Part shown: positions 1 through 64,000 of the stretch, in pieces
How the letters are laid out: the number at the start of each line of letters is the position of its first letter
Numbering within the stretch: the first letter of the stretch is position 1
Virus record (IMG/VR): IMGVR_UViG_3300028584_000072
Coordinates: 1 to 64,000 of that record
DNA from: a virus
Reading direction: 5' to 3' (one strand)
Length of the DNA stretch: 64,000 bases
The notes under the pieces: model-generated
What the model was told of the DNA's origin: nothing
Database searches by the model: none
What the model saw: only the letters and a program-made list of their open reading frames with translations
Translations under genes and position numbers: made by a program

Positions 1-1
1 A

Positions 2-136
2 ATCTTAGAATACAATGGCACTTACTGGGAATTAATTGACATGATTAAAGTTGATTCTAAAACAAAATCAACTTTAAAGAGAAGTGTATCGCACCTTATG
101 GATAACGGTTTCGATACACTTAATAATGTATTATAG
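2..136 (+). CDS. hypothetical protein, C-terminal fragment (start upstream of window)
   Basis: The frame is open from the window edge to TAG 134-136 (...SVSHLMDNGFDTLNNVL*). It is tightly packed with the following + strand genes. Confidence 0.35.
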   Translation: MLEYNGTYWELIDMIKVDSKTKSTLKRSVSHLMDNGFDTLNNVL

Positions 137-145
137 GAGAATAAC

Positions 146-313
146 ATGGAACCTAAAGTAGAAATCAGTGAGTCAGTGTACCGAGAACTGTTAGAACGTG
201 ATGAATGGTTATCTGCATTAGAAGCTGCTGGTGTAGATAATTGGGACGGTTATGAAATTGCAATGGAAATTCAGCAAGAGTGGAATAACGAGCATACTGA
301 GGAGAATAAATAA
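146..313 (+). CDS. hypothetical small acidic protein (55 aa)
   Basis: ATG 146 is preceded by AGGAGA. It translates to MEPKVEISESVYRELLERDEWLSALEAAGVDNWDGYEIAMEIQQEWNNEHTEENK*. The stop overlaps the next start (TAATG). It is below the 60-aa cutoff of the ORF track. Confidence 0.5.
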   Translation: MEPKVEISESVYRELLERDEWLSALEAAGVDNWDGYEIAMEIQQEWNNEHTEENK

Positions 314-582
314 TGTTACCAAATGATCTGGATAAACGTAAGAAAGTAGTAGATGCACTAGAACGTGGTGTTTCATTGTTGAATGAGATACAAATGTTGG
401 AGTCAGACGTATCTGACCTCGCAAGCACACTACAAGACACCGAAGTAATGAAAGCTAAAGACTTTAAGAAACTACTTGCTGCTAAGTATGAAGGTCAAGT
501 GTTACTTCAGAAAGCTCAAGAGAAAGTGGCAGATGTTGAAGATAGCTTAGCAGCCGTTGACATTCTAGCTAAAATTAATTAA
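313..582 (+). CDS. hypothetical protein (89 aa, coiled-coil-like)
   Basis: ORF track. Translationally coupled to the upstream ORF and followed by a terminator hairpin. Confidence 0.6.
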   Translation: MLPNDLDKRKKVVDALERGVSLLNEIQMLESDVSDLASTLQDTEVMKAKDFKKLLAAKYEGQVLLQKAQEKVADVEDSLAAVDILAKIN

Positions 583-589
583 TCGTAGA

Positions 590-620
590 GGCTGCTATCC
601 GAAAGGATAGTGGCCTTTTT
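590..620 (+). terminator. rho-independent terminator
   Basis: GGCTGCTATCC-GAAA-GGATAGTGGCC stem-loop (11 bp including G:U pairs) followed by TTTTT. Confidence 0.6.
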
Positions 621-642
621 GCATTTATAGAGGAGAGAAAAT

Positions 643-960
643 ATGGGTATTGATATTGGTAATAAATTGATGTTAGTTCCAACAGACCAAGACTTATTAC
701 ACTCTGCAATTGAATTGATAGCTGATGAAGAATTTGATGGTGATTTTTATTCAGCTTTGGATAATTCAGGTTTAGATTATGCGAGTCCTTGGTACGATGC
801 CGATAGAGATTCTTGGGATATTGGTATTTCAATGCCAACACCAACATACGAAGATTTGATTGACCATGAATCTAGTTGGTTTGAAGCTTTACACGAAGCA
901 CAAGATAAACTGAATAGTATTCTTGGTGAAGGTGTAAGTACAAAGTTAGATAGTTTTTAG
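643..960 (+). CDS. hypothetical acidic protein (105 aa)
   Basis: ORF track. GGAGAG RBS upstream of ATG 643. Confidence 0.6.
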   Translation: MGIDIGNKLMLVPTDQDLLHSAIELIADEEFDGDFYSALDNSGLDYASPWYDADRDSWDIGISMPTPTYEDLIDHESSWFEALHEAQDKLNSILGEGVSTKLDSF

Positions 961-984
961 CATGTTTATTAAGGGGGAGAAATT

Positions 985-1161
985 ATGAGTGAACAAGATA
1001 AACATTTATTGCATTTGTCCAATAGAGTGCATCAATTAGAGCAACTACTGGAAGTTGAACGTGTGAAGAATTTTGAATTACGTAGGTTCTTAGTGGAGTT
1101 ACGATTCCTAGCAAAACCAGTATTGTCTAAATTAGAGAAGGTGAAAGGGGTGAAAGAATGA
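985..1161 (+). CDS. hypothetical small protein (58 aa)
   Basis: ATG 985 follows a GGGGGAGA RBS. It begins MSEQDKHLLHLSNRVHQLEQLLEVERVKNFELRRF... The stop overlaps the next start (ATGA at 1158-1161). It is below the ORF-track cutoff. Confidence 0.5.
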   Translation: MSEQDKHLLHLSNRVHQLEQLLEVERVKNFELRRFLVELRFLAKPVLSKLEKVKGVKE

Positions 1162-2201
1162 GCTTTAAACCTAGAGTCCAAGAAACAGTTTGTGATGGGG
1201 AGAATGGTAAGGCAGTGATTGACCTAGATTTCGTGAAGTACGCAATTGCGAGTGTAGGCGAGAGCAGGACTATTGAGGTCACTCACTTACCGTCAGGTAA
1301 AGTTAAATCTTTTAAAACAAGAACTGAATTCTATGGACACCATAGCAAGAAAAATGCTGGATGGCTCGGTGAACTAAATAAGAGTCGGTTAGAGTCAAAT
1401 AAGAAACCTTTTTTAGTGGAAGAATTCTCAATAGAAGATAAGCAAACTGTAAGTGAGCCTATTGAAAATCTTATGCACTCTGCTAAAACAATGGTAGAGA
1501 CCGCTCTCAAAGAGTCAGGTGCATCGAGTTACGTTGCATTCTCAGGGAAAGGTAATAGTTTCAGGGTGGACAAAAGTACTTTGTTGGAGTATAAAGGTAA
1601 CAGGTCTGATATGTTGAAGCCTTTACAACTGGATGAAGTGACCTCATATTTGAATATGAAATACAATGCTGAAATTATAACTAATTTAGAGGTAGATGAT
1701 GTCGTCACTATGGTAACTCATAAAGACAAAAACTCTTTTATCCTAGGTGTAGATAAGGACTATTATGGCGCAGGAACTCGATTTTACAACACCAATAGAC
1801 CAGAGGAAGGTATTGTAGATTGTTCAGGGTTTGGTTACTTAAAAGAAGACGGCAAGAAAATTCGAGGTGTAGGTAGGATGTTTAAGTACTTTCAAGTACT
1901 GTCACAAGACACCTCTGACAACTATGCAGCTAATTGCTTTTCTGATAAGAAATGGGCTGATAAATCTGCATACAAAGCATTGAAAGATTGTACCAATGAT
2001 ACTGAAGCTTTAGAAGCTCTTAGGGATTCATTTAAAATTCTATACCCCGAACCTAAAACGGTTATCGGTTGGCGAGGGGATGAAATACTTATAGATTGGT
2101 TGTATGTGCTGCAAGAATGTTTTACTATGGCACACATGTTAAGGTTCGATAATGATTTCATAGATGTGGCTAATTTATTACGGAGTAAGGGGTTAATATG
2201 A
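1158..2201 (+). CDS. 5'-3' exonuclease, T7 gp6-like (FEN/PIN fold)
   Basis: The motif order recalls T7 gene 6 exonuclease: YKGNRSDMLKP, LEVDDVVTMV, ILGVDKDYY, QDTSDNY, HMLRFDNDFI. Recognised by eye only. Confidence 0.55.
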   Translation: MSFKPRVQETVCDGENGKAVIDLDFVKYAIASVGESRTIEVTHLPSGKVKSFKTRTEFYGHHSKKNAGWLGELNKSRLESNKKPFLVEEFSIEDKQTVSEPIENLMHSAKTMVETALKESGASSYVAFSGKGNSFRVDKSTLLEYKGNRSDMLKPLQLDEVTSYLNMKYNAEIITNLEVDDVVTMVTHKDKNSFILGVDKDYYGAGTRFYNTNRPEEGIVDCSGFGYLKEDGKKIRGVGRMFKYFQVLSQDTSDNYAANCFSDKKWADKSAYKALKDCTNDTEALEALRDSFKILYPEPKTVIGWRGDEILIDWLYVLQECFTMAHMLRFDNDFIDVANLLRSKGLI

Positions 2202-3136
2202 AAATAGGAGATAGATATGGTAGGTGGTTAGTTTTATCCGAACCGTATGCCATAGAAGGTAAGAATAAAAGGGTTGATGTTGTTTGCGACTGTGGTACTA
2301 GAAAATCAGTAAGAGTCAGTTCTTTGCTTTCTGGAGACAGCACTTCTTGTCGATGTTTTGCAAAAGAAACTGCTAGGGAAAGAATGTCAACAAAAGGTGG
2401 TGAATCAAAACATTCGCTACACCAACGTTGGTATGATTTGAACAGACGTTGTTATGACCCACGAAGAAAGGATTATAAACACTATGGTGGTAGGGGGATA
2501 GAGGTTTGTGAAGAATGGCACAAAGATAATCCTGAAGGTTTCCAAAACTTTTTAAAAGATATGGAAAGTACTCATAAACCTAAGTTGGAAATTGACCGTA
2601 TAGATAATGATGGGAACTACTGTAAAGAAAATTGCAAGTGGTCTACAAGGTCTGAACAAGTACTAAATTCTAGGTATCTCGGTTCCAAAGTAGCTAATCC
2701 TAGATACTTAGATGATGGTGAAGATGTCCTTCATCTGGCGGCAATGGCGCGTAAACATGGGTTGAATGAGCGACTACTACAAGACCGCATAGGGAAGTTA
2801 GGGATGTCTGTGCAAGAAGCTCTTTCTTTACCAGTCAAGACGAGGCAGTATTTCTTAATATTTGACGGTAATGAGTATTCATTAAAAGATGTATTTACTA
2901 ATATATGCCACTTTATAAATCTTAGAACGAGAATTAAGGCTTCCACAGAGCAATTGATATACTACGTGTTCGGTGATAATGTGAGGGTAGAGGGTCTTGT
3001 GAATAAAAATAGGGTGGTTTTTGAAAAAGTTAACCTAGACTTATCAGGGTTTACTTTCAAATTACCGACAGTGTTCGAAGGGTTTACTAAGTATTATTCT
3101 GGGGAGTACAATCATAAGGAGTACTTACATGAGTAA
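2198..3136 (+). CDS. HNH-family (homing) endonuclease-like protein
   Basis: N-terminal Cys cluster (CDCG...SCRC). Core is RCYDPRRKDYKHYGGRGIEVCEEW...FQNFLKDM...IDRIDNDGNYCKENCKWST..EQ, the phage 'YGGRGI/DRIDN/NCRW' HNH family. Paralog of 6032..6835. Confidence 0.65.
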   Translation: MKIGDRYGRWLVLSEPYAIEGKNKRVDVVCDCGTRKSVRVSSLLSGDSTSCRCFAKETARERMSTKGGESKHSLHQRWYDLNRRCYDPRRKDYKHYGGRGIEVCEEWHKDNPEGFQNFLKDMESTHKPKLEIDRIDNDGNYCKENCKWSTRSEQVLNSRYLGSKVANPRYLDDGEDVLHLAAMARKHGLNERLLQDRIGKLGMSVQEALSLPVKTRQYFLIFDGNEYSLKDVFTNICHFINLRTRIKASTEQLIYYVFGDNVRVEGLVNKNRVVFEKVNLDLSGFTFKLPTVFEGFTKYYSGEYNHKEYLHE

Positions 3137-3668
3137 TACCCCATTTGAGCCTTGGTTGTGGTATCCAGATATTTGGCCTACTAAATCTAAGTTCTACACT
3201 TGGTTACGAGGTTCCTTACGTAAAGCTGTTTGGAATACATCTCCGATAAAGATTACATTTAAGAACCAGAATTGCTTTGCTCCGCCAGATGGGTATGACG
3301 GTAGAGCTAAATCTGGCAACTATTGCGCTTTATCGGGAGAATGGGAAGGTAAAAGTAAGCTTCAGGTTGATCACGTTTTAGGTAACGTACCGTTGAATGA
3401 AGAAGAAGATATACTTGGATTTATCCAGCACTTAATACCGCCACCGAACAGCTTACAATTGGTAAAAGCAGATGCGCATAAAATTAAGAGTTATGCGGAA
3501 AAACAAGGAATAACATTTGAGGAAGCTGTGCTAATTAAAAAATGCATAGAACTTGAAAACGATAAGCGAGATGTAGAGTTCATAAGGAATAGCGGGAAAG
3601 TGCCAGCTAGAAATAAGAAATCTAGGAGACTTCAACTAATTGAAATTATTAAAAGGTCTGAACGATGA
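3129..3668 (+). CDS. hypothetical protein with possible HNH motif
   Basis: LQVDHVLGNVPLNEEE...ADAHKIK gives a DH..N..H spacing. The assignment is weak. Confidence 0.35.
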   Translation: MSNTPFEPWLWYPDIWPTKSKFYTWLRGSLRKAVWNTSPIKITFKNQNCFAPPDGYDGRAKSGNYCALSGEWEGKSKLQVDHVLGNVPLNEEEDILGFIQHLIPPPNSLQLVKADAHKIKSYAEKQGITFEEAVLIKKCIELENDKRDVEFIRNSGKVPARNKKSRRLQLIEIIKRSER

Positions 3669-4234
3669 GAGATAGTATATTTAAGGTAGGCGATGTAGTA
3701 CCTACTAGAAACTGTGGGGATGTGGAGATTACCGAAATAATTGACGGTACAATGGTTTCGGTAATTTTTAAAAATACTGGGTTTGAAAGGGTTTGTCGAA
3801 AAAGCGATCTTTCGTTAGGAAAAGTGAAAGACCTGTTACAGTCAGGAAACTATGGAAGATATGTAGGTGTTGGTAATTACAACAGTACGGAACATACTGT
3901 GGCGTATAATGCATGGTACTACATTTTTGAAAGGGCAGGTGTACACGAGAACTATATCATTACTACTGTCGATGAGACATGGAAAGATTTCCAAGTGTTT
4001 GCCAAATGGTTTTACGAGAATCATGTTGACGGGTTTACTGAGATAGATAAAGATTTATTCGGTACAAATATGTACTCCCCAGACACTTGTGTTCTGTTAA
4101 ACAGGGAACTGAACATGTTAGAAAGAAATATGAGGGCACCATTGAATATCTTGGAAAAAACTAATAAGAACGGGAGTGTATCATACGTATCTAGATTTCT
4201 AGGCAGGTCTAAGTCTTTTTTCACAAGAAAGTGA
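3665..4234 (+). CDS. endonuclease-like/DNA-binding phage protein, paralog of 17814..18464 (apparently frame-broken at its 3' end)
   Basis: Shares W..F..F.KW....DKDL....YSP with 17814..18464. Homology continues in the +1 frame after a T6 run at 4215-4220 (see findings). Confidence 0.5.
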   Translation: MRDSIFKVGDVVPTRNCGDVEITEIIDGTMVSVIFKNTGFERVCRKSDLSLGKVKDLLQSGNYGRYVGVGNYNSTEHTVAYNAWYYIFERAGVHENYIITTVDETWKDFQVFAKWFYENHVDGFTEIDKDLFGTNMYSPDTCVLLNRELNMLERNMRAPLNILEKTNKNGSVSYVSRFLGRSKSFFTRK

Positions 4235-4238
4235 TGCT

Positions 4239-4487
4239 GTGGTTTATTCATCTTTGACAAGAATGCAACATTTTACAAGTATCTTGGAGAAGTACAAAGG
4301 TTTTGTCCCTGAGAAAATAATTACAAAATTTGAGGAGAGATTAGACCTTGAGAAAAAGGTCATTGCAATTATTAACTCGAAGAAGGAACGTGATGTTCTT
4401 ATCGAAGCGGGAATTATACCAGCCAGTAATGCAAAGAAACGTAGAGAGCAATTAGAACAATTATTAAAGGAGAATAAAATTGGGTAA
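4239..4487 (+). CDS. hypothetical protein; probably the frame-shifted C-terminal part of 3665..4234
   Basis: GTG start with no RBS. The frame is open from 4203. The upstream in-frame sequence FSQESDAVVY aligns with FYTELEAHKAW of the paralog. Confidence 0.35.
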   Translation: MVYSSLTRMQHFTSILEKYKGFVPEKIITKFEERLDLEKKVIAIINSKKERDVLIEAGIIPASNAKKRREQLEQLLKENKIG

Positions 4488-4827
4488 TATCACACTATCA
4501 AAACGTCTATTAGCTTTAGACGAAGCATCATTCATTGAGCTACTAGAAACTGGCAGCTTATACAAACTATACCCTGAATTAAAAGGAGAGTTATTCAACG
4601 TAGGTCAATTCAATCAAGCTAAAGAACAATATGAAAATAAGATTAAAGCCCAACAAGGTGCTTATGATTTTCTATCAAGTATTTGTAATTTTACTGGTCA
4701 AGATCCAGCAGACATTTACGAATTATTAGAGGAACATAGTGAGAACATCATTTTCATGTTAGAAGTAGAAGACTTAGATTTAGAAGATATTTTCAATGCA
4801 ATTAGAGAGGATGGTATTGAGCAATGA
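4480..4827 (+). CDS. hypothetical acidic protein (115 aa)
   Basis: TTG start 6 nt after AGGAGA. ORF track. Confidence 0.5.
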   Translation: MGNITLSKRLLALDEASFIELLETGSLYKLYPELKGELFNVGQFNQAKEQYENKIKAQQGAYDFLSSICNFTGQDPADIYELLEEHSENIIFMLEVEDLDLEDIFNAIREDGIEQ

Positions 4828-5021
4828 GTGTATGTGCAATTGTAAGAGATTTAAGTGACATCGAGACTGCTATCGAAGCATTGATTTGTCGCGCTGTAGA
4901 ATATGCAGTACAAGAGATTACAGATGAGTATGAATCTAAGATTAGCGATTTAGAGGACGAGAAATCTGAATTACGTCAAGCGATTCGTGATTTACAAACT
5001 GAATTAGATAGTATTGAGTGA
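4824..5021 (+). CDS. hypothetical protein (65 aa, coiled-coil-like)
   Basis: ORF track. ATGA overlap with the upstream gene. Confidence 0.5.
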   Translation: MSVCAIVRDLSDIETAIEALICRAVEYAVQEITDEYESKISDLEDEKSELRQAIRDLQTELDSIE

Positions 5022-5039
5022 TTAATTGAGGAGAATTGA

Positions 5040-6035
5040 ATGTTAGATTGGCAGAGTAAGGCTTTAGAGTTACGTGGTACTATGGGTAGTCGTGCAATCG
5101 GGAAGTTATTAGGTAAAGGTAAGAGCTCGATTAATGATTACTTCAAGCGATATGATTTACAACAACTAGGCGCTACTCAGGGTGTTGGTAAAAGTATTTC
5201 TGAGGAAGCAGCCTTACCTTACTACAGTATTCAGACAACACTAAATGTACCTGAGAATATCACCCATCTGATGATACCAGACACACAATGTAAACCAAAC
5301 ATCGACATGAGCTATTTAGATTGGTTAGGGTTATACCTCGTAGATAAGAAACCAGAGGTAATTGTACATATAGGTGATCATGCTGATATGGAATCATTAT
5401 CAAGTTATGATAAAGGTCAACGTACAGCGGAAGGTAAACGTGTAGTTAAAGATATTGATGCTGCTATCGAAGGTATGAATCGACTACTTAAACCTTTATA
5501 TGAACTTCAGCAACAAGAATTGAAGCAATACGGTGAGGTGCTTTATAAACCTAAAATGTTGATTACATTAGGGAACCATGAAGCAAGGATTAGTAGGCAC
5601 GTAAATGCTAACCCAGAATTACATGGGTTTCTGAGCTATGACAGTCTAAAATACAAAGAAATGGGGTGGGAGGTCTATGACTTCTTGGAGCCTGTCGTGG
5701 TAAACGGGGTTGCTTATGTCCATTATATGGCTAACCCTATGACAGGTAAACCTTATGGTGGCACAGCACTAAATATCCTGAAGAATGTAGGTGAGAGTTT
5801 CTGTATGGGACACAAGCAGTGTTTAGATACCGCTACCCGTTTTCTTCCCTCATCGGGTAAACAACAATGGGCTATCATTGCTGGCGCTTACTACGAACAC
5901 GACGAAGATTACAAAGGCTACCAAGGAAATCATCATTGGCGGGGCATTGTAGTACAACACAATGTCAAGGCTGGTAGCTTCAACCCAATGTTTGTTAGCT
6001 TAGAGTATCTGAAGGAAAGGTATGGGAAGTTATGA
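5040..6035 (+). CDS. calcineurin-like metallophosphoesterase with N-terminal HTH-like segment
   Basis: Motifs IPDTQ, HIGDHADM and LGNHE occur in metallophosphatase order. Confidence 0.65.
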   Translation: MLDWQSKALELRGTMGSRAIGKLLGKGKSSINDYFKRYDLQQLGATQGVGKSISEEAALPYYSIQTTLNVPENITHLMIPDTQCKPNIDMSYLDWLGLYLVDKKPEVIVHIGDHADMESLSSYDKGQRTAEGKRVVKDIDAAIEGMNRLLKPLYELQQQELKQYGEVLYKPKMLITLGNHEARISRHVNANPELHGFLSYDSLKYKEMGWEVYDFLEPVVVNGVAYVHYMANPMTGKPYGGTALNILKNVGESFCMGHKQCLDTATRFLPSSGKQQWAIIAGAYYEHDEDYKGYQGNHHWRGIVVQHNVKAGSFNPMFVSLEYLKERYGKL

Positions 6036-6835
6036 GGGTATTAGTTCATGAAGACTCCTTACTGTACCCACTTGAAAAGGAAATCATAGGTAATACTAGT
6101 CACCCGAAGGCACTTTGTTGTTGCAAAGTGTGTGGAGGCTTATACCTTGCAGATGTCTGGGGATTGAAAAGTGGTGCTATTAAATCTTGTGGTTGTTTAA
6201 GAAAGCTTCTACCTAAGAAAGACATTACAGGAGTAATGACTGATGCAGGTAATAAGGTTGTTGGTTACGTAGGAAATTCCTTTTGGAGGGTACAACATCA
6301 GTGTGGTCATACCAGCGACTTGAGGGCTTCGGCAATCTTCAACAGAACCACAGGACTGTGTAATTCTTGTAGTAAATCGAAAACTTGCGTAGATAGGAAT
6401 ACTTCCCACAAAAGAAGTAGGTCTAAGACATACAAGTGTTGGTTGTTAGTGAGGAGAAGGTGTTATGACCCAACTAACAACAGGTATTCATATTATGGTG
6501 GTAAAGGAATAACAGTCTGTGATAGATGGTTAAACTCTTTTGAAAACTTCTATGAAGATATGGGCGAATGCCCTGAAGGGATGAGCATTGACAGGATTGA
6601 TAATAGTTTAAATTACTCGCTGGATAATTGTAAATGGTCTACCCAGATAGAACAAGCGAACAATAAGACCAACAACCTATTGTTCACAGATGGTCATACT
6701 ACTTGGAGTCTTCGTCGCTGGTGTGAGCTATTTGGTAAAGATTATAAACATATCTGGTATTTATATAGAACTTGTGGTATAAGTATAGATGTATTATTTG
6801 ACGGAAAGCTATCAGCAGTGAAAGCTTACAATTAA
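6032..6835 (+). CDS. HNH-family (homing) endonuclease-like protein
   Basis: Cys clusters (CCCKVCGG, SCGC, CNSCSK). Core is RCYDPTNNRYSYYGGKGITVCDRW..FENFYEDMGECPEGMSIDRIDNSLNYSLDNCKWST. Paralog of 2198..3136. Confidence 0.65.
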   Translation: MRVLVHEDSLLYPLEKEIIGNTSHPKALCCCKVCGGLYLADVWGLKSGAIKSCGCLRKLLPKKDITGVMTDAGNKVVGYVGNSFWRVQHQCGHTSDLRASAIFNRTTGLCNSCSKSKTCVDRNTSHKRSRSKTYKCWLLVRRRCYDPTNNRYSYYGGKGITVCDRWLNSFENFYEDMGECPEGMSIDRIDNSLNYSLDNCKWSTQIEQANNKTNNLLFTDGHTTWSLRRWCELFGKDYKHIWYLYRTCGISIDVLFDGKLSAVKAYN

Positions 6836-6860
6836 ATGTTCTAAGTTAAGCAAATAACCA

Positions 6861-6889
6861 TTGACATCTTATCACTGCTCTTGTAAAAT
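6861..6889 (+). promoter_or_regulatory. sigma70-type promoter
   Basis: TTGACA (6861-6866), 17-nt spacer, TAAAAT (6884-6889). It is embedded in a 13-bp perfect inverted repeat (6863-6875 / 6903-6915). Confidence 0.6.
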
Positions 6890-6935
6890 AGCTGCCCATA
6901 AGGTGATAAGATGTCTTTAATTGAGGAGAGAGAAA

Positions 6936-7406
6936 ATGAGTTTAAAGTTTCCATTTAAGTTTAAACACGTATTGAGCGGTGATGAATATTTAGCAGACCA
7001 AGATATTAACAACACAGACAAGATTGTTGTTAGTTGGCTTGATGGTACCCAACATCCTCAAAGCTATATGTTAGGTGATGCTGAACACTACATTAAAAAT
7101 AATAACTGGGCAATCATTGAAGAACCTTCGCCAATTGTAGAGATTAGTCAGGAAGATTATGATAATCTCATAGAGGAAATTAACTTACTACAAGATTTGC
7201 TTGCTGAAGCTAATACACGTATTACTGAGTTGGAAGGTAAGTCAAAGTTTAAACCAGTTAAAAATATGACTTTTGAAGATTGGAAAGAAGCAAAAGCACA
7301 AGGGTACAAGTTTACAACCCGTTGTGGTCATACTGTCGGTGTTCTTGAGTTAGAGGGTCACTCTATTTGGGGGAGGTACTTACTGAAAATGGCTGGCACA
7401 GATTAG
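6936..7406 (+). CDS. hypothetical protein (possible frame break near 3' end)
   Basis: ATG 6936 follows a GAGGAGAGAG RBS. After the G5 run at 7369-7373 the -1 frame stays open to 7465 with protein-like sequence. Confidence 0.5.
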   Translation: MSLKFPFKFKHVLSGDEYLADQDINNTDKIVVSWLDGTQHPQSYMLGDAEHYIKNNNWAIIEEPSPIVEISQEDYDNLIEEINLLQDLLAEANTRITELEGKSKFKPVKNMTFEDWKEAKAQGYKFTTRCGHTVGVLELEGHSIWGRYLLKMAGTD

Positions 7407-7475
7407 ATGGGTCGTTTGATAGAGAACGTGACGTAGCAGAAGATATTATTGAACGTATTAGTTAAGGAGAGAAAG

Positions 7476-7892
7476 ATGAATGAATTACAACGCACGTTAA
7501 ATTGGTTTCAGTTAGCCGTTCCCACACCGACAGATAAAAATAAATCTGTGCAGATTGGTTGTTTCTATGAAGAAGTAAAAGAAGTAGGTGACGCCCTAGG
7601 TTATTACCCTATTGATGAGTTAGAGACTGTTGCTGACGAATATAAAACTTACGACGGTAAACTTCATTTAACTAACGAACAACGTCTTGAACTACTTGAT
7701 GGGTTGTGTGATACCCTTGTTACTGCTGTTGGTGTAGCTCATATGTTCGATATGGACATCATGGGCGCAATGTCAGAAGTCAATCGTAGTAACTTCAGTA
7801 AGTTTGTTGACGGTAAGCCTATATTCAATGAGCAAGGTAAAATTGCTAAACCAGCTACATATTCAGCACCTAATTTGGAGAAATTTGTATGA
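7476..7892 (+). CDS. MazG-like nucleotide pyrophosphohydrolase (putative)
   Basis: ATG 7476 follows AAGGAGAG. It has EEVKEVGDAL and LLDGLCDTLVTAVG...DMD acidic helices typical of MazG-type proteins. Confidence 0.5.
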   Translation: MNELQRTLNWFQLAVPTPTDKNKSVQIGCFYEEVKEVGDALGYYPIDELETVADEYKTYDGKLHLTNEQRLELLDGLCDTLVTAVGVAHMFDMDIMGAMSEVNRSNFSKFVDGKPIFNEQGKIAKPATYSAPNLEKFV

Positions 7893-8071
7893 TTGAACAA
7901 GTAGCAACAGAATATAAATTCCACTATGTGCATTCCAATCACTCTGTATTCAAAGGTGTGATTCGGGCAACAAGTATTAAGAATTTGCATACTCAAATGT
8001 TAAGTTTATTGTACGGACGTTACCGTAGACATTTGACGTTAGATGGTGTTGTGTTTGAAGAAGTAGTATAA
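7889..8071 (+). CDS. hypothetical protein (60 aa)
   Basis: ORF track. ATGA coupling to the upstream gene. Confidence 0.45.
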   Translation: MIEQVATEYKFHYVHSNHSVFKGVIRATSIKNLHTQMLSLLYGRYRRHLTLDGVVFEEVV

Positions 8072-8082
8072 GGAGTAGTAGT

Positions 8083-9012
8083 TTGATTGATTTAAATTTC
8101 CCATCTGCATTAATTGTAGCACACAGCAAAGCACCTAATGGTGAAGAAGTATTGACATATGAAGTAGAGCTACATCGTTTTATTCTAAGTCAATTAAATA
8201 CACATCGAGGTATTAGTAAAAACGTACAATCTAGTCGTGCTATACCCATCTCTAAAATGATTGACCAAGTGTTGAATGATCCAGCAATGCCGATTCATTG
8301 GGGTAAAAACCAGCGTGGAATGGTTGCAGAGGTTGAATGTAACACCCCTGTATACATTCATAGCGTTGGTGGTCAATACGAAGGTGAATACACACGAGAA
8401 GAGGCTTGGAAAGTTGCTGCTGAGTTGATGGCAACGGTTGCTAGTAGCTTTGAGTATAGTGGCTATTCTAAAGAAGTGATTAACCGTTTACTAGAACCTT
8501 GGATGAAAACCAAAGCTGTCATTACAGGTACTCATAAAACTTTTGAAGCATTTTTTAAGTTACGTTGTCACCCAGATGCTCAAGCTGAAATCCGAGTGTT
8601 AGCTGAACGTATGAAGGAAGCAATGTTACAAAGTGTTCCTAATGAATTGAAGTATGGTGAGCATCATTTGCCTTATGTAAATCATTCGGATTTCCCTGCA
8701 TCAGAGTTTGGATTGAAGAAAGATTTGATTGCAGCTAAGGTGAAGGTATCATGTAGTTGTGCAGCACAAGTGAGTTATCGTCGTTTAGATGACAGCTTAG
8801 AGAAAGCTTTGAAAGTGTACGATATGTTGAACTTACCTATTAATGGTCTTTATCCAGACGACCCACCACACTATTCTCCAACAGAGCATGTGGTTAAGAT
8901 TCAGGCTGTGGATAAAGAATTAAGTGGTAACTTTCACAGTAACACATTCTTCCAATATCGTAAGGCTTTGGAATATGGTATTGAAGATAAATTCTTGGAG
9001 AACACAAAATGA
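8083..9012 (+). CDS. thyX: flavin-dependent thymidylate synthase ThyX
   Basis: NTHRGISKNVQSSRA matches the ThyX RHRxxSxxxxSxR signature region. TTG start after AAGGAG. Confidence 0.75.
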   Translation: MIDLNFPSALIVAHSKAPNGEEVLTYEVELHRFILSQLNTHRGISKNVQSSRAIPISKMIDQVLNDPAMPIHWGKNQRGMVAEVECNTPVYIHSVGGQYEGEYTREEAWKVAAELMATVASSFEYSGYSKEVINRLLEPWMKTKAVITGTHKTFEAFFKLRCHPDAQAEIRVLAERMKEAMLQSVPNELKYGEHHLPYVNHSDFPASEFGLKKDLIAAKVKVSCSCAAQVSYRRLDDSLEKALKVYDMLNLPINGLYPDDPPHYSPTEHVVKIQAVDKELSGNFHSNTFFQYRKALEYGIEDKFLENTK

Positions 9013-9374
9013 AATTAGATAATTTACCAAACATTGATAAAAAGTTCTATGACCCAGATTACGTAGTATCAATGTCAGATATTGCACAAACTACTTTCTG
9101 CAAAGAAGGGTATTGTGATACAATGGATGATAAAGTATTGAAAGCTGTACTTTATTTATTTGGCGTTGATGTCAATCGTGATTATTCTGAATCTAGTTTA
9201 GGGGAAGCTTCTTTTAGAAGCCCCTTCACTAATCAAGTACAAACTGGTGGTAATATCTTTACAGGGTTTGAACGTACTGATCCTGCTTGGAAGAAACAAG
9301 GATACCAAATCACTAGAGATTACTTGTTCGGCAACAAATTGAATGAAGTTATTAAATTATTAGAGAAGGAATAA
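9009..9374 (+). CDS. hypothetical protein (121 aa)
   Basis: ORF track. ATGA coupling to thyX. Confidence 0.5.
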   Translation: MKLDNLPNIDKKFYDPDYVVSMSDIAQTTFCKEGYCDTMDDKVLKAVLYLFGVDVNRDYSESSLGEASFRSPFTNQVQTGGNIFTGFERTDPAWKKQGYQITRDYLFGNKLNEVIKLLEKE

Positions 9375-9377
9375 TAG

Positions 9378-9587
9378 ATGTTTGAAGAAGGTTTGATTGT
9401 ATTTAGTGGTAAAGATTGCAAAGCTTGTGAAACCTTAAAATCAACATTAAGTGTTAAAGGTATTGAATACAAGGAGTATGATATTTGGAGTAACGCTGAA
9501 GCCTTACGTTTCATTATGTCTAAAGGTTTACGTGGTATTCCTCAATTGTTTAAAGATGGTGTTAAGGTAGGTATTGAAGATGCCTAA
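9378..9587 (+). CDS. glutaredoxin/NrdH-like redoxin
   Basis: 69 aa with a CKAC active-site motif near the N-terminus and a GIPQLF motif. It lies immediately upstream of nrdB and nrdA. Confidence 0.7.
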   Translation: MFEEGLIVFSGKDCKACETLKSTLSVKGIEYKEYDIWSNAEALRFIMSKGLRGIPQLFKDGVKVGIEDA

Positions 9588-10554
9588 ACCTAGACTACTA
9601 ACTAAGAAAGATACCTACACTGTAGACTATCCTGAAGCTGTAAAGTTTGCTGAAACACAGAACTCAATCTTCTGGACAGATAGTGAAATTGATGTGTCAA
9701 AGGATATTCAAGATATTAAAGTTAATATGACTGAATCAGAAGCTCATGGTGTTGTGACAACATTGAAGTTGTTTACATTATATGAGCTACAAGCAGGTAA
9801 TGAATATTGGGGTGGTCGTGTGAAACGACTATTCCCTCGACCTGCTGATGTCCAACGTATGGCTAATGCTTTTAGTTTCTTTGAGTTGAACGTACATGCA
9901 CCATTCTACAATAAATTGAATGAAGCATTACACTTGAATACAGACAGCTTTTATTCCGAATATGTGAATGACCCTGTGCTGAAAGAGCGTATGGAGTTCA
10001 TTGATAGCGTAGTTTCAGATAAAGACCCTCTGGTAAGTTTAGGTGTATTCAGTATGGTGGAGGGTGCTATTTTGTATAGTAGCTTTGCTTACTTGAAACA
10101 CTTCCAATCAGAAGGTAAGAATAAACTGTTAAACGTAGTACGTGGTATTAACTTCTCTGTTCGTGATGAAGCATTACATTCCGAAGGCGGTGCTTGGCTG
10201 TTTAAAGAGTTAAAGAAAGAATCTAACCTCACTAAAGAACAAGAGGAAACACTACACGCTAAGATCCTTGCTTGTGCTGAGAAGATTATGGAACACGAAG
10301 CTTACGTAATCCAGAAGATTTTCGAGAAGGGCAGTATTGAAGGGATTACTGACCATCAGCTTTTAAACTTCGTCAAGAGTCGTGTCAATGTTTGCTTACA
10401 ACAGTTGGACTATGGTAAGCTGTATGAAGTATCTTATAACCCTATTGCTAAATGGTTTTATAAGAACATCAACACTGTTCAATTCCATGACTTCTTTACT
10501 GGTGTAGGTAACTCTTACAACCGAGATTGGGATGAAACGAAGTTTGTTTTCTAA
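9580..10554 (+). CDS. nrdB: ribonucleotide reductase class I beta subunit
   Basis: Ferritin-like RNR small-subunit pattern (EAHGV..., VEGAILYSSFA, RDEALHSE). The ATG at 9580 is preferred over the TTG at 9574. Confidence 0.85.
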   Translation: MPKPRLLTKKDTYTVDYPEAVKFAETQNSIFWTDSEIDVSKDIQDIKVNMTESEAHGVVTTLKLFTLYELQAGNEYWGGRVKRLFPRPADVQRMANAFSFFELNVHAPFYNKLNEALHLNTDSFYSEYVNDPVLKERMEFIDSVVSDKDPLVSLGVFSMVEGAILYSSFAYLKHFQSEGKNKLLNVVRGINFSVRDEALHSEGGAWLFKELKKESNLTKEQEETLHAKILACAEKIMEHEAYVIQKIFEKGSIEGITDHQLLNFVKSRVNVCLQQLDYGKLYEVSYNPIAKWFYKNINTVQFHDFFTGVGNSYNRDWDETKFVF

Positions 10555-10564
10555 GGAGTAAAAA

Positions 10565-12277
10565 TTGACAAGTATTATTGAGAAGTTGAGTAGGGAACGA
10601 AAGGATCTACAAGCACAAGGAGAGTTACCGGATTGGTTGACTACCCAAGCTTGGCAACTACTAAAAGATAAGTATCTGTGGAATACGAATAGTCTTAAAG
10701 ATACATTTAGACGTATTGCCCGTACATTAGCTAAGCATGCTAAGACTAAACCTGAGTGGTGGTTAGCCACAGATACGTGGGAAGATAAATTCTTTGATGT
10801 ATTGTGGAAAGGTCATTTAGCTGCATCTACTCCGGTACTATCTAACACAGGAACAACGAAAGGTTGTCCAGTTAGTTGTAGTGGCAATTATGTACACGAT
10901 AGTATTCATGGCTTCTATGATGCACGTAAAGAGGTCGCTATCCTCACTAAGAACGGTTTTGGGACGTCTTCTTACTTAGGTGATATTAGGGCAAGGGGTA
11001 GTAAGATTGCTTCTGGTGGTAAGGCTAGTGGTGTATTACCTGTGTTCAAAGGCTTTGTACAGGATATGCGAGATGTAGCACAAGGGACTTCAAGACGCGG
11101 GGCTTGGGCGGGATATCTTGAGATTGACCATGATGACTTCTACGAGTTAGTTGACCATGTGTATCACTACCCTGACGATGCTAACGTAGGTTTTATCTAC
11201 TCTGATGCTTTCATTGAACGATTAAAGACTGGTGATAAGGATGCTACTGAGCGTTATCAGCGACACATGAAACTTCGAGCCGTAACAGGCAAAGGTTATT
11301 TCATGTTCTCTGATAAAGTGAACCGTCTTAACCCGCCAATGTATCGTGATAGAGGTATCGAAGTTAAAGCCTCTCAACTTTGTTCTGAGGTACTACTGTA
11401 CTCTGGTCAAGATATGACTTACACTTGCGTACTTAGTAGTTTAAACTTAACTAAGTGGGATGAGTGGAAAGATACTGATTGTGTGTTTGTATCTACTGTG
11501 TTCTTAGATTGTGTTGCTCAAGAATTTGTTGAACTTGGAAGAAACATTGTAGGTTTAGAGAAGGCTGTTTTGTTTACTGAAAAGAGTAGGGCACTCGGTT
11601 TGGGCGCATTAGGGATGCACTCTCTATTCCAAAGTAAGATGTTACCTTTTGAAAGTATGGAAGCACACCTACTTAACTTAGACATCTTTGAACATATTCA
11701 GAAAGAGGCTGAGAAGGCTAGCGAATGGATGGCTAAGGAATGGGGTGAACCTGAGTGGTGTAAAGGATACGGTAAACGTGCTACGCACCTAATGGCTATT
11801 GCACCTAATACAAGTTCAGCCTTGATTTGTGGTGGTGTTAGTCAGGGTATTGAACCTATTGTAGCTAACGTATACACTCAAAACTCTGCTGGTGGTGAGC
11901 TAGAGCGTATGAACCCTACATTGATTGGTATTATGAAGGGGCGTGGTGTTTATGATGAAGACCACATCCACGATGTAGCAGTTAACAACGGTAGTGTTCA
12001 GCATGTTGATTGGCTAACTCCGATTGAGAAGCAAGTATTTAAAACAGCCTATGAGATTGACCAGAAAGCTATTGTACGTTTAGCAAACGCTCGTTCACAG
12101 TTTATTGACCAAGGCACTTCATTGAATTTATTCTTTGATGCTGACGAAGATGAAGCTTACATTAGTGAAGTACATAAGGAAGCAATTCTTAGTCCTTATA
12201 TTAAAACCTTATACTACATGCGCTCCAAAGCTGGTGTATCTGCCAGTAAAGGTGAGTGTGTAGCTTGTGAAGGATAA
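10565..12277 (+). CDS. nrdA: ribonucleotide reductase class I alpha subunit (no ATP-cone)
   Basis: ASQLCSEV active-site loop and C-terminal CVAC pair. 570 aa with no N-terminal ATP-cone. TTG start after AAGGAG. Confidence 0.85.
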   Translation: MTSIIEKLSRERKDLQAQGELPDWLTTQAWQLLKDKYLWNTNSLKDTFRRIARTLAKHAKTKPEWWLATDTWEDKFFDVLWKGHLAASTPVLSNTGTTKGCPVSCSGNYVHDSIHGFYDARKEVAILTKNGFGTSSYLGDIRARGSKIASGGKASGVLPVFKGFVQDMRDVAQGTSRRGAWAGYLEIDHDDFYELVDHVYHYPDDANVGFIYSDAFIERLKTGDKDATERYQRHMKLRAVTGKGYFMFSDKVNRLNPPMYRDRGIEVKASQLCSEVLLYSGQDMTYTCVLSSLNLTKWDEWKDTDCVFVSTVFLDCVAQEFVELGRNIVGLEKAVLFTEKSRALGLGALGMHSLFQSKMLPFESMEAHLLNLDIFEHIQKEAEKASEWMAKEWGEPEWCKGYGKRATHLMAIAPNTSSALICGGVSQGIEPIVANVYTQNSAGGELERMNPTLIGIMKGRGVYDEDHIHDVAVNNGSVQHVDWLTPIEKQVFKTAYEIDQKAIVRLANARSQFIDQGTSLNLFFDADEDEAYISEVHKEAILSPYIKTLYYMRSKAGVSASKGECVACEG

Positions 12278-12282
12278 CAACT

Positions 12283-12312
12283 AGCCCCGCTCATGCGGGG
12301 CTTTTTCTTTTT
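12283..12312 (+). terminator. rho-independent terminator
   Basis: AGCCCCGC-TCAT-GCGGGGCT followed by TTTTTCTTTTT. Confidence 0.75.
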
Positions 12313-12356
12313 GTAGAAAAAGAACTTTTTATTGCCTAAAATTTATCAATTCACTA

Positions 12357-12385
12357 TTGACTCTATTATCCACATCCTATACAAT
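12357..12385 (+). promoter_or_regulatory. sigma70-type promoter
   Basis: TTGACT, 17-nt spacer, TACAAT. Confidence 0.5.
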
Positions 12386-12638
12386 GAACATACTTAAACA
12401 AGAGAGGTGTTTCCTGTATACAGTTCGAGACAAGAATGGTATTTTTATTGCTAAAGTTGTTAGTAGTGTTGTGGATAAAATAGTACGAGAAAGTGATTGC
12501 ACTAGAAAGATAAAAACCTTTGATAGTGGTAGAAAGGTTTTATGTTTAATACTCAACGAAGATGGTATATATGTAAGTACCAACATCAGCGTATACTTCT
12601 GGGAAGGTACGTGTATTGAACTTTATGAAGTAGAATAA
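12384..12638 (+). CDS. hypothetical protein (doubtful)
   Basis: ORF track (MNILKQERCF...). The only ATG overlaps the predicted -10 box and there is no clear RBS. Confidence 0.3.
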   Translation: MNILKQERCFLYTVRDKNGIFIAKVVSSVVDKIVRESDCTRKIKTFDSGRKVLCLILNEDGIYVSTNISVYFWEGTCIELYEVE

Positions 12639-12650
12639 GAGGGGATAATT

Positions 12651-12941
12651 ATGGAACACGCTAAGTTCTTGAATACAGGCATAAACGCTATCAATAAGTT
12701 GGAAGTTGAAGGAAAGCTTTCTCATGAATCCAGTGTTGCCTTACTATGTAGGGAAAGTTTTAAGCATAGCGGTAAATTTGATGAGTACCAACTCGCTTTC
12801 TTGCATACGTTGTACGAGCTACACGATAGCTGCGAAAGCTTTATGACCTATGATGAGATAATCAACCGTATGCGCAAAGCAATTGCGGATTATAGTTACA
12901 CTCACATTTTTATTGCTTATGTGGAGAAACCAAATGGATGA
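12651..12941 (+). CDS. hypothetical protein (96 aa)
   Basis: ORF track. GAGGGG RBS. Confidence 0.55.
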   Translation: MEHAKFLNTGINAINKLEVEGKLSHESSVALLCRESFKHSGKFDEYQLAFLHTLYELHDSCESFMTYDEIINRMRKAIADYSYTHIFIAYVEKPNG

Positions 12942-13143
12942 AATTCTAGCTGAAGCTTGGGAAGTGTATAGAGAGCATCAACCTAATGTAAGATTAGGGC
13001 AATGTATTAGAGTGGTGTGTTCTCAGTTTGCTACTAAAGAACATAAACATTTAAGTAACCTTGACGACGAAGTAGCATTGTGTTATTTTAAACAACATTA
13101 CAATACTAACGCTGAACAGCAATTAACTTTATTAGGAGAGTGA
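12934..13143 (+). CDS. hypothetical protein (69 aa)
   Basis: Internal ATG (MDEILAEAW...) preceded by GGAGAAA. It overlaps the upstream stop. Confidence 0.5.
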   Translation: MDEILAEAWEVYREHQPNVRLGQCIRVVCSQFATKEHKHLSNLDDEVALCYFKQHYNTNAEQQLTLLGE

Positions 13144-13144
13144 T

Positions 13145-13561
13145 ATGGAATACATGGGACAACAAATGCAAAATCAGATTGAAGCTGGAATGAGCGAAGC
13201 AGCACGTTGTTATGATTTGATTGCGGAACTTAAAGCCGAGCGCGACCAAGCAAGGCTGCTGTCAATCAAGCAAACTGAAATGATTGAGGAGTTGGCTACT
13301 CATAATGAATTGCTAATATCCGCAATTTCAGAGCGCTTTACAGGCAAAGAGGAGCAACCAGACGGCTCAATTATTAGTGATGGCGCACCGTGGGCGCTTC
13401 AGCTTTTAAGAATTACACCACAGCAATGCCTAACCGAAATCCGCGCCGAGGCTGTCAGTGAGTTTGCTAACTGGGCTTTTGATACATGCCCAAACATTGA
13501 TTGCATGTTTGATGACAAAGATGATTACATTGCCAAAATCCGGCAAGGCGGTGCAAAATGA
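13145..13561 (+). CDS. hypothetical protein (138 aa)
   Basis: ORF track. AGGAGAG RBS. Confidence 0.55.
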   Translation: MEYMGQQMQNQIEAGMSEAARCYDLIAELKAERDQARLLSIKQTEMIEELATHNELLISAISERFTGKEEQPDGSIISDGAPWALQLLRITPQQCLTEIRAEAVSEFANWAFDTCPNIDCMFDDKDDYIAKIRQGGAK

Positions 13562-13986
13562 TTAAATTAATTATATCTTATTTAAAAGCAGCATTAGTGG
13601 GTATTGGGACAGCAATTACTCTGTTTACTTTTATAAACTTAGTAGTTTGGTTTGTTACATTTGAATTCCCAATAAAGGAGTTTGTAATCAATCAATGTGT
13701 AAGGGAAGTAATTTGTTGGATTGTAGGGATTTCTTGGTTATTAAATCTTATATGGCCTAGAGAAGATAACTTTGACCCAGATACATACTTAAAAGCTGAG
13801 AGGTTGATGTTATATCGTGATAATAAAGAACTTAAACAGAAACTTGATAATCCTCAACCTATTAATACTCAAGGTTGTCACCACACTACTATCAATAATA
13901 AAGGAACAAGTGCTTTAGACATTGCCGTAGGTGTAGGTACAGGTATTGTTGGTGCAGAGATAGTTTGTGATTTACTAGATTTATAA
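13558..13986 (+). CDS. membrane protein (2-3 predicted TM helices)
   Basis: Hydrophobic segments ALVGIGTAITLFTFINLVVWFV and VICWIVGISWLLNLIW. Confidence 0.55.
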   Translation: MIKLIISYLKAALVGIGTAITLFTFINLVVWFVTFEFPIKEFVINQCVREVICWIVGISWLLNLIWPREDNFDPDTYLKAERLMLYRDNKELKQKLDNPQPINTQGCHHTTINNKGTSALDIAVGVGTGIVGAEIVCDLLDL

Positions 13987-13997
13987 GGGGAAATTAA

Positions 13998-14198
13998 ATG
14001 AGATTAATTCTACAATTCTTAGTGTTATTAGCTTTGGTCCCAACAGATGCTTATTCAGCTAACAAAGGTGATAAGGTGGAAGTGAAGGGTAAAGTAGTGA
14101 AACAAGTGGTGGTGCGTAATAACAAAGGACAGAAACAAAAATGTCAGATTGTTCTTGACACTAAAACTAAAAAGAAAGTTACAGTGTGTAATCCTTAA
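13998..14198 (+). CDS. small secreted Lys-rich protein (66 aa)
   Basis: N-terminal signal-like MRLILQFLVLLALVPTDAYSA, then a K-rich body with 2 Cys. Confidence 0.5.
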   Translation: MRLILQFLVLLALVPTDAYSANKGDKVEVKGKVVKQVVVRNNKGQKQKCQIVLDTKTKKKVTVCNP

Positions 14199-14210
14199 AT
14201 AATAGACATA

Positions 14211-14234
14211 AAAAAGCCCTCGCAAGGAGGGCTT
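14211..14234. terminator. bidirectional terminator at convergence of + and - blocks
   Basis: AAAAAGCCCTC-GCAAG-GAGGGCTT hairpin. An A-run on one side gives a U-tract for - strand transcripts. Confidence 0.7.
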
Positions 14235-14248
14235 CATCTGTATACAAT

Positions 14249-14557
14249 CTAATTTTCTTGTACTAATGTGAATATGATAGCTTCATCTCTGACTCTACCA
14301 GCAGTAGTTGTATAAGTAAGAATTACTTTCTCTTTACCGCCAACTATGCCACCACTCACCCACAGAATTATTGCTCTACCTGCTGGATAAACGGTGCCCT
14401 CATCCAATACCACATCACCGGAGTTGGTTGTACAGTTATCAACTACCAACCCACCAAGACTATCTTGTGTATAGGTAACACTAACAATATCATCTTCGAC
14501 ATTACGAATGAAGACATAATCTAGTGTTTCGTTTATGTCTTTCTGCACGTAGATCAT
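14249..14557 (-). CDS. hypothetical protein (102 aa)
   Basis: ORF track. Last gene of the leftward block. Confidence 0.5.
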   Translation of the reverse strand: MIYVQKDINETLDYVFIRNVEDDIVSVTYTQDSLGGLVVDNCTTNSGDVVLDEGTVYPAGRAIILWVSGGIVGGKEKVILTYTTTAGRVRDEAIIFTLVQEN

Positions 14558-14571
14558 GTATCAATCCTTAA

Positions 14572-15015
14572 TTAGACATCAAAAAGCCCAGAAGTAGTGC
14601 TTACTTGGAAGGTGGAGTTAGTAGAGCTAACAGTCAAACCGCCACCTACGTTCAAATCACAGTAACCGATCAGACGGTCAGTACCTGCTAATGCACCAGC
14701 AGCACGTTTAACAATAGCTACATACTTAGCAGTAAGTGATACGTTAGTGCCGAAGCTAATATCAGCACAATCCCATAAGATAGTACCAGAAGTCATCACT
14801 GATGTCTTACCAGTAAGAACTACAGGAGCATATCCAGCGTCAGGGATAATGTTGGCTGACATTTCTGAGTAAACAGTGTGAGTAGTTAATGGCGTATAAC
14901 CAGTACCAAGCAATACAGCTACAATAGTATCAGCAGCCCAATCAATTTGGTTAGTATTGTCAGTCAGTAAAGATTCTTTACCAGTGTTGTATAAAGTGAA
15001 ATTGCCTAGAGCCAT
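14572..15015 (-). CDS. hypothetical (virion-associated?) protein (147 aa)
   Basis: ORF track. Gly/Thr-rich beta-type composition next to fibre-like genes. Confidence 0.5.
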   Translation of the reverse strand: MALGNFTLYNTGKESLLTDNTNQIDWAADTIVAVLLGTGYTPLTTHTVYSEMSANIIPDAGYAPVVLTGKTSVMTSGTILWDCADISFGTNVSLTAKYVAIVKRAAGALAGTDRLIGYCDLNVGGGLTVSSTNSTFQVSTTSGLFDV

Positions 15016-15033
15016 TTCTTAGTTCCTTTGGAG

Positions 15034-15978
15034 TTAATTTAAATAAAATTGTGTGTTTATAGGTTTCATTATATAAATAGTTTTTGTGTTCTGCATGATA
15101 AATGTTCTATCTGGTTCAAACACCAGAGGTTGAATGTAATCTACCCACTGTAATAGTTTGTAAGATACATTCATTGAAAGAGGGTGTATATCTTGATTAA
15201 AACCAGATACAATAAACAATTGTTTACGTACTAAATTCAATGTTGTTTTATTAATAGCGCCAGAGAACGACACATCAGTACCCACAGTAACATCTAACTG
15301 TCTACTGCTCAGAAGTAATGAAGTTTTATTCAATAATACATTAACTGGAATAATTGTACCAGTAACAACAGTGAGAGGTTTAGTGGATAACGAAAGTGAT
15401 TGTTTATTGATGTTAGAGACAAAACCTAACGTATTAGATAATTGTTCATCTGTTAAAGTAAGTGTGGTTTTAGAAAGATTAATGTTCCATCCAATTTTAC
15501 TACCTAACTGCTTACTTGTCAAGGATAAAGATTGTTTACCAATACTTCCAATGAAGGGTAAGTTACTTCCTGTGACAATTTCTAACTGTTTAACGGTTAG
15601 TGGTATAGTAGTTTTATTAGATGTATTTATAAAACCAAGAATATTGTTTGGGTTCTTAGGTGTGAGTATTAGTGTTTGTTTACCAACCCCTAACATTGTC
15701 CCTAGTTGAACAATTAGCTGTTTTCCGTTGGTAATTAGCGTAGATTTATTAGTTGATAAACTAAAACCAGCATTGACTGATTGTTGTTTAATGTTGAGAG
15801 CTAGGGATTGTTTATTGATAGATAGGTCATTACCTACTGTAACACTGAGTTGTTCTGTTGTTACAGATAAATTAATTTTACCAACTACACCAGTAAAAGG
15901 TGTTCCACCTCCCCCACCAGACTCAGGTACAAACACAACACCGTAAGGAAGTAAGCCATTAGGCATCAAACCATACAT
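15034..15978 (-). CDS. fibre-like protein with ten tandem ~22-residue repeats
   Basis: Residues 33-262 form 10 repeats with consensus NK-x-S/T-L-x-L-x-x-KQL-x-V-x-x-G. Confidence 0.55.
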   Translation of the reverse strand: MYGLMPNGLLPYGVVFVPESGGGGGTPFTGVVGKINLSVTTEQLSVTVGNDLSINKQSLALNIKQQSVNAGFSLSTNKSTLITNGKQLIVQLGTMLGVGKQTLILTPKNPNNILGFINTSNKTTIPLTVKQLEIVTGSNLPFIGSIGKQSLSLTSKQLGSKIGWNINLSKTTLTLTDEQLSNTLGFVSNINKQSLSLSTKPLTVVTGTIIPVNVLLNKTSLLLSSRQLDVTVGTDVSFSGAINKTTLNLVRKQLFIVSGFNQDIHPLSMNVSYKLLQWVDYIQPLVFEPDRTFIMQNTKTIYIMKPINTQFYLN

Positions 15979-15981
15979 AGA

Positions 15982-16488
15982 TTACTCCTTAAACTTAATG
16001 CTCCATAACTCAGGTAATCTATGATAATCCCCTGCATCTGGAAATGCTTGTACTAATTGTCTAGCTTTGTGTCTCAAACCTACATAGTACCCACTAGCTT
16101 GCGAGAAAGCCGCAGCATCTCTCAACACTCTCGACGCTAGGTCTGACACAGATATTCCACGCTGTAGGGCAATCATTGACAGTGTTGGTGTAACAGCTTG
16201 AAGGTTATCTTGCAATGCGAGAGCTTCAGCTTCTTGTTTGCTCCAAGTCTTAATTTCACCTTCAGGCCATCCAGCGGTTAGGGAATCAATATAGTGTTGG
16301 AAGTCAATATCAATTTCAGCAAATTTTTTAGCTTTTTCTTTAGGCCAAGGATTATATGCTTCAATTAGAACATTTACTTCTTCATCAGGTTTGTTGCAAA
16401 CCCACACACCGTCTTGTTCTTCTAGATAACATTGCTGTGTATTAAGATATGTATGTAAACCGTAACCCTTTTCAATATAATTAATCAT
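15982..16488 (-). CDS. tail-fibre-assembly/DUF4376-like protein (putative)
   Basis: The C-terminal segment EIKTWSKQEAEALA...TPTLSMIALQRGISVSDLA resembles the DUF4376 motif. Confidence 0.4.
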   Translation of the reverse strand: MINYIEKGYGLHTYLNTQQCYLEEQDGVWVCNKPDEEVNVLIEAYNPWPKEKAKKFAEIDIDFQHYIDSLTAGWPEGEIKTWSKQEAEALALQDNLQAVTPTLSMIALQRGISVSDLASRVLRDAAAFSQASGYYVGLRHKARQLVQAFPDAGDYHRLPELWSIKFKE

Positions 16489-17357
16489 ATTGCATTACCT
16501 CTTAGAAATATAGCAGGAGGGTTAGAGTTGGTAGAAGCTGTTAATGCACCGAATGATGTAGCGGGTAGGGCAGTGAAGTTGGCAGCATTTGCTGCTTGCT
16601 GCATCATAGCTACATGGTCTGTCATTGTCCCGCTGATACCAGTAAATACGGTATTAAATACGTTCTGTGAGTTATGTGCTAAAACTGAAGGTGTCCCATT
16701 ACTGATTGTAGCAAACATATAAGCCCCTTCAGGTAAATAGAAATCTGTGGTAATAGATTTTACACCGACACTGTTAGAGTCTACTGTACCGAAGTCAATT
16801 GCTAAAGGGAAAAATGTATCATAAGCAGCACCAGCGTCGGATTGACGAGTGATATTGTACAACCCTATTCTAACCTGAGAAGATGCTGATAGTGTGGTGA
16901 CATTTATACCTACTGCGCTTACTTTCATCGGGGTGTGTTGGATATGAGGGGCAAAGTATATAACGTTAGCCACCATAGCCCTCCCAGATTTATATCCGAT
17001 ACTATGTGGAGATGTTATCCAGTTTAGATTATTAACAGCAGAAGACCCTAATGCTCTTGCTTCTGTTGGCATGAACACGTATTTTTCCCCCGCAGGGAAG
17101 TTTATCTTGTTCATTGTACCTAACGAGTTATCTAAAACTACATTGCGTACAAACGTAGTAGGACTAGATAAATAACCCTTACCTTTTTCCCAATTACCGA
17201 GCTTGTCCCGTATCATGTACGGTACATGTAAATTTAGCATGATTCTAGGAAAGAAAGGTAAGTTACCTGTCATCATTGTGTCTGCTACGTTATATGCACC
17301 AGCTAACGTAAAGTTACCTGTTCCTGTGCTTGTACTTGTTTCAATGATATTATTCAT
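16485..17357 (-). CDS. putative tail fibre/receptor-binding protein
   Basis: N-terminal STSTGTGNFTLAGAY... with beta-rich composition. The call rests on context only. Confidence 0.35.
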   Translation of the reverse strand: MNNIIETSTSTGTGNFTLAGAYNVADTMMTGNLPFFPRIMLNLHVPYMIRDKLGNWEKGKGYLSSPTTFVRNVVLDNSLGTMNKINFPAGEKYVFMPTEARALGSSAVNNLNWITSPHSIGYKSGRAMVANVIYFAPHIQHTPMKVSAVGINVTTLSASSQVRIGLYNITRQSDAGAAYDTFFPLAIDFGTVDSNSVGVKSITTDFYLPEGAYMFATISNGTPSVLAHNSQNVFNTVFTGISGTMTDHVAMMQQAANAANFTALPATSFGALTASTNSNPPAIFLRGNAI

Positions 17358-17806
17358 TTACTATTGCCCCAAATCATCTCAGGAGTTATCCTCCCAAGAT
17401 TTATTAAATCCGCAGGTGATACTGAAGATGCTCTCTCTGGGTTAAATAACCCACATGCTGTAGCCACCAACTCGGCGCAATGGTATTTTCTGCGATTATT
17501 ATTTGTCATATTGAATATAGCAAAGAACACCCCACGCAAGTCGTACCCTAAATCAATACAAGAAGATAGAAAATCGAAACCTTTTTCTCTTGATATGCAA
17601 GGTATGAAAAGTTCTAAAGTTGACGAGTACCTGTTTTTAAAATCTTGCAAACTAGTGACTACTACTCCAGTACCCATTTTACTTTCAATTACAAAATTCC
17701 CTACAACAACGCCACAATGACTCCACTTGCAAAATGTTTTTGCTTGTATTAGTAAACTTACAGGTTTCCAGTTAGATCTGGCGAAAATTATTTTCAAACT
17801 TTCCAT
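17354..17806 (-). CDS. YiiX/C92-type permuted papain-like hydrolase (putative cell-wall amidase)
   Basis: WSHCGVVVG ... YHCAELVATACG pattern. Adjacent to the lysis cassette. Confidence 0.45.
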   Translation of the reverse strand: MESLKIIFARSNWKPVSLLIQAKTFCKWSHCGVVVGNFVIESKMGTGVVVTSLQDFKNRYSSTLELFIPCISREKGFDFLSSCIDLGYDLRGVFFAIFNMTNNNRRKYHCAELVATACGLFNPERASSVSPADLINLGRITPEMIWGNSK

Positions 17807-17813
17807 ATCTTAA

Positions 17814-18464
17814 TTAAGCCTTTGTCCAATCTTTATCGGGAGCGTAACGCAGACGCAAAGCGTCTGCTACGCGAGGATCTTCTTGCAGATCTGCTAATCT
17901 GCAAGCGTATTCATGTTTCTTGGCTTGCCAAGCTTTGTGAGCCTCTAGCTCTGTATAAAAATAACCGAGCCTTTCCTGTTTTAAAGTAAAAGGGTTTCTA
18001 CAAAGCGAGGCATATTTTCGGGGTTGGTTGCTTATAGATACCCCAATCATTGTATTTCCGCGACTGGCTTTATTGTCAGTGATGAATGTGTTGACCAAAT
18101 GAGTAACAAACACTACAGTTTCTGGAGAATAAAGTTTATTACCTCTTACTAGCAAATCCTTGTCCAAGTGACAATTCATCCAATCTTTGTTCGGTTGGGA
18201 ATCTACCCACTTTTTAAAATTAGAGAAACGTAACCACTCACTGGTTATAGAGCAACCAATATAAGATGGGTTATGTTTTATGAAGTTACTACACGTAGAC
18301 CGTTCCACCAGCCTTCGCCAAGTTGTTGCGTAAGGACACCAAACCCGCACTGTTTTATATCCTTGTGCGTCTTGTAAATACCAACTAGCTCTTTCATTAC
18401 TATCATATACACCAACATAGTGGTACACTACCCAACCATCCTCATTCCTAATTTGACTTCCCAT
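17814..18464 (-). CDS. endonuclease-like/DNA-binding phage protein, paralog of 3665..4487
   Basis: Shares SEWLRFSNFKKW...LDKDLLVRGNKLYSPETVVFV with 3665..4234. It is inserted between two C92-like paralogs with 3-nt and 7-nt gaps. Confidence 0.45.
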   Translation of the reverse strand: MGSQIRNEDGWVVYHYVGVYDSNERASWYLQDAQGYKTVRVWCPYATTWRRLVERSTCSNFIKHNPSYIGCSITSEWLRFSNFKKWVDSQPNKDWMNCHLDKDLLVRGNKLYSPETVVFVTHLVNTFITDNKASRGNTMIGVSISNQPRKYASLCRNPFTLKQERLGYFYTELEAHKAWQAKKHEYACRLADLQEDPRVADALRLRYAPDKDWTKA

Positions 18465-18467
18465 GTA

Positions 18468-18731
18468 TTACCTCCCTACTTCTCCAGCCAATCTATCGTA
18501 AGCATCAGCAACACTATCTCTGACGATAACATCAGCAAAAGCATAGTCATTGTATCTCTTAATGAAGTTATTGATTGGGGTTATGACAACACCTTTAGTA
18601 GCTGTGGCTTCAAACACCATATCACCAACAACAATACCACAATGACTCCATCTACTCCATGTGAAGATACGAATGAGCCACGAAAACGGTAAATGATTTT
18701 TACCAAAGATTACTTTAATTGTCGGTGACAT
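18468..18731 (-). CDS. truncated N-terminal paralog of the C92-like hydrolase
   Basis: 87 aa aligning to residues 1-~85 of 17354..17806 (IFGKN..WLIRIFTWSRWSHCGIVVG). It lacks the Cys-containing C-terminal half. Confidence 0.45.
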   Translation of the reverse strand: MSPTIKVIFGKNHLPFSWLIRIFTWSRWSHCGIVVGDMVFEATATKGVVITPINNFIKRYNDYAFADVIVRDSVADAYDRLAGEVGR

Positions 18732-18934
18732 TATTTATCACTCATCGGTGTAGTAGTTACAATCCTAAGCACTACGTTAATCATGGCAACTAACATAAAT
18801 ATAATACCGTAGTAGTCACCTAATGCTGCTTGGAATAAACCCATATTCAATTCCACAATACCCAATATGCCGACCAGTATATTGAATATCATTGTTTTAC
18901 TTTTGTGGATGTTCTTTAGCCAATTCATTTTCAT
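18731..18934 (-). CDS. small 2-TM membrane protein (holin/antiholin candidate)
   Basis: 67 aa with two hydrophobic helices, within the lysis cluster. Confidence 0.45.
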   Translation of the reverse strand: MKMNWLKNIHKSKTMIFNILVGILGIVELNMGLFQAALGDYYGIIFMLVAMINVVLRIVTTTPMSDK

Positions 18935-19187
18935 TCCTTGCTTTTATTGTTAAATTGCAAATAGCTAAATCGTTACGAAGGCGTCTCTCTGAAGTAATGT
19001 AGTCAATGACTTTCTCACCAGAGCGTATACTGACAGGACATTCTTGCATCAATTGAGGAGGTGTATTTACTGTAACTTCTACAATACGATCAACATAAAC
19101 TGTTTTAGTTTGGCACGCCACTAATAGAGGGGCTAACAGGCATATTAAGACAAGACTTTTCAAAGCCTTCAGGGAGTTGTTCAACAT
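18897..19187 (-). CDS. o-spanin (outer-membrane lipoprotein, Rz1-like)
   Basis: Signal peptide plus lipobox LLVAC. It starts inside the i-spanin gene in another frame and extends beyond it (overlapped architecture). Confidence 0.6.
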   Translation of the reverse strand: MLNNSLKALKSLVLICLLAPLLVACQTKTVYVDRIVEVTVNTPPQLMQECPVSIRSGEKVIDYITSERRLRNDLAICNLTIKARNENELAKEHPQK

Positions 19188-19473
19188 ACTTGATGATCTC
19201 TTTCTCAGAAGAATGTTGTTCTTCTTTTATTTTATCAATAGAATTCTGTAATGCAAGAAGTTTTTCATTTTGCAATTTATTACGTTCTTGTAATTCTAAA
19301 TACTTTTGTGTATTCTCATTAGCAATCGCTACAGCTTGTGCTGATTGCTGTTTATAAAGCTCTACAGAAGCTTCTAAGGTTTTATTATCTGCTTGTAGTA
19401 CGTAGATATATCCGTAGATAGATAAGCATACTAGCAACGCTCCTACGAGCTTTAAAATAGGGGTAGGAATCAT
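19105..19473 (-). CDS. i-spanin (Rz-like)
   Basis: N-terminal TM helix plus a coiled-coil periplasmic domain, directly downstream of the endolysin. Confidence 0.6.
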   Translation of the reverse strand: MIPTPILKLVGALLVCLSIYGYIYVLQADNKTLEASVELYKQQSAQAVAIANENTQKYLELQERNKLQNEKLLALQNSIDKIKEEQHSSEKEIIKYVEQLPEGFEKSCLNMPVSPSISGVPN

Positions 19474-19946
19474 TGGAATACCCCATTACTGACATAGTAC
19501 ATATCTAGACTACCATCTTTCATTGTTTTAGCGTGACGTAATGCTCGCTTGGGTGTTTGCTTAGTCCACAGACTATCTAACATTTGTTTAGATGCTTCTT
19601 CAAAATTACCAACTTCAATAGCAGCCCACATCTTTTTGAAGTTTAATACACCAGTCATACCTTGCTGGTATACCATTGACACAAGGATAGCTTGTCTTTG
19701 TTCGTTACACTTAGACCAAGCTAAATGTTTTTGTGTAGATAATTTAGCAATGGATTCTTGAATTCGTTTACGTAAGAACTCTAATTCTTCTTTTTCATTA
19801 GCGACAATGTTTGGTAATGGCGCATATTTGACATTTGATAACTTTCTCCCATAACCTATTGTAACGTACCCTTCCGTACAATAGTAGGGTTTCGGTGATA
19901 CTCCTTCTTCAATCTTCAGAATCATTTCTGCGAATTTGTTCTGCAT
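19470..19946 (-). CDS. endolysin, T4-lysozyme-like (GH24)
   Basis: EEGVSPKPYYCTEGYVTIGYG gives the E-x8-(D/C)-x5-T catalytic triad spacing. Confidence 0.8.
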   Translation of the reverse strand: MQNKFAEMILKIEEGVSPKPYYCTEGYVTIGYGRKLSNVKYAPLPNIVANEKEELEFLRKRIQESIAKLSTQKHLAWSKCNEQRQAILVSMVYQQGMTGVLNFKKMWAAIEVGNFEEASKQMLDSLWTKQTPKRALRHAKTMKDGSLDMYYVSNGVFQ

Positions 19947-20325
19947 ATTTTCTCCACTTACAATTGAATACTAACCCCCATAACATAATCTGCATAAGAA
20001 TGAATTGGATGTATGGGCGAAAGTCATAAAATATTGTTTGATAATAACTGAATTGTTCAATGATATTTAATAGAAAACTTATCATACAAGGTAATCCAAT
20101 AATTAAGGATTTCTTGGTATCATCTAATTTGAATACCACGATAAACATTAATATGTCTATTAAGGCTGAACGTATGTAATAGAAGTCTGTTTGGAATACT
20201 AACCAAGTTAGTATATCGAGAACAAGTACAACAGAAAGATACCTACTCACCTCAACAATATCTTTGTCTCTTATCAGAAATGAAATAATCATTAGAGTGA
20301 TAGGTGTGATGAGTAGGTACATCAT
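19909..20325 (-). CDS. multi-TM membrane protein (holin candidate)
   Basis: About 4 hydrophobic helices and a charged C-terminus (RKYAEQIRRNDSED). It overlaps the endolysin start. Confidence 0.5.
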   Translation of the reverse strand: MMYLLITPITLMIISFLIRDKDIVEVSRYLSVVLVLDILTWLVFQTDFYYIRSALIDILMFIVVFKLDDTKKSLIIGLPCMISFLLNIIEQFSYYQTIFYDFRPYIQFILMQIMLWGLVFNCKWRKYAEQIRRNDSED

Positions 20326-20432
20326 TACTTAGTTTCCTTTACAGGATCGCCAGATTCAGTCGGTTCAGTAGGAACTGAGTTCGGCTGCACAGGGGGCTTC
20401 TTCTTGTCAGGCTGCGGAGTCTCTGTAGGCAT
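20325..20432 (-). CDS. possible small Pro/Lys/Glu-rich protein (35 aa)
   Basis: ATG lies 1 nt after the REC stop, with AAGGAAG upstream. Sequence is MPTETPQPDKKKPPVQPNSVPTEPTESGDPVKETK*. The stop overlaps the next start (TAATG). Not in the ORF track. Confidence 0.3.
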   Translation of the reverse strand: MPTETPQPDKKKPPVQPNSVPTEPTESGDPVKETK

Positions 20433-20433
20433 A

Positions 20434-20865
20434 TTATACTTCCTTATTAAAATTAGTTAAATTACTTAACATACGCGACATTTTACCAATCATTGCCAAT
20501 GGTTTGACACGACTGAGTAAATCTTCTTTATTAAATGGCTTCCTAAAGAAATCTATTCCGCCACACATAAATGCTTTACAACGTGATTGCTCATCTACTT
20601 CAGCAGTGAGGAATACAGTTGGTATATCTTTTGTATTAGGGTTGAGCTTTAATTCTTCAGATACGTCATACCCAGTATATCCGTCATCTAATGAAATGTC
20701 AAGCACAATTACATCAGGTTTAAATTCTATAGCACTAGATAACGCAGCGTAGTGACCATACACAGGACATACATCATACCCGTGCTTCTCAAATAACTGT
20801 GTGAGGAATAATAGCATAAAGCCATCATCCTCCACAAGCATTATCTTAGGATTTATCGCTGTCAT
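20434..20865 (-). CDS. stand-alone response-regulator receiver (CheY-like REC) protein
   Basis: All canonical REC residues sit at CheY-like positions: E12-D13-D14, D56 (VLDISL), T87 (FLTAE), K109 (FFRKPF). 143 aa with no output domain. Confidence 0.8.
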   Translation of the reverse strand: MTAINPKIMLVEDDGFMLLFLTQLFEKHGYDVCPVYGHYAALSSAIEFKPDVIVLDISLDDGYTGYDVSEELKLNPNTKDIPTVFLTAEVDEQSRCKAFMCGGIDFFRKPFNKEDLLSRVKPLAMIGKMSRMLSNLTNFNKEV

Positions 20866-21145
20866 TCTTCATGCTCCACTTAGCATTAAGAACAGCTAAA
20901 TCCCTTACAAGCTGGTTCAACGTTATAGACATTTCACGAGTCATTATAATAACTTCTCGTTGGTCATCCTTGATACTAGATACTGACCTCGCTATCTCTT
21001 TTTCCATTTCTTCAAAGGTTGGTGAGTTAGCGAGTTTAGCAACAACAGACTCCATGACTTTATCATTCTTCTGCTTATCATACCAGAACCAAGCGGCTAT
21101 ACCCATCCACGAATACTTTAGTAGTGCAAATATTTCTATGTTCAT
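20846..21145 (-). CDS. membrane-anchored coiled-coil protein (99 aa)
   Basis: N-terminal TM helix (WMGIAAWFWY) then a helical region. Its 3' end overlaps the REC gene start by 20 nt. Confidence 0.5.
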   Translation of the reverse strand: MNIEIFALLKYSWMGIAAWFWYDKQKNDKVMESVVAKLANSPTFEEMEKEIARSVSSIKDDQREVIIMTREMSITLNQLVRDLAVLNAKWSMKNDSDKS

Positions 21146-21158
21146 TTAAGTTCCTTAA

Positions 21159-21498
21159 TTAAGTAGCACTGCTGTCACCACTGAAGATATATGTATTATC
21201 TCCATTTTTACGTAGTGTTAATGGACTACCCGATGGGGTAGATTGAATGTACTGACCACTGAATGCTTTGAACCAATCAGTTCTGGTACTATTCGCTATC
21301 GTATAGATGCTAGTAAATACAGCAGGAAACAAATTCTTGTACTGTGTCAGCGTTATATTCTGTGCAAGCCCCAAACCTTAAACGATTTCTATCCGAAGGT
21401 GGAGTTTGACCGAAAGGGCTTGGCAGGTCTGCGACAGCTTGGTCTATGATAGGGAATAGTTTTCTTTGGTTCGATGGAGGATAAGGAAGAAAAGACAT
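21159..21498 (-). pseudogene. frame-broken small gene carrying the tailspike N-terminal tag (MSFLPYPPSN)
   Basis: Two overlapping ORFs (21310..21498 and 21159..21374) in frames offset by 1 at a G4 run (21369-21372). The first 10 codons plus RBS are identical to those of 21520..23205. Confidence 0.4.
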
Positions 21499-21509
21499 GG
21501 TTTATCCTT
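21469..21509. repeat. 41-bp perfect direct repeat, copy A
   Basis: gttcgatggaggataaggaagaaaagacatggtttatcctt is identical to 23176..23216. Confidence 0.95.
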
Positions 21510-21519
21510 TTGTTATTTG

Positions 21520-23205
21520 TTACCATCCACTAACATTAATTTCAGACCGAATTGAGCCTGCTGTATTCGATTTAATAGTTACAGAGTCAGCCGATTGGTT
21601 AGTGATTAAAACCTTAAAATCTGCTCTAGGTATTTTGCCAGCAAAGCTGTAAGTGTGACAACGAATATCACCAGCCAATGTAATCTTCCTGCCTGCTCTG
21701 AATGAGCCGTAAACAACATCGTTTGATGTTGAATCAACAATTTCTACAAACACTTTTGAAATGTCTACATCTGCCGCAGTCCTTGAGATTGTCAGTGTTG
21801 CACTAACATCAATTTCAAATCCGCGATCAACCCAATTGGTTAACGCACTAAAAACACCAGTTGCGCTGTCGAATAGTAATTTATAAGTAAAGCCGCTATT
21901 TGCTGAAATGCTATTTTGCGTACGCTGAGTGTAAGTAGCAATAGTATTAGCACCAGCCGCAACAGAAACATCTGAAACTCTGCGAGACTTGGCAAATGAG
22001 TTGTCTAAATCTTGAGCCTGCAGGATTGCTTCAGCTCTATCAAATTTCGAGTTTTTGTAAATCACCATTGAAGGCGACCCGCTGTTAGGTGTGTTATTTA
22101 TACCTTGTGGGAAATAAACACCATCAAATACGCAATTGATCGCACCCTGTTCAATAATAGGTGAAGTTGAGCTAATCGTGCCACCGTTGAACATGACACC
22201 CTCACAACCGTTCAGAACAATTGGGCTGTAATAAAGCATGTTGCCATTGAATGACATATCAATAGCCGTTAACGTGTCACACTGAATGCCGATGGTACAA
22301 TGGTTTATGATGTTGTCATTGACCAGTGAATGGTCGCCATTTGTGCCAGTTTTAACCCACAAGCCACGAGTGTTGTTGCTTAGGCTGTTACCGATAATGC
22401 GCTGATTGCCGCCATCAATAACGACAGCTTCAGTATTGCCTTTAGCATTACAACCCATCATTAAGCAATATTCACCGCGATTACCAAACTCTGCACCGAC
22501 CAAGTTATCAATTAAATCACAGTTGATTAAATCAGAACCTTGATAATCCAAATAAAAGTTAGTAACCCACCAAGCCTTGCCACCTGCATTAGATAGTTTG
22601 CAATCAATTGTTCTAGATCTACCGACGGCAGGTACTTGCACAAGCACTTGACTGGTCAAACCGGAAGCCTTTCCGCTACCAACAATGTTTACACATTTTA
22701 ACGTTGATCCTTCGCTATGAGATATGCAAGTTGCGTTTGCAGTTGTTGAAATGTCAGTATTTTGACCAAACAACATGCCGCCTACAGGAACCGTGATACC
22801 TGTCAAAACCCAAGGGCGACCAATGTTAGGGAGGAAAACGTTATTACTAATTGCGAGAGCAGCCGCCACTGCACCACTATCTGTAGTTGGAGAAACTAAA
22901 TAGTCTAGTGCATTAACAAATGATTTAGATAAGTTACCTAATTGTTTAGCAGGTACACCACCAACTAATACATTAGAATTTACATTAGCTAAGTCACTTC
23001 TAAGACTAACATCAACTCCAGTTGCTGCTTGAACTTCGTCGTATACATTTTTTATTACTTTACTGAAAGAAGGTACTAAACCATTTTCAGTTAAAACATC
23101 CTGCTCATCATCACCATGAACTATCTCGTGTGCAAGGTTTATATCTTGCTTCAATACAGAGACAGCTTCTGTAGTGTTCGATGGAGGATAAGGAAGAAAA
23201 GACAT
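21520..23205 (-). CDS. tailspike with right-handed beta-helix (pectate-lyase-like) body
   Basis: The N-terminal ~90 aa are homologous to 23225..25003. The body is Gly/Asn/Ile-rich and periodic (NNIINHCTIGIQC, NGNMLYY..) as in beta-helix depolymerases. Confidence 0.6.
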   Translation of the reverse strand: MSFLPYPPSNTTEAVSVLKQDINLAHEIVHGDDEQDVLTENGLVPSFSKVIKNVYDEVQAATGVDVSLRSDLANVNSNVLVGGVPAKQLGNLSKSFVNALDYLVSPTTDSGAVAAALAISNNVFLPNIGRPWVLTGITVPVGGMLFGQNTDISTTANATCISHSEGSTLKCVNIVGSGKASGLTSQVLVQVPAVGRSRTIDCKLSNAGGKAWWVTNFYLDYQGSDLINCDLIDNLVGAEFGNRGEYCLMMGCNAKGNTEAVVIDGGNQRIIGNSLSNNTRGLWVKTGTNGDHSLVNDNIINHCTIGIQCDTLTAIDMSFNGNMLYYSPIVLNGCEGVMFNGGTISSTSPIIEQGAINCVFDGVYFPQGINNTPNSGSPSMVIYKNSKFDRAEAILQAQDLDNSFAKSRRVSDVSVAAGANTIATYTQRTQNSISANSGFTYKLLFDSATGVFSALTNWVDRGFEIDVSATLTISRTAADVDISKVFVEIVDSTSNDVVYGSFRAGRKITLAGDIRCHTYSFAGKIPRADFKVLITNQSADSVTIKSNTAGSIRSEINVSGW

Positions 23206-23216
23206 GGTTTATCCTT
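23176..23216. repeat. 41-bp perfect direct repeat, copy B
   Basis: Identical to 21469..21509. It covers the RBS and first 10 codons of 21520..23205. Confidence 0.95.
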
Positions 23217-23224
23217 AGTTTAAA

Positions 23225-25003
23225 TTACAATACACCGAAAGCTAACAAGTTAAAACCTGTGTTATCCGGCATTGTAGTTGGGTCAATCTCTGTACCTGTT
23301 GATCTATCAAAAACTCGCACCCGCACCTGCGCATTTCCTGCGCCTTGCGGAGTTGCTGCATAGATTGCCGCTGTGCTGCTGCCTGTCATTGACACCATTG
23401 GGCGGTTGACGCCGACGCTGAAGGTAACCCAAACACCCGTTGACGTTGCCACAACCGACGAAACACCTAGCGCTTGTGTTGTGGTTGTTGCTTGCCATGT
23501 GCCTGACACTTTCACAATATGACCGCCAAGCGCTTTTTCAACACCAGCCGATGGCTCTTGCTTCTGTGAGCGATAACCAATAATCGGATGAATATTACTG
23601 AACCCGCTATGCCTTGCGCCGTTAATACCATCAACACCATTTCTGACCCACAGCTTAACTAACGGTGAAACCGTCAAATCTAGTGCTGGATTGAAAACTC
23701 CAAATTGGTTTGACATGCCAAACTGACCAGATAAACCAACAGATGTTTCAAATTCGATTGATGTCGGTGCGCGATAGTTTGAACTGTAAGACTCGCCGTA
23801 AGATTCAACAGCAAATCCGTTGCAGTAAATTGGCAAATTGCAATCTGATAGCAACCGAGCAACATAGTTGTTGTAACCAGTTTTGTTAGGATGAACACCA
23901 TCGGCACTAAAGCGGGTATTTGTTTTAGTAGCATCAGCCGGATCAGCAAACCAAGAGTGAAAATCAAATGTGTGACAGCCATAAAGTGGGAGCACAGTTA
24001 AGATAAACTCGTTAATATCGTCTTGCATTCCGCGCTGTGTTACGTTGTGGGCATCAACGGGGCCGATAGTATTAAAGCCAATATTAACTCCTGCATTTAA
24101 CGCAAGCACCGCCATTTTAAGCAAGTTAGCTTTTGTTGTTACCACGCTAGTTAGCGCAGACACATCATTGATGCCTGCGTTTACCCAAACCCAAACAGGC
24201 TTTGCTGGCAGAGTTGAATCAGGACGCCCATCACCAACAGCAACAGTTTGACCTAAAGCATCACGAGTAAAGCGAGCTAAAATCTCAGTTGTGGTTTGTC
24301 CGCCGATACCTGCGTTGTACCAGTGCATGCCTGTACGCTGTGAAAGCGCATAAGCTGGTGTGCCATAGGCGTTAACTACTGCATCACTAAACGTAGGGTC
24401 AACATAAGATTGGTGCAACCGACCGTGCAAAGCCGGATGCCCTTCAGCAATAGAATCGCCAACCATGACACCGAAAGGCGTTAACACTTGCACCCAATTT
24501 GTACCCGTGAGAGAAGCCAACCAAGAGCGGTTACTTGCAGCGGTCGTACTGATGCCGCCTTCGCCGTTTAACTTTGTGTAATTATAATCAGCAGAAAGGC
24601 TCGCAGATTCTGCAACGCCTGTGCAATAACTTTTCAATGACTTCACTGTTAGATTTCTTGTTGTCTGTGCATCAATTGCAATTGCCGCTTCAGAAAGAAC
24701 CTCTGCTCCTATACCTCTAGAAATAACTGACGCGCGCACGTTATCGCCAACAACAGACGCCTCAACGCCGCCTACTAAAACAGTTGAGTTATCAACAGCT
24801 AAATCGCTACGTAAACTAACATCAACTCCTGTAGCATCTTCAACTTCTTTAATTAACTTAGCTATAGTAGGTACATCACCATTCTCTGTTGGAATGTCTA
24901 CTAACTCGCTACCATGAACAATATTGTGTAATATTTGAACATCTTGATTTAACACATTAACAGCTTCAGTAGTTCCGTTAGGTGGGTATGGTAAAAATGG
25001 CAT
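23225..25003 (-). CDS. tail fibre/tailspike with SGNH (GDSL) esterase domain
   Basis: GDSIAEGHP (block I), NAGINDV (block III) and DGVHPN (block V). It shares the N-terminal adaptor domain. Confidence 0.65.
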   Translation of the reverse strand: MPFLPYPPNGTTEAVNVLNQDVQILHNIVHGSELVDIPTENGDVPTIAKLIKEVEDATGVDVSLRSDLAVDNSTVLVGGVEASVVGDNVRASVISRGIGAEVLSEAAIAIDAQTTRNLTVKSLKSYCTGVAESASLSADYNYTKLNGEGGISTTAASNRSWLASLTGTNWVQVLTPFGVMVGDSIAEGHPALHGRLHQSYVDPTFSDAVVNAYGTPAYALSQRTGMHWYNAGIGGQTTTEILARFTRDALGQTVAVGDGRPDSTLPAKPVWVWVNAGINDVSALTSVVTTKANLLKMAVLALNAGVNIGFNTIGPVDAHNVTQRGMQDDINEFILTVLPLYGCHTFDFHSWFADPADATKTNTRFSADGVHPNKTGYNNYVARLLSDCNLPIYCNGFAVESYGESYSSNYRAPTSIEFETSVGLSGQFGMSNQFGVFNPALDLTVSPLVKLWVRNGVDGINGARHSGFSNIHPIIGYRSQKQEPSAGVEKALGGHIVKVSGTWQATTTTQALGVSSVVATSTGVWVTFSVGVNRPMVSMTGSSTAAIYAATPQGAGNAQVRVRVFDRSTGTEIDPTTMPDNTGFNLLAFGVL

Positions 25004-25016
25004 AATATATCCTTAT

Positions 25017-25634
25017 TTAAAGTGTTCTCAACCAAATGTTTACAACCTGATATGGGTTCATTAGGTTGAATGCTTGATTACTACCGGTAGCTTCTGTGGT
25101 ACGAGTATCTATACCAAAATAATCATTCTGTGCAACTTCACCAGCGCTAGCATAAGCATTACCTTCACTAGCTTTATTGTTGCCTTGGTATTCAAGTTTT
25201 AATTGGTGAGCATGGCTAGGTAATTCAGCAGTGGTGAGTTTGTGTTGATATTCACCACCAGTTTCACCCGCAGCAAATGTACGAGTGACTGCATTAGCAT
25301 CAGTGCCTTCACCACTACCAATTACTGTTCTACCTTCAGCAAACTTCACCCAAGTACCGTAACCATAAATGATAGCGGGGTTACGATCATCACCAACAAT
25401 ATGTTTCAACTCATTAACAGGTGTTTGTGACGGAGAAGCTAATTGAGTTTTTAATTCTAACAACTGTTCATAAAGATTATTGAATTGCCAGTTAAGATTT
25501 TGAGCAGTTGGTTCAGCGAAAGGTGTATAACCGTAATCACGTAGCGCTTCGTCTGGTCTAATCTTGTTAGGGGTAATACCATCGTCGTATGTATTCTCTA
25601 CGGCCCATTCAGGGTTGTATGTAGGGTAAGTCAT
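25017..25634 (-). CDS. tail-collar-domain fibre protein
   Basis: GETGGEYQHKLTTAELPSHAH is typical of the phage tail collar domain. Confidence 0.6.
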   Translation of the reverse strand: MTYPTYNPEWAVENTYDDGITPNKIRPDEALRDYGYTPFAEPTAQNLNWQFNNLYEQLLELKTQLASPSQTPVNELKHIVGDDRNPAIIYGYGTWVKFAEGRTVIGSGEGTDANAVTRTFAAGETGGEYQHKLTTAELPSHAHQLKLEYQGNNKASEGNAYASAGEVAQNDYFGIDTRTTEATGSNQAFNLMNPYQVVNIWLRTL

Positions 25635-26953
25635 TATAAATCTCTCTCTATTGTTACAGACATGTATACATCAACACTACGAGTGACGCTAATATCTGAT
25701 AACTTGAATATTGTAACTCTGTATGCACCACTTGTAGAGCTTGTAAATCTAGAAGTGACAGTTTGTGATAAGTTTAATGGTGTTGACAATGTGTGACTTA
25801 CATTAGGAGGTAATACGTCTAAATCATCACCGCTTACTGTTATATAGCGAATAGCATAATCCGCACCAGCTAATGCACCCGTTGTTGTAAGGTAAGTAGA
25901 ATAATCTATTGTACCATTAGCGTCAACTAAAGTGATTGTACCGTCATTTTCAAATGTAATACTGTGGGTTGCTGTAGCGAATGAACCATCATAGGGTTGT
26001 AATCTCCTTGAGTTAATGTCGTATAGCCCTAAATTCGCTGCCAGAGGGTCAACAGGGGGTATAACAGAAGATACCGATACTGTGTTACTATATATAACCA
26101 AAGTACCGTCTACGTTAGTTGCAGTTGTTTTAACAGTGATTGTTTTACCAGCATCACCAGACACTAATACATAAGTGTTATTTGTAGCACCACCAATATC
26201 TACACCGTCACGTTGCCATTGTTTAGTTACAGTGAGCGGTGTGACACCGTTAAATTCACCATTCACATAAGTTAATGTTTGACCTACCTCGCCAGCACCA
26301 TAAATGTACGGGGTAGTTTTAACAATAGGGCTATTGACAACTGGTGGAATATATTTCTCTGTAGGTAATGGGACAAATCTTGTGTCTGTAGCAATACCTA
26401 CATCATATAGTAGAATGCTATTCAAACTACCATTACCGAAACCTCTACCAGCCGTATTCAATCTGAATGGGGTAGTGTCTCGTTGTACAATAAGCTTTCT
26501 TGTGTTGATTGGAAATAACTCTGCTACTTCTGTCAACATTGAATCTTTAACGCCAAACAAATAACCTACAGCTTCTATTAAATATTTGTTTGGGTTATCT
26601 ACACGAAGTTCATCATCATTTGTTACATATGACAAAACTTTAATTATATCTTCTATTGTTGCTGAAGCTGTTTTCTTCAGCATAGCAATACGTAATATTG
26701 TTTTATAATCAGCATCACTAAAACCATAACGCTGAGTATCTAATTCTTCACCAATTCGATCTAACCACCAACCTTTAGCACCAGCTAGTGTACGAACTTC
26801 TTGTAGTTCGATAATAGTATTCTCTGTCTCTTGTAGTTCAGCAACCAACACATCAACTAAAGCATTAATGTTCGGTTTGTCTTTAAACTGGGAAAGGAGG
26901 TAGGATTTAGCTATCTCCACTCTATTATCGACTAACTGGATTTTGTTAGTCAT
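25634..26953 (-). CDS. baseplate protein (DUF2612-like N-terminus, Ig-like C-terminal region)
   Basis: N-terminal LLSQFKDKPNINALV...GWWLDRIGEEL pattern, directly downstream of the baseplate J-like gene. Confidence 0.45.
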   Translation of the reverse strand: MTNKIQLVDNRVEIAKSYLLSQFKDKPNINALVDVLVAELQETENTIIELQEVRTLAGAKGWWLDRIGEELDTQRYGFSDADYKTILRIAMLKKTASATIEDIIKVLSYVTNDDELRVDNPNKYLIEAVGYLFGVKDSMLTEVAELFPINTRKLIVQRDTTPFRLNTAGRGFGNGSLNSILLYDVGIATDTRFVPLPTEKYIPPVVNSPIVKTTPYIYGAGEVGQTLTYVNGEFNGVTPLTVTKQWQRDGVDIGGATNNTYVLVSGDAGKTITVKTTATNVDGTLVIYSNTVSVSSVIPPVDPLAANLGLYDINSRRLQPYDGSFATATHSITFENDGTITLVDANGTIDYSTYLTTTGALAGADYAIRYITVSGDDLDVLPPNVSHTLSTPLNLSQTVTSRFTSSTSGAYRVTIFKLSDISVTRSVDVYMSVTIERDL

Positions 26954-28458
26954 TAAATTCTCCTGAATGTAATATTATCAATCAGTAATCTTGGTTTCTC
27001 ATCATGGTCAGCAAGTAAATCAGTAGTAACAAACGATGGGGAAACTTGTGTTAAATCTTTCATTTTAAGACTAACAGATTTCAATCTACTAAATGATACC
27101 GATTGGTACACAATAGCATTCATCAAATTGTTGTTTAAGTAATCACCAATACTTGTTTGGTCAACCACTGAAATCAAAGATGTAATGATTTGTTGCTTTT
27201 CAGCATCACTTAACACACTACCATCTTTAGTTACATAGCCAACTTCTACAGCTACATCAAAGAATGAAGCTCTTGTATATTTAACTACTGTTGAATTACC
27301 TAAACCATTTGTTATTGTTGTACTGTACGTACCGTAGCGTTTAGTATTACCATACCCTTTACGATATATTGTGTCAGCTACTTCTGAATCTTTACCACCC
27401 ATAACAATTACATTATAAGTATAAGGTTCACAGACTAGATTACTACTCACATCGTAAATGAAGTCTTCTGTAGGATTCTCAAATACTTCAACAGAGGAAA
27501 CACCTTCTAGCTTTAACAATGCAGACTTCAATGAATCTGGTGTACCAGCAATTGAGTTGTCTTGTATCGACATTGCCGATAAACGGAATTGAGCATCTGT
27601 CTGTACTTCACTACCGCTATTCAAGTCAACGTAGTTGATAATAGAGCTATATCCAGTGTATGTAGGTGATAAACCAATTAGACCACTAGACGGTAGGGGT
27701 TTGTATCCAGCAACACTAGCTTCAATATCCACAGCATGACCTATAGTACCAGTCTTAGGAAATACATTAACGTATAAACGTTTATTAGGAAATGGTTGTG
27801 GGAGTAATGTAGAAGGGTTATAACCAACAAACAATGTACTATCTGATGTTACGAAAGCTTTAGCTGGAGTATCAACAATGACTTCATTAATGAAGGCAGC
27901 TAACTCATTCATCATTAATAATCTGTCCGAACCAGACAACGCTGTTCTTGTGAATATCTTAGTAGTTGGTGAGTTACTATTGTAAATAGTAAATGTGTGT
28001 GTGACACCAATTGCAATATCCGATGCTGCTATTTTATAACAACTTGCGTAATTGTCAATCACTGTATCACTTAAAGTGGTATATGTAATATTATTCTTAG
28101 CGGAGATTGTAGCACCAGATAATACATTAGTACCTAACGTGACAGTTGCTAGATTAGATTGGATGATGGCTTCACCGCCACCTTTTGTTTTATCTTGACG
28201 ATAAACACCTTGCTTATTCAATACATCATCTAAGTAAACAAATTCAGCACCAGCTAATGTTTGAGAAGATACTACACCTTCAATACCTTGCCAAATTTCA
28301 TCTGCTTCTTCAGCAAACACAGAGATAAATTGGTCTTCAATAGAACCTGTATCTGTATTCCAGTCAGCACCTAGTTTAGTTTTAATGTTGTTCTTCATTG
28401 AAGCAATGATTTCAGGTAATGTTTTTCTAACAAAACCAAACTCAGTAATTCCTGCCAT
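26953..28458 (-). CDS. baseplate J-like protein
   Basis: The size, N-terminus (MAGITEFGFVRKTLPEII...) and position after the gp25/W-like gene fit baseplate J. Confidence 0.55.
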   Translation of the reverse strand: MAGITEFGFVRKTLPEIIASMKNNIKTKLGADWNTDTGSIEDQFISVFAEEADEIWQGIEGVVSSQTLAGAEFVYLDDVLNKQGVYRQDKTKGGGEAIIQSNLATVTLGTNVLSGATISAKNNITYTTLSDTVIDNYASCYKIAASDIAIGVTHTFTIYNSNSPTTKIFTRTALSGSDRLLMMNELAAFINEVIVDTPAKAFVTSDSTLFVGYNPSTLLPQPFPNKRLYVNVFPKTGTIGHAVDIEASVAGYKPLPSSGLIGLSPTYTGYSSIINYVDLNSGSEVQTDAQFRLSAMSIQDNSIAGTPDSLKSALLKLEGVSSVEVFENPTEDFIYDVSSNLVCEPYTYNVIVMGGKDSEVADTIYRKGYGNTKRYGTYSTTITNGLGNSTVVKYTRASFFDVAVEVGYVTKDGSVLSDAEKQQIITSLISVVDQTSIGDYLNNNLMNAIVYQSVSFSRLKSVSLKMKDLTQVSPSFVTTDLLADHDEKPRLLIDNITFRRI

Positions 28459-28470
28459 TTATTTACCTTT

Positions 28471-28995
28471 CTATGTTGGCAACCATTCATACGGAGGTTG
28501 TAACGCCTCTGGCATATCCTCATGTACAATAGGGTGAATGTCTAAAACCCACTGACCTATATCATACAAAGGTGTAATATTGTTTGCTATGTACTCATAG
28601 CTCTCATCTTCCCAAGCATAGGTAGATGGATTGTTTAATGGTAAATTACCTTTACGAGATTTAACTTCAAAGGAAACACTATACCCTCTTACAGTTCTAT
28701 CCATTGTACTTTTAAAGTATTCAATACTTAATACATCAGGATCTTCTTTGATTGCGGCTATATACACCGCATCAATATCGCGTTGTGTAAAACCTTTACC
28801 TATGATTGCTTTACCATCACCTGTATCACGATAAGGGATGCCGAATGATGTATCTAAGAACCATTCACCTTTGTAAGCTTTTAATTTTATTTGTATACGT
28901 TGTTTGACGAGTTCTTGATATGTGACTAGACGTAACATTTTACCGCTACTGTCAACTTCAATATCTCCAAAATCGTCTAGCTTAAATCCAGCCAT
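28471..28995 (-). CDS. baseplate wedge protein (gpW/gp25/XkdS-like)
   Basis: QELVKQRIQIKLKAYKGEWFLDTSFGIPY motif. Confidence 0.5.
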   Translation of the reverse strand: MAGFKLDDFGDIEVDSSGKMLRLVTYQELVKQRIQIKLKAYKGEWFLDTSFGIPYRDTGDGKAIIGKGFTQRDIDAVYIAAIKEDPDVLSIEYFKSTMDRTVRGYSVSFEVKSRKGNLPLNNPSTYAWEDESYEYIANNITPLYDIGQWVLDIHPIVHEDMPEALQPPYEWLPT

Positions 28996-29003
28996 GATAT
29001 TTC

Positions 29004-29681
29004 CTATGGAGTTGTTGTGTCTATGATTAAGCCATAGTTTTGTAATTGCGTAAGAAGTAAAGCTAAAGCCGCATTACCAGATCTGCTACCAGACACTATA
29101 GGAAGCTCTACAGGCTCTTTACCGTTGAACCCTACCTTACCCGTTACTTTAGTATTTGGAGCGTCTATCGTTGCACTGGAAGCGTTTAATTGGTATTCTT
29201 GAGTGTCAATGTACACACCATCTTCTTTCACAACAATCTTAGTAGACTTATTGGCTATTACAATATTATCTGGATCTGTTTCTAAACCATCAGCATCTGT
29301 TACAAACGAAGGGATACAGAAACAGTCAGATAAGTCATGAGTAACGGTTGTACTAATATCTACCGTCCCTAAGTTCATGAGAGAGGATACATCACGTTCA
29401 GATACTACAGCCCATACCTTATCACCAACTTTATAAGGAAGGCTTATAAACACACCTCCAGCATTTACAGAGATGTGTTGAATTCTAACTTCAGGGATTT
29501 CAGGGTAAGGAATGATTTGACCAGTTGGTCTGCGAGTGGATACTAGAGGTTGTATGTCAACTACACCTGAACGTACAATACGAGTGATTACTGCGGGGAA
29601 TGATGTATGCACAAAGTCTCTTAGACGTTTATCAAAATGTGCATCCATTAAATCTTTTTGTGTGATTGTTGATGTAGACAT
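29004..29681 (-). CDS. baseplate hub/spike-like protein (gpV/Mu gp45-like)
   Basis: Called from position in the baseplate module. The start at 29681 (TAATG coupling, GGGAGA RBS) is preferred over 29693. Confidence 0.45.
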   Translation of the reverse strand: MSTSTITQKDLMDAHFDKRLRDFVHTSFPAVITRIVRSGVVDIQPLVSTRRPTGQIIPYPEIPEVRIQHISVNAGGVFISLPYKVGDKVWAVVSERDVSSLMNLGTVDISTTVTHDLSDCFCIPSFVTDADGLETDPDNIVIANKSTKIVVKEDGVYIDTQEYQLNASSATIDAPNTKVTGKVGFNGKEPVELPIVSGSRSGNAALALLLTQLQNYGLIIDTTTP

Positions 29682-30658
29682 TATTTCTCCCATCCATCTA
29701 CAGGCTTTAATCCTAATGAAGAACTCCAGTCAGAACCTTCATATGTACCTTGATGTGTGACAGATTCAATTTCGTAAACACCTGTATGATATTTACTTTT
29801 CAATTTTACTTTAGCACCAATAGTGTAAGCACCGTTCAACGTTGTTGTCACTGTAACATTCTGTCTATTACCAGATGATTGTTCTGATTGACCACTATCG
29901 GCAGTCTCAACACTTGGCGCACCAATCATATTCATATCTGAGTTAATTTCAAATGCTTTAGCGTATGATACATTTATTAAATCATTAGGTGCAGCATTAA
30001 TCAAACCGTCTTCAATCCAAACTCTCATATTGTTTTCTTTAGCAAACTTTCTAAGGAACTCAATAGTCGAACCTGTATATACGATAGGTTTTTTATTAAC
30101 TTCGGTCATCGGTGTAGGGAAAGATATTGTACCTTCTGGTAACTTCATATCTTTTACAAACTGCATGAATATATCAGATAACTTAGTTCCGGCACGATAA
30201 GCTTTAGCTGAATAAGCTTCTTGAATAGCGTTAGTACCAGAAGCACAAGTAAGGGAAGTCTTTCTTGTATTACCATCAAAGGTATCTACAACTAATATAA
30301 CTTCACCAGCAAATATGATAGGAAGTTCTTTATCTGTTTCATATCCAGCTTTCAGTAAGATATTTGGTTTCTTACCATTGTTCTGTTCTAAGAACTTTCT
30401 TACTGTATCTGAAATATTGTAAATTGTTATGTTAGTGTCACTCGAAGCATCTTTACCTTTAGTAACACTGAAGGACATATTGTGATTAGCTAGTTTGACA
30501 ATACCATTAGTATTCTGTTCTAAGTACCTATTGGTTCCTGTACGATAATCTGGACTACCAGCTAATTCATCAGTGACAGGAACAATAGGGTTTACTTCAT
30601 AGAAAGATACTGGTTGACCAAACTCTAATACATATTTATGAATAAATTGTTCAGCCAT
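29681..30658 (-). CDS. tail/baseplate hub protein (P2 gpD / XkdQ-like)
   Basis: 325 aa with C-terminal ..YHTGVYEIESVTHQGTYEGSDWSSSL, typical of late-control-D-like proteins. Confidence 0.5.
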   Translation of the reverse strand: MAEQFIHKYVLEFGQPVSFYEVNPIVPVTDELAGSPDYRTGTNRYLEQNTNGIVKLANHNMSFSVTKGKDASSDTNITIYNISDTVRKFLEQNNGKKPNILLKAGYETDKELPIIFAGEVILVVDTFDGNTRKTSLTCASGTNAIQEAYSAKAYRAGTKLSDIFMQFVKDMKLPEGTISFPTPMTEVNKKPIVYTGSTIEFLRKFAKENNMRVWIEDGLINAAPNDLINVSYAKAFEINSDMNMIGAPSVETADSGQSEQSSGNRQNVTVTTTLNGAYTIGAKVKLKSKYHTGVYEIESVTHQGTYEGSDWSSSLGLKPVDGWEK

Positions 30659-30667
30659 AAAAGTATC

Positions 30668-31090
30668 TTATAATCTTGTTGAGGATTTTGTGAATCTAAT
30701 ATCATCTTCGACATCAATAGTGATATTCAAATCGTCTGATGTCAAACTATTAGCGATTGCGGAGTTGTAGGTATCTTCACTAATGTAATATAGTTGCCAT
30801 CTTCCTGATGACCAACCATTTCTAGTTACTCTACCATAACTTTTCATAGTGTCAAGAACTATTAATGCACCTTTAGGAGAAACTTCTAAAGCTCTATGAG
30901 CTTTAAGTAAGTCTGTCATTGTGGTGATTTTGGTTTTGAATAGAAAGTCTTGGTTTTGTTTACCTAAAGAAAGATACCATGCTTCATCACGAGGATTCCA
31001 TTGTAGTAACATATCATACGCTACATTGTCCAATATTGCAGTGAATAATACATTTGGACTATCTGGTATAGATAATCTAAAAACTTCCAT
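30668..31090 (-). CDS. tail module protein (140 aa), function unknown
   Basis: ORF track. Coupled within the tail operon. Confidence 0.5.
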   Translation of the reverse strand: MEVFRLSIPDSPNVLFTAILDNVAYDMLLQWNPRDEAWYLSLGKQNQDFLFKTKITTMTDLLKAHRALEVSPKGALIVLDTMKSYGRVTRNGWSSGRWQLYYISEDTYNSAIANSLTSDDLNITIDVEDDIRFTKSSTRL

Positions 31091-31710
31091 TATTCACCTG
31101 CCTTAGACTTGAGGGCATTGTCAAGTGCATCCGTATCCCCTGTAGTGCCAAATATAAATGTATCTTTAACAATGGTTCTCTCTGTTGAAGATTTACCACC
31201 ATTACTTGTAGAGCTACTGGTATCTTTTTTACCATCGACAACTCTTGTAGCTGATAACAGATTAACAGTCTCAGTGGTTGCTTTGCGTATCTGCACTATA
31301 GATATATCGAAGTATAAACTGTTAGATGACTCTGGATTGGCGGGGATAGATAGACTCTCCACGACACAATCATAATACGTGTCATACTTACTAACTAACG
31401 TGAAGGTTAGTCGTTCATCACGAAGTTTACGGAGGAAAGAGTACGCTTGAGGAATACGATCTGCTGTACGAGTGAGGGTGTCAGCTTGGAAATCATTAAT
31501 ACCATATTGACCAAAGATACCAGATACAGTGAAACGGTTATTTTTTAGCTGTACATGATCGGAGAATGACACGCCAGTTTCAACAGGATGTTCTGTAACG
31601 CTGTTGGAGAAGTCATGAGAAATACTCACAGTGCAATCTGCAAAGTATTTCTCACCAGCAATCTCACTCACGCCAGCTTTGAATTTATTAGCGACGATGA
31701 ATGTAATCAT
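31090..31710 (-). CDS. tail module protein (206 aa), function unknown
   Basis: ORF track. ATGA/TAATG-type coupling to the tape-measure exon 2 stop. Confidence 0.5.
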   Translation of the reverse strand: MITFIVANKFKAGVSEIAGEKYFADCTVSISHDFSNSVTEHPVETGVSFSDHVQLKNNRFTVSGIFGQYGINDFQADTLTRTADRIPQAYSFLRKLRDERLTFTLVSKYDTYYDCVVESLSIPANPESSNSLYFDISIVQIRKATTETVNLLSATRVVDGKKDTSSSTSNGGKSSTERTIVKDTFIFGTTGDTDALDNALKSKAGE

Positions 31711-32649
31711 TATTGACTTGTCTCCATTTGGTTGACGGCGTTGGTCGAGAGGGTTCTGTTGTCAACTGCGGCTGAAATAACTTTACTGAATTCACCGTCC
31801 TTGACTGTAACCGTTACATTAACTGGCTCTGTTGAACTAAAAGGATTCACTGCTCTAACAGCACGTTGCCATTGGTTCCCGAAAGAGCTAAAACCCTCCC
31901 TGTTGAAACCTACTTTACCCCCTAGAGTATCCGCACCAGTACCTAACAGAGAATCCTTACCTTTTAAAAAACCGTAGGTATCTTCAATTGCTAAAGGTAT
32001 TAATGCGAACCTTGCCATGTTCCGCATTAAGGCAATGAGTGTTACGTTAGCGCCACCTATGACATTTTGCAGTAGCTTGAATTTAGTAGCCAATATTGCT
32101 AATGTCCCCCCAGCACCTATGACAGCCCACATCTTACCACCAAGACCGAATGTGTCGGCACCTAATGCCCCCCATAACGTAGAGATGACATCTGTCAATA
32201 TTTCAAGAGGCGTTAATGCCAGTTTAATAGCACCTGTAAGTATGGAAATGGCCCCTTTAAATATACCGCCTAAAGCTTTAGCTAAAGGTTTTAATGTTTC
32301 GATGGAATCTGTAAATTTCTCAAACATATAAGAAAGTCCAGAGTCCATTCCACCCTTGAACATTTCCACTTTACCTTCGTCAAGTACGTTGAAGAATCGA
32401 GTCATCTCTGCTCTTGTTTTACCAAGCACAGCGCCCAGTGCCCCACCTTCCCTCGACATCCTTTTCATTTCTTCAGCAAACTTAGGTAAAACACCCTTCG
32501 ATTTAACTGAACCAGATTCTACGGCTTTAAAGAATGCGGTAATATCATCACCGTACCCTGCTGCACGAGACATAGCATCTACGCTGCCCCCTAGTGCCTC
32601 ACCCAGCTGCCCCGTAAGCTCCTCTTTATAGATTTGCCCTTTAGATGCC
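31710..32649 (-). CDS. tape measure protein, exon 2
   Basis: It starts (G)GCA TCT AAA GGG = ..ASKGQIYKEELTGQLGEALGG. Joined to exon 1 it gives ALQQ-M-ASKGQIYKEEL. C-terminal Gly-rich TM-like segments are typical of TMPs. Confidence 0.7.
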
Positions 32650-33547
32650 CATTTGTTCAAACTGAGTCGTTAATTCAGTCCCGCTTTATTTAAGCTGCTA
32701 TATGTTTCCATATAAGTTCAGACTATATCTTCACCCTCCAGTTAAGGAGGGGTTCCACGTTTCGAGCCACTTGGCTCTACTCCCCTTGGGGATAGTCGTT
32801 GGGAAGAATATCAGGGTATAACACAGTAATGTGTTTCCAAGTGGCACGATACCGAATTTTAGAAACTTGCTTCTGAGTGAGTCCCATACGTTTAGCTATG
32901 GATGCACTCGATGGTGGCTTCTTGCCAACATGTTCTACGAAATATATTCTACAAACTTCGTGAACTTGTTCTTCGGTCATACTGCACATACCATGATTAG
33001 TTCCAAACAAGATAAGGACTAAACCATCTCGCCTAGCATCTTCTAGGTTAGATAAGTTGGTTCCGTATTCAAGATTGGTATAATGGTTGTTTGTTTTATC
33101 GTTATCTTTGTGTTTAACGACAACAGTTTCACCATTGTAATCTTCGGTAGTGTAATCTAAGTGTGCCGGAAGTTCTACAAAACAGTCAGCTACCGCTCTG
33201 TGGACTTTCCTTGTAAACCTCTTACCTTTTAAACAGTATTGGAAATAAACGTAACCATCTTTGTTTATCCTGCAATACCATCTTGTCATTGTTTTTGAAT
33301 TAAATAGCTTACCGCATTGAGATACCAGAATCTTTTGGTATTCAGGCCAAGGTTTTAATTCACCCTCATAATCGTTCTGCTGATTGCCCATTTCTCCCTC
33401 CTATACTAAAAGGAAAGATCATATCACCAACTTTTCAAACTGTCAAGCTTATCGTCACCGATTACTTTGTAGTGTGGGATCTTTAGGATGTTCCAGCATA
33501 TAATGGAATTTTTCACTACACATTACTGTATAGGCAGACAACATTCT
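32650..33547 (-). mobile_element. group I intron (898 nt) with internal HNH homing-endonuclease ORF
   Basis: P1 pairs exon GCAGAU with intron GUCUGC (U:G at the splice site). P10 pairs AUGUU with the 3' exon GGCAU. The terminal base is G. It has GAAGAUAUAGUC (32721-32732), a J8/7-P7-like core, and a GAAA-capped hairpin. The junction restores the frame (1995 nt). Confidence 0.7.
32777..33391 (-). CDS. intron-encoded HNH homing endonuclease (HNH_3 type)
   Basis: KDGYVYFQ...KVHRAVADCF...VKHKDNDKTNNHYTNLEYGT. It has its own RBS GGAGGGAG inside the intron. Confidence 0.75.
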   Translation of the reverse strand: MGNQQNDYEGELKPWPEYQKILVSQCGKLFNSKTMTRWYCRINKDGYVYFQYCLKGKRFTRKVHRAVADCFVELPAHLDYTTEDYNGETVVVKHKDNDKTNNHYTNLEYGTNLSNLEDARRDGLVLILFGTNHGMCSMTEEQVHEVCRIYFVEHVGKKPPSSASIAKRMGLTQKQVSKIRYRATWKHITVLYPDILPNDYPQGE

Positions 33548-34602
33548 ATCTGCTGCAACGCACGAAACGCACGTTGATAATCTTCTTTTGATGCGCCAAG
33601 AACTGTAGCATATTCACTTACACCAGTAAACAAACTACGTTGCTGGTCTTTAGTTAGTGATGTCTTAGTTGCTATACTAAACTTAGTAAATTCTTTAGTC
33701 GCTGAACGTAAGTCAACACCTAACCTCATTGCTTCATCACGAATGAAACTCATGTGTTCAGCCACACCCGCATCATCTTTAGCAAACACTCTAGCTGATG
33801 CAGATAAACCCTCAAATTCCATCGCAGTGGTGGAAATATTCTGCACAACACTAAACGCCGTATAAGCAGCAGTTAATTGTACAAGCTCATTACGTAATGA
33901 TCTAAATGATACAGCATTAGCTCTAGTTACTCTGTCAGAGTTAACCATTTCATTCTTTGTTTCATTTAGGCGTTGTCTAAATGTTTCAAGAGCGCGAGGT
34001 TGGGTAGGGTCAATAACTCTTAATGCTTCTTCCTTAGCAGCACCAAGGCGACTTTGCATTTCATTACGTTCCGCTTGACCTATACTTCTTTGAGTGAAGT
34101 ATTGTCTCAGTTGACTCTCTTTAATCTTGTAAAAGTTATCAACACCAGCTTCAAAGTCTGTTCTATTTCTCTTAGCTCTAGCAGTTTGTTTAGCTTGCTG
34201 TGCATCATGCTTATCTTTTTGTTTAATAAGATTAGCGGCTGCTCTGTCCTCATCCCTTAACATCTGAGCAAACATTGTTCTACTTGCTGGACTAGATAAA
34301 GCTGTTGCTGGAAATAAATGAGCAAGTCTACCGCTCATGTCAGCATTTTTATTTGAAGTTCTTACATTACCACTATACTTCTGTGTAGCTGCTGCTACTT
34401 TCTTTTCAGCATTTACTGTAGCATTAGCTACTTTATTTATTTGTTGAACGACAGCATTAACTTTAATGGACTTATCCATACCTGTCATCTGTCGTTTGAT
34501 TGAAGTAAGTTTAGACTGGAATAACGCTAAGTTGTCCCATGATTTCTTATCAATGTTAAATCGGACTTTCCCGACTACACTACCGACTACGTTTTCTGCC
34601 AC
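33548..34602 (-). CDS. tape measure protein, exon 1
   Basis: GTG start, long alpha-helical sequence, ending ..QRAFRALQQ(M). The in-frame run-on into the intron stops after 8 codons. Confidence 0.7.
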
Positions 34603-34630
34603 GAGTTACCTACCTTTAGATTTTGGCTAG

Positions 34631-34903
34631 TTATTTTCTTTGCCTCTCAGCTTGTTTATTCATATCCACCTCTATCATGTTCATAGCATCTAAGTAATCA
34701 TTTATTTTAAGAAGGTATTCTAAGTCTTGTGATTCTAAAGACATGGCAGTTTCACCGCCTTCCTTTACTGCTCTCATAAACAACATATCTATGGGAGTCA
34801 ACATCGAATACTTCTCAATGTGAGCGATAACCCGCTTACTGGGTTTTATGCCAGTTGATGCAGTGGAATCATCATTGAAAACAACTGACTGAACCCCTTT
34901 CCC
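34631..34903 (-). CDS. tail assembly chaperone, -1 frameshift extension (GT-like product)
   Basis: The -1 frame is open from the slippery site to 34631. It has no start or RBS of its own. Confidence 0.6.
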   Translation of the reverse strand, partial: GKGVQSVVFNDDSTASTGIKPSKRVIAHIEKYSMLTPIDMLFMRAVKEGGETAMSLESQDLEYLLKINDYLDAMNMIEVDMNKQAERQRK

Positions 34904-35271
34904 TCGATTAAGCACCCATAGTGTTGTTTCAACACGAGAGATGTTAACTGAAGAAGTTCATCAATATTTTCTAAATCGGTTTCAATATTTAATGCTTTGT
35001 CTGAACTCTTAGACCATACGTCTTGTAGTATCAGTGAAAATAATTCTGTGATGTCTTGTTCTTCAAGTTGTTCAAATAACATGAACATAGCTTGAGGGAT
35101 AGCTGATTGGATATTTTCACCACCAGCGATAAGGAAAGAGATAGGTACGGCGAATGCTTTACCAATCTTAGGAAGGTTCTTAGCAGCTTTCATTGGCGAC
35201 CAAGAAGCAGAGATGTAGGCTTTACCACCTACATTGAAGATTTCTTTTTTACGTTCTAAATTTGTTGTCAT
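34846..35271 (-). CDS. tail assembly chaperone (G-like)
   Basis: Located between the tube and tape-measure genes. It contains GGGAAAG near its 3' end. Confidence 0.65.
   Translation of the reverse strand: MTTNLERKKEIFNVGGKAYISASWSPMKAAKNLPKIGKAFAVPISFLIAGGENIQSAIPQAMFMLFEQLEEQDITELFSLILQDVWSKSSDKALNIETDLENIDELLQLTSLVLKQHYGCLIEGKGFSQLFSMMIPLHQLA
34897..34903 (-). other. -1 programmed ribosomal frameshift slippery heptamer G_GGA_AAG
   Basis: The heptamer is in the zero frame of 34846..35271. It is the same sequence used by the lambda G/GT pair. Confidence 0.65.
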
Positions 35272-35314
35272 GTTTATTTACTCTGTTGATGTGTCATGCT
35301 GTTTATACTAAAAC

Positions 35315-35336
35315 TATGCCACATCCTTGTGGCATA
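35315..35336 (-). terminator. stem-loop/attenuator after tail tube gene
   Basis: TATGCCAC-N6-GTGGCATA hairpin followed by a U-rich tract on the - strand. Confidence 0.4.
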
Positions 35337-35352
35337 CATGACAAACTTTATG

Positions 35353-35847
35353 TTAGAATGATGGTAAATTAATACCAAGGATGTTACCAAGATTCTTAGC
35401 AGCAGCCCAAGACTCGTTAGTCTTAGGTAATACATCAGCTAAGTGCAGAACCCATTGTAACTCACCAGTTTCTTGAGCGATAGATACACTAGGTACTTGC
35501 TCTAACCAACATGTAGTTTCAATAGACAAACCTGATGGATCGCGGAAACTAAATGGTGCAATTGGTAATACAGTTGAACTAAAACCATTCTGATAACTTT
35601 CAGCCCAAGTATACAGAACTTTGTTGAACGGACTAGTATGTTGCAGAGGGATTGTAGCAGTACCGTCACGCATTGGATTGATGTTAACAGTCATGTCACG
35701 ACCATCTAAACCACGAGTGGTACTAGTTGTTTGGTCTGCTTTACTGAACTCAATCATTGAACCTTCAGCCCAACCGTATACTTCTTCACCACCAATAGTG
35801 ATAGTAATTTTACGTGGGTCATATACCCAAGTATGATTAGAAGCCAT
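35353..35847 (-). CDS. tail tube protein (DUF3277-like)
   Basis: YDPRKITITIGGEEVYGWAEGSMIEF...GLDGRD...TATIPLQHTSPFNKVL pattern. Follows the sheath gene. Confidence 0.6.
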   Translation of the reverse strand: MASNHTWVYDPRKITITIGGEEVYGWAEGSMIEFSKADQTTSTTRGLDGRDMTVNINPMRDGTATIPLQHTSPFNKVLYTWAESYQNGFSSTVLPIAPFSFRDPSGLSIETTCWLEQVPSVSIAQETGELQWVLHLADVLPKTNESWAAAKNLGNILGINLPSF

Positions 35848-35858
35848 TAATTATCTCC

Positions 35859-36929
35859 TTATACTGTTACGTATGCACGTACAATAACTTTATGTACAGC
35901 ACTAGAATATGGAACTTCAACAACAAGATTTGGAAGAACACGATTCATACGATCCGCTTCTAAAATCTCACTACGTTCTGGTGTACGTACAATAGCTTCA
36001 CTATCTAAAGAGATAGCACCGTTAGCACGACCAACTTCAATTACCCGACGGCAAGCCTGACGGATCTTAGAGAAACCAGCTTCATCGTATGATACCTTAC
36101 GACCTAAATCAGATTCACGTTTCAGTAAACCGTATAGTTCTTCAGATACACGAGCTTTCAACCAATCTGCAAATACGATAGTATCAAAGAATTGACCTGA
36201 AGCTACTTTAGAATTGAACACTGAATTTACACCAGCGATAGGCATGTAGTAAGCTACGTTCTTAGCTTCACATGAACTACGTTGAGTAGCGTTTAAGCTG
36301 TCAACAGTAACACCTACCATTGTCTTATCTTCTAATGTAGAAGTACCAGCAGAGATAGCAGCCATAGCACCTACAACACCACCTTCAGCATAGCTAGAGT
36401 CAGCCGTTGCATTGTAGATAGTTAGTACGTGATTGTACGAAGCATCTTGCAATGTACTACCGATGTCAGTAGTAGTTGCTGGAACTAACACACCAGCTTG
36501 TTGTGTAGCATGTACATACATCTTATCCAATGATTCAGAGAATGCAGCTAAAGCAGCTACGTTCACATCAGAGTGAGAACTACAACCAACATAATAAGCT
36601 GTGTCATCAACATTAAATAAATCAGTTAATGCTTGTACTGGAGTTTTTACTGTAGCAACACCAGTGCTACCGAATTTAACTACATATAGTTTGTTAGCTC
36701 GGAAATTACCGCCGAATACTAAACTAGCATACTTGTACGCTGTTGAAGTAGTTAAGAAACCATCAGTGACCATTTCTTTTACTGAGGTATAAATTTTATA
36801 ATCTTGTGCAAATGCAGCGTCAGTCAACTCAGCAGCAAATACTGCACTGTCAAATGATGCTGTTGTTAAAGGTTGTGTGCCTAATGACACAACAACGTCG
36901 ATACGACTTTCGATAGGAACGTCAGCCAT
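35859..36929 (-). CDS. tail sheath-like protein (DUF3383-like)
   Basis: 356 aa, immediately upstream of the tube gene. The N-terminal pattern resembles DUF3383 structural proteins. Confidence 0.5.
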   Translation of the reverse strand: MADVPIESRIDVVVSLGTQPLTTASFDSAVFAAELTDAAFAQDYKIYTSVKEMVTDGFLTTSTAYKYASLVFGGNFRANKLYVVKFGSTGVATVKTPVQALTDLFNVDDTAYYVGCSSHSDVNVAALAAFSESLDKMYVHATQQAGVLVPATTTDIGSTLQDASYNHVLTIYNATADSSYAEGGVVGAMAAISAGTSTLEDKTMVGVTVDSLNATQRSSCEAKNVAYYMPIAGVNSVFNSKVASGQFFDTIVFADWLKARVSEELYGLLKRESDLGRKVSYDEAGFSKIRQACRRVIEVGRANGAISLDSEAIVRTPERSEILEADRMNRVLPNLVVEVPYSSAVHKVIVRAYVTV

Positions 36930-37503
36930 TGTTAACTCCTGTTGGATAAGTTATTGTACTAGAGGATGGAATATTATTTGCAGATAACGATAGTTCTATT
37001 GTTTCAATATAACCTACATCGGTACTGTCTGTTTCTACAACTACCACTTCAAAGATACAACTAACAGAACTGCGTTCTTCTAATTGGTTTTTATCTATTG
37101 GAAAGTGTCTTTGTGTTACGCTACTACTTCTGAGGTATGAGATATTGTTATCAGCAAATGAATCAAAGTATGTTCCTGCTGATGCCTCAAAAGCGTTAAT
37201 GATTCTGTTTAAAGCAACTGAGGTTGTACCCACAGTAGATGTTGCTGATGGTGGGCGATGTATTGATATGTCTACAATGACTTCATATTTAACTACATAA
37301 GTGTTAGTATCTACTTTGTCGTATTTACCAATCTTATTCCAATCTTTAATCCACAACTGAATATATGGTTCATTTAATTTCTGATTACTAGCACCACGTA
37401 TTGTGTACTGTAAGTTAGGAACTAATGTTTTATCACATAATACTTTAATTCGTGATTTTAATTGGTCATAGATTTCTTGATGATTGTATACAACTGCTGT
37501 CAT
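36922..37503 (-). CDS. tail completion/terminator-like protein
   Basis: Called from its position between the head-tail joining genes and the sheath. Confidence 0.4.
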   Translation of the reverse strand: MTAVVYNHQEIYDQLKSRIKVLCDKTLVPNLQYTIRGASNQKLNEPYIQLWIKDWNKIGKYDKVDTNTYVVKYEVIVDISIHRPPSATSTVGTTSVALNRIINAFEASAGTYFDSFADNNISYLRSSSVTQRHFPIDKNQLEERSSVSCIFEVVVVETDSTDVGYIETIELSLSANNIPSSSTITYPTGVNNG

Positions 37504-37871
37504 ATTAAACCCTCATCTTTCTCTATAACCACTACTTCGTAATGTTTTAATAATGTTTGCCAGCGTTTTACTTTAACAACTTTAAACCATTTACCTTCAA
37601 TCATTACTTCGTCAGGTTTACGGTTAGTACCTTCTTGACCTACTTTTAATTCAGTCTCAGTAAACACTGTAAATACATCTTTGTCTGTATAACCTAATAC
37701 ATCAGGAGTGAACATATCACCCTCATAGGGTTGTACAGTACAGTATAGAGCTTGAAAGTTTGTTTCTGTTATACTAGTTACTTCGTTGAACTCATTTCTA
37801 ACTTCTACATTACGTTTTGCTGGTAATGTTTTTCGAGGTATACCGCCTCTACGTTTAAAGGAGGATGACAT
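37500..37871 (-). CDS. head-tail joining (head closure) protein
   Basis: Called from position and size (123 aa). Confidence 0.4.
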   Translation of the reverse strand: MSSSFKRRGGIPRKTLPAKRNVEVRNEFNEVTSITETNFQALYCTVQPYEGDMFTPDVLGYTDKDVFTVFTETELKVGQEGTNRKPDEVMIEGKWFKVVKVKRWQTLLKHYEVVVIEKDEGLI

Positions 37872-38355
37872 TAGATTTTACCACCTTAGATTTAACACTT
37901 TCATATAATTCTTGTGAAGCAACCAAAGGTGCAGATTGTTGATACTTCTCAAACTTAATCTGCTTCCACCATTCAACGTTGTCTACCCATTCACCAGTGT
38001 CTATAGATGCTTGTACGTATGTTTCACCGACTCTACCAAACTGCTTCAATAAGGTTTTGATAGTACCTACACCACACAAGTATTGCCATATTTCAACACC
38101 ATGTTTCTTGCTTATTTGAAAGTGTCTGTCAACCATATCACCAGCTAAATCCATGAACGGACGAGCAGGAATATTCTTGTTACCATAATTCAATGTAGCA
38201 GCTAACCAAGCAATATCTAATCCTGAATCTTGGTGTGTGTCACCTTCAAAGTACCCGTATTGAACTTCGTGAGTATTTAAATCTCTCAGTCTGTTCAAGA
38301 ACTTCGTCATTTCTTTTGTGTCAATAGTGGAGGTAGATGATATTTTAAATGTCAT
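37855..38355 (-). CDS. HK97 gp10-family head-tail protein
   Basis: NKNIPARPFMDLAGD motif. Confidence 0.5.
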   Translation of the reverse strand: MTFKISSTSTIDTKEMTKFLNRLRDLNTHEVQYGYFEGDTHQDSGLDIAWLAATLNYGNKNIPARPFMDLAGDMVDRHFQISKKHGVEIWQYLCGVGTIKTLLKQFGRVGETYVQASIDTGEWVDNVEWWKQIKFEKYQQSAPLVASQELYESVKSKVVKSNVILL

Positions 38356-38358
38356 ACA

Positions 38359-38829
38359 TCACCCGTTGTTTGGTAAACCACCAATATCTTCCATGTAAAT
38401 TTCGTATACTGATTTATAACCAAGAGACTCGCTGTGCCAATGAGCTAAGTCGTACATACTGAAAGCATCTTCACTTTGACGGATAGCATCTTTCTGTGAG
38501 CGAGACACACCGCCTATGATAATAGGCATAAACGCTTTGTTAGAAGGAGTAATACTAGCAGACCCAGATTTGAAGTCTTTCAGACGTTCACTATAACGCT
38601 CGTAGAGCTTCGTATAATAGATTTCTACCTGACCCTCACGCTCTCTATCAGCTAATGTACTAAAACGTGTTAGCATTGCTTCCATGAGCGCTACAGAGGC
38701 ATTGTATACATTGTTATTGAAAGCAACTAACGCACTGTTAATTGAATTGTCAGAAACAAACTCTGTACTAGGATCACCAATATTCAATCTTACTTGGTCG
38801 TGGGGATTTTGAAAATCAACGTCAATCAT
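38359..38829 (-). CDS. head-tail connector protein
   Basis: First gene after the capsid-gene terminator. 156 aa. Confidence 0.4.
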   Translation of the reverse strand: MIDVDFQNPHDQVRLNIGDPSTEFVSDNSINSALVAFNNNVYNASVALMEAMLTRFSTLADREREGQVEIYYTKLYERYSERLKDFKSGSASITPSNKAFMPIIIGGVSRSQKDAIRQSEDAFSMYDLAHWHSESLGYKSVYEIYMEDIGGLPNNG

Positions 38830-38848
38830 TTATAGCTTTCCCCTAATC

Positions 38849-38873
38849 GAAAAAGGGGAGACTAGCTCCCCTT
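38849..38873 (-). terminator. rho-independent terminator after major capsid gene
   Basis: - strand AAGGGGAG-CUAGU-CUCCCCUU followed by UUUUU. Confidence 0.6.
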
Positions 38874-38885
38874 AAAATAAAGCAA

Positions 38886-39965
38886 TTACGCTTTGGCTAA
38901 CTTTTGAATCAACAGTGGGTTGAATGGAACCATCAAGCGGTTAGATTCAGAGAACAACTGAGTACCTTTAAACTCGTCACTCACTTCCCACATATACTCT
39001 GGAGAAGCTACAGTGTTGATGTATGACTTAGTTTGTGCTGGAGCGAATACTTCAGTGAACAAATCTACACCTAACGGGATCATGTACGCTTCGTTATCTG
39101 GAATCAGAGCAGCGCCACCGATTTGACCAGCGTATTCAACGTAAACTACGTTGTCAGCGAAGCGAACCATTTGATACTGTTCTTTGAAGTTCTCAAAGCG
39201 TTTGATCAGTGGGTCTTGACCATCTAAACCAGCACGATCAACCATTGCTTGAATCCACAGTGGGTGAGTGGTTAGGTCAGCCCAGAAGTTCTTACCACAC
39301 AGAACTACGAAACCAGAAACACGTTGACCTTCGTACAGGTTGTCTAAGATACGACGACGAGCTACTTCACCATATACTTTTGGATGAGTAGTGGTGTTAG
39401 ACAGTGTGTACGTAACTACAGGACGAGCGCCACCAGTGTATTCTTGGTAGAAGTCAACTGAAGGTACAGTAGCGTTAGGAACGTATGAAGTACCGTTAAC
39501 GATAGAGTGAGCTAATGCCACTTCACGTAACATATCCCAACCACGCATCAGAGATGCTTTATCTTCAGCAACTACTTCAGCTTCAGCAGCTAATTGGTCA
39601 ACACTACCAGCTTTACGACGACGTAATACGTCTTCTGGGCGAATGTGCGCTTGTAAGCCGAATGAAGGGATTTTGTGGAAGTGAGTATCAGTCACAGGGC
39701 GAGCATCAATCACTTCACCACGTTCACCATATGCTTTGTCAGAAGGCATAGCATTTTTGTAATGTGTGAAGTCATGTTCAAAGACGTTGGTTTGTAAGAA
39801 CACTTGGTTCGGGTTAATCATCGAACTAATCAGATCAGGCACATTAGGACGTTCTGCGATTTCAGCAGTTACATCATGCAGACCGTTTAAGTTACCTAAG
39901 TCACGAACCAGTGCTTTAGTCAATTCTAAGGTTTGACCGCGACCTACGTTAAATTTTACAGACAT
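38886..39965 (-). CDS. major capsid protein (lambda gpE-like)
   Basis: 359 aa, preceded by decoration-like and scaffold genes and followed by a terminator. Overall resemblance to the Phage_cap_E family. Confidence 0.75.
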   Translation of the reverse strand: MSVKFNVGRGQTLELTKALVRDLGNLNGLHDVTAEIAERPNVPDLISSMINPNQVFLQTNVFEHDFTHYKNAMPSDKAYGERGEVIDARPVTDTHFHKIPSFGLQAHIRPEDVLRRRKAGSVDQLAAEAEVVAEDKASLMRGWDMLREVALAHSIVNGTSYVPNATVPSVDFYQEYTGGARPVVTYTLSNTTTHPKVYGEVARRRILDNLYEGQRVSGFVVLCGKNFWADLTTHPLWIQAMVDRAGLDGQDPLIKRFENFKEQYQMVRFADNVVYVEYAGQIGGAALIPDNEAYMIPLGVDLFTEVFAPAQTKSYINTVASPEYMWEVSDEFKGTQLFSESNRLMVPFNPLLIQKLAKA

Positions 39966-40015
39966 TGAAATTTCCTTTAATTATTCTTGTCAAGATATGC
40001 AGTAAACGGCTACTA

Positions 40016-40519
40016 TTAGTAACCGTATAAGCTAGATGTTTTCTGTGCAGCAACGGCTTTGATGTCAACGCCTTTAGCTTCCAGTTGACGTTTGATTAAA
40101 CCTTTACGAGCAGCAACTACGCCAGCATCAAAGATTAAACCGCCATCAGCGTGAGTGTCTTTAACACCTACTGGACCACGGAACAGAACGAATGCTTTAA
40201 CAGCAGTAGTACCAACAGTAGCAGTGTATTCACCACCAATAGAACCGTTGAAACCAACAACGATACCGATAGCACCGCCATCTGGTAAAGATGGAATACC
40301 AGCAGGAGCAGTCAATACTGTATCAGAAGTGAAGTCAGTGTTTTTCAGAATACGATATGCGTCAGTGCCGTTATAAACAACAACTTGGCCTAATTTTAAA
40401 GTGGTGTCAGAAGCTTCTTTTAAAGCAACTTCAGCATAGTTAAAATCTGGAACCAAAGAAGTTGAATCAGACATCAACACAGTAGATAAAAATGGTAGAG
40501 TAGTAGCAATTTTAGCCAT
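40016..40519 (-). CDS. head decoration-like protein
   Basis: 167 aa, Gly/Ala/Val-rich, immediately upstream of the capsid gene. Confidence 0.45.
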   Translation of the reverse strand: MAKIATTLPFLSTVLMSDSTSLVPDFNYAEVALKEASDTTLKLGQVVVYNGTDAYRILKNTDFTSDTVLTAPAGIPSLPDGGAIGIVVGFNGSIGGEYTATVGTTAVKAFVLFRGPVGVKDTHADGGLIFDAGVVAARKGLIKRQLEAKGVDIKAVAAQKTSSLYGY

Positions 40520-40534
40520 TATAGTTTTTCCTTA

Positions 40535-41476
40535 TTATTTGATATGTTTGAAGATTGCAGCGCGAGACTTAGCTAACTCTACGGCTTCTGAATCTTTAAC
40601 TTCATTGTGACCTTTTTCAACGGTCAATTCTTGTTCGACGACTGTTGCGTTAGCAGATTGTGCTTGCTTCGCAGATTTCAGTACATCTAATTGCACAGCA
40701 ACGACATCAGCGTTAACTTTGCTCATTTCATACATAGCTTTAGCTACGTTCTCAAATTTATCGTCAGCTACTAAACCTTTAAGTTGAGCAGCAAATTCGT
40801 CAAACTGTGCTTTCTCCTCAGCAGCTTTAACAACAGCCAGTTGAGATTCCAACTCTGTTACTTTCGCTTCCAAAGATTTAACCAGATCGACTTGAGTTGC
40901 TAGTTCAGCTTCTTTTGCAGATAATGCCGATTTAGCAAGTTCTAGTTCTTCCATTTGTTTTTCCTTTGTTGTAAAATGCTCAGTAAGAGCGGTTTCAATT
41001 GATTGCTGTAATGCAACAATCTCGTTAAATGTAGACTTAGTAATATTCTCAACTTTGCCTTCATTCATTGATTTCATAATAGTGAATTGAGATAAACGAG
41101 ATTCTAACCATTTAGTATGTTCAGCTTCCCAATCATAATTATCTTCACTATCTTTACGTTCTTTATTTGCTTTAACGTAAGCTTCGTGTTCTGTTTCAAA
41201 ACCTAATAACTTAGTTAGAATTTCAGCATCATCACTCCACATATCAAAAAACTTACGTAGAAATTCTTCCATTGAAAGTTTTAATGTGATTTGTTCTAAT
41301 GCTTTTTTAATTTCGATTGTTTCTTCGACTGGGTTCGCCTGTTTTAAAATAAGAACTTTATTTTGATTTGCAGCAGATCCAACTTCAGGCCCAACTAATG
41401 ACACGTTATGTGTGTCTTTATGAAACTTTAAGTTTCGTAGCAACTTAGTTGCTTTCTGTGTAATTTTATTCGACAT
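40535..41476 (-). CDS. scaffolding protein
   Basis: Long acidic coiled coil (..EELELAKSALSAKEAELATQVDLVKSLEAKVTELESQLAVVKAAEEKA..) between the protease and capsid genes. Confidence 0.6.
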   Translation of the reverse strand: MSNKITQKATKLLRNLKFHKDTHNVSLVGPEVGSAANQNKVLILKQANPVEETIEIKKALEQITLKLSMEEFLRKFFDMWSDDAEILTKLLGFETEHEAYVKANKERKDSEDNYDWEAEHTKWLESRLSQFTIMKSMNEGKVENITKSTFNEIVALQQSIETALTEHFTTKEKQMEELELAKSALSAKEAELATQVDLVKSLEAKVTELESQLAVVKAAEEKAQFDEFAAQLKGLVADDKFENVAKAMYEMSKVNADVVAVQLDVLKSAKQAQSANATVVEQELTVEKGHNEVKDSEAVELAKSRAAIFKHIK

Positions 41477-41951
41477 CTAATAAGTACTCCACCCCTGAGC
41501 ATTCAATACTAATACCATCGTAAGTGCCATCCACGACTTTATTCCATTCATCATCATTCGGGAAATGTAACCACATCAACCAAGTACCTTTCTGAATGTA
41601 TTCACCATCTTCTGTAGTAAAGTCGCAAGGAGCAATATAGGATTCAACTACATTAACATCGTTTTCAGTCAGTAATGACTTGTGCATTGTACCTACTTGA
41701 CCACAATGGACGTTGTAATCATGGCAGGCTTTTGCGATAGTCTCGACATCATACCAATGTCCATGTAAGTCAGTGGTTTCTCCTGTCATTGGCTGCGGCT
41801 CTAAAGCCACAAATAATGCGAGTTTTTGCATCTCATTGACAGATTTGACTACTTGTACAACTTCAGGGGTATCTGGGGTAGGGTTTGAATTATCACCTAC
41901 TAAACTATCTAAGAAGTCAAGTAGTTTCTCAAACATTTGTTCTTTATTCAT
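41466..41951 (-). CDS. XkdF-like prohead serine protease (putative)
   Basis: DLHGHWYD..IAKACHDY...VVESYIAPCDF...KGTWLMWL..DDEWNKVVDGTYDGISIE follows the XkdF/S78_2 pattern. Confidence 0.55.
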   Translation of the reverse strand: MNKEQMFEKLLDFLDSLVGDNSNPTPDTPEVVQVVKSVNEMQKLALFVALEPQPMTGETTDLHGHWYDVETIAKACHDYNVHCGQVGTMHKSLLTENDVNVVESYIAPCDFTTEDGEYIQKGTWLMWLHFPNDDEWNKVVDGTYDGISIECSGVEYLLDVE

Positions 41952-41963
41952 TGTTATGCCTTG

Positions 41964-43487
41964 TTACGCAGCGTTGTCGCTATTGGTTGCACTATTATTT
42001 CCCAGTGAACTTCCAGTTCCACTGTTTAATCCCTCGCTCATGCCGTCTCCGGCTCTTGAGGTATGTGCTGTTAGCATTTGCAACAACTCATCTTCTGATA
42101 GGTCTTCTAATGATTCAGTGTTCAAGCCACATTTACCCCAGAAGTCAATTAGGAATTGTTTCTGCAATGGCATTAATCCCACCGCACCCAACCGCTGCCC
42201 TAGCTTACCAAACTCGTCAGGATTAACTTCATCCAATGCTGCAAGGACTAGAGTAGGAATATCATCTTCTTCAAGGTAAACTCTGTTGATTTCCATAATC
42301 TGTTTAACTAAATCATTCTGAATAACTGATTGGATAAACAGCATGTGTTTTTCCATAAAGAAAGCATGTAGGCTTGTCTTAGCATCAGCTAAAGAATAAC
42401 TACCAGAAGCATCATTACCTAAGTTAATAAAACCAGCACCGAATACATCTAGGATTGCTTTCTTTCTCTCAGAAATAATGTTCTCTGTAGAAACAGCATT
42501 AGTTGCAGTACCGCTTACACCTTTAAGCTCAAAGTCATAAACATACTTACCGCTACCTGTACCTGTTGTGTCAGAAGTGTCTGAACCAAGCATGATGAAT
42601 GTTTGGTCGCCATTGTGCATTAATGCTGCTTGATTTTGCAGAGCCATTAATGTAGCATATTCATTCGACGTAGGGTCTTCAGCAGCTTTATTGATATGTT
42701 CAGTAGGTACACGAAGTACCACCAACCCATTGAGTCCTTTAGAAGCGCCAGTAACTTCCATGGCCTCTATTAACACTTTCTCTTTCCATGCTTTATAACA
42801 AGCATTCAGTGGAGAAACACCAATAGGTGAACTATTTTTACTGTCCCACGAAAACAACATGAACTTATTACGCTTCATATAATCTTCAGGATTCATTGAT
42901 ACAGGTTTAACACTGGTGTACCCTATATTCAATGCTTGTGCTTGGTATTGACGTAAACCAATTACTGTTCTACTATCTACATCAAACTTCCATTGCTCAA
43001 CAGAATGTTGTGAACGAGGAGCAAGCTTCTTTAATTTCCAAGGATATTTAGAATACTTCTTAGAGAAGTTTGGTTCATAGACTTTCTCAAGCCAAGAGAA
43101 ACCATATTGAAGATAACTTAGAATATTAATGCAACTATCATACCACGTTACATCTTTAAGATTCTTTAAGTTCCAGTTAAGGTATTCACAGAATTCTTTA
43201 GCTTGTGGATTTTTAGAGTTTGTAGTAAACTTAGCTTTTGCTAGAGCTTTAGTTAGGAATGCTTCAGCAGTACCTAACGCTGCACCAACAGTTGCGTCTT
43301 GTCGCATTTTCTCGTATGTTACGAGATTGTAGGGAGGGGTTAACTCTCTACGCATTTCATTCTGAATCCAAGATCCTACAGCACGAAGGTTTGGCGTACC
43401 AACTTCACCAGTGCGAATGCGTTTTGCTTCAACTGATGCGGATGCTTCTGCTTTAGTGATCTCGATTTGATCCGTATTATCGGACAT
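41964..43487 (-). CDS. portal protein
   Basis: 507 aa, directly downstream of terL. YEKMRQDATVGAAL motif as in DUF935/Mu gp29-like portals. Confidence 0.7.
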   Translation of the reverse strand: MSDNTDQIEITKAEASASVEAKRIRTGEVGTPNLRAVGSWIQNEMRRELTPPYNLVTYEKMRQDATVGAALGTAEAFLTKALAKAKFTTNSKNPQAKEFCEYLNWNLKNLKDVTWYDSCINILSYLQYGFSWLEKVYEPNFSKKYSKYPWKLKKLAPRSQHSVEQWKFDVDSRTVIGLRQYQAQALNIGYTSVKPVSMNPEDYMKRNKFMLFSWDSKNSSPIGVSPLNACYKAWKEKVLIEAMEVTGASKGLNGLVVLRVPTEHINKAAEDPTSNEYATLMALQNQAALMHNGDQTFIMLGSDTSDTTGTGSGKYVYDFELKGVSGTATNAVSTENIISERKKAILDVFGAGFINLGNDASGSYSLADAKTSLHAFFMEKHMLFIQSVIQNDLVKQIMEINRVYLEEDDIPTLVLAALDEVNPDEFGKLGQRLGAVGLMPLQKQFLIDFWGKCGLNTESLEDLSEDELLQMLTAHTSRAGDGMSEGLNSGTGSSLGNNSATNSDNAA

Positions 43488-43505
43488 TTCTTTCTCCGAT
43501 TAAAT

Positions 43506-44566
43506 TTACATATCAGCTAAAGCTATAGCTTTAACACTTATAGGAGGCGCAGAGAATGCGCCGAGTTTTGGGACTGTGTATATCTTAGCTGTGTTAAGGT
43601 AGTTGAATGCCGTGCCAACCGCATCGACGAAATCATCGTGTCTAGTACGTGTTGATTTGGTAACACCATCGAAGTTTTCACATTCTCTGTAGAAGTAATC
43701 TAGTGTCTTTCTATCCCAACCAGACTCAACTATAAATACCAAACCATTCTGTACTGCTGTAAAGAAAGGTTCTGATTTCTTAATCTTACTGGCTGTAGAA
43801 CTAGAAGTATCTTTCTTAGGGATTAAACCTTCGGACATGATATACTTTGAGAGGTATTCAAATGCTGCTGCACCCCCCGCACCGTTATCTTTAGGGATTA
43901 CAATGTGAACGTCACTACCATCACGTTTACCTTGAGCGACTATTGTAGCATCTCTGTCACCAGTACGCTTACGGTAATATTCACCATTAAGTAAGTAGTA
44001 ATACCCGTCTTTAGATTTGGCAACCAGAACACTTGCGGTGGCGTCACAGCCTACCGTAGCCGGAGTATCGTCAGCAGTTGATGCTAAGTCATACCCGCGA
44101 GCTAACATGCAGCCCATAGGCATCTGGGATGCTTTCTTTAGGTCTTCTCGTTTGAAGAAAATTCCAGTATCATCGGTAGAAGCCCAACAGCCCATGAGAA
44201 GCTGTTTACGTTTACCTTCTGGCATACTGTCTAGTTTCTTGCGATACGAACTATCGAGCGTATCTAGAGCCTCGTTGTCGTCCAATGTTGCAGGTATATA
44301 AGTGTAAGTCTCAGGGTCTTTACCCCAAGTATCTCTTAACTCTTGTTCATCCCAAGACGTGTACAAGACACCTTCAACGACAACGAAGTATCTAGTTTTA
44401 CCAGATAACTCTTTACGAGGAAAATCTTCATCATCTAAGTAGGGTTTAACCCATTCATAAATAAAACTGTTTGGTGAAGGGTTAAGAGTGCATCGAATTG
44501 ATTTGGGAATACCAGACATTGAACGGTTACGAGAACGTATTACGTCAAATTGGTATTGACTTCTAA
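43506..44566 (-). CDS. terL: terminase large subunit, exon 3 (nuclease domain)
   Basis: It begins (F)RSQYQFDVIRSRNRS...IRCTLNPSPNSFIYEWV. The C-terminal RNaseH-like nuclease region has GYDLAST and HDDFVDA. Confidence 0.75.
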
Positions 44567-44854
44567 CATTGTATTTACTACCACTCGCTACTGTGATAGC
44601 CATATGGCTTTAACTTTCGCTAAAGATTAGGTCATATCTTCACTTCTAAGAAGTGCCTTCCGTTTCGCTGCGCTTGCAGCTACGAGCATTGCTCTGACCG
44701 TCGAACGTTCTCCTATTCGGAGCTTCGCTGCTGATTGCCTAATACACTTAATTTTCAAACATTCACGCTCAGGTTTATTTCATCCTCACGTTGTAGTTTA
44801 AGTGTCTTAAAGGGTTTCCAGCAATTAAAAAGGTTTACCCTCAGCATAGAGTCT
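44567..44854 (-). mobile_element. ORF-less group I intron 2 in terL (288 nt)
   Basis: P1 pairs exon CUCAGU with intron GCUGAG (U:G). P10 pairs UCUA with exon-3 UAGA. The terminal base is G (44567). It has a P8-like hairpin plus GAAGAUAUGACC (44630-44641). Its core is homologous to intron 1. Confidence 0.65.
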
Positions 44855-45170
44855 ACTGAGCTTCTTCAAAAAACGCACAGTTAATTTCTGTACCGTACCA
44901 AGCATCTGCATCTTTATCTGTGCTAAGATATGAAAACGTAGTCCTTGCACCAGATGGAAATGTGATTGTTTTTTGTTGTTCGTTTACCTTAGCTTGACCT
45001 AAGAATCTACCTGTAGTATCTACGAGGTAAGGCATGTACATACGTTTTGCATCAACCCAAAGACCTTTATCAATCTCTGTAGATGTGGTACGATAGAACA
45101 CGCTAAAGTAAAGAGGATCATGAATACCTAGGAGATTTACGCAGAGCGCACCATAGGTCTTACCACCACC
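44855..45170 (-). CDS. terL: terminase large subunit, exon 2 (Walker A lysine to Walker B)
   Basis: GGGKTYGALCVNLL...ITFPSGARTTFSYL...INCAFFEEAQ. An in-frame TAG immediately precedes GGT at 45170. Confidence 0.75.
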
Positions 45171-45411
45171 CTATTAATTTTACAGTCGCTACACTGTTTC
45201 CACCATTTCTGGCGTAATTGGATCATATCTTCCATCATAAGATGGCTTCCTGTTTGGAGTAACCAATAGCTTGTTACCCTACGTCCGTACACTCATCGGG
45301 ACTGATCTCTACACGTTCTCTATCAAGAGCTTCGCTCGGTATTGCCTTCAACTAAATGGTAAGGTTTCACCGAATTAAGGAAGTTGATTAAGGTGGAACC
45401 AGTTATGGTTT
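45171..45411 (-). mobile_element. ORF-less group I intron 1 in terL (241 nt)
   Basis: P1 pairs exon GGUGGAGCU with intron GGUUCCACC (9 bp, U:G at the splice site). The terminal base is G (45171). It has a P8-like hairpin plus GGAAGAUAUGAUC (45221-45233). Confidence 0.65.
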
Positions 45412-45534
45412 AGCTCCACCGCCAAAGAACACAATACTTTCTTTGGCATTAGCAAACTCTAGCTGCTTAGGTTGTAATTTGATTTCAGGTATATTTCGGA
45501 TAGGGGTCTTTCTGATATTATGTTGTTTTGTCAT
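45412..45534 (-). CDS. terL: terminase large subunit, exon 1
   Basis: The RBS GAAGGA and the ATG 45534 both lie inside the 3' end of the HNH ORF. Sequence is MTKQHNIRKTPIRNIPEIKLQPKQLEFANAKESIVFFGGGA. Joined to exon 2 it gives the Walker A sequence FFGGGAGGGKT. Confidence 0.7.
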
Positions 45535-46231
45535 ATATTTCCTTCATAAACTTATCGAATACATCTCTCCGTCTGCTACCATTAACTATCCTACTAATTT
45601 GTGCAGCAGATAACTTATATTCTTCACATAAAGTTTTCTGAGGTATATTATTACAATGAGCTTTGATTAAAAGCTCTAAGATTAAATCATCATCGTGTTT
45701 GGCTGTTGTACGCTGTTCAAATTTATCTGATTTTACGATTCCAGTAATTTCAGAAAATCTACGTCCAGTTACAATCTCACTAATTGCATCAGCCCTGCAC
45801 TCTAAGTTATATTTTTCTTTAAGATCTTTATGTGAAGCACCATTTTTGTAGTCTGATACAACAGACAACATTTCTTCTTTAGTTAAAGAAGATAGTGTTC
45901 TTTTCCCAATACCATTAACGTAATAATGTACAGTATTGTGAGTGTAAGTACACCACTCTAAATTAGAGTAATGGTTATTACTTACGTTCAAATCTTTATG
46001 ATTTATAATTGGTAGATTATTTTGGTTATCTAGAAATGCTGAAGCGACTAAACGATGTACTCGTAGGTCGTGTCTAACTTTATTCTCAGTAAGATTTACA
46101 GCCAGATACCCATCTTTATCTAATTTAGGTTTCAGCATTTTTCCAGATTTGTAATAGCTATAAATATCTCCATATTCAGAGATTTTATACATAGGGAAAT
46201 CTGGGATAACTCGCCACTCAATATTGTTCAT
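45518..46231 (-). CDS. free-standing HNH homing endonuclease (I-HmuI-like: NUMOD4 + HNH_3 + HTH repeats)
   Basis: WRVIPDFPMYKISEYGDIYS, DGYLAVNL...RVHRLVASAF...INHKDLNVSNNHYSNLEWCT. The 3' end overlaps the terL start by 17 nt. Confidence 0.8.
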   Translation of the reverse strand: MNNIEWRVIPDFPMYKISEYGDIYSYYKSGKMLKPKLDKDGYLAVNLTENKVRHDLRVHRLVASAFLDNQNNLPIINHKDLNVSNNHYSNLEWCTYTHNTVHYYVNGIGKRTLSSLTKEEMLSVVSDYKNGASHKDLKEKYNLECRADAISEIVTGRRFSEITGIVKSDKFEQRTTAKHDDDLILELLIKAHCNNIPQKTLCEEYKLSAAQISRIVNGSRRRDVFDKFMKEIYDKTT

Positions 46232-46727
46232 TTAAAATCCTATTAATCAGTTACCCTCGCCTATTGGCGCAGAGTTAATCGCTTACTCTTAAGCAAAGAT
46301 AACTGTTAATGGAATCTTTGAGACTATTAATTCTTCAGACCTAAGTCTACGGAAACGCCAATTCCCGCTTCTAAGATATTACAACAAAACCCTCTATATT
46401 GCAAGAGGGCTTTATCTTCCTCACATTTCAAATCGTAATGCTTGAATATGTTTTGGATTAGTAAAACGAAACTCAACATGATGGCAACATCAGAGGTTGA
46501 GTGTTCTTATAACTTATTTCAACTTCACCGAATTAAACAATCTTACCAGCATTTCGCTTGACCTTGTTACAGGTGCTGTATGGAACCTTAGTGATACCTG
46601 AAGCCTATTATCTTCAGTGGGCTAAGGGACGGTTCCTCATTTTTGTTAACACCGATATTCACTCCTAGTGGAGTCTAGCGAATGCTAAATTAATCCCCCA
46701 ACCACTCCTGTGTGAAGGGGAAATTCT
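46232..46727 (-). ncRNA. 496-nt ORF-free, hairpin-dense segment (intron-like or leader RNA?)
   Basis: No ORF longer than 12 codons. Several extended hairpins are present. It shares a 13-nt motif UUAAUUCGGUGAA with terL intron 1 and has GAGGAAGAUAAAGCCC resembling the introns' J8/7 motif. Confidence 0.3.
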
Positions 46728-47183
46728 TTACTTAGCTACAGCTTTACGACCACGTTGCTTTGGTGAGGTAGCTTCAATCGCTACATCTTCAACAACAGAA
46801 TCCATATTACTAGCCTCTTTATCAGATGTCAAATCTTTTTCTACTGTAAATTCCGTTACATCATAAGCAATAGCAAAGAATGGAGTACGTACAGATGTGT
46901 AACGTAAGCTAATCTTATCCAATTGACTAGCAATTGTCTCAGCTTCATCTAATGTAAATTTACCAGCTTTAGCGGTATTGAATGTTAAATCAAGTAGTGT
47001 TCTACCATCAACCACATCTTCTTCTACACCACCAATAACTAGCTTCATATTTAAGCGCGTTGCAACAAGCAAACGACAATAAGATGACCAACCAGCTTCT
47101 ACTGTTGCCAAATTACTACCTTGCTCGATAATACCTTTGAAGTAACTACGGCTTCCACCGTATGTTAAGTTTACTAAATTCAT
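46728..47183 (-). CDS. hypothetical protein (151 aa, basic C-terminal tail)
   Basis: ORF track. Lies between the terS-like gene and the HNH/terL region. Confidence 0.5.
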   Translation of the reverse strand: MNLVNLTYGGSRSYFKGIIEQGSNLATVEAGWSSYCRLLVATRLNMKLVIGGVEEDVVDGRTLLDLTFNTAKAGKFTLDEAETIASQLDKISLRYTSVRTPFFAIAYDVTEFTVEKDLTSDKEASNMDSVVEDVAIEATSPKQRGRKAVAK

Positions 47184-47311
47184 TTATAATTCCTTGTGTG
47201 ATTCTTCTATGCATGGAGAAGAAATCTCCCTAGAGTGGAGAGGTGCAGAGGAGAAGCTGCCTCTAGGGAGATGAGGGAGAGGTATACAAGAGTATACGCA
47301 TGTAGTTTTAA

Positions 47312-47743
47312 TTATTCGTTGACGGCACTGCCAAATGTAACAATTACATTTTGGAATGTTGAATCTTCTTCAGAATCTTCATCACGTTGTTGCTGTGCTT
47401 TCAGCTTACGCTGTTCTTCGTCTTTAATAGCTTGGATTTCAACCTTGTCGTTGTGCATAACAAGTTGATAATATTTATCAGCAATAAACACATAACATTT
47501 GAAAGCGTGATTCACATTACCTTTGGCTAATTCGTCGTCTGCCATCTTCTTGATGGCTTTAAGTGATGCTAATCCGCTAGATAATAACATTGTTTCTAAT
47601 GTTGCTTTACTATGTTTATGTTTGTTGCCTTTTGTTCCGCGTGGGCGTCCTGCCTTGTTTCCGCTAACCCCACGTTTAAAACGACCTTTATCGTCGCGTA
47701 CTTCTAAAGGAACAATTGTGTCTTCATTTTCTACATCAGACAT
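47312..47743 (-). CDS. terminase small subunit-like protein (DUF5681-type N-terminus)
   Basis: GRFKRGVSGNKAGRPRGTKG motif. Upstream of terL. Confidence 0.5.
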   Translation of the reverse strand: MSDVENEDTIVPLEVRDDKGRFKRGVSGNKAGRPRGTKGNKHKHSKATLETMLLSSGLASLKAIKKMADDELAKGNVNHAFKCYVFIADKYYQLVMHNDKVEIQAIKDEEQRKLKAQQQRDEDSEEDSTFQNVIVTFGSAVNE

Positions 47744-47784
47744 GTGATGTCCTTAATTCTTTACATATAATACAATCTACAGGG

Positions 47785-47813
47785 ATCTTAACACCATGTA
47801 TTGCATTTGTCAA
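47785..47813 (-). promoter_or_regulatory. sigma70-type promoter (leftward)
   Basis: - strand TTGACA, 17 nt, TAAGAT. The CCTATTGACAA context recurs at 48124-48134. Confidence 0.5.
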
Positions 47814-47833
47814 TAGGTGATACTTTGAAAATG

Positions 47834-48067
47834 TTAGAGATTTTCATCATAAGAAGGGAGATTGTTAATTGAAGTTGACTCTGTTAACGCTTGATGCTCG
47901 AACTCGTAACAGTAAGAATGATCTTTAGACTTGTGTAAGCATGTATTGCAGAGAGCAACTAATTCTGGTGACTTGGGAAAGGTGCGGGTTTGTTCAGCCC
48001 CAGACAATGAACGTCCACAGCTTAAACAATGAAAGCATATCCCTGTTAGGATGCGGTTAGATGACAT
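47834..48067 (-). CDS. zinc-ribbon protein (77 aa)
   Basis: CFHCLSCG...CNTCLHK (2x CxxC). The internal ATG at 48067 with an AGGA RBS is preferred. Confidence 0.45.
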   Translation of the reverse strand: MSSNRILTGICFHCLSCGRSLSGAEQTRTFPKSPELVALCNTCLHKSKDHSYCYEFEHQALTESTSINNLPSYDENL

Positions 48068-48251
48068 GATGAAAATCCTAATAAGTAGAGTGGTAAAATG
48101 AAAGAATAACATGACAATCGCAATTGTCAATAGGGGATTTAAAATAAATATTATCTTGGGTAGGGCATTCTCCTACTCGCGGTCATACAGTGGCTTTTAT
48201 CGGCATGTACGTCTTAGGCTCCTCTAAGCAGCCAAGATAATATTTAGTAAA

Positions 48252-48329
48252 TGGTAGCCCCTGAAGGATTTGAACCTATCTACCTTTCCCTTATGAGGGG
48301 ACTGCTCATACCAAATGAGCTTAGAGGCT
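48252..48329 (-). tRNA. tRNA-Met-like (anticodon CAU; could be Ile2/fMet), CCA encoded
   Basis: Acceptor AGCCUCU/AGGGGCU, D arm GCUC..GAGC, anticodon loop CUCAUAA, T arm GA(U)AGG-UUCAAAU-CCUUC with one bulged U, then ACCA. Confidence 0.6.
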
Positions 48330-48415
48330 AGAATAAACATAGCCCCGCAATGGGCTATCAATACAATTGTAATTTAAAACAAACTACGATTGCTCAGACT
48401 CGTTAATATTAGTTT

Positions 48416-48536
48416 AGTGTTTGGTAGGATTTGAACCTACGAACTTATGCTTCTGTGGCTTCTGGTAGTCGCCGTGCTTAATAAGGAGTTGAACCTTTAC
48501 CAGAAGTAGCTTGCTAAACCGTCCAGCTTCAAACAC
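48416..48536 (-). ncRNA. aberrant 121-nt tRNA-like element
   Basis: Perfect acceptor GUGUUUG/CAAACAC, D arm (GCU-GGACGGUUU-AGC) and T arm GUAGG-UUCAAAU-CCUAC. About 44 extra nt form a 9-bp helix (CUUCUGGUA/UACCAGAAG) that encloses a second T-arm-like hairpin AAGG-UUCAACU-CCUU. Confidence 0.4.
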
Positions 48537-48663
48537 TAAAGTAATACATCTCGGCTAGGACTTACATAAAACAACTTATGAACCCAACATCTTACGATTA
48601 AAAGTCGTACATTTTATTTAAACTACGAGATATAAACACATAATAACACAACTTTGTTATCTG

Positions 48664-49569
48664 TCAAGCTTTATGTGGAAGTATTTTTCCATCATTTAAA
48701 GCTTGTTCAAATTTACCATAAAAACCTTTCACACGAGAATAATACAGCTTACAACACAAACCATAATTCTCCCAAGCAAATTCTCTGAACCAACCAGATG
48801 TAATACTCGTACACACTTTCATTAAACTATAGCGCCACACTTCATGTTCAAGTTCATAAGGATTGTCTACGTGAATCAAACTACGTTCAATAGACAACAC
48901 CATAGCTTCTTCTAATACAGCGTTTAATTTTGTATTAAACGATTGCTGTTCAAATAACTTCTGACACGTTTTCACTTCACCCGCCAAGAAACTCTGATAC
49001 GCTGGATTATCTTCAATTGCTACAGCTTCGTGAGTACTGTCATGGTCGTGAATATACGTTACACCTTTTGTATCAAAGAATTCTTCCTTACTCTTATTTA
49101 AGCTTGGATGATTGTAGTAATATGTTTCTTTCTCTCGTCTACGTAGCCAGATACTCAAACAATCTGGGATTTTAGCACCAAGCTTACGTAAGGCTTGAAT
49201 ATCTTTCAAAGTCTTCTCAAAGTGTGGACTGTTACGCAAGAATCTGTGAGACATCTTTAACGTATAAGCCAAGTCAATGTTACTAACTTCATTGTGTGTT
49301 AAGATCCTCAACAATCGTTCAGCTACAGAGTTCTTAGTAGCAATCTCAACTTCTATAACGTCACCTGACTTATGTTTAACAACATAAGATTTACGGATAG
49401 GATGACCGCCATCAATGATTTCAGAATTAATCCATTGTGGATGTTCAATCATATCTATAAACGCTTTCTCTGTGCAAATAACATCATAATCTGATTTAGG
49501 TGAAGGTTGACGTACACCTTCGATACCGCGTAGTAAATTACTACCTACAACTTGTTCTTGTAACATCAA
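48664..49569 (-). CDS. hypothetical protein, possible nucleotidyltransferase fold
   Basis: The N-terminal VGSNLLRG...SDYDVI resembles a GS...DxD NTase motif. HDHDSTHE occurs later. The call is weak. It lies next to the tRNA-like cluster. Confidence 0.3.
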   Translation of the reverse strand: MMLQEQVVGSNLLRGIEGVRQPSPKSDYDVICTEKAFIDMIEHPQWINSEIIDGGHPIRKSYVVKHKSGDVIEVEIATKNSVAERLLRILTHNEVSNIDLAYTLKMSHRFLRNSPHFEKTLKDIQALRKLGAKIPDCLSIWLRRREKETYYYNHPSLNKSKEEFFDTKGVTYIHDHDSTHEAVAIEDNPAYQSFLAGEVKTCQKLFEQQSFNTKLNAVLEEAMVLSIERSLIHVDNPYELEHEVWRYSLMKVCTSITSGWFREFAWENYGLCCKLYYSRVKGFYGKFEQALNDGKILPHKA

Positions 49570-49587
49570 CCCTCTCCTTATTTCAGA

Positions 49588-49845
49588 TTAACAACTTTGA
49601 CTTGAAGCGTTCCACACGTAAGGGCGTTCACCTTCTTCATCAGAAGAAGCATCCCAATCTTCTGAGTACGTGCCACCCATTCCGTATGTTAATCCCATGT
49701 TTAAATAAAACTTATTAGTCTCAGCTAACACTTCAGCTTCCGCAATAGCTGCATAAGCTAAATCCATTAAAGCATCTGCTTTAAGTTTAGGTGTTACATC
49801 TTTGAAATCTAAGATTTCTTGAATTGTTTGTGCTTTTTTAAGCAT
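49588..49845 (-). CDS. hypothetical protein (85 aa)
   Basis: ORF track. A promoter lies upstream. Confidence 0.5.
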   Translation of the reverse strand: MLKKAQTIQEILDFKDVTPKLKADALMDLAYAAIAEAEVLAETNKFYLNMGLTYGMGGTYSEDWDASSDEEGERPYVWNASSQSC

Positions 49846-49882
49846 TTACTTTCTCCTTTGTTTAGCGTTATTGCTGTGGGTT

Positions 49883-49910
49883 ATTATACAGATTTTGTTT
49901 AGTGTGTCAA
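49883..49910 (-). promoter_or_regulatory. sigma70-type promoter with extended -10 (leftward)
   Basis: - strand TTGACA, 16 nt, (TG)TATAAT. Confidence 0.55.
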
Positions 49911-49913
49911 GAG

Positions 49914-50117
49914 TTATTTGTAATCATTCTGAATAACATAATATGGAAGTACTTCAAATTCATAGAAAGAATAAGCAGGTATACCTATCTCATGAAAACC
50001 TTTAGCTACGTAGGCTATGGCATCTTCCTCACTCTCGTGATAACCAGACCACATTCCTGAACATTCCTTATCCACTGGCTCAGTTCTCCAATATTTAGTG
50101 ATTTTCACGTCTTTCAT
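49914..50117 (-). CDS. hypothetical protein (67 aa)
   Basis: The internal ATG (MKDVKITKYW..) with an AGGAGA RBS is preferred. Confidence 0.5.
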   Translation of the reverse strand: MKDVKITKYWRTEPVDKECSGMWSGYHESEEDAIAYVAKGFHEIGIPAYSFYEFEVLPYYVIQNDYK

Positions 50118-50238
50118 ATTATCTCCTATCAATTTTAATCGCTATACAGCAACGTACAAGCCATTATAACATATACTCAGTACGTATGCCTACCTCTACC
50201 TATTTAATCGCTTCTACGTTGTTCTGAGAGTGTTTAAA

Positions 50239-50499
50239 TCAACACTCATCCATAGCTTTACGGACAGCACGTTTAGCATAGAAATACTTGTGGAAACCAC
50301 TACGCTCGATACTTAATTCTCTTTCAACTTTGCGTATTAGTATGTTTGTAGATAAGCCATCTGACAGTTTATCCATCACACATACTTGCTCATAGTCATC
50401 TGTAGCCTGCAATTCAGATGCTAGACTAGACACAGCAATTTGGTCTAGCACAAAGACCAACAATGCAGATGCGAGCATAATCTTAAATTTACTATTCAT
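50239..50499 (-). CDS. small secreted protein (86 aa)
   Basis: ATG with an AAGGAGAG RBS. Signal-like MNSKFKIMLASALLVFVLDQIAVSSLA. Confidence 0.5.
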   Translation of the reverse strand: MNSKFKIMLASALLVFVLDQIAVSSLASELQATDDYEQVCVMDKLSDGLSTNILIRKVERELSIERSGFHKYFYAKRAVRKAMDEC

Positions 50500-50561
50500 A
50501 ATTCTCTCCTTAATTAATTTGTTTGTATAGTGTACATAAGACAAGTTGGCTTGTCAAGGGG

Positions 50562-51239
50562 TTATTGTGTCCTCTTTGCTTTCTTTCTCTGCATATTTAC
50601 AGCAGTGAGAACTACTCGATATTCCGCATTAGATAAATGGTAATCATAAAAGTCATCAGCAAGCCAAGTGTCTTTTAGGAAATCTTGCATGTCATTATCC
50701 TTAGATGGCAATAACTCTATATCATCCAGTTTCAACCCTTTCTCTTTCAACCAATCAGCAACAAGCTCATCGAATTGTTTCGGATAGTGGTCTAGGTGCG
50801 ATGTCTTTCTAGTTATCTTTAATCCAGTTTCATGGCAGATACAATACACACCTTTCGCGTTTTCTTTAAAGTAGTTCTCTTTAAAAGTTATTGCTTGGTC
50901 TTTTACATAGTCCCTCAATGCTTTCTTGACTTCTGTTTTGTGGCTCTTAGCATATAGAGCTTTGATGTAACTAAAGTCTGTGGAGCTACCATCTTCACGT
51001 AGTACATAAAAATGCCTATTCTTCGGGTTCACTGGACAAGTAGTGACACCTATCTGGTAAGTACCTTTACCTACCTTAGCTTTATAATTACTGTGGTCTT
51101 TAAGTACGTCATTAACCACTTCATACCATTTACCGGATAACATCTTATCAATGTTCTGATTGTTTAAAACAAATTTTACATAGTTTTTCAACTTTTCTTT
51201 ACTTTGAAAAGTCATACCACCTTTAACGATTTTTGCCAT
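50562..51239 (-). CDS. DUF3223-like protein with C-terminal HNH-like motif
   Basis: GTYQIGVTTCPVNPKNRHFYVLREDGSSTDFSYIKA, then CICHETG...SHLDH. The start at MAKIVKGG has a GGAGAGG RBS. Confidence 0.4.
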   Translation of the reverse strand: MAKIVKGGMTFQSKEKLKNYVKFVLNNQNIDKMLSGKWYEVVNDVLKDHSNYKAKVGKGTYQIGVTTCPVNPKNRHFYVLREDGSSTDFSYIKALYAKSHKTEVKKALRDYVKDQAITFKENYFKENAKGVYCICHETGLKITRKTSHLDHYPKQFDELVADWLKEKGLKLDDIELLPSKDNDMQDFLKDTWLADDFYDYHLSNAEYRVVLTAVNMQRKKAKRTQ

Positions 51240-51240
51240 A

Positions 51241-51726
51241 TCAATAACCTCTCCACTCTTGTTCATCTTCTGGGTTTACATATACACGACCTAGGAAATA
51301 GTCTTCATCTTGTTTTGGTTGCACTACTGGATTTACAGTAGCTTCTTTTGTCTCTAGATTAACTATCGTTGTGTAGTTAGCCTGATTACCTATAAAATTC
51401 ACATAGTCAATATAACCATGCTCTTTCCATTTCTTCACAAATCTAGTAACAGTTTTAGTGCTAACACCACACAACTTAGCTACTGCACTGTGACTGTCAT
51501 AATATGTACTACCTACTTTGTTTGGTACTTTTGTTGCATTAAAATGTTCAAATCTCTTACACATGGTCAAGTATAGTAACTTATCAGTACAAGTAAATTC
51601 TACTTGAGTAGGTTTACCGTCTTCATCTTTCTCGGTAAGTGATGGTAAATGAGTCATAGCTAGTATGTCATTATGCACCATCAAGAAAGGTTTACTGCTT
51701 TCTTTATTAGTACTAGGTTTCTTCAT
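51241..51726 (-). CDS. winged-helix/HTH DNA-binding protein (possible replication-initiation or regulatory role)
   Basis: AVAKLCGVSTKTVTRFVKKWKEHGYIDYV HTH segment. It lies next to the palindrome/AT-rich array. Confidence 0.4.
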   Translation of the reverse strand: MKKPSTNKESSKPFLMVHNDILAMTHLPSLTEKDEDGKPTQVEFTCTDKLLYLTMCKRFEHFNATKVPNKVGSTYYDSHSAVAKLCGVSTKTVTRFVKKWKEHGYIDYVNFIGNQANYTTIVNLETKEATVNPVVQPKQDEDYFLGRVYVNPEDEQEWRGY

Positions 51727-51899
51727 AGTTCTATTCCTAAAGTTCTAGATGTATCTACATCTTCTCTATTTCCTTAATCTTAACCAGACAGTTCACAATG
51801 AAAGCCTGTCTACTAAGACCGCCTCTACGACTATCTATCCACACAAGAACGTGTTTAGGTAGTAATAATTCCATACAAATCTCCTCATTTGGTGTACTA

Positions 51900-52089
51900 G
51901 GGACAATATGTCCGTGGTTTATCTTTTTCTCTTTATTCTATTTTATAAATAATCTTTCTCTTTTCTTCTTTATCTATTTACTATCTCTCTTAAGAGAACA
52001 CCCATTATGTCCTATCTAAAAGGTACAATATGTCCTATCTACTACGGACAAGATGTCTGTGGTACTGGTATAACCTAGGACATAATGTC
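51900..52089. promoter_or_regulatory. array of GGACA-N3-TGTCC palindromes flanking an AT-rich tract (operators or origin)
   Basis: Sites: 51900-51912 GGACAATATGTCC, 51999-52011 (half site), 52022-52034 GTACAATATGTCC, 52045-52057 GGACAAGATGTCT, 52077-52089 GGACATAATGTCC. Positions 51913-51998 are AT-rich and polypyrimidine. Confidence 0.55.
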
Positions 52090-52103
52090 CTTTCTGAGAT
52101 AAA

Positions 52104-52319
52104 TCACTCATCTCCCTCTTTCTGCACAAACACTTGCACTTCATAACCAAGTGCCTTCATCAATTCAAACAACTTGTCATACGTAACACAGCTTGTTGTT
52201 AGCCATTGATTTACAGCTTGACGACTAACGCCAATCTTCCTAGCAAATTGACTAGCATTTAAATCAGCTTCTCGCATCAGCAACTCAATTGCTGCTTGTA
52301 ATTCTTTCTTATTTTGCAT
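52104..52319 (-). CDS. XRE/Cro-like HTH transcriptional regulator
   Basis: LNASQFARKIGVSRQAVNQWL HTH. 71 aa. Confidence 0.7.
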   Translation of the reverse strand: MQNKKELQAAIELLMREADLNASQFARKIGVSRQAVNQWLTTSCVTYDKLFELMKALGYEVQVFVQKEGDE

Positions 52320-52374
52320 AACCTCTCCTTACTCTTTTATCTTAACACAGGAACGTATATTGTCAAGTAGTTAC

Positions 52375-52542
52375 TTACTTGGTAAACTTCTCATCAATAC
52401 ATGTCTCGACCAGTAGAGCTACATTTTCATCTCTAACCTCATCATTATGCCACTTTATTACATTCCAAATCAGAGCTACTTGTTCTAGTGGTAACTCGCA
52501 TTGAGTAGCAATCTCTTTTATCCATTGTGTATCAGTTTGCAT
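52375..52542 (-). CDS. hypothetical small protein (55 aa)
   Basis: ATG 52542 with a GGAGGTG RBS. First gene of the leftward block. Confidence 0.45.
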   Translation of the reverse strand: MQTDTQWIKEIATQCELPLEQVALIWNVIKWHNDEVRDENVALLVETCIDEKFTK

Positions 52543-52570
52543 AAACACCTCCATCAATTAACAAGCCCAC

Positions 52571-52599
52571 ACTCTACACTCACCAATTCCAAATGTCAA
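52571..52599 (-). promoter_or_regulatory. leftward sigma70-type promoter
   Basis: - strand TTGACA, 17 nt, TAGAGT. Confidence 0.5.
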
Positions 52600-52613
52600 C
52601 AACAAAATACTTA

Positions 52614-52642
52614 TTGACATTCACTACACACTCATATACAGT
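52614..52642 (+). promoter_or_regulatory. rightward sigma70-type promoter
   Basis: TTGACA, 17 nt, TACAGT. It diverges from the leftward promoter, with the two -35 boxes 14 bp apart. Confidence 0.5.
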
Positions 52643-52671
52643 GTGCTTATTGAAATTGAGGAGACACTAAC

Positions 52672-52896
52672 ATGAACCAATTACTTTTAGACTTACTAAC
52701 ATTCACCAGAATGTATGCACACATTCCATACAACAGTATCTACACATTTGTAGCATTACCAGAATACAGAACACTTGACTTCTTTGAAAAGAACATATAC
52801 TCTGTAATGAGTTCCAAGAAAACATTTGGTGATGATTGGTGGGTGATGGAAGTATTGGATGGGATTAAGAAAGAATTAGAAACTGTAGTTTCATAA
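52672..52896 (+). CDS. hypothetical protein (74 aa)
   Basis: ORF track. GAGGAG RBS. Confidence 0.5.
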   Translation: MNQLLLDLLTFTRMYAHIPYNSIYTFVALPEYRTLDFFEKNIYSVMSSKKTFGDDWWVMEVLDGIKKELETVVS

Positions 52897-53092
52897 TAGC
52901 TGAATAAATGAAAATATAGTTTCTAACAACCTCATAACGAAATAACACATCGCATATAGCATTTAAACACTGTACAAGCGTTGAGAATGGTGTTATCATA
53001 TGTAAGATGATAAATCGTATTCGGTAAGAATAAAACGGCTTGTACACGCTTGTACGTAGCTTAAAATTGATGTGTTAAATAAGGAGTAATTT

Positions 53093-53458
53093 ATGAAACC
53101 AATTAATCAAGAATTTACACCTATCGTTGGTATGGCATTAGCCACTAAAGACGGACAGCGTTGCGGTAATGGGTATGTAATTAACAAAGAAACTAAGACA
53201 TATAAAACTCAACGTGCTTCTCTTAACTTAGTTGAAGAAGTATCTTTTGAGTTGTTCCATGTTATTACCGACTATGGTAATGTTATGAAATTAACTGATG
53301 AGGAAGTTAATGAGTTGTTTGAGATTGCTGGATGGTGGTGCGAACAAGAAGATACGAAGATTGAAGGTGGTTGGTATCAAACAGATTTCATGTGTCCTGT
53401 AGCTAGAATTAAACGTCAGATTGAATTATTAACAGATGTATTGAAGGAGATTGAGTGA
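53093..53458 (+). CDS. hypothetical protein (121 aa)
   Basis: ORF track. AAGGAG RBS. Confidence 0.55.
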   Translation: MKPINQEFTPIVGMALATKDGQRCGNGYVINKETKTYKTQRASLNLVEEVSFELFHVITDYGNVMKLTDEEVNELFEIAGWWCEQEDTKIEGGWYQTDFMCPVARIKRQIELLTDVLKEIE

Positions 53459-53838
53459 TGGCTATGAAAATTATCCTTGAGGAAGGTTTCAATAAATATA
53501 CACAAGCCCTCGAAGTTGCTGATTACCAAATCAAAGAATTAGAGTCACAGCTTACGAGTCTGCGTGAGTATAAAAAAGACTTGATTAATAAGAAAGAGGA
53601 ATGTGTAATTTACTATTTAGACACACCTACATATTCACATTCAATAGAATTAATTGATAAATTTATTAAAGATACTAATTTTAATGGTGTTTGGAAGGAT
53701 AAATGGTATTATGAGAGATATTTCTATTTACATGATAAGTATGGTTGGAATATTGGAGAATACAGTAATGATAAGGTAGTGTACTATAGGGAAGTTGAAA
53801 TGAGATACCAAGATTTAAAACGAGAGTGGAAATTATGA
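53458..53838 (+). CDS. hypothetical protein (126 aa)
   Basis: ORF track. The ATG overlaps the upstream TGA. Confidence 0.5.
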   Translation: MAMKIILEEGFNKYTQALEVADYQIKELESQLTSLREYKKDLINKKEECVIYYLDTPTYSHSIELIDKFIKDTNFNGVWKDKWYYERYFYLHDKYGWNIGEYSNDKVVYYREVEMRYQDLKREWKL

Positions 53839-53895
53839 TGAAAGAACGTAAAAAGGTACAAGAAGTAATAGCTGCGCACAACAAAGGAGAATAAT

Positions 53896-54135
53896 ATGTA
53901 CGACCACTTATACAGTTATGATAAGATTTACAAATACGAGATTGTTGTAGAACCTATTCCAGATTCGAGCAAATACAGGGGGTTTGTATACTTAAATTCC
54001 TCTCGTCTTGTTCTTAAGTCAGAACCTTATCGGGAACCTGAAATGTTAAGAAAAGAACTAATCAATGATGTAAATAATTATTTAGACTCTTTCGGTGCTA
54101 TCCCATTGACAAATACAGTTTCAGTGATAGAATGA
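53896..54135 (+). CDS. hypothetical protein (79 aa)
   Basis: ORF track. AAGGAGA RBS. Confidence 0.5.
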   Translation: MYDHLYSYDKIYKYEIVVEPIPDSSKYRGFVYLNSSRLVLKSEPYREPEMLRKELINDVNNYLDSFGAIPLTNTVSVIE

Positions 54136-54162
54136 TTTCTATGTTTAATTAAGGAGAGAACA

Positions 54163-54558
54163 ATGAGTGAAATTCAAGAACAACTGATTGAAATATTTCA
54201 GTTAGATGGTGCTGCTAGTGTTGCTGAATACTTAGCAGATTATGCAGATAGTACGAAGCAATTATGTACTAATGATACCCAACGCGAGTTGGTAGATGAA
54301 TATAGTCGTGAACTGTATGATAAATTCAAGATGGACAGTACACAATACCCAATTGTGCAACGATTGGAAGAAACACTATTATTGAACATGGATGAAGACA
54401 CGATTAAAGAGCTTCTGCGGGTCATCAAGAGTCCTCAGTATAGCAAACTATATGAGTGTATGTCTATTGTATTAGATGAATTTAAATATGGTTTAGATGA
54501 TATCGACAGTGTTGTCGATATTGAACCAGTTGAACGTGAAATTAAAATATTAATGTAA
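54163..54558 (+). CDS. hypothetical acidic protein (131 aa)
   Basis: ORF track. AAGGAGAG RBS. Confidence 0.55.
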   Translation: MSEIQEQLIEIFQLDGAASVAEYLADYADSTKQLCTNDTQRELVDEYSRELYDKFKMDSTQYPIVQRLEETLLLNMDEDTIKELLRVIKSPQYSKLYECMSIVLDEFKYGLDDIDSVVDIEPVEREIKILM

Positions 54559-54569
54559 GGAGAGAATAA

Positions 54570-54908
54570 ATGACTTCAGATTTAGAGTATATTGTACAAA
54601 CAGTGATGAAAGTGTTCTTGTCACAAGTAGCTAACACAATTAAATCATTAGGTTTAGCTGAGGATAAAGTAAATACACTTTTAGATTGGGCTGAAGATAC
54701 GTATAAACTTAGCGATGTCTATCGAGAAGTATTATCTAATGAATTCTCTGGTAAAGAATTGAAAGAAGTGCGGAACTACTTAGGTATTTATCAAGCTCGC
54801 ATGGAATCTTCAGGTGTAGAAGCTGGATTGAAGTTACAAAAGATTTTAGAAGGTGCAGAGAATTCTTTTGAAAATAAAATTAAAGAATTATTAAAGGAGA
54901 ATAACTAA
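54570..54908 (+). CDS. hypothetical protein (112 aa)
   Basis: ORF track. AAGGAGAG RBS. Confidence 0.55.
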   Translation: MTSDLEYIVQTVMKVFLSQVANTIKSLGLAEDKVNTLLDWAEDTYKLSDVYREVLSNEFSGKELKEVRNYLGIYQARMESSGVEAGLKLQKILEGAENSFENKIKELLKENN

Positions 54909-55123
54909 TGTATTTCACATACCCAACTGATGTATTCTTATTAGCTTGTGATACATTCCTCACTAACTTTGAGAGCAATAAAGCAGCACATGAAGAAATT
55001 CCTGATATGTTAAATTATGAACATATCTTACGTAATTACCAGACAACGTTAAAAGCTAAGAGTAAACCGTATAGTGTTATGTTGTGTGAATATGAGTTAG
55101 AATTATTAGGGGGGTATTTATAA
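54908..55123 (+). CDS. hypothetical protein (71 aa)
   Basis: ORF track. TAATG coupling. Confidence 0.5.
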   Translation: MYFTYPTDVFLLACDTFLTNFESNKAAHEEIPDMLNYEHILRNYQTTLKAKSKPYSVMLCEYELELLGGYL

Positions 55124-55287
55124 TGTGGTGGCTACATATTAAATTTACCCTCGCTGTATTGTTATTGACATTAATCCTAGTGTTGATGTACCCATTAGCT
55201 AAGATTACTAAGCGATATAATCCTGCAAGCTTTGATGAACTTAAAGAAGCTTACTCTGGTTTAAGAAATGACGTTTATTTTCGATAA
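55123..55287 (+). CDS. small membrane protein (54 aa)
   Basis: TAATG coupling. MWWLHIKFTLAVLLLTLILVLMYPLAK... forms a single TM helix. Below the ORF-track cutoff. Confidence 0.45.
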   Translation: MWWLHIKFTLAVLLLTLILVLMYPLAKITKRYNPASFDELKEAYSGLRNDVYFR

Positions 55288-55301
55288 ATAAGGAGATTGT
55301 T

Positions 55302-55535
55302 ATGATAACAGGTGCTATAGCAATATTAAACATACTTCTTTTTGCAGTTTGTTGGTTATTTACCATTAAAATCAGAGAGCTTGTTGTATTAGCTGAAGCG
55401 TATAGAGATGATTACTATGCACTGATGGAAAAACATGACCATGTATTAACTCAGTTAGGTAGTCATGGACTCAGGATTAGGTATCAAATGCGCTCAGCTT
55501 GTTATATTGAAGTAGTTAAAGAAGGAGAAAAGTAA
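55302..55535 (+). CDS. small membrane protein (77 aa)
   Basis: N-terminal TM helix ITGAIAILNILLFAVCWLFTI. AAGGAGA RBS. Confidence 0.5.
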   Translation: MITGAIAILNILLFAVCWLFTIKIRELVVLAEAYRDDYYALMEKHDHVLTQLGSHGLRIRYQMRSACYIEVVKEGEK

Positions 55536-55903
55536 TGTGGAATTGGTTATTGCCTAAATTTAGTAAATTGTTTTCATCTGGTAAAGATATACAAGGGTTA
55601 CCTAATGTTGTTGTAACTCAACAACTCCCTGTTACTAAGACAGAAACTCCTATACCGAAAGTAAATACTCCGGCTAAGACAAAGGTTGACAAGCATATTA
55701 AGCCATCAGAGAGTAAGTATAAATCTACGGTTCAATCTGAGAGCAATGCTATCAAAGTGGATAATAGTAATACCCTAAATCCGTATACATCTGCAACTCA
55801 TATCTTATATGGTAGTGATGATAGTTCTTGTCCATCCAAGAGTTATAGTAATTCTGATTATTCAAGTAGCTCAAGTAGTAGTTCATCAAGTAGTTGTGAT
55901 TAA
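55535..55903 (+). CDS. hypothetical protein with C-terminal poly-Ser tract
   Basis: ORF track. It ends ..SNSDYSSSSSSSSSSSCD. Confidence 0.5.
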   Translation: MWNWLLPKFSKLFSSGKDIQGLPNVVVTQQLPVTKTETPIPKVNTPAKTKVDKHIKPSESKYKSTVQSESNAIKVDNSNTLNPYTSATHILYGSDDSSCPSKSYSNSDYSSSSSSSSSSSCD

Positions 55904-55915
55904 GGGGGGTGATAA

Positions 55916-56716
55916 ATGGAACATTCATCAAATGGTAAACAACGTGTAAAACGTACTCGTCGTACAGCAGAACAAGTACGTGCTGATAAGGTTAACGCTG
56001 GTGTGCGCGAAATCAAAGAAAAATTTTTAGATGAGCGTAAGGCTATTAAACCTGTACAAGCTAAGAATGATTTCCAGAAAGCGGTATTACGTGCATTAGC
56101 TACTAAACAAGTCGTGGTTATTTCAGCCCCTGCTGGTGTTGGTAAATCATTTCTAACTATGTCGATGGCTTCTGATGCACTGGTGAAAGGTGAAACAGAT
56201 AAACTATTCCTAGCTCGTCCTGCTGTCGGTATGGGTAACAGTTTAGGTATGCTAAAAGGTACTTTACGTGAGAAGTACGAACCTTACTTAATGCCACTGA
56301 TTGAAGTGTTAGTTGATCGTCATGGGCGGGGTGTATACGAATCAGGGCTAAACACTGGCAGTATTGAGTTAATCCCTTTTGAATACATGCGAGGGCGAAA
56401 TTTATCTGGTTGGGCTGTTGTTGACGAAGTTCAGGGATGTTCTTCTACTGAGATTTATTCAGTGTTAACTCGTATCACAGAGGGTGGTAAGCTCATACTA
56501 CTCGGCGATAAGACACAATCGGACCTGAAAGGTATTGATGGTATGTCTTGGTTGCATGACTTTGTAGATCGTCATAACCTTCACGACACTGTAGAATTTA
56601 TCGAAGGTACTTCGGATGATATTGTACGTTCTGGTTTTGTTAAAGCTATCGTAAAAGCTAAAGAACAAGACACTGGTATTTACACTAACAAGTGGAAGGA
56701 GAATGTTAATGAGTGA
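55916..56716 (+). CDS. phoH: PhoH-like ATPase
   Basis: Walker A APAGVGKSF, Walker B WAVVDEVQ. The size and order fit the PhoH family. Confidence 0.75.
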   Translation: MEHSSNGKQRVKRTRRTAEQVRADKVNAGVREIKEKFLDERKAIKPVQAKNDFQKAVLRALATKQVVVISAPAGVGKSFLTMSMASDALVKGETDKLFLARPAVGMGNSLGMLKGTLREKYEPYLMPLIEVLVDRHGRGVYESGLNTGSIELIPFEYMRGRNLSGWAVVDEVQGCSSTEIYSVLTRITEGGKLILLGDKTQSDLKGIDGMSWLHDFVDRHNLHDTVEFIEGTSDDIVRSGFVKAIVKAKEQDTGIYTNKWKENVNE

Positions 56717-57443
56717 TTTCGATAAACCAAACAAAGATGTAGTATACGCACAACCACGAGCTTTCGAGTTTACATATTATTTATCTGATTGTGTACAAGA
56801 TTCACACGAATACCACGAATTACTACAATTATTGGACACAGCATCAGAAAATGACTTAATCCGGTTAGTCATTAATAATTATGGCGGCGAGGTTGGTTCT
56901 ACTGTGCAATTGGTAGACCACGTTCGCAGTTCTAAAGCTACAGTAGTTGGCTTAATCTCCGGTAATGCTTTCTCTGCTGCTGGTGTAATCTGGATGGCTT
57001 GCGATATACAGGAATTCAGTGAACATTGTATGCTGATGATTCACTGTGCTGTTGGTGGGTCATCTGGTAAATACTCAGATATTGAAAAGTATATCAAAGT
57101 GGCTAACAAGCGCACCCGTAAATTATATGCTGACATCTTTGAAGGTTTCTTAACCGAAGAAGAATTAGAATCAGTAGCTAAAGGTGAAGAACTTTGGATT
57201 TTAGATGATGAATTAAAAGAACGTCTATCTAAACGTGATGAAATGTTTGCAGCTAAACAAAAACAGTCACAAACTAAACCTTTCAACTTGGAAGGTTTAT
57301 ACGAAGAAGTGCTAACAAGAGAACAGTTGTTAAAATTAACTAAACCACAGTTAGCTCAATATGTATTAGGTGAGATTTCTGTTGATGTTGATGATAATGG
57401 AAAATTAGTTATCACTGCTCTTGACAATAGTGTACCAGAGTAA
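56709..57443 (+). CDS. ClpP/SppA-family serine peptidase-like protein
   Basis: LVINNYGGEVGSTVQLVDHV...GLISGNAFSAAGVIWMACD...MIHCA follows the ClpP-like pattern. ATG 56709 is spaced 7 nt from AAGGAG. Confidence 0.55.
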   Translation: MSDFDKPNKDVVYAQPRAFEFTYYLSDCVQDSHEYHELLQLLDTASENDLIRLVINNYGGEVGSTVQLVDHVRSSKATVVGLISGNAFSAAGVIWMACDIQEFSEHCMLMIHCAVGGSSGKYSDIEKYIKVANKRTRKLYADIFEGFLTEEELESVAKGEELWILDDELKERLSKRDEMFAAKQKQSQTKPFNLEGLYEEVLTREQLLKLTKPQLAQYVLGEISVDVDDNGKLVITALDNSVPE

Positions 57444-57450
57444 TATACTT

Positions 57451-57479
57451 AGCCTCAGTCGAAAGATTGGGGCTTTTTA
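57451..57479 (+). terminator. rho-independent terminator
   Basis: AGCCTCAGTC-GAAA-GATTGGGGCT followed by TTTTT. Confidence 0.65.
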
Positions 57480-57496
57480 ATTTGTAGGAGGGAATA

Positions 57497-57772
57497 GTGA
57501 AGAACATTGCAGTTGTTTGTAACAATTTTGTCGAATGGCGACACTTCGTAGACACGTTACAATTTACATTGTCTAAAGACAATAAGCCATACAAAGCTGT
57601 AGCAGCGTCTATTATTGACATTGAGAAGCAAGTGAAGTATATCCTAGTACATAATTCGTATCAAGGTATTGACAATATGTGCGGGTATAAAATCAGTGAC
57701 TATCTAACAATGGCTAGTATTGTCGATAATGATGTACATGAATATTTAATGACTAATATGAGAGGAGAATGA
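57497..57772 (+). CDS. hypothetical protein (91 aa)
   Basis: GTG start after AGGAGGG. ORF track. Confidence 0.5.
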   Translation: MKNIAVVCNNFVEWRHFVDTLQFTLSKDNKPYKAVAASIIDIEKQVKYILVHNSYQGIDNMCGYKISDYLTMASIVDNDVHEYLMTNMRGE

Positions 57773-57773
57773 G

Positions 57774-58358
57774 ATGAGTAAAGTAATTATTTTGAATGCA
57801 CCACCGTCTAGTGGTAAGGATATTGCAGCAGATTGGATTGTAGCAAAATATGGCGCACAGCATTTACGTTTTAAAGACCAATTGTATCGTGTAGCTGCAC
57901 AAGTTGCTGATATTGATTTAGACTGGATGATTACTTTAGCTACAAGTCGTGAACTAAAGGAGGTTAACTCCATTTACCTGAGATTGAATGCTCTCGATGT
58001 AAGTCCTCGCCAATGGCTTATTCATTGTTCAGAAAATATCGTTAAACCTTTATTGGGTAAAGATTTCTTTGGTAAAAGTTTAGCTAATTCTATTGAATTA
58101 GATTTAGTTGTGGTATCTGATGGTGGATTTGCTGAAGAATTGGTTCCTGTATTAACAGCAGGACACGATGTTTACGTGTTGCGTATTGTTCGAGATGGGT
58201 ATACATTTGAAGGTGATAGTCGTAACTACTTTGAAACTTCACCACTATATAAGACTATCCTGATTGAAAACAACGGGACATTAGACCAATACCAAAATAA
58301 AATTTACAGTGTTATAGATGGTATTGTTGGTATTTCTGGATTGAGTGGTGCATTATGA
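57774..58358 (+). CDS. P-loop kinase, dNMP-kinase-like
   Basis: LNAPPSSGKD P-loop (GKD variant as in phage dNMP kinases). 194 aa. Confidence 0.5.
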   Translation: MSKVIILNAPPSSGKDIAADWIVAKYGAQHLRFKDQLYRVAAQVADIDLDWMITLATSRELKEVNSIYLRLNALDVSPRQWLIHCSENIVKPLLGKDFFGKSLANSIELDLVVVSDGGFAEELVPVLTAGHDVYVLRIVRDGYTFEGDSRNYFETSPLYKTILIENNGTLDQYQNKIYSVIDGIVGISGLSGAL

Positions 58359-58636
58359 CACTAAACTTATTCATAGCAATCTTTGCTGTAAACTTTGTGT
58401 ACGTGATGCTAAAATCAATGCAACAAAAATCCGTAGTTGCCGACAAAAAGCTATTCATTGTACCAACATCTATGGCAATGGCAGGTTGCGAAACATTTAT
58501 GATTGGAACTATTGCTACCCTTGTAGTAGCTAGTGGTTCTTACTGGGCGTTTATCCCTGCTGGTCTTGGTGGAGGTACAGGGTGCTTAATTGGTATGGAA
58601 CTGTTTAACAGATTAAACAAAGGAGAAACAAAATGA
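58355..58636 (+). CDS. membrane protein (93 aa, 3 TM)
   Basis: Hydrophobic segments. ATGA coupling. Confidence 0.5.
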   Translation: MTLNLFIAIFAVNFVYVMLKSMQQKSVVADKKLFIVPTSMAMAGCETFMIGTIATLVVASGSYWAFIPAGLGGGTGCLIGMELFNRLNKGETK

Positions 58637-58893
58637 GCGAACAAATGCGGGAAGATTTTACAAAGTTTGCAAATCACTGGCGTTATGATTTGACACTTGA
58701 TGAAAATGATTTTTATCAGTGTGCTGTAACCCAAAGAGTTTGGGATTCTTGGAGTTCAGCATGGCAAGCTAGCCGATCGGCGATTGTTGTTGATTTATCA
58801 GACTTATGCGAAGCAAGCTACACATATTCAGGTACTTGCTATAAATCAGATGTTGAATATCGCTTAGAACAGACAGGAGTGCCATACAAATGA
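58633..58893 (+). CDS. hypothetical protein (86 aa)
   Basis: ORF track. ATGA coupling. Confidence 0.5.
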   Translation: MSEQMREDFTKFANHWRYDLTLDENDFYQCAVTQRVWDSWSSAWQASRSAIVVDLSDLCEASYTYSGTCYKSDVEYRLEQTGVPYK

Positions 58894-59087
58894 GCCACTA
58901 CGACACCTTAAGAGAGTATATGATTATTCCAGACGATAAAGAAACTATCCGACAGCTAGAACTCCGCAACAAAGAGTTGCAAGAGTATACTAAAGTGTTG
59001 GAGAATCAGATCGATAGTTTGTTAAAAGCTAATAAACTCTATCGTGAAGCATTAGATGACTATAGAAATGAAAAAGCCCGCATTTAG
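58890..59087 (+). CDS. hypothetical coiled-coil protein (65 aa)
   Basis: ORF track. ATGA coupling. Confidence 0.5.
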   Translation: MSHYDTLREYMIIPDDKETIRQLELRNKELQEYTKVLENQIDSLLKANKLYREALDDYRNEKARI

Positions 59088-59100
59088 CGGGCTTTTGTTT
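59071..59100. terminator. bidirectional rho-independent terminator
   Basis: AAAAAGCCCGC-ATTTA-GCGGGCTTTTGTTT, at the convergence of the + genes and the inverted fibre island. Confidence 0.75.
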
Positions 59101-59102
59101 AT

Positions 59103-59648
59103 CTAAATTCCAGAGGATAACCTAACAATCATATAACTAACATCATACACTTGGAAGTTACCACTGCCTGATGAGAATTTAACCTCTAAACCATTATTAA
59201 TTAAATCTTGTCCGATGAATAAGGGTACTGATACAGATACAAATTGTTCATTGTTAGCTGCTTTAGGTACACCGAATGTTTGAGCATTTATCGGGTTGAA
59301 TCCAAATGTAGGAGCTTCCAATAAAACATCAGCATGTCCATTCTGACTACTGCATTTAGCTTTAAACCGTATTTCAACTAAGAATACATCATTCAGAGTA
59401 GTTGGAGTGAACTTCTGTAATGTGTAATCATAATTTATAACTAAATCTCTACCAGCTTGATATGAGATGTTGCTTGATTGGAACGTTATTTTAGATGTAG
59501 AGCCTTGGTTCACCACTAAAGGAGATGCTGAAGTATAATTACCTAATTGAAGAAACCTCCAATCCCCATTAGCAAGTATGTTATCTACTCTACGTTCCCT
59601 CCCTGTGGCCCATGACATTAAGTAATATAGGATTTTACGGTACTGCAT
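59103..59648 (-). CDS. hypothetical protein of fibre island (181 aa; possible fibre tip/chaperone)
   Basis: ORF track. Last gene of the inverted 4-gene cassette. Confidence 0.45.
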   Translation of the reverse strand: MQYRKILYYLMSWATGRERRVDNILANGDWRFLQLGNYTSASPLVVNQGSTSKITFQSSNISYQAGRDLVINYDYTLQKFTPTTLNDVFLVEIRFKAKCSSQNGHADVLLEAPTFGFNPINAQTFGVPKAANNEQFVSVSVPLFIGQDLINNGLEVKFSSGSGNFQVYDVSYMIVRLSSGI

Positions 59649-59649
59649 A

Positions 59650-60438
59650 TTATAGACCTAAATACACAAACTCTGTTTTAGCAGAGTATGCAGGTAAATG
59701 CGCTGTTTGAGCAACACCACCGTTAATACTTGATGTTGTATAACTGTGAGTGTGTGTTGAGTTGGCTGTACCAGAAGTTTTTATAGGTACGTTGATGGTG
59801 ATAGCATGACTATGTAATGTACTTGCGTCAGATACGGCTCTGTCTATACCATCTAGTGCTAGAAATGAGTAATCATTCCCTGCTAGAGCCGCCCCATTAT
59901 CAGAAACAACTGTACGTGCTGAAGGGAAAGAAATTACGTTCGGATTAGTCACATCCGTAGCATAATCAGCAGCAGTATTCTCTGAGATAGTATATGCAGC
60001 AGTAGTGTGGGTATGGCTCGCAGACTCATTACCAGTGTTGCCAGTTAAGGTAAAGTTAGGTAATGCCGATCTAGCGATGTTATTATTACCACCAATAGTA
60101 CCAGAGGTAATTGCAGAACTGGCAGCTAGAGGAAATAGACCTTTAGTATTAGGTATACTGATAGTCCAACCTAAAGTAACAGCAGCAGCTTGAGTTGTTG
60201 TGCTGAAGCTAGAAACTAGACGACCATCTAGTATGTACCAACCATCATGGTCAACCGTCTTGTAACTAAATTTAGTATCACCGATAATAGCGCCAACGAT
60301 AGCGTTACTGCTAGCGTTCTCTAAAGTAGTTACTCGCACATCCAAACCTGTCACTGGATGACTTACTGCTGTGTTTAAAGTAGTAACTGTATTACTGACA
60401 GTGACTACTTGTGCTTGCGTTGCTAAATATGTTTTCAT
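59650..60438 (-). CDS. tail fibre protein with collar-like motif
   Basis: The N-terminal coiled segment then DHDGWYILDGRLV resembles the tail-collar GW..CDG motif. It also has repeated HTH/HSH motifs. Confidence 0.5.
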   Translation of the reverse strand: MKTYLATQAQVVTVSNTVTTLNTAVSHPVTGLDVRVTTLENASSNAIVGAIIGDTKFSYKTVDHDGWYILDGRLVSSFSTTTQAAAVTLGWTISIPNTKGLFPLAASSAITSGTIGGNNNIARSALPNFTLTGNTGNESASHTHTTAAYTISENTAADYATDVTNPNVISFPSARTVVSDNGAALAGNDYSFLALDGIDRAVSDASTLHSHAITINVPIKTSGTANSTHTHSYTTSSINGGVAQTAHLPAYSAKTEFVYLGL

Positions 60439-60440
60439 TG

Positions 60441-61994
60441 TTAAACTCCATCAGTCCAGTAGATACCGATATCATCAATTCCGAAGAACCCCTCTACTAA
60501 AGTATTGTCGTGGATAGTCTTGATTTGCTTTTGGTTGTAGTCCCCTATTGCCGGAACGACAGCACCATTACGTCCTTTGAAACTAACAACATTAGTTGCT
60601 ACAACGCCAATCTGTTTCCAATTAGCTTCTACAGAAGTATCTTGATTAGCTTCAATACCATAAGTGAAACCACTATCTTGTTGGATAGCTAATAACGCAC
60701 CAGTGGATTGAGGGGTAGTTAATCTCCCTGCTTGGTTAGCTACAATCTTAATTCCAGTAGGAGATACCGCAACTTCAGCTACACCGTTGCCATCAATACT
60801 TAAAGTGGTTCCTAGTTTAATAGTACCTGAGATGGTTGGAGAAGCTACAGGATAATCTTTGATTGCTGCACCACTCAAACGGTCAGCACCAGTAAGTGTT
60901 TCCAGAGTTCTAGCAGTTAAGGTGATGTTACCTTCATGTAGAACTCTTTTATCCGAGAAGGTACGGTAATAAGATTCACGATACGGTTGTGTACCATCAA
61001 CGTTAGAAGCTACACGCAAGAATGCACCATTAGGTTTCTTGATAGTTGCTTTGAATTGTTGACCATTGAACATCCATAATGGATACTTAAAAGGAACACG
61101 AGCCTTAACACCATTCACATAATTAGCATCAAACTCAAATCTACTGATCTCTTTGTTATTGGATGTTTTTGTTACAGTGAGAATTAGTTTACCCGAATAA
61201 GTTTCTTTTGGGAAAAGGTCTATATACAGAAAAACAACATCGTCGGAACAAGTAAATGAACTGTTGTAATCGATGGTACTAGCACCAAGAGAACCTGCAA
61301 GTTGTACCATTTGAATGTTACTTGCGTGTACACGAGCAGACTGCTCAACTACTTGAATACCGTCTGCACTAATAGCCCCCCAACAAGGGTGCCAAGCTAA
61401 TGTACTATCTTCGTTCTTGAAGATAACATTCTCATTCGCACTACCTATAGAATGTAGTTCTCCTAGATGAATACTACCTGTACCAGTAGACACACTGTTA
61501 ATGATCCAACTACCATACTCATCAGCCTCTTGAATGATAGTACTACCTTTCAGTAACTGAAGTTTCCCGTCCCCACTGAGTTGATATTCAAATGGAGCAG
61601 GAATACCAGTGCTAGAGTTTACAGCATTAAATTTAGCAACATTAGGTTGTTCTGGTGTCCATGTTGCGCCGTTATCTGTAGACCATCTCCAATATTTATG
61701 TGTAAGACTGTTTAATGTGGAAGTCCAACCAGTGAGACCATCAGCAGAATAGTTAATTATTAATGATGGCGCTGGTTCACCTTGTTGTCCTTGGATAATC
61801 ACAGAGGTGTCTACCCAAGTACCACTGATCCGTTTTTGTAGCACCCCTGCTGTAGATATATTTAAATCTTCAACTAACTCTGAGGGATTGTTAGAGAAGT
61901 ATGTGTCCCTTGCTGTAGCGTTAGCGAAGATTTGGTCATTCCGCACAGAAAGACTACCACCTCCACTACCACCTCTACCTAGTTTAATACCCAT
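60441..61994 (-). CDS. tail fibre protein (517 aa)
   Basis: Gly-rich N-terminus (GRGGSGGGS) and an Asp-box-like STDNGATW. Beta-rich. Confidence 0.5.
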   Translation of the reverse strand: MGIKLGRGGSGGGSLSVRNDQIFANATARDTYFSNNPSELVEDLNISTAGVLQKRISGTWVDTSVIIQGQQGEPAPSLIINYSADGLTGWTSTLNSLTHKYWRWSTDNGATWTPEQPNVAKFNAVNSSTGIPAPFEYQLSGDGKLQLLKGSTIIQEADEYGSWIINSVSTGTGSIHLGELHSIGSANENVIFKNEDSTLAWHPCWGAISADGIQVVEQSARVHASNIQMVQLAGSLGASTIDYNSSFTCSDDVVFLYIDLFPKETYSGKLILTVTKTSNNKEISRFEFDANYVNGVKARVPFKYPLWMFNGQQFKATIKKPNGAFLRVASNVDGTQPYRESYYRTFSDKRVLHEGNITLTARTLETLTGADRLSGAAIKDYPVASPTISGTIKLGTTLSIDGNGVAEVAVSPTGIKIVANQAGRLTTPQSTGALLAIQQDSGFTYGIEANQDTSVEANWKQIGVVATNVVSFKGRNGAVVPAIGDYNQKQIKTIHDNTLVEGFFGIDDIGIYWTDGV

Positions 61995-62008
61995 TACTTA
62001 TTTCCTTA

Positions 62009-62290
62009 TTAGTCAGAGACAATTAAACGGAGGGTTTTATTTTGTTCAGCAGGACGTACCCAAATCTTCAATGATCCTGAGTCAATTCTAGCAATAGATA
62101 GGTCTTCGTAGTTTGGGGTAAATAACACGATACCGTCAGTGCGTACAGGTTTAGTAGATGAATCTACCATATATGCGTTACAAGATGAAATGTTTTGAAT
62201 TACAATCGCTGCTCCAACGGCAGCACCAGACAGAGTATTTAGATCTACCCAGTCATCAATAGAACTAACAACAGTCGTATAGACAGCCAT
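62009..62290 (-). CDS. hypothetical protein, first gene of fibre island (93 aa)
   Basis: ORF track. Confidence 0.45.
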   Translation of the reverse strand: MAVYTTVVSSIDDWVDLNTLSGAAVGAAIVIQNISSCNAYMVDSSTKPVRTDGIVLFTPNYEDLSIARIDSGSLKIWVRPAEQNKTLRLIVSD

Positions 62291-62424
62291 AATTTATTCC
62301 TTTTATTTTAGCTAAAATATTGTGTAAATATACTTGACATACAGCGCAACGTATGCCTACTGCAATATTATCAGTGATTTACTAAAATGCAACCGGATTT
62401 TAGATTAAATTTGTAATTTATATC

Positions 62425-62452
62425 TTGCACACAATACGGATTCGTGTATAAT
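62425..62452 (+). promoter_or_regulatory. sigma70-type promoter with extended -10
   Basis: TTGCAC, 16 nt, (TG)TATAAT. Confidence 0.55.
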
Positions 62453-62483
62453 AAATCCTATCAAAACATGAAGGAGAAAATAA

Positions 62484-62683
62484 TGTATAAGAAGAAAGCT
62501 ATTGAAGTGGTAGTTGTAACCTATGAGGAATATGCACAAGATACTTTTGTCTACCCTAGCAAGTATTGCATTCGTAGTTGGGATGGTACATTTATCTTCT
62601 ATAAAACTAGCAAACGAGTATTAGCACAAGAAGCCGTTGATGCTGAGTATGGGTCTGGTATGTATTCTATTCGGGAGGTGTAA
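62484..62683 (+). CDS. hypothetical protein (66 aa)
   Basis: ATG 62484 after GAAGGAGA (MYKKKAIEVV..). Confidence 0.5.
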
Positions 62684-62685
62684 TA

Positions 62686-63029
62686 TGAAGAACAAACATA
62701 AACGTCAATTCCTTAACAATTACAAATGGTACGACTACAGTTTCTTGCTGATGGCTATGGAAGATTGGTTAGATAATGCTTCTAAAGTTACAATGAAAAA
62801 AGGTACGCACCTTAATGCTGATAAGGTAGCTAAGAAGATGAAGATTTGTGCTGAATTGTGTAAACGTGTATGGGAAGATGACCCACAGAGGAATGAAGTA
62901 TTCACTGAAAGGAATTACGCGGGCGGTTGTACTACAGAACGACATAGTTACCATGAGAAACGCAGAAAAGCAAATTTGAGTTTGCTTACAACTATGCTGA
63001 ATAAACATTTATTAAGTTTTTGGGATTAG
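62686..63029 (+). CDS. hypothetical protein (114 aa)
   Basis: ATG 62686 after GGGAGG (MKNKHKRQFL..). Confidence 0.5.
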
Positions 63030-63031
63030 CT

Positions 63032-63292
63032 ATGAAACCATCACTAGAAAATAAATGTTATTCTGATTGGCGTAGACGAGAAGCGTATGCTATCCCTGTC
63101 ACAGAAGAAGGGCAACGTAGGGCAGAAGAACGCTATACTGAATTTAAGAAAGGATGGGAATATGGATTACGTCATGCTGTATTCCTAATTGAGCAAGAAC
63201 ACAAAAACAGTAAACATTTACACAAGTTTTATTTATTGTTGACAGAGAAATTAAGAGAGGAAATGAAGAATGAACCTCAACAACCAAGCTAG
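63032..63292 (+). CDS. hypothetical protein (86 aa)
   Basis: ATG 63032 (MKPSLENKCY..). Confidence 0.45.
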   Translation: MKPSLENKCYSDWRRREAYAIPVTEEGQRRAEERYTEFKKGWEYGLRHAVFLIEQEHKNSKHLHKFYLLLTEKLREEMKNEPQQPS

Positions 63293-63587
63293 AGTAGCGT
63301 ATAAGCAATCACCATCTAGTGCTGTGTATTACGTAGTATTAGCTAGTTACCTTTACTATGTGAGGTTTGAGAGTGTTCTAAGTGATGATGTCTTTGATAA
63401 AATGATGAAACTAATACTTGACAAAAATATCAGACATAGTAAACTCTCACATCTCATTACAGATGATGATCTGCGTGCGGGTAGTTTGTTTAGATTGAGA
63501 GCTACAGATTACCCAGATTTTATTATCGACCAAGCAGAGAAGATTTTACGAGGAGTGAATAATTGTGTTATACAAGAGTTGGAATAA
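63270..63587 (+). CDS. hypothetical protein (105 aa)
   Basis: ORF track. GAGAGGAAATGAAG context. Confidence 0.5.
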   Translation: MNLNNQARVAYKQSPSSAVYYVVLASYLYYVRFESVLSDDVFDKMMKLILDKNIRHSKLSHLITDDDLRAGSLFRLRATDYPDFIIDQAEKILRGVNNCVIQELE

Positions 63588-63792
63588 TGATGTTAGTGCT
63601 GCATACGATAACTGGATTAGTTATGATGCTGAGGGTGAACGTGCAGCTTACGAAGAATTTAAATTTGAGAGTGATATGTTGTGGATTGAATCTATGATTC
63701 GCATGACACATCCACACTTAGATGAAGAAGCTATACATATCCTTGCACACGAACGCTATGAATCTAAATTCTACGACTATACAGAGTTTTGA
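63565..63792 (+). CDS. hypothetical acidic protein (75 aa)
   Basis: GTG start 9 nt after AGGAG. ORF track. Confidence 0.45.
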   Translation: MLYKSWNNDVSAAYDNWISYDAEGERAAYEEFKFESDMLWIESMIRMTHPHLDEEAIHILAHERYESKFYDYTEF

Positions 63793-63851
63793 TGTAAGCT
63801 ATTTATCTTACAATTGATAATGTAATCAAATTTAATTACAAAGGAGAGAAT

Positions 63852-64000
63852 ATGAAACGAATGAATGAGATTTTTGAGTTGCCGATTGATACTGTAGCAG
63901 CTTTTACTTATGGCTTTAACACCATAGCTGAAGCACATAAAATCGGAAGGTGTCTTTCAGCCAAACACGCAGCAAGCGCGTCAACGTGGTTGATTGCGCT
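63852..64000 (+). CDS. hypothetical protein, N-terminal fragment (continues beyond window)
   Basis: ATG 63852 after AAGGAGAG (MKRMNEIFELPIDTVAAF...). The frame is open to the window end. Confidence 0.45.
   Translation, partial: MKRMNEIFELPIDTVAAFTYGFNTIAEAHKIGRCLSAKHAASASTWLIA

Follow-up and report, generated by a model that had tools for sequence, protein, structure and literature searches.

The tape measure protein (TMP) gene of a metagenomic phage is very probably interrupted by a group I intron containing an HNH endonuclease gene (32650..33547, minus strand). This reading is supported by the splice junction, a ribozyme core backed by covariation, an ORF-less relative that scores above the Rfam threshold, and an I-HmuI-like open reading frame (ORF). 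The window referred to below is the whole stretch of DNA analysed, 64,000 nt of IMGVR_UViG_3300028584_000072, and every feature described lies on its minus strand.

The interrupted gene belongs to a tail module of the myovirus type, in which the genes run in the order sheath (PF11863), KPP10_Orf10-like, TAC_15, TMP, Dit_like, Pam3_gp18 and E217_GP41, the last being the baseplate hub. A tail assembly chaperone and distal-tail/baseplate genes flank the TMP gene, the neighbourhood expected of a tape measure gene. The source phage is an E217/Pakpunavirus-like myovirus of a metagenomic clade, and searching GenBank phages by megablast with the TMP region and a 24-kb stretch returned no match. A split terminase gene is also present in the same 64-kb window.

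A preliminary description of this DNA had proposed that two ORFs are the N- and C-terminal parts of one TMP, with an HNH_3-type ORF between them, and that joining them at a codon divided as AU/G restores a 1995-nt (664-aa) frame. The three ORFs are present in the ORF list as a 359-aa TMP 5' ORF (33523..34602), a 204-aa HNH ORF (32777..33391) and a 316-aa TMP 3' ORF (31710..32660), and the proposed junction agrees with both homologues and the TMP_3 profile. The 5' ORF extends 8 codons inside the insert before its stop and ends in ...RALQQIECCLPIQ (C-terminus also written ...RAFRALQQIECCLPIQ). The sole possible start of the 3' ORF is a TTG; this in-frame TTG of exon 2 sits within helix P9.2 with no SD preceding it and does not constitute a usable independent start. 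Exon 1 (33548..34602), delimited by the ORF list, TMP_3 and the homologue alignment, comprises codons 1-351 and the AU of codon 352; exon 2 (31710..32649), delimited by the TMP_3 match of the spliced ORF and the same alignment, runs from the G of codon 352 through the stop. Joining 33548 to 32649 yields the ORF of 1995 nt and 664 aa.

Domain matches and uninterrupted homologues both point to this junction. The 5' ORF alone matches Pfam TMP_3 (PF20155) at profile positions 2-99 and scores 38.7 bits, short of the 41-bit cut-off, and the 3' ORF alone has no Pfam match. The spliced 664-aa protein gives one continuous TMP_3 match (62.1 bits, aa 255-418, profile positions 2-163), so the domain is broken mid-way in the genome and becomes whole once 898 nt are removed. 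A homologue search covering 5.8 billion proteins identified P0001, an uninterrupted TMP homologue of 663 aa with 73% identity and 100% coverage, as well as P0002, P0004-P0006 and P0009, which are uninterrupted over full coverage at 41-52% identity (P0009 41%). In the protein alignment, the uninterrupted homologues span the predicted junction as ...FRAVQQMASKGQVYKEELTGQLGEA..., with P0001 and P0006 reading ...QQMASKGQVYKEELTGQLGEA... at this point, and the window junction, ...FRALQQ-M-ASKGQIYKEELTGQLGEA..., agrees with them residue for residue. The comparison with relatives that lack the insert, proposed in the preliminary description, also holds in DNA: the intron-less allele L019 reads CAGCAGAT/GGCATC, the same 14 nt as the fused exons of the window. 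The splice boundary is unambiguous, since any shift alters the G count and breaks the frame.

The insert can be drawn as a complete group I core, with P1-P10, the P7 pseudoknot, P7.1/P7.2 and a terminal omega-G. It is 898 nt long (32650..33547), begins with AGAAUGUU and ends in the omega-G at 32650; the introns of all relatives likewise terminate in G. The final six bases of exon 1, GCAGAU (33548..33553), form the 5' strand of P1 and pair with GUCUGC (33534..33539), which begins at intron nt 9, leaving a U33548:G33539 wobble at the 5' splice site. The P1 loop, AGAAUGUU, and this internal guide together occupy 33534..33547, and P1 is invariant in 8/8 homologues. A P10 pairing is possible between AUGUU of the P1 loop and GGCAU of exon 2, and is preserved as UGUU/AGCA in L005 and L007, where exon 2 begins AGCAA. 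These elements had been named in the preliminary description, along with the final G, a CCCUCC-UUAACU-GGAGGG hairpin, a J8/7-P7 motif and a GAAA-capped helix, and each was recovered here, the last three as P8, as a perfect match to the Rfam consensus and as P9.

Downstream of P1, a P2 hairpin (CUAUACA/UGUGUAG, 33516..33533) with two compensatory pairs precedes the P3 5' strand and P4-P5 domain (33378..33508), which rest on de novo RNAalifold folding and pair counts. Within this stretch are the P3 5' strand (33503..33508, RNAalifold), P4 (UGCUGG, 33493..33498) and P5 (UCC, 33486..33488), the latter two by RNAalifold and pair counts, and a P5a-c extension that includes a GNRA hairpin (33414..33484), whose P5b and P5c come from RNAalifold. 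There follow an SD, GGAGGGAG (33394..33401), within the 3' side of the P5 extension, AUGGGC (33386..33391), in which the start codon is joined to the P5 3' strand, and UCAGCA (33378..33383), the P4 3' strand, the last two by pair counts. P6 pairs GAUUAUGAGGG (33363..33373) with CCCUGAUAUUC (32806..32816), joining ORF codons ~7-10 with the last codons. This helix was tested per sequence, outside the alignment, because its register is shifted by one in L006 and L015; 7/7 ORF-carrying homologues have the duplex in the corresponding position, with a dG of -8 to -14 kcal/mol that improves on shuffles by only a modest margin (z -1.1 to -2.3).

The catalytic core (32721..32797) follows the Rfam alignment with 100% pairing. 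It consists of the P7 5' strand (GACUA, 32793..32797), the hairpins P7.1 (32781..32792) and P7.2 (32765..32776), both with compensatory changes, the P3 3' strand (GUGGAA, 32753..32758), in a helix that also shows compensatory changes, and P8 (CCCUCC-UUAACU-GGAGGG, 32734..32751), again with compensatory changes. J8/7 (UGAAGAUA, 32726..32733) and the P7 3' strand (UAGUC, 32721..32725), both placed by the Rfam alignment, together read UGAAGAUAUAGUC (32721..32733), which equals the Rfam consensus at every letter. From P9 to the omega-G (32650..32715), the GAAA-capped P9 (32698..32715) forms on its own in all of the introns, as do P9.1 (32683..32695) and P9.2 (32660..32680) in 5/7 homologues, despite differing sequences, the exceptions being L012 and L014; the 3' tail of this segment, UGAACAAAUG, ends in the omega-G. 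With its ORF removed, the window intron has an MFE z of -3.9. P7.1 and P7.2 between P7 and P3' are the mark of subgroup IA, to which phage introns usually belong, and the predicted fold of the intron, which has both, is IA-like.

Two pairings in the model required a choice. P5 has just 3 bp, its 5' strand could pair with the SD region instead, and RNAalifold also produced a separate hairpin across that region. Drawing P5 as CUCCU with the SD AGGAG was rejected because UCC/GGR, with GGR taken from AUG-GGR, covaries (U-A/U-G/C-G); this P5 also yields canonical J4/5 and J5/4 lengths. The CUCCU:SD pairing may represent an alternative conformation with a regulatory role. P7 was drawn with five pairs instead of six (GACUAU/AUAGUC) because the sixth base covaries as a member of P7.1.

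The preliminary description had called for a search with RF00028, and the outcome was divided. When the whole window was scanned with Rfam under gathering settings, the 898-nt intron was not reported; a permissive scan of a 1.4-kb region gave an RF00028 match of 38.4 bits (E = 6.5e-8), which is significant by its E-value and falls under the gathering threshold of 50 bits. The alignment placed P8, J8/7, P7' and P9 at high posterior probability and misplaced the 5' half inside the ORF. The low score and the recovery of only the 3' core follow from the 615-nt ORF, which fills P6 and extends into core helices on either side, and the 5' half was rebuilt by hand from homologues because Rfam had placed it wrongly.

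Homologous introns were gathered from contigs with truncated ORFs, five of which, identified in the protein search, share the read-through end QQIECCLP(I/T)Q, and from matches to a 21-nt pattern spanning the 5' splice site. This yielded seven distinct introns with an ORF, 886-907 nt long, and the ORF begins at intron nt 157 in each. An additional relative, L003 (5086..5338), contains an ORF-less intron of 253 nt at the same site, with an identical P1 and a near-identical P2, and this intron scores 70.2 bits against RF00028, above the threshold of 50.

From an ORF-trimmed alignment, RNAalifold recovered P1, P2, P3, P4, P5, P5b, P5c, P7.1, P7.2, P8 and P9 de novo, and P7 was entered as a pseudoknot before pairs were counted across the eight homologous introns. 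Cells at paired positions can pair in 96.3% of cases, against 32-44% in slid controls, where the 3' partners are displaced by 1-3 columns. Compensatory changes are found in 19/68 pairs, located in P2, P3, P5, P5b, P7.1, P7.2, P8 and P9. Shuffles give 7.3 +/- 1.9 such pairs (0/500 reach 19), a significance that is overstated because the eight introns are related, and slid controls, which are free of that weakness, give 0-4. P1, P4 and P7 are invariant and thus uninformative on covariation, and P5a2 was excluded from the counts, as no single register fits both the window and its relatives.

The ORF inside the intron is a predicted I-HmuI-like HNH_3 homing endonuclease of 204 aa, in keeping with the HNH_3-type reading of the preliminary description. 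It matches Pfam HNH_3 marginally (25.5 bits, cut-off 24.8), aligns over residues 22-179 with I-HmuI (PDB 1u3e, E = 4.9e-6), matches PHROG 59 (E = 9.4e-32) and keeps the HKD...NN...NL...N catalytic motif, with the HKD at residue 94. Most of the ORF lies within the P6 loop; its first codons form P5', P4' and P6, and its last form P6', J6-7, P7 and P7.1. The G's following the AUG constitute the P5 3' strand, and codons 3-5 the P4 3' strand. With the promoter-like site described next, the SD and the start codon all within the P4-P5 domain, ribozyme folding and endonuclease translation would be expected to compete on one molecule.

Upstream of the ORF is a sigma-70-type promoter-like site with an extended -10 (33418..33446, TTGACA-17-TGaTATGAT, 11/12 matches), which lies 27 nt upstream of the HNH SD. 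The site is unique in the 64-kb window and was found in 0/100 shuffles, and the introns of relatives that share the 122-nt module described below all keep it ahead of their HNH ORF. Its placement and conservation suggest that it may serve as the endonuclease gene's own promoter.

Splicing, the activity and specificity of the endonuclease, and the use of its promoter are what we infer from these features, and they can be assembled into the following scheme. A mobile phage group I intron of IA type would have inserted in TMP codon 352. In the late transcript, the intron would adopt the P1-P10 architecture, an external guanosine held in P7 would attack after U33548, the U of the P1 U:G pair, and the released end of exon 1 would attack after omega-G 32650, with P10 positioning exon 2. 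The joined exons would provide the mRNA for a single 664-aa TMP. In mixed infections, the endonuclease encoded in the P6 loop would target TMP alleles that lack the intron, nicking or cleaving them at the conserved sequence ...CAGCAGAU/GGCAUC..., and repair would copy the intron along with flanking exon sequence into the cut allele.

The distribution of the intron and the makeup of its exons bear on mobility. Among close TMP homologues, ten are full length and ~19 end at 53-56% of the query, which is the position of the intron motif. Close relatives differ in whether they have this intron, and L019 provides an empty site with an identical junction. P0001/L002 had also been considered as an empty site and was rejected, as its DNA, ...GTTCAAATGTTCTCA..., cannot form the P1 of the window and represents a different allele type. 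A comparison of the window TMP with P0001 reveals a mosaic: identity is 87-100% in aa 61-150 and 77-97% (mostly >=83%) in aa 451-664, but just 43-57% in aa 271-450, a segment centred on the intron (aa 352) and nearest to P0004 and P0005. Such a mosaic is the pattern expected from co-conversion during homing, or from element-bounded recombination, and would fit the idea that homing endonucleases mark the boundaries of genetic exchange between phages.

Rfam and tblastn searches of the relatives further revealed at least five intron positions inside ...QQ/M ASKGQL/Y(A)/KEEL/TGQL/..., so that five or more sites fall within ~16 codons (~48 bp) across relatives. Site A, which divides a Met/Ile codon as AU/G, is used by the window, L006, L007, L015 and the first introns of L003, L005, L012 and L014. 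Site B follows GQL (first intron of L008, second of L003), site C follows LYA (first intron of L009, and L010), site D follows EELTG(Q/R)L (second introns of L005 and L008, L011, and third intron of L003) and site E follows YKEE(L/F) (second introns of L012 and L014). L003 has three RF00028 matches in one gene (70.2, 52.3 and 30.9 bits), and the window TMP is occupied at site A only.

Introns at different sites have a segment in common. This 122-nt module (intron nt 50-171) contains P4, P5, P5a-c, the promoter-like site, the SD, the start codon and P4'; introns at other sites (the third intron of L003, and those of L009 and L010) match it with 87% identity and Pseudomonas phage SPA01 with 76%, and the P1-P3 regions differ among the introns that have it. 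Tentatively, and with the odds somewhat against it, the TMP_3 motif (...RAxxAxQQ-M-ASKGQ-L-Y-K-EEL-TGQ-L...) might be a cross-family landing pad and the 122-nt segment a portable unit across sites and across families, namely the clade of the window and Pseudomonas Pakpunavirus. If the segment were such a unit, half of the ribozyme would move together with the cassette that expresses the endonuclease, and new intron sites would come from exchanging the P1-P3 guide region alone. The density of insertion sites and the common promoter/RBS/P4-P5 module are leads worth a short follow-up.

Other accounts of the interrupted gene have to be weighed against a splicing intron. An HNH gene might have inserted without splicing, leaving a gene in pieces whose two half-size TMP polypeptides assemble non-covalently, as has a precedent in the split nrdA of Aeromonas phage Aeh1. 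Two separate ORFs are indeed called here and in all interrupted relatives, and the SPA01 record likewise lists three separate hypothetical proteins. Such an arrangement does not account for a full ribozyme core around the ORF, upheld by compensatory changes, and would leave exon 2 without an ATG or SD of its own, exon 1 ending at a stop 8 codons inside the insert and a break in the middle of the TMP_3 domain; the homologous ICP1 arrangement, moreover, is spliced. We consider two assembling half-proteins very unlikely.

It is similarly improbable that the intron has decayed and splices inefficiently, whether in a defective or declining phage genome or through dependence on a helper or maturase. 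The RF00028 score under the gathering threshold, the short P5 and a P5a2 helix that is weaker in the window than in its relatives would be in line with decay, but every core helix is intact in the window copy, J8/7 and P7 equal the consensus, seven independent relatives retain the 886-907-nt architecture, and the HNH ORF is open with its catalytic motif retained; TMP is also essential for tail assembly. Inteins, group II introns and programmed translational bypassing make up a third class of alternative, which has nothing in its favour but the interruption of a conserved motif, and its probability is close to negligible. An intein is excluded by stop codons in the exon frame directly past the junction, no group II family matched in Rfam, whereas RF00028 did, and the 898-nt gap far exceeds known bypassing. 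A group I intron that splices remains our preferred reading.

For annotation, the group I intron reading would mean that this phage and many relatives, SPA01 among them, encode one full-length TMP rather than two "hypothetical" halves and a stray HNH gene. A TMP length of 664 aa would bear on tail-length prediction and on proteomic and structural work. The observation, drawn from ICP1, that the TMP gene is a favoured home of intron-borne HNH endonucleases would gain a new lineage, together with the density of the hot spot, where up to three introns occur per gene and at least five sites lie in ~48 bp across relatives. A documented pattern is thereby extended and current understanding is unchanged.

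A comparison with known systems places the intron of the window among several phage elements. The td, nrdB and nrdD introns of T4 (IA2) contain P7.1/P7.2, and their endonuclease ORFs are looped from a peripheral helix and have their own internal expression signals. They carry GIY-YIG (I-TevI, I-TevII) or HNH (I-TevIII) enzymes and reside in nucleotide-metabolism genes, not structural ones. The intron of the window would share their IA-type architecture. The DNA polymerase intron of SPO1/SP82 (I-HmuI/I-HmuII) is, like that of the window, a phage group I intron with an HNH endonuclease, though its host gene is DNA polymerase rather than TMP; I-HmuI is known as an enzyme that nicks one strand (PMC421625).

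The preliminary description had regarded introns in TMP genes as rarely reported, which does not stand, as they are described in Bacillus cereus-group prophages (PMC2504315) and in ICP1 (PMC10448857). The B. cereus-group prophages contain the group I introns IVS1-3 at three TMP positions (Tourasse and Kolsto, 2008), and multiple intron positions in one TMP gene are also seen among the relatives of the window. The prophages themselves are of a Gram-positive siphovirus type, and their TMPs exceed 1200 aa. TMP introns are not mentioned in papers on phages Moonbeam and KASIA, Cluster J mycobacteriophages, Basilisk-like phages or Pakpunavirus P7-1, nor in the ONT-cappable-seq study.

Among cultured phages, the nearest homologues of the HNH protein are found in the Pseudomonas Pakpunavirus SPA01, PseuPha1 and ZCPS13 (OP875100 and others), at 38% identity. 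SPA01 has a comparable layout, with a 375-aa ORF ending ...FRAVEQMMGKGQIMS, an HNH ORF and a 417-aa ORF beginning ...KEELKGQLAE, and the gap between its TMP halves matches RF00028 with 42.2 bits. Its insertion lies further downstream (after ...GKGQI) than that of the window, and the host family differs. The SPA01 record annotates both TMP halves and the HNH ORF as hypothetical proteins, and we found no published mention of this split TMP in the literature.

The closest parallel with proven splicing is ICP1, whose TMP contains three introns with HNH-3 genes, their splicing established by RNA-seq and RT-PCR (Barth et al., 2023, PMC10448857), in a study that describes TMP as a "frequently interrupted gene". 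As in the window, the host gene is TMP and the interruption falls in the TMP_3 motif, where M4 exon 1 ends ...RAFTALTQIMSKNQVMA and the window reads ...RAFRALQQ/MASKGQIYK. The ICP1 M4 gap contains RF00028-type introns (84.5 and 32.6 bits), and one ICP1 HNH_3 endonuclease is 34% identical to that of the window. The two differ in intron number, with three introns between four exons in ICP1 against a single intron in the window, in an insertion site that is a few codons off and not identical, and in lineage, ICP1 being a Mohonavirus and the window belonging to an E217/Pakpunavirus-like metagenomic clade; DNA similarity between them is confined to short core stretches. TMP introns with HNH-3 genes are thus already documented, and the window adds a new phage lineage to them.

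[quoted passage not shown] The introns are separated by micro-exons of ~10-45 nt, one of which (L005 6056-6100) encodes ASKGQLYKEELTGRL, and five or more separate insertion sites were identified at this motif.

Introns at different sites in the TMP gene have a 122-nt segment in common. In the window, this segment comprises P4, P5, P5a-c, a promoter-like site, a Shine-Dalgarno (SD) sequence, a start codon, and P4' (33377..33498, minus strand; intron nt 50-171), and its counterparts are found at L003 5716-5835, L009 5651-5770, L010 5224-5344, and L017 2395-2515. Identity is 87% in introns at other TMP-gene sites and 76% in the Pseudomonas phage SPA01 copy (L017). The common segment, together with P1-P3 regions that differ among the introns containing it, suggests that modular exchange may have taken place between introns.

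The promoter-like site within this segment (TTGACA-17-TGaTATGAT; 33418..33446, minus strand) has a near-consensus sigma-70 promoter sequence with an extended -10 element. It occurs once in the window and in 0 of 100 shuffles, and is kept in the intron of every relative with the same 122-nt module. The predicted promoter is placed within the intron P5 extension, with the SD of the HNH homing endonuclease ORF 27 nt downstream.

The spliced window TMP (31710..34602, minus strand) is itself a mosaic. Its flanks are 77-100% identical to the uninterrupted homologue P0001, while the central ~180 amino acids around the intron (spliced residues 271-450) share just 43-57% identity with P0001 and resemble the homologues P0004 and P0005 instead. 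This pattern is compatible with exon co-conversion or with recombination bounded by the mobile element. Immediately upstream of the TMP gene sits a 94-aa ORF (34631..34915, minus strand) in a different frame from the TAC_15 chaperone gene (34846..35271, minus strand), with whose 3' end it overlaps. No Pfam match was found for this ORF. Frameshifted chaperone extensions usually occupy this location, overlapping the 3' end of the chaperone gene just upstream of TMP.

A second interrupted gene in this phage encodes the large terminase (43506..46231; all features minus strand). Terminase_6N/6C domains fall within the ORF at 43506..44603, and an ORF-less intron at 44608..44893 matches the Rfam group I model RF00028 at 67.5 bits, above the gathering threshold (50 bits). 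Positions 44853..45101 hold a small middle exon, and a second RF00028 match (45199..45452; 37 bits) adjoins a NUMOD4/HNH_3 ORF (45518..46231). The 5' terL exon was not located. Upstream of the interrupted terminase gene is a tRNA gene (48255..48329, minus strand; RF00005, 44.7 bits).

A split TMP gene is also present in a cultured Pakpunavirus. In SPA01, an HNH-carrying group I intron splits the TMP gene (OP875100.2 31030-34270; RF00028, 42.2 bits), and the record labels all three ORFs of the region hypothetical proteins. The same HNH homologue is found in PseuPha1 and ZCPS13.

Follow-up and report, generated by a model that had tools for sequence, protein, structure and literature searches.

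Does terL in this virus encode one protein or several? In the 64,000-nt stretch of viral DNA analysed here (the window), terL lies on the minus strand, and its raw open reading frames fall into three pieces, at 45534-45403 (43 aa), 45101-44853 (82 aa) and 44603-43506 (365 aa). The original prediction held that the second break is a second ORF-less group I intron right after Walker B, and our analysis leads to the same reading: each of its sequence statements was borne out on the minus strand, and those of its proposed checks that a computer can run all came out in its favour. We consider it very likely, with a rough probability of 0.93, that 44854-44567 on the minus strand is a group I intron with no ORF inside it, of IA2-like architecture, that interrupts terL (intron 2).

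Translation and homologue alignment placed terL exon 1 at 45412-45534 (minus strand, 123 nt, 41 codons). It terminates within Walker A (FFGGGA), where a 241-nt ORF-less intron related to intron 2 is inserted (intron 1, 45171-45411, minus strand). Exon 2 (44855-45170, minus strand, 316 nt), assigned by translation and alignment to intact TerL homologues, runs from the remainder of Walker A (GGGKT) to Walker B and the catalytic Glu (AFFEE), followed by AQ and the first base of the Phe147 codon. Its 3' end on the minus strand is GAA GAA GCT CAG T, the T being 44855, and an in-frame TAG comes next, just as had been claimed for an exon ending in EEAQ. Intron 2 (44567-44854, minus strand, 288 nt, ORF-less) interrupts codon 147 in phase 1, two codons past the Walker B/catalytic Glu motif, with A 44854 as its first base and G 44567 as its terminal G (omega-G). 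Exon 3 (43506-44566, minus strand, 1061 nt including the stop codon) starts with UU AGA AGU (F-RS). The predicted spliced terL (123+316+1061) comes to 1500 nt and 499 aa, the coding length foreseen at the outset, and the junction codon U+UU gives Phe, so that the junction reads FFEEAQ-F-RSQYQFDVIRSRNRS.

The spliced TerL matched Pfam Terminase_6N (residues 37-290) and Terminase_6C. Alignment to intronless relatives had been suggested as a check, and against 20 homologues (50-98% identity) the spliced protein was gap-free across the junction between EEAQ and FRS, where the homologue consensus is ...(F/Y)EE(A/G/F)Q-(F/Y)R(S/T).YQF... with the junction directly after Q. With phmmer, no PDB sequence matched the spliced TerL, so Walker B was assigned from the hhhh(D/E)E pattern of the homologue alignment and from the Terminase_6N match. 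Boundaries shifted by one base were rejected, since Q-V-R would replace the conserved Q-(F/Y)-R and the rule of an exon-end U and an intron-end G would be broken.

The identity of intron 2 was examined with the Rfam group I model RF00028. At 67.5 bits (E 5.7e-15, searched over all 64 kb of the window), the match exceeded the gathering score, which is 50; it extended from 44893 to 44608 over the full length of the model (positions 1-253) and was the sole above-threshold RF00028 match in the window. Each terL intron holds one copy of motif GGCAATNNNNAGCGAAGCNC, the only two in the window, where 0.02 occurrences were expected. Given this E value and the restriction of the motif to the two terL introns, the signal is not due to chance. 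No endonuclease ORF was found within intron 2, and the only ORF it contains, 43 aa long with a TTG start, runs over the ribozyme core; this fits the ORF-less state of the original description.

The Rfam alignment was wrong at the 5' end (P1/P2), where it put P1 inside the exon, so P1 and P10 were taken from manual reading and covariation. P1 (44840-44860, minus strand) is a 7-bp helix: one strand, 44860-44854, is exon CUCAGU with the first A of the intron, and the other is the internal guide UGCUGAG (44846-44840). The six pairs that had been proposed between CUCAGU (44860-44855) and GCUGAG (44845-44840) held, and A44854-U44846 was added to them; the U44855.G44845 wobble marks the 5' splice site. 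The P10 guide UCUA (44847-44850, minus strand) likewise bore out the earlier claim, its coordinates 44850-44847 pairing with exon-3 UAGA at 44565-44562, and 92% of cells were paired in the three close copies. A U at the 5' exon end in a U.G wobble and a terminal G are also found in the copies of two other loci, L011 and L181.

Downstream of P1, the core of intron 2 was laid out as follows, all on the minus strand. P3 joins 44833-44828 (5' strand CCUUUU) with 44661-44656 (GGAAGG), and the P1-P3 spacing is 6 nt, P2 being absent. The P4-P5 domain (44729-44823) consists of P4 (UGCUGG/UCAGCA, 44823-44818 with 44734-44729), P5 (44813-44811 with 44740-44738) and P5a (ACACUUAA/UUAAGUGU, 44805-44798 with 44751-44744); P5/P5a with a P5 extension of about 75 nt occupies 44813-44738, and a counterpart of this extension has been kept in an intron of the tape-measure gene of Vibrio phage ICP1. 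P6/P6a (GC...GU; CUCC/GGAG) follows at 44705-44728. P7 pairs 44699-44695 (5' strand GGUCA) with 44634-44630 (UGACC), and between P7 and the 3' strand of P3 stand P7.1 (GAGC/GCUC, 44694-44684) and P7.2 (GCUGC/GCAGC, 44680-44667), with compensatory changes. The P8 hairpin CACUUC-UUA-GAAGUG (44641-44655, two compensatory pairs) is directly followed by J8/7 AAGAUA (44640-44635). Near the 3' end are the P9 hairpin CUUUAGC-GAAA-GUUAAAG (44608-44625), whose L9 is a GNRA loop (GAAA, 44618-44615), and the P9.2 hairpin CUAUCAC/GUGGUAG (44578-44599), with two compensatory pairs and a loop motif GUAGCGA that is common to intron 1.

A fold supported by covariance or thermodynamic modelling was one of the checks set for the intron, and covariation supplied most of that support. 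An unconstrained minimum-energy fold recovered P1, P4, P5/P5a, P6a, P7, P7.1, P7.2, P8, P9 and P9.2, and the fold energy gave a modest signal (z -2.14; 4 of 200 shuffles folded equally well). In the three close copies, 99.1% of cells paired and 10 pairs showed compensatory changes, a level reached by 0 of 500 shuffles, with slid controls giving at most 1; the seventh P1 pair changed from A-U to G-C in L011. We then used a covariance model built from the three intron-2 copies with P7 left out (R1, default filters), which gave 64 matches over 57 fetched loci and the window, 54 of them distinct. Among these 54 relatives, 96.1% of cells paired (61% when shuffled) and 64 of 70 pairs covaried, counts that are inflated for all helices but P7 by fitting the alignment to the R1 structure. 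P7 lay outside R1 and was not favoured in this way; 95% of its cells paired, three of its five pairs covaried, and G-C/A-U alternated with C-G/U-A across the relatives. Covariation extended to all six P3 pairs and all four P6a pairs, and all seven P1 pairs covaried with the differing exon contexts across insertion sites. A conserved core from P3 to P9, including the P3/P7 pseudoknot, is present and backed by covariation.

Phage introns of subgroup IA2 have P7.1 and P7.2 between P7 and P3', which defines the subgroup, together with a short P6/P6a, a P1 U.G pair and a terminal G. Intron 2 agrees with them in all of these features and in its location in a conserved essential host gene, and differs in having no P2 and a large P5 extension; its P7.1/P7.2 architecture points to an IA2-like intron. 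P7.1/P7.2 hairpins have been reported as a subgroup IA trait (PMC3984707), and known IA2 phage introns include those of T4 td/nrdB/nrdD, SPO1 DNA polymerase and Pf-WMP3 DNA polymerase (PMC3984707, PMC3428280).

The boundaries of intron 2 can be read directly from a natural allele. L001, the locus of protein P0001 (NCBI assembly GCA_054403835.1), encodes a TerL 98% identical to that of the window, retains intron 1 and is without exactly 44854-44567, in agreement with the 3' splice site that had been placed after G 44567 with a Phe junction codon. At the site, L001 reads GCTCAATTCAGAAGT and the predicted ligated exons read GCTCAGTTTAGAAGT, each encoding AQFRS; over a longer span, L001 GAAGAAGCTCAATTCAGAAGTCAATACC compares with GAAGAAGCTCAGTTTAGAAGTCAATACC for the ligated exons of the window. 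In the flanks, 88 of 90 bases matched with no indel, and both differences were synonymous. An intein, a frameshift or a readthrough was rejected as the explanation of the break, given the in-frame UAG that starts at the splice site and the natural allele without this DNA. One example of an intron-less sequence at this site is ...GAAGAAGCTCAATTCAGAAGT....

The same presence/absence pattern occurred a second time. A homologous intron at the identical codon position (hereafter site C) was found in two further metagenomic lineages, L011 (IMG/VR contig 3300047558_000134) and L181/L158 (two JGI metagenome contigs); for L158/L181, the intron-less counterparts are L007 and L008. In total, the site-C intron was present in the window, L011, L181 and L158 and absent from L001, L002, L003, L007, L008 and others, so that its occurrence at an identical site among close relatives is patchy. 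The site-C copies in L011 and L181/L158 were 88-92% identical to the window intron, against 65-78% for the coding DNA of spliced terL. Every allele that carries the intron has GCU CAG U-UU AGA around the insertion point (marked by the hyphen), which satisfies both P1 and P10, and CAA stood at the Gln codon in nine of the ten closest intron-less alleles. The exon is apparently constrained by P1, because the G at position -2 pairs with a C of the guide. A metagenome scan with the intron 21-mer GAACGTTCGACGGTCAGAGCA gave no match; with a second pattern, it gave 31 loci, among which L158 and L181 were the only same-site copies.

The fold and the alleles also bear on whether intron 2 might be a decayed element that does not splice, with TerL made as two polypeptides: the N-terminal one would stop at the UAG, and the other, of 365 aa, would start from the ATG at 44603. 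The ORF from this ATG exists, a public 365-aa protein (P0014) is 98% identical to it and covers the same TerL part, and essential phage genes that work in split pieces are known (cited in PMC10448857). However, all core helices are intact and have been kept by compensatory changes in three lineages, and intron-carrying alleles retain the exon bases needed for P1 and P10. The ATG lies inside intron 2, as had been supposed, within a short intron palindrome (GCCAUAUGGC); the sequence directly upstream of it (AAAGCCAUAUG) has no Shine-Dalgarno-like purine run, and the 12 residues that the ORF adds are without counterpart in any homologue. The split would also fall in the N-terminal ATPase region, parting Walker A and Walker B from its remainder. 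We regard the two-polypeptide explanation as extremely improbable.

P7 is the guanosine-binding site of group I introns. Following the established group I pathway, P1 would arise in the pre-mRNA when the last six bases of exon 2 (CUCAGU) meet the internal guide GCUGAG, and an external guanosine bound in P7 (GGUCA/UGACC) would attack after U44855. The 3' splice site would be positioned by P10 (UCUA/exon-3 UAGA) and the terminal G 44567, and exon ligation would yield ...GCU CAG UUU AGA..., restoring a single 499-aa TerL (EEAQ-F-RS). In unspliced terL, translation would halt at the UAG that starts at the splice site, and the N-terminal ATPase region with Walker A and Walker B would be severed from the rest of the protein. 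Judging from its sequence, intron 2 is probably catalytic and self-splicing. Strict self-splicing is not guaranteed, because some phage group I introns splice in vivo and not in vitro (PMC11878797).

How intron 2 relates to other introns was examined with intron 1 as one case. The original prediction had called the two cores clearly homologous, which stood for the core; the resemblance was partial over the whole introns (~60% identity overall). Intron 1 scored 59.7 bits with R1, a model built from intron-2 copies only, and 37 bits with RF00028 (below threshold; E 4e-7 in a local scan). The common segment comprises the P4 3' strand through P6, J6/7, P7 and J8/7, plus the P9.2 loop GUAGCGA; strings GCGAAGCTCCGAATAGGAGAACGT and GAAGATATGACC of intron 2 correspond to GCGAAGCTCTTGATAGAGAACGT and GAAGATATGATC of intron 1, and P3, P4, P6a, P7 and P8 carry compensatory differences between the two. 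MAFFT alignments of intron 1 with intron 2 misplaced the 5' end, P7.1/P7.2 and P9 and were excluded from pair counts, and R1 was for this reason built from the three intron-2 copies. The copy of intron 1 at the same site in L001 was 99.6% identical, and the R1 search of the window also yielded two pieces of a third intron.

Group I introns occupy at least five terL sites among relatives in the phage clade. Site A comprises three positions in Walker A, spaced 6-9 nt from one another within residues 39-43; it is occupied in the window, L001, L004, L005, L007, L008, L011 and L181/L158, and probably in L016 and L022. Site B (Trp132) is occupied in L007, L008 and L181/L158, site C (Phe147) in the window, L011 and L181/L158, site D (residues 68/69) in L014 and site E (residues 123/124) in L022. 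Sites A, B and C are all filled in L181/L158, where a 45-nt exon separates B and C. Beyond terL, the 5' half of intron 2 (nt 6-143, comprising the guide, P3, P4, the P5 extension and P6) was 81% identical to an ICP1 tape-measure intron, and it was also found in an intron of the L192 tape-measure gene and in the DNA polymerase III alpha-like gene of L156. In the 3' half, nt 171-234 were ~82% identical to introns that a distant type of terL carries at Walker A; the 3' half does not closely resemble the ICP1 tape-measure intron. Introns that are related to intron 2 and have endonuclease ORFs occur in L156, L168, phage J2-1 and the tape-measure gene of the window. A megablast search of the 3-kb region against cultured phages gave no match, and there is therefore no annotated close relative. 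A scan of genome contigs with a 21-mer of the P5 extension also gave no match and so offered no hint of the host.

In the distantly related ICP1, whose TerL is 35% identical, splicing of terL and of the tape-measure gene has been verified by RT-PCR (Barth et al. 2023, PMC10448857). As in the window, ICP1 terL is split by an ORF-less intron and a free-standing endonuclease gene abuts exon 1. An HNH endonuclease gene sits within one of the three introns of the ICP1 tape-measure gene, and the tape-measure gene of the window likewise has an intron with such a gene; the ICP1 tape-measure intron that resembles the 5' half of intron 2 follows immediately downstream of ORF80, an HNH endonuclease gene. 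By eye, the ICP1 terL intron has the core motifs GAUGAGUGUA and GAAGAUAUGAUCC in common with intron 1 of the window, and it scored 29.7 bits with R1. ICP1 terL differs from that of the window in having just one intron, at Walker A, with the post-Walker-B site empty, and its neighbouring endonuclease is of the T5orf172 type, whereas that of the window is an I-HmuI-like HNH enzyme. Bastillevirinae Bacillus phages also carry two or three group I introns in terL, with small internal exons and with splicing shown in vitro or in vivo (PMC11878797). The window resembles them in having terL split by multiple group I introns with small internal exons, but these phages have Gram-positive hosts and an unrelated TerL family, and their introns are mostly long (mean 802 nt) with endonuclease ORFs, whereas intron 2 is 288 nt and ORF-less.

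How, then, did an ORF-less intron come to be distributed so patchily? Since no endonuclease is encoded within it, intron 2 could move only with trans-acting help or through ordinary recombination when phages co-infect a cell. A free-standing I-HmuI-like HNH/NUMOD4 homing-endonuclease gene (45518-46231, minus strand, 237 aa; Pfam NUMOD4; PDB 1U3E, E 5e-14; PHROG 59 HNH endonuclease) overlaps the start of terL by 17 nt and is, from its sequence and placement, a candidate trans-acting mobility factor. ORF-less introns in an essential gene with an adjacent free-standing homing-endonuclease gene are also a feature of collaborative homing systems such as the cyanophage S-PM2 psbA intron with F-CphI and those of T3/T7-like phages (PMC3984707, PMC6083498, PMC2790892), from which the window differs by the imperfect co-occurrence of endonuclease and intron. 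In such a scheme, the HNH enzyme would nick or cut intron-less terL at or near site C, and repair templated by an intron-carrying genome would copy the intron in, alone or with the endonuclease gene.

Several observations are consistent with homing of this kind. The endonuclease gene abuts terL and is clearly I-HmuI-like, and in two independent pairs the intron carrier has the gene and its intron-less relative does not: the intron-carrying L158/L181 have an HNH homologue (86% identical protein) at the same location as in the window, a place that is taken by an unrelated HNH_3 gene in L001 and is free of endonuclease genes in L007/L008. The close intron-less alleles carry CAA rather than CAG at site C, and in both pairs a step in divergence, from ~2-4 to ~9-26 differences per 100 nt, lies no more than 100 nt downstream of the site. 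The same gene arrangement is found at ICP1 terL, and free-standing endonucleases cleave intron insertion sites in T3/T7-like phages and in a cyanophage (PMC10448857, PMC3984707). However, L011 carries the site-C intron with no such gene within 2.2 kb upstream, and in L187 a 97% identical endonuclease stands beside a terL of only 33% identity that lacks the site-C intron, which together led us to reject strict linkage of the gene to intron 2. Identity is higher for the intron (92%, window/L181) than for the endonuclease gene region (~82% at the DNA level, window/L158), so that they are not obviously one travelling unit, and the divergence step could equally reflect a 288-nt insertion that blocks branch migration or limits recombination tracts. 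Collaborative homing by the neighbouring HNH enzyme is therefore, in our estimation, rather unlikely.

We give about even chances to a simpler history, in which intron 2 is an immobile passenger that lost its own endonuclease ORF earlier and whose patchiness arose by ordinary homologous recombination between co-infecting phages with occasional precise loss. The ORF-less state of intron 2 fits this history, and so does the evidently mosaic make-up of terL modules. Loss of an ORF is plausible in view of the related introns elsewhere that have endonuclease ORFs, and empty introns in ICP1 have been proposed to result from endonuclease-gene turnover (PMC10448857). The higher identity of the intron (88-92%) than of the exons (65-78%) instead hints at a transfer more recent than descent, but ribozyme constraint could also explain it, and the evidence does not separate a passenger from homing in trans. 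A bolder proposal, which we hold only as a speculation with the odds against it, is that codon 147 would be an undescribed homing site served in trans by the adjacent HNH enzyme cutting CAA-type alleles, with the divergence step in both pairs as its footprint. More broadly, one family of small ORF-less group I introns would have colonised at least five terL sites in this clade (up to three per gene) as well as tape-measure and DNA polymerase III alpha genes, partly by swapping 5' and 3' halves. The natural intron-carrying/intron-less allele pairs make homing directly testable.

Terminase genes are among the typical targets of phage introns (PMC3984707), and the literature already documents terL genes with group I introns, some with two or three of them, as well as ORF-less introns beside free-standing endonuclease genes (PMC11878797, PMC10448857, PMC3984707). 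Intron 2 leaves the understanding of group I introns unchanged and would not surprise a specialist; what it adds to the list of terL introns is a precisely mapped site, in phase 1 of codon 147 and two codons past the Walker B/catalytic Glu motif.

The practical consequence lies in annotation. TerL is a standard marker for phage phylogeny and for prediction of the packaging mechanism, and truncated TerL entries mislead both for this reason. Gene callers break terL of the window into fragments, and public records carry similar products: the 435-aa protein P0001 begins at a GTG inside exon 2, and the 365-aa P0014 matches the TerL part of the ORF that opens at the intronic ATG 44603.

Intron 1 of terL (window 45171-45411, minus strand) is a genuine intron. 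Comparison of the window with the related loci L001, L004, L005, L007, L008, L011 and L181 showed that introns related to it occupy three distinct insertion positions, 6-9 nt apart, among the Gly-rich codons of Walker A (GG|GAGGGKT, GGGA|GGGKT and GGGAGG|GKT), and that the guide sequence of each intron matches that intron's own exon. The pattern looks as though the intron had shifted stepwise over the GGN repeats of this coding stretch. The terL intron of the distantly related Vibrio phage ICP1, the splicing of which was verified by RT-PCR (PMC10448857), likewise lies at Walker A, and core motifs common to it and intron 1 were recognized by eye.

In two relatives, terL carries three group I introns, at Walker A, Trp132 and Phe147 (sites A, B and C; L181 1678-2781 and L158 5395-6508), and the exon between the second and third introns is 45 nt long. 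With this layout, exon skipping of the kind reported in terL of Bacillus phage SIOphi (PMC11878797) is a possibility in these genes. Elsewhere, on a 178-kb metagenomic contig (L176), a 2.6-kb stretch (9233-11853) harbored four group I introns that scored above the Rfam threshold.

Intron-carrying and intron-less sequences were compared around site C, where intron 2 of the window resides, using the window against L001 (around 44855/44566) and L158 against L008. Upstream of the site, a near-identical tract (about 97-98%) was found in both independent pairs, and within 100 nt downstream the identity fell to about 90% in each. The intron site and a mosaic boundary therefore coincide.

The endonuclease gene content of the slot directly upstream of terL varied among close relatives. 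The window has an I-HmuI-like gene there (45518-46231, minus strand), as do L158 and L181; L001 has an unrelated HNH_3 gene (599-1264), and L007 and L008 have no endonuclease gene in this slot. A copy of the window's gene with 97% identity was located in another relative (L187 4001-4708), where its flanking DNA shared about 86% identity with the window but the adjoining terL was only 33% identical. The entire terL module was swapped, and the endonuclease gene lies at the exchange boundary. A tRNA gene (window 48255-48329, minus strand; RF00005, 44.7 bits) precedes the endonuclease gene and terL by about 2 kb, and tRNA genes also lie directly upstream of terL in L007, L008 and L158.

A third group I intron of the window, on the minus strand, extends approximately over 32652-33522 and separates ORF 33523-34602 from ORF 31710-32660. 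It was matched by the Rfam group I model RF00028 (38.4 bits at 32698-32963), and R1, a covariance model built from three intron-2 copies, matched its 3' part (32652-32873, 25.7 bits) and also a P4-P5 piece (33378-33498, 15.7 bits). Inside lies an HNH/NUMOD4 endonuclease ORF of 204 aa (32777-33391). The split gene looks like the tape-measure gene, judging only from its position and its likeness to ICP1, whose tape-measure gene has a parallel arrangement.

In public protein databases, TerL of this phage clade is deposited as shortened fragments, such as P0001 (435 aa), which starts at a GTG within exon 2, and P0014 (365 aa). Several further entries measure 306-373 aa; these shorter entries may be gene calls ended early by unrecognized introns.

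Follow-up and report, generated by a model that had tools for sequence, protein, structure and literature searches.

The terL gene of this phage raises the question of how an intact large terminase could be made from a reading frame that breaks off in the middle of its ATP-binding loop. On the minus strand of the window (the whole 64,000-nt stretch of an IMG/VR virus record analyzed here), the open reading frame starting at ATG 45534 reads MTKQ...ESIVFFGGGA, followed by K, P and a stop; beyond a 241-nt gap, directly after an in-frame TAG, the terL frame resumes with GGT GGT GGT AAG ACC, i.e. GGGKT. [quoted passage not shown] Comparative sequence analysis makes it highly probable that segment 45411–45171 (hereafter intron 1) is a functional ORF-less phage group I intron of the IA type, belonging to a lineage that resides in the Walker A codons of T4-type terL genes.

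Exon 1 (45412–45534, minus strand like all features described below) comprises 41 codons (MTKQ...IVFFGGGA) and is collinear with the intron-less terL genes of L004, L005 and phage PT11-V22 described below. Exon 2 (44855–45170), which completes the Walker A motif and holds the Walker B motif (FFEE), encodes GGGKTYGAL...CAFFEEAQ and ends with the first base of the following codon. Exon 3 (43506–44566) encodes the remainder of the ATPase domain and the nuclease domain. The predicted ligated junctions, with a slash marking the splice point here and below, are ...GGTGGAGCT/GGTGGTGGTAAG at 45412/45170 and ...GCTCAGT/TTAGAAGT at 44855/44566. Removal of both introns yields a TerL of 499 residues; this length had been correctly announced for the spliced product, and reaching it also takes the excision of a second intron (44854–44567). 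The spliced protein matches Pfam Terminase_6N with 47.3 bits (cut-off 22) and Terminase_6C with 32.9 bits (cut-off 22.6), so that it displays both domains of a T4-type large terminase above cut-off, together with the Walker A and Walker B motifs. As read from the motif, Walker A is G39-x4-G44-K45-T46, and the intron 1 junction, A41/G42, is inside it. Residues G44, K45 and E144 are invariant in an eight-sequence TerL alignment. Searches of the solved structures with either the single sequence or the eight-sequence profile gave no match for TerL; the P-loop assignment is based on the motif and on Pfam, since solved structures are beyond sequence reach.

The same gene exists in uninterrupted form. 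Megablast retrieved no close DNA relatives of the terL region from GenBank phages, and relatives were reached by protein and pattern searches. In two IMG/VR contigs, L004 and L005, terL is uninterrupted and measures exactly 1497 nt; its product is 93% identical to the TerL of the window at the amino acid level. At the site of interest they read KESIVFFGGGAGGGKTYGAL, i.e. FFGGGAGGGKT, which is identical to the predicted spliced junction and of equal length. The terL gene of Alteromonas phage PT11-V22 is also uninterrupted (FFGGGMGGGKT), again with equal length. Thus, the uninterrupted TerL homologs with which a comparison had been proposed read straight through, and the P-loop predicted to arise by splicing, FFGGGA/GGGKT, is read as a continuous peptide in L004 and L005. 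From this colinearity, and from the in vivo splicing of the family member of phage ICP1 discussed below, we infer that intron 1 is spliced in the phage of the window. Frameshifting and an intein were considered as causes of the split and ruled out by the stops in the exon frames and by the ribozyme fold of the insert.

Intron 1 (45171–45411, 241 nt) begins with AAACCAUAACU-GGUUCCACC and ends with ...UAAUAG, its terminal G (omega-G) lying at 45171. An in-frame stop is present two codons past the 5' splice site, and the ORF list of the insert contains none of meaningful size. The internal guide sequence GGUUCCACC (45400–45392), which forms the 3' strand of P1, pairs at all nine positions with GGUGGAGCU (45420–45412), i.e. 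the last nine nucleotides of exon 1 and the 5' strand of P1, with a U(45412):G(45400) pair at the junction; by our arithmetic, the chance of a 9/9 pairing is about 1.5e-4 per position (0.375^9). Just 5' of the guide, ACU (45403–45401) can pair with the first exon 2 bases, GGU, and constitutes a 3-bp candidate for P10. The structure that we derived by hand contains P3 (45383–78 with 45251–46), P4 (45373–68 with 45341–36), P5 (45364–61 with 45348–45), P6 (45335–33 with 45315–13), P6a (45329–26 with 45321–18), the pseudoknot P7 (45307–03 with 45225–21), P7.1 (45302–299 with 45286–83), P7.2 (45279–73 with 45263–57) and P8 (45245–41 with 45236–32), the latter corresponding to the hairpin CCAUC-UUAU-GAUGG (45245–45232). 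The catalytic core helices, P3 to P8, together with J8/7 (AAGAUAU), span 45221–45383. P2 is absent, only about 7 nt separating P1 from P3. The hairpin is directly followed by AAGAUAUGAUC, and AAGAUAU-GAUC constitutes J8/7 and the 3' strand of P7; in keeping with the group I consensus for this region, AAGAUAUGAUCC aligns to AAGAUAUAGUC in the RF00028 model. Two further hairpins, delineated by the hand-derived structure and by covariation (helices 10 and 11), occupy 45182–45214: P9, with a GAAA loop (45214–10 with 45205–01), and the terminal hairpin P9.1, with a conserved GUAGCG loop (45197–93 with 45186–82). Altogether, the nine-pair P1 and its junction U:G, the P8 hairpin leading into the J8/7–P7 core, the terminal G and the lack of an ORF were all found as originally described.

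The test that had been proposed for intron 1, a match to Rfam model RF00028, gave a divided answer. In a permissive scan of a local 501-nt segment, the match is significant (37.0 bits, E 6e-8), but the score falls short of the 50-bit gathering score, as do those of the orthologs (39.7–48.9 bits), and intron 1 goes unreported in a default gathering-threshold scan of the whole window, which lists an intron at 44608–44893 (67.5 bits), about 300 nt downstream, and a tRNA. The reason is that the generic RF00028 model under-scores the compact lineage to which intron 1 belongs, lineage models giving 187 bits. We built two such covariance models. The first, R1, was derived from four orthologs and, run on 100 sources (the window and 99 fetched loci), finds 112 full-length relatives; the second, R2, was derived from 26 distant members, with the window and its close lineage excluded. 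R2 aligns to intron 1 over its full length with 186.9 bits (E about 1e-49), the match starting precisely at 45391 and stopping precisely at 45171; all core helices are preserved, with zero non-canonical pairs. Note that MAFFT misaligned the orthologous Barba phage intron described below between P6 and P7.1, and that covariance-model alignments were used for the orthologs; similarly, the Rfam placement of P1 in the exon and of P6a one base off was dropped in favor of the covariation-supported pairings.

Covariation supports this structure. In an alignment of 105 distinct family members, which was fitted to the model structure and hence inflates the pairing counts of all helices but P7, 95.6% of the base-pair cells are paired, versus 36–42% when the partners are slid by 1–3 columns, and all 11 helices are 85–99.6% paired (P7.1, 97.9%; P7.2, 97.4%). 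Compensatory double changes are found in 51 of the 54 pairs, including all 11 pairs of P7.1 and P7.2, and the observed pairing and covariation values were reached by none of 500 shuffles. P7, which was left out of the model, provides the cleanest covariation test because the alignment of the other helices was fitted; 98% of its cells are paired, and both CG<->UA and UA<->CG exchanges occur. Minimum free energy folding recovers P1, P3, P4, P5, P6a, P7.2, P8, P9 and P9.1, with a modest energy z-score (−2.2). Guide and exon sequences also co-vary among relatives inserted at other positions. Judged by its sequence and conserved structure (the RF00028 and R2 matches, the covariation, P1 and the terminal G), intron 1 is a group I intron, as had been proposed.

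Within the group I introns, we place intron 1 in subgroup IA and call it IA-like because both P7.1 and P7.2 are present, following the first strand of P7 and preceding the second strand of P3. Subgroup IA is the usual type in phages. The phage IA2 introns of the Michel–Westhof classification are those of the T4 td, nrdB and sunY genes and of the SPO1 DNA polymerase gene. Intron 1 resembles them in being compact, in having P7.1 and P7.2, and in its 5' splice-site U:G pair and terminal G, but it differs from them in having neither an ORF nor P2.

The second terL intron, intron 2 (44567–44854, 288 nt), is also ORF-less and belongs to the same broad family, scoring 67.5 bits with Rfam (above the gathering score) and 98 bits with R2. 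Its P1 consists of CUCAGU paired with GCUGAG, with a U:G pair at the junction. It is inserted two codons past the Walker B glutamates, so that the predicted spliced product reads EEAQ/FRSQYQFD. Its boundaries were set by alignment with the equal-length sequences EEAQYRS (L004/L005), EECQFRS (PT11-V22) and DECQHRT (Barba); exon 3 starts at 44599, 44590, 44587 or 44581 were rejected, as the alignment to Barba, PT11-V22, L004 and L005 gives 44566. L073 contains the same intron at the identical site. An HNH-containing terL intron of the Pseudoalteromonas phage J2-1, considered as another occupant of the intron 2 site, was rejected as it lies upstream of Walker B. Overall, the number of introns among related terL genes ranges from 0 to 4.

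The steps by which intron 1 would be removed follow established group I chemistry. In the terL transcript, the guide GGUUCCACC would pair with the last nine bases of exon 1 to form P1, an external guanosine bound in P7 would attack after the U of the U:G pair, and the terminal G at 45171 would then dock, allowing exon 1 to be joined to exon 2. Intron 2 would be removed likewise. The resulting mRNA would encode the 499-aa TerL with Walker A (GGAGGGKT) and Walker B intact, while the stop located two codons into the intron may keep ribosomes off the core. As splicing would be required for an intact TerL, production of the latter would depend on ribozyme folding.

Introns of this family turned out to be present in known phages, where they have largely gone unannotated. 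The closest GenBank relatives are the Rheinheimera Barba phages, whose TerL is 56% identical to that of the window and whose terL contains an orthologous intron at the identical codon (48.9 bits with Rfam and 116 bits with R1). This intron is present, and unannotated, in all 115 GenBank records of Barba phages; in the Barba31A record, exon 1 is labelled 'hypothetical protein' and terL begins at an internal codon, and the word 'intron' appears neither in the Barba genome paper nor in the later transcriptome paper. The Vibrio phages VnaP and R16F have a family member at the equivalent codon (VVIGGAA/GSGKSH), with a P1 in VnaP in which GGUUGCACC pairs at eight of nine positions with GGUGCUGCU; the annotations of these two phages break terL up into four or five separate genes. 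More generally, this family of P-loop introns is widespread in marine and Vibrio phages.

Another member is that of the Vibrio (cholera) phage ICP1; in vivo splicing of its terL was established by Barth, Nguyen & Seed (2023, PMC10448857), who used RNA-seq, RT-PCR and Sanger sequencing. These authors describe a small unannotated N-terminal exon with a free-standing T5orf172 endonuclease gene alongside, an arrangement that they read as collaborative homing (PMC10448857); the terms Walker A, P-loop and ATPase are absent from their paper. We find that the ICP1 intron scores 126 bits with R2, which places it in the same family as intron 1, and that it interrupts the same P-loop codons (FYGGA/AGGGKS), its guide GGUACCAC pairing with the exon sequence GUGGUGCU at eight of eight positions with a U:G pair at the junction. 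Both phages share an ORF-less intron, an endonuclease gene abutting exon 1 and a short N-terminal exon, and the two TerL proteins are 34% identical. Both also have an HNH-containing intron in the tape-measure gene, which in the window is the third intron. They differ in the family of the neighboring endonuclease (T5orf172 in ICP1, NUMOD4-HNH in the window), in the junction, which in ICP1 lies one codon further from the Walker lysine than the FFGGGA/GGGKT junction of the window, and in the number of exons, ICP1 terL being reported with two exons whereas that of the window has an additional intron after Walker B. Finally, splicing was demonstrated experimentally in ICP1 and is deduced here.

Introns in terL are also known outside this family. 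Among the Bastillevirinae, 5 of 52 terL genes are split, and terL introns occur in the Twortvirinae too (PMC11878797). Like those of the window, these are group I introns, sometimes two or three per gene, and some were spliced in vitro and in vivo; unlike them, they belong to Herelleviridae phages of Gram-positive hosts, average about 800 nt and in many cases carry endonuclease genes (PMC11878797). The view that terminase introns are uncommon, expressed in the original prediction, is too strong in the face of these phages, of ICP1 and of the widespread marine and Vibrio family. In mycobacteriophages, inteins interrupt TerL in the P-loop, at two sites one residue apart, and in Walker B (PMC5050341); these are, like the introns of the window, selfish splicing elements in the same TerL motifs, but they act by protein splicing and are found in different TerL families, mostly Terminase_1 (PMC5050341). 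Intron 1 is thus not a new kind of system: it joins a known and experimentally validated kind, as the ICP1 intron is spliced and terL introns and inteins are documented.

The position of the intron within the P-loop varies between relatives. We searched IMG/VR and JGI metagenomes for an exact 27-nt P7–P7.1 signature, and all matches were found in the P-loop codons of terL, at three positions 6 nt apart. At position −6 (FFGG/GAGGGKT; L006, L008, L009, L132 and L134), the guide GCCGCCG pairs with the exon sequence CGGCGGU; at position 0 (FFGGGA/GGGKT; the window, L007, L133, L136 and the more diverged Barba intron), the guide GGYUCCAC(C) pairs with GGUGGWGCU; at position +6 (GGGAGG/GKT; L073 and L135), the guide GCCGCC pairs with a second GGCGGU. 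The guide GCCGCC(G) is therefore used at two GGCGGU copies located 12 nt apart. In the copies whose 3' end lies inside the contig (L133 is cut off by the contig end), the same peptide is restored, with a U:G pair at the junction and a terminal G. The first bases of exon 2 can pair with those just 5' of the guide, with a compensatory change between L006 (GGAG/CUCU) and L008 (GGUG/UACU). The core of intron 1 is 94.2% identical to that of L135 (+6), 92.6% to that of L006 (−6) and 82.0% to that of L007 (0); core identity thus cuts across position classes, indicating that the changes of position occurred recently compared with the divergence of the core. The related ICP1 copy occupies a fourth register.

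Intron 1 has a candidate homing partner in a free-standing gene, at 45518–46231, that encodes a 237-aa NUMOD4-HNH endonuclease related to I-HmuI and whose last 17 nt overlap the start of terL. The protein matches Pfam NUMOD4 and, weakly, HNH_3, belongs to PHROG 59 (HNH endonuclease) and, through its NUMOD4-HNH N-terminus, matches I-HmuI, the SPO1 intron-encoded enzyme (PDB code: 1U3E; E 5e-14). The gene lies between a highly conserved 80-nt terminator-like element (46379–46458) and the terL start, and appears as a discrete insertion relative to L008 and L009, which contain the intron only, and to L005, which contains neither. Among 24 loci with a P-loop intron, nine have a full-length homolog in the same slot and two more have remnants, whereas 13 lack an adjacent endonuclease gene; the homologs end no more than about 100–200 nt from the intron core, and they include those of distant loci, with a protein identity of only about 30%. 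The gene is absent from the four intron-less control loci, a tiny set, and no locus has it without the intron. The same slot is occupied by a GIY-YIG gene in VnaP and R16F and by the T5orf172 gene in ICP1.

An ORF-less intron adjoining a homing-endonuclease-type gene is the organization of a collaborative homing unit. Collaborative (trans) homing has been described for the psbA intron of cyanophage S-PM2 with F-CphI and for DNA polymerase introns of T3/T7-like phages (PMC3984707); in these systems, unlike in the window, endonuclease cleavage at the insertion site was demonstrated, and both the host gene and the nuclease family differ. By analogy, when a phage with an intron-less terL infects the same cell, the HNH enzyme would cut or nick that gene close to the P-loop codons; with the donor as template, repair would transfer the HNH gene, exon 1 and the intron as a block, and the intron would shield its own genome by disrupting the HNH target. 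From the arrangement of these genes, we consider the chances about even that intron 1 was mobilized together with the adjacent HNH gene. Note that the HNH protein is 86% identical to that of the L132 lineage, compared to about 84% for TerL, a parallel divergence that is as compatible with vertical inheritance as with recent mobility. Barth et al. also point out that such intron/endonuclease arrangements may instead stem from turnover of endonuclease genes (PMC10448857).

Other readings of the locus account for part of these data. An HNH gene directly upstream of terL and overlapping its start is reminiscent of the HK97-type HNH proteins, like gp74, which are encoded upstream of the terminase and assist cos cleavage (PMC10448857); the gene could then be a packaging accessory acting with the terminase and its adjacency to the intron a coincidence, an improbable reading given that the gene is missing from L004, L005, L006, L008, L009 and L073, whose neighborhoods are otherwise collinear, and is reduced to a C-terminal remnant of about 55 aa in Barba and L042, that unrelated nucleases (GIY-YIG and T5orf172) take its place elsewhere and that its N-terminus resembles that of an intron-encoded homing enzyme. 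The introns themselves might be kept to regulate packaging, as a GTP-dependent 'on-switch' tying TerL synthesis to the energy state of the cell; in Bastillevirinae, introns residing in genes of nucleotide and DNA metabolism have been suggested to play such a role (PMC11878797), and the two introns of the window do flank the two ATP-binding motifs of terL. We regard this role as unlikely: L004 and L005 have neither intron and the intron count varies as widely as described above among related terL genes, a patchy presence that selfish elements fit better than a conserved regulatory device. A third reading denies splicing altogether, the two pieces being separate polypeptides or parts of a decaying gene and the insert a dead intron remnant that is not removed. 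The score below the Rfam gathering score and the gene calls made by the GenBank annotators of Barba, VnaP and R16F, who treated the pieces as separate genes, are in line with it, but we find it very hard to sustain. Translated by itself, exon 1 would give a 43-aa product broken off midway through the P-loop, and TerL is indispensable for a tailed phage; moreover, the core helices are intact and have been kept so by compensatory changes across relatives, and in vivo splicing is documented for the family member of ICP1 (PMC10448857).

With the functional-intron reading retained, the register series raises the further issue of how the lineage changes position. A tentative proposal is that, instead of or in addition to endonuclease homing, it does so by RNA-guided reverse splicing into terL mRNA, followed by reverse transcription and recombination. 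One exact P7–P7.1 signature is confined to the P-loop codons of terL, where it occupies three positions with matching guides, one guide serves both GGCGGU targets, core identity cuts across the position classes and 13 of the 24 loci have no endonuclease gene next to the intron, all of which suit such a route. On the other hand, DNA-level routes, e.g. microhomology-mediated repair in the repeated GGN codons, predict a guide–exon match too; such a match is in fact expected under any route, since terL is essential and only insertions that form P1 and splice survive. In addition, numerous bases distinguish the position 0 guide (GGYUCCAC) from GCCGCC, so that an extra re-specification step would be needed, and the pathway is without direct experimental support, analogous rDNA cases being the best circumstantial evidence for it (PMC3984707). 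Guide-directed integration and a DNA-level event followed by selection for splicing both yield the observed register pattern, and the data cannot separate them. The core, 92–94% identical at the three positions, might suggest that RNA guidance allows the lineage to shift along the Gly-rich P-loop codons of terL, a possibility to which we give distinctly less than even weight.

These observations have practical and biological implications. A compact intron family that scores below the Rfam gathering score is routinely missed, and TerL-based phylogeny, packaging-type prediction and phage detection are then supplied with a truncated protein devoid of Walker A; part of the value of the finding therefore lies in correcting a widespread mis-annotation of terL. 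Taken together, intron 1, intron 2 and the mycobacteriophage inteins point to the ATP-binding motifs of the packaging motor as a place where unrelated selfish splicing elements have repeatedly settled. The natural series running from no intron to an intron and then to an intron with an HNH gene, which includes three registers as well as HNH, GIY-YIG or T5orf172 genes in one slot, offers a compact system in which collaborative homing can be set against reverse-splicing transposition, its multiple registers making the mechanisms of intron transposition testable. If movement by reverse splicing or another guide-directed route proved true, no natural example of guide-directed group I intron transposition within a viral protein-coding gene would be clearer than this lineage.

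In the P-loop codons of terL, a single intron lineage, that of the ORF-less intron of the window gene (45411–45171, minus strand), occupies three registers spaced 6 nt apart, and the internal guide sequence, which pairs with the exon end in P1, matches at each of them: (i) register −6 (FFGG/GAGGGKT), in the relatives L006, L008, L009, L132 and L134; (ii) register 0 (FFGGGA/GGGKT), in the window, L007, L133, L136 and phage Barba31A (L001); (iii) register +6 (GGGAGG/GKT), in L073 and L135. The related ICP1 copy (L139) occupies a fourth register. The guide GCCGCC is found 3′ of either one of two GGCGGU copies. Core identity crosses the register classes, and variants of the P5 extension likewise reassort among them.

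The window terL is interrupted again two codons 3′ of Walker B (junction EEAQ/FRSQYQFD) by a second ORF-less group I intron of 288 nt (44567–44854, minus strand; 67.5 bits with the Rfam group I model), whose P1 is formed by CUCAGU/GCUGAG and which has a counterpart in L073, L132 and L134. More intron sites are present in the ATPase-domain part of terL within the same TerL clade, in L008 (approximately 2512–2763), L009, L132, L134 and Pseudoalteromonas phage J2-1 (L003, approximately 1800–2740), the terL of the latter carrying an HNH-containing intron that precedes Walker B by a few residues. One of the ATPase-domain sites splits the Trp131 codon (DADA-W/YGTE), with GAUGCCU/GGGUAUC as P1. Altogether, L132 and L134 have three terL introns each.

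Such interruptions are poorly rendered in GenBank. In Barba31A (MK719750; terL region 2133–2255, 2256–2491 and 2492–3847), the 'hypothetical protein' gp102 corresponds to terL exon 1; the 236-nt intron bears no annotation, and gp103, annotated as terL, begins at an internal codon and so lacks Walker A. The mis-annotation extends to all 115 Barba records, each of which holds the intron. An HNH C-terminus remnant of about 55 residues (1927–2103) lies just upstream of Barba31A exon 1. In Vibrio phage VnaP and in vB_VpaM_R16F, terL is annotated as four to five separate 'terminase large subunit' genes, and the covariance model finds three and four family introns therein, respectively. In both phages, a 393-aa GIY-YIG gene adjoins terL exon 1 and so takes the position that the free-standing HNH gene (45518–46231, minus strand) has in the window.

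Further upstream, an 80-nt element (46379–46458, minus strand) is 95–97.5% identical to L008 and L009, its flanks being 66–80% identical; it holds a hairpin resembling a terminator (GCCCUCU...AGAGGGU), with a U-run after it. In L008 and L009 the element is found just 5′ of terL; in the window, it precedes the HNH insertion. A tRNA-Met (CAU) gene (48252–48329, minus strand) is located about 2.7 kb upstream of the window terL; tRNA genes also precede terL in L008, which has two within about 300 nt of the terL start, and in L009.

A third group I intron of the window (approximately 32661–33522, minus strand; core 32672–32864) contains an HNH endonuclease ORF (32777–33391) and scores 47 bits with R2, the covariance model built from 26 distant family members, and 38.4 bits with the Rfam model. 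Since the flanking ORFs (33523–34602 and 31710–32660) match contiguous stretches of PHROG 5255 (positions 92–415 and 416–586), this intron splits the tape-measure gene, mirroring the HNH intron of the ICP1 tape-measure gene (PMC10448857).

Another recurrent target of the family is a gene with ...N-P-x-E-H-x-G or TTHFEQMG-like peptides right 3′ of the intron (e.g. L024:6536, L080, L098:3521, L029, L031, L037 and L039). Finally, distant family introns in L028, L048, L051 and L105 lie directly 5′ of sequence resembling a tRNA T-arm/acceptor 3′ half (GGTTCGAnTCC...), an arrangement suggestive of insertion within phage tRNA genes.
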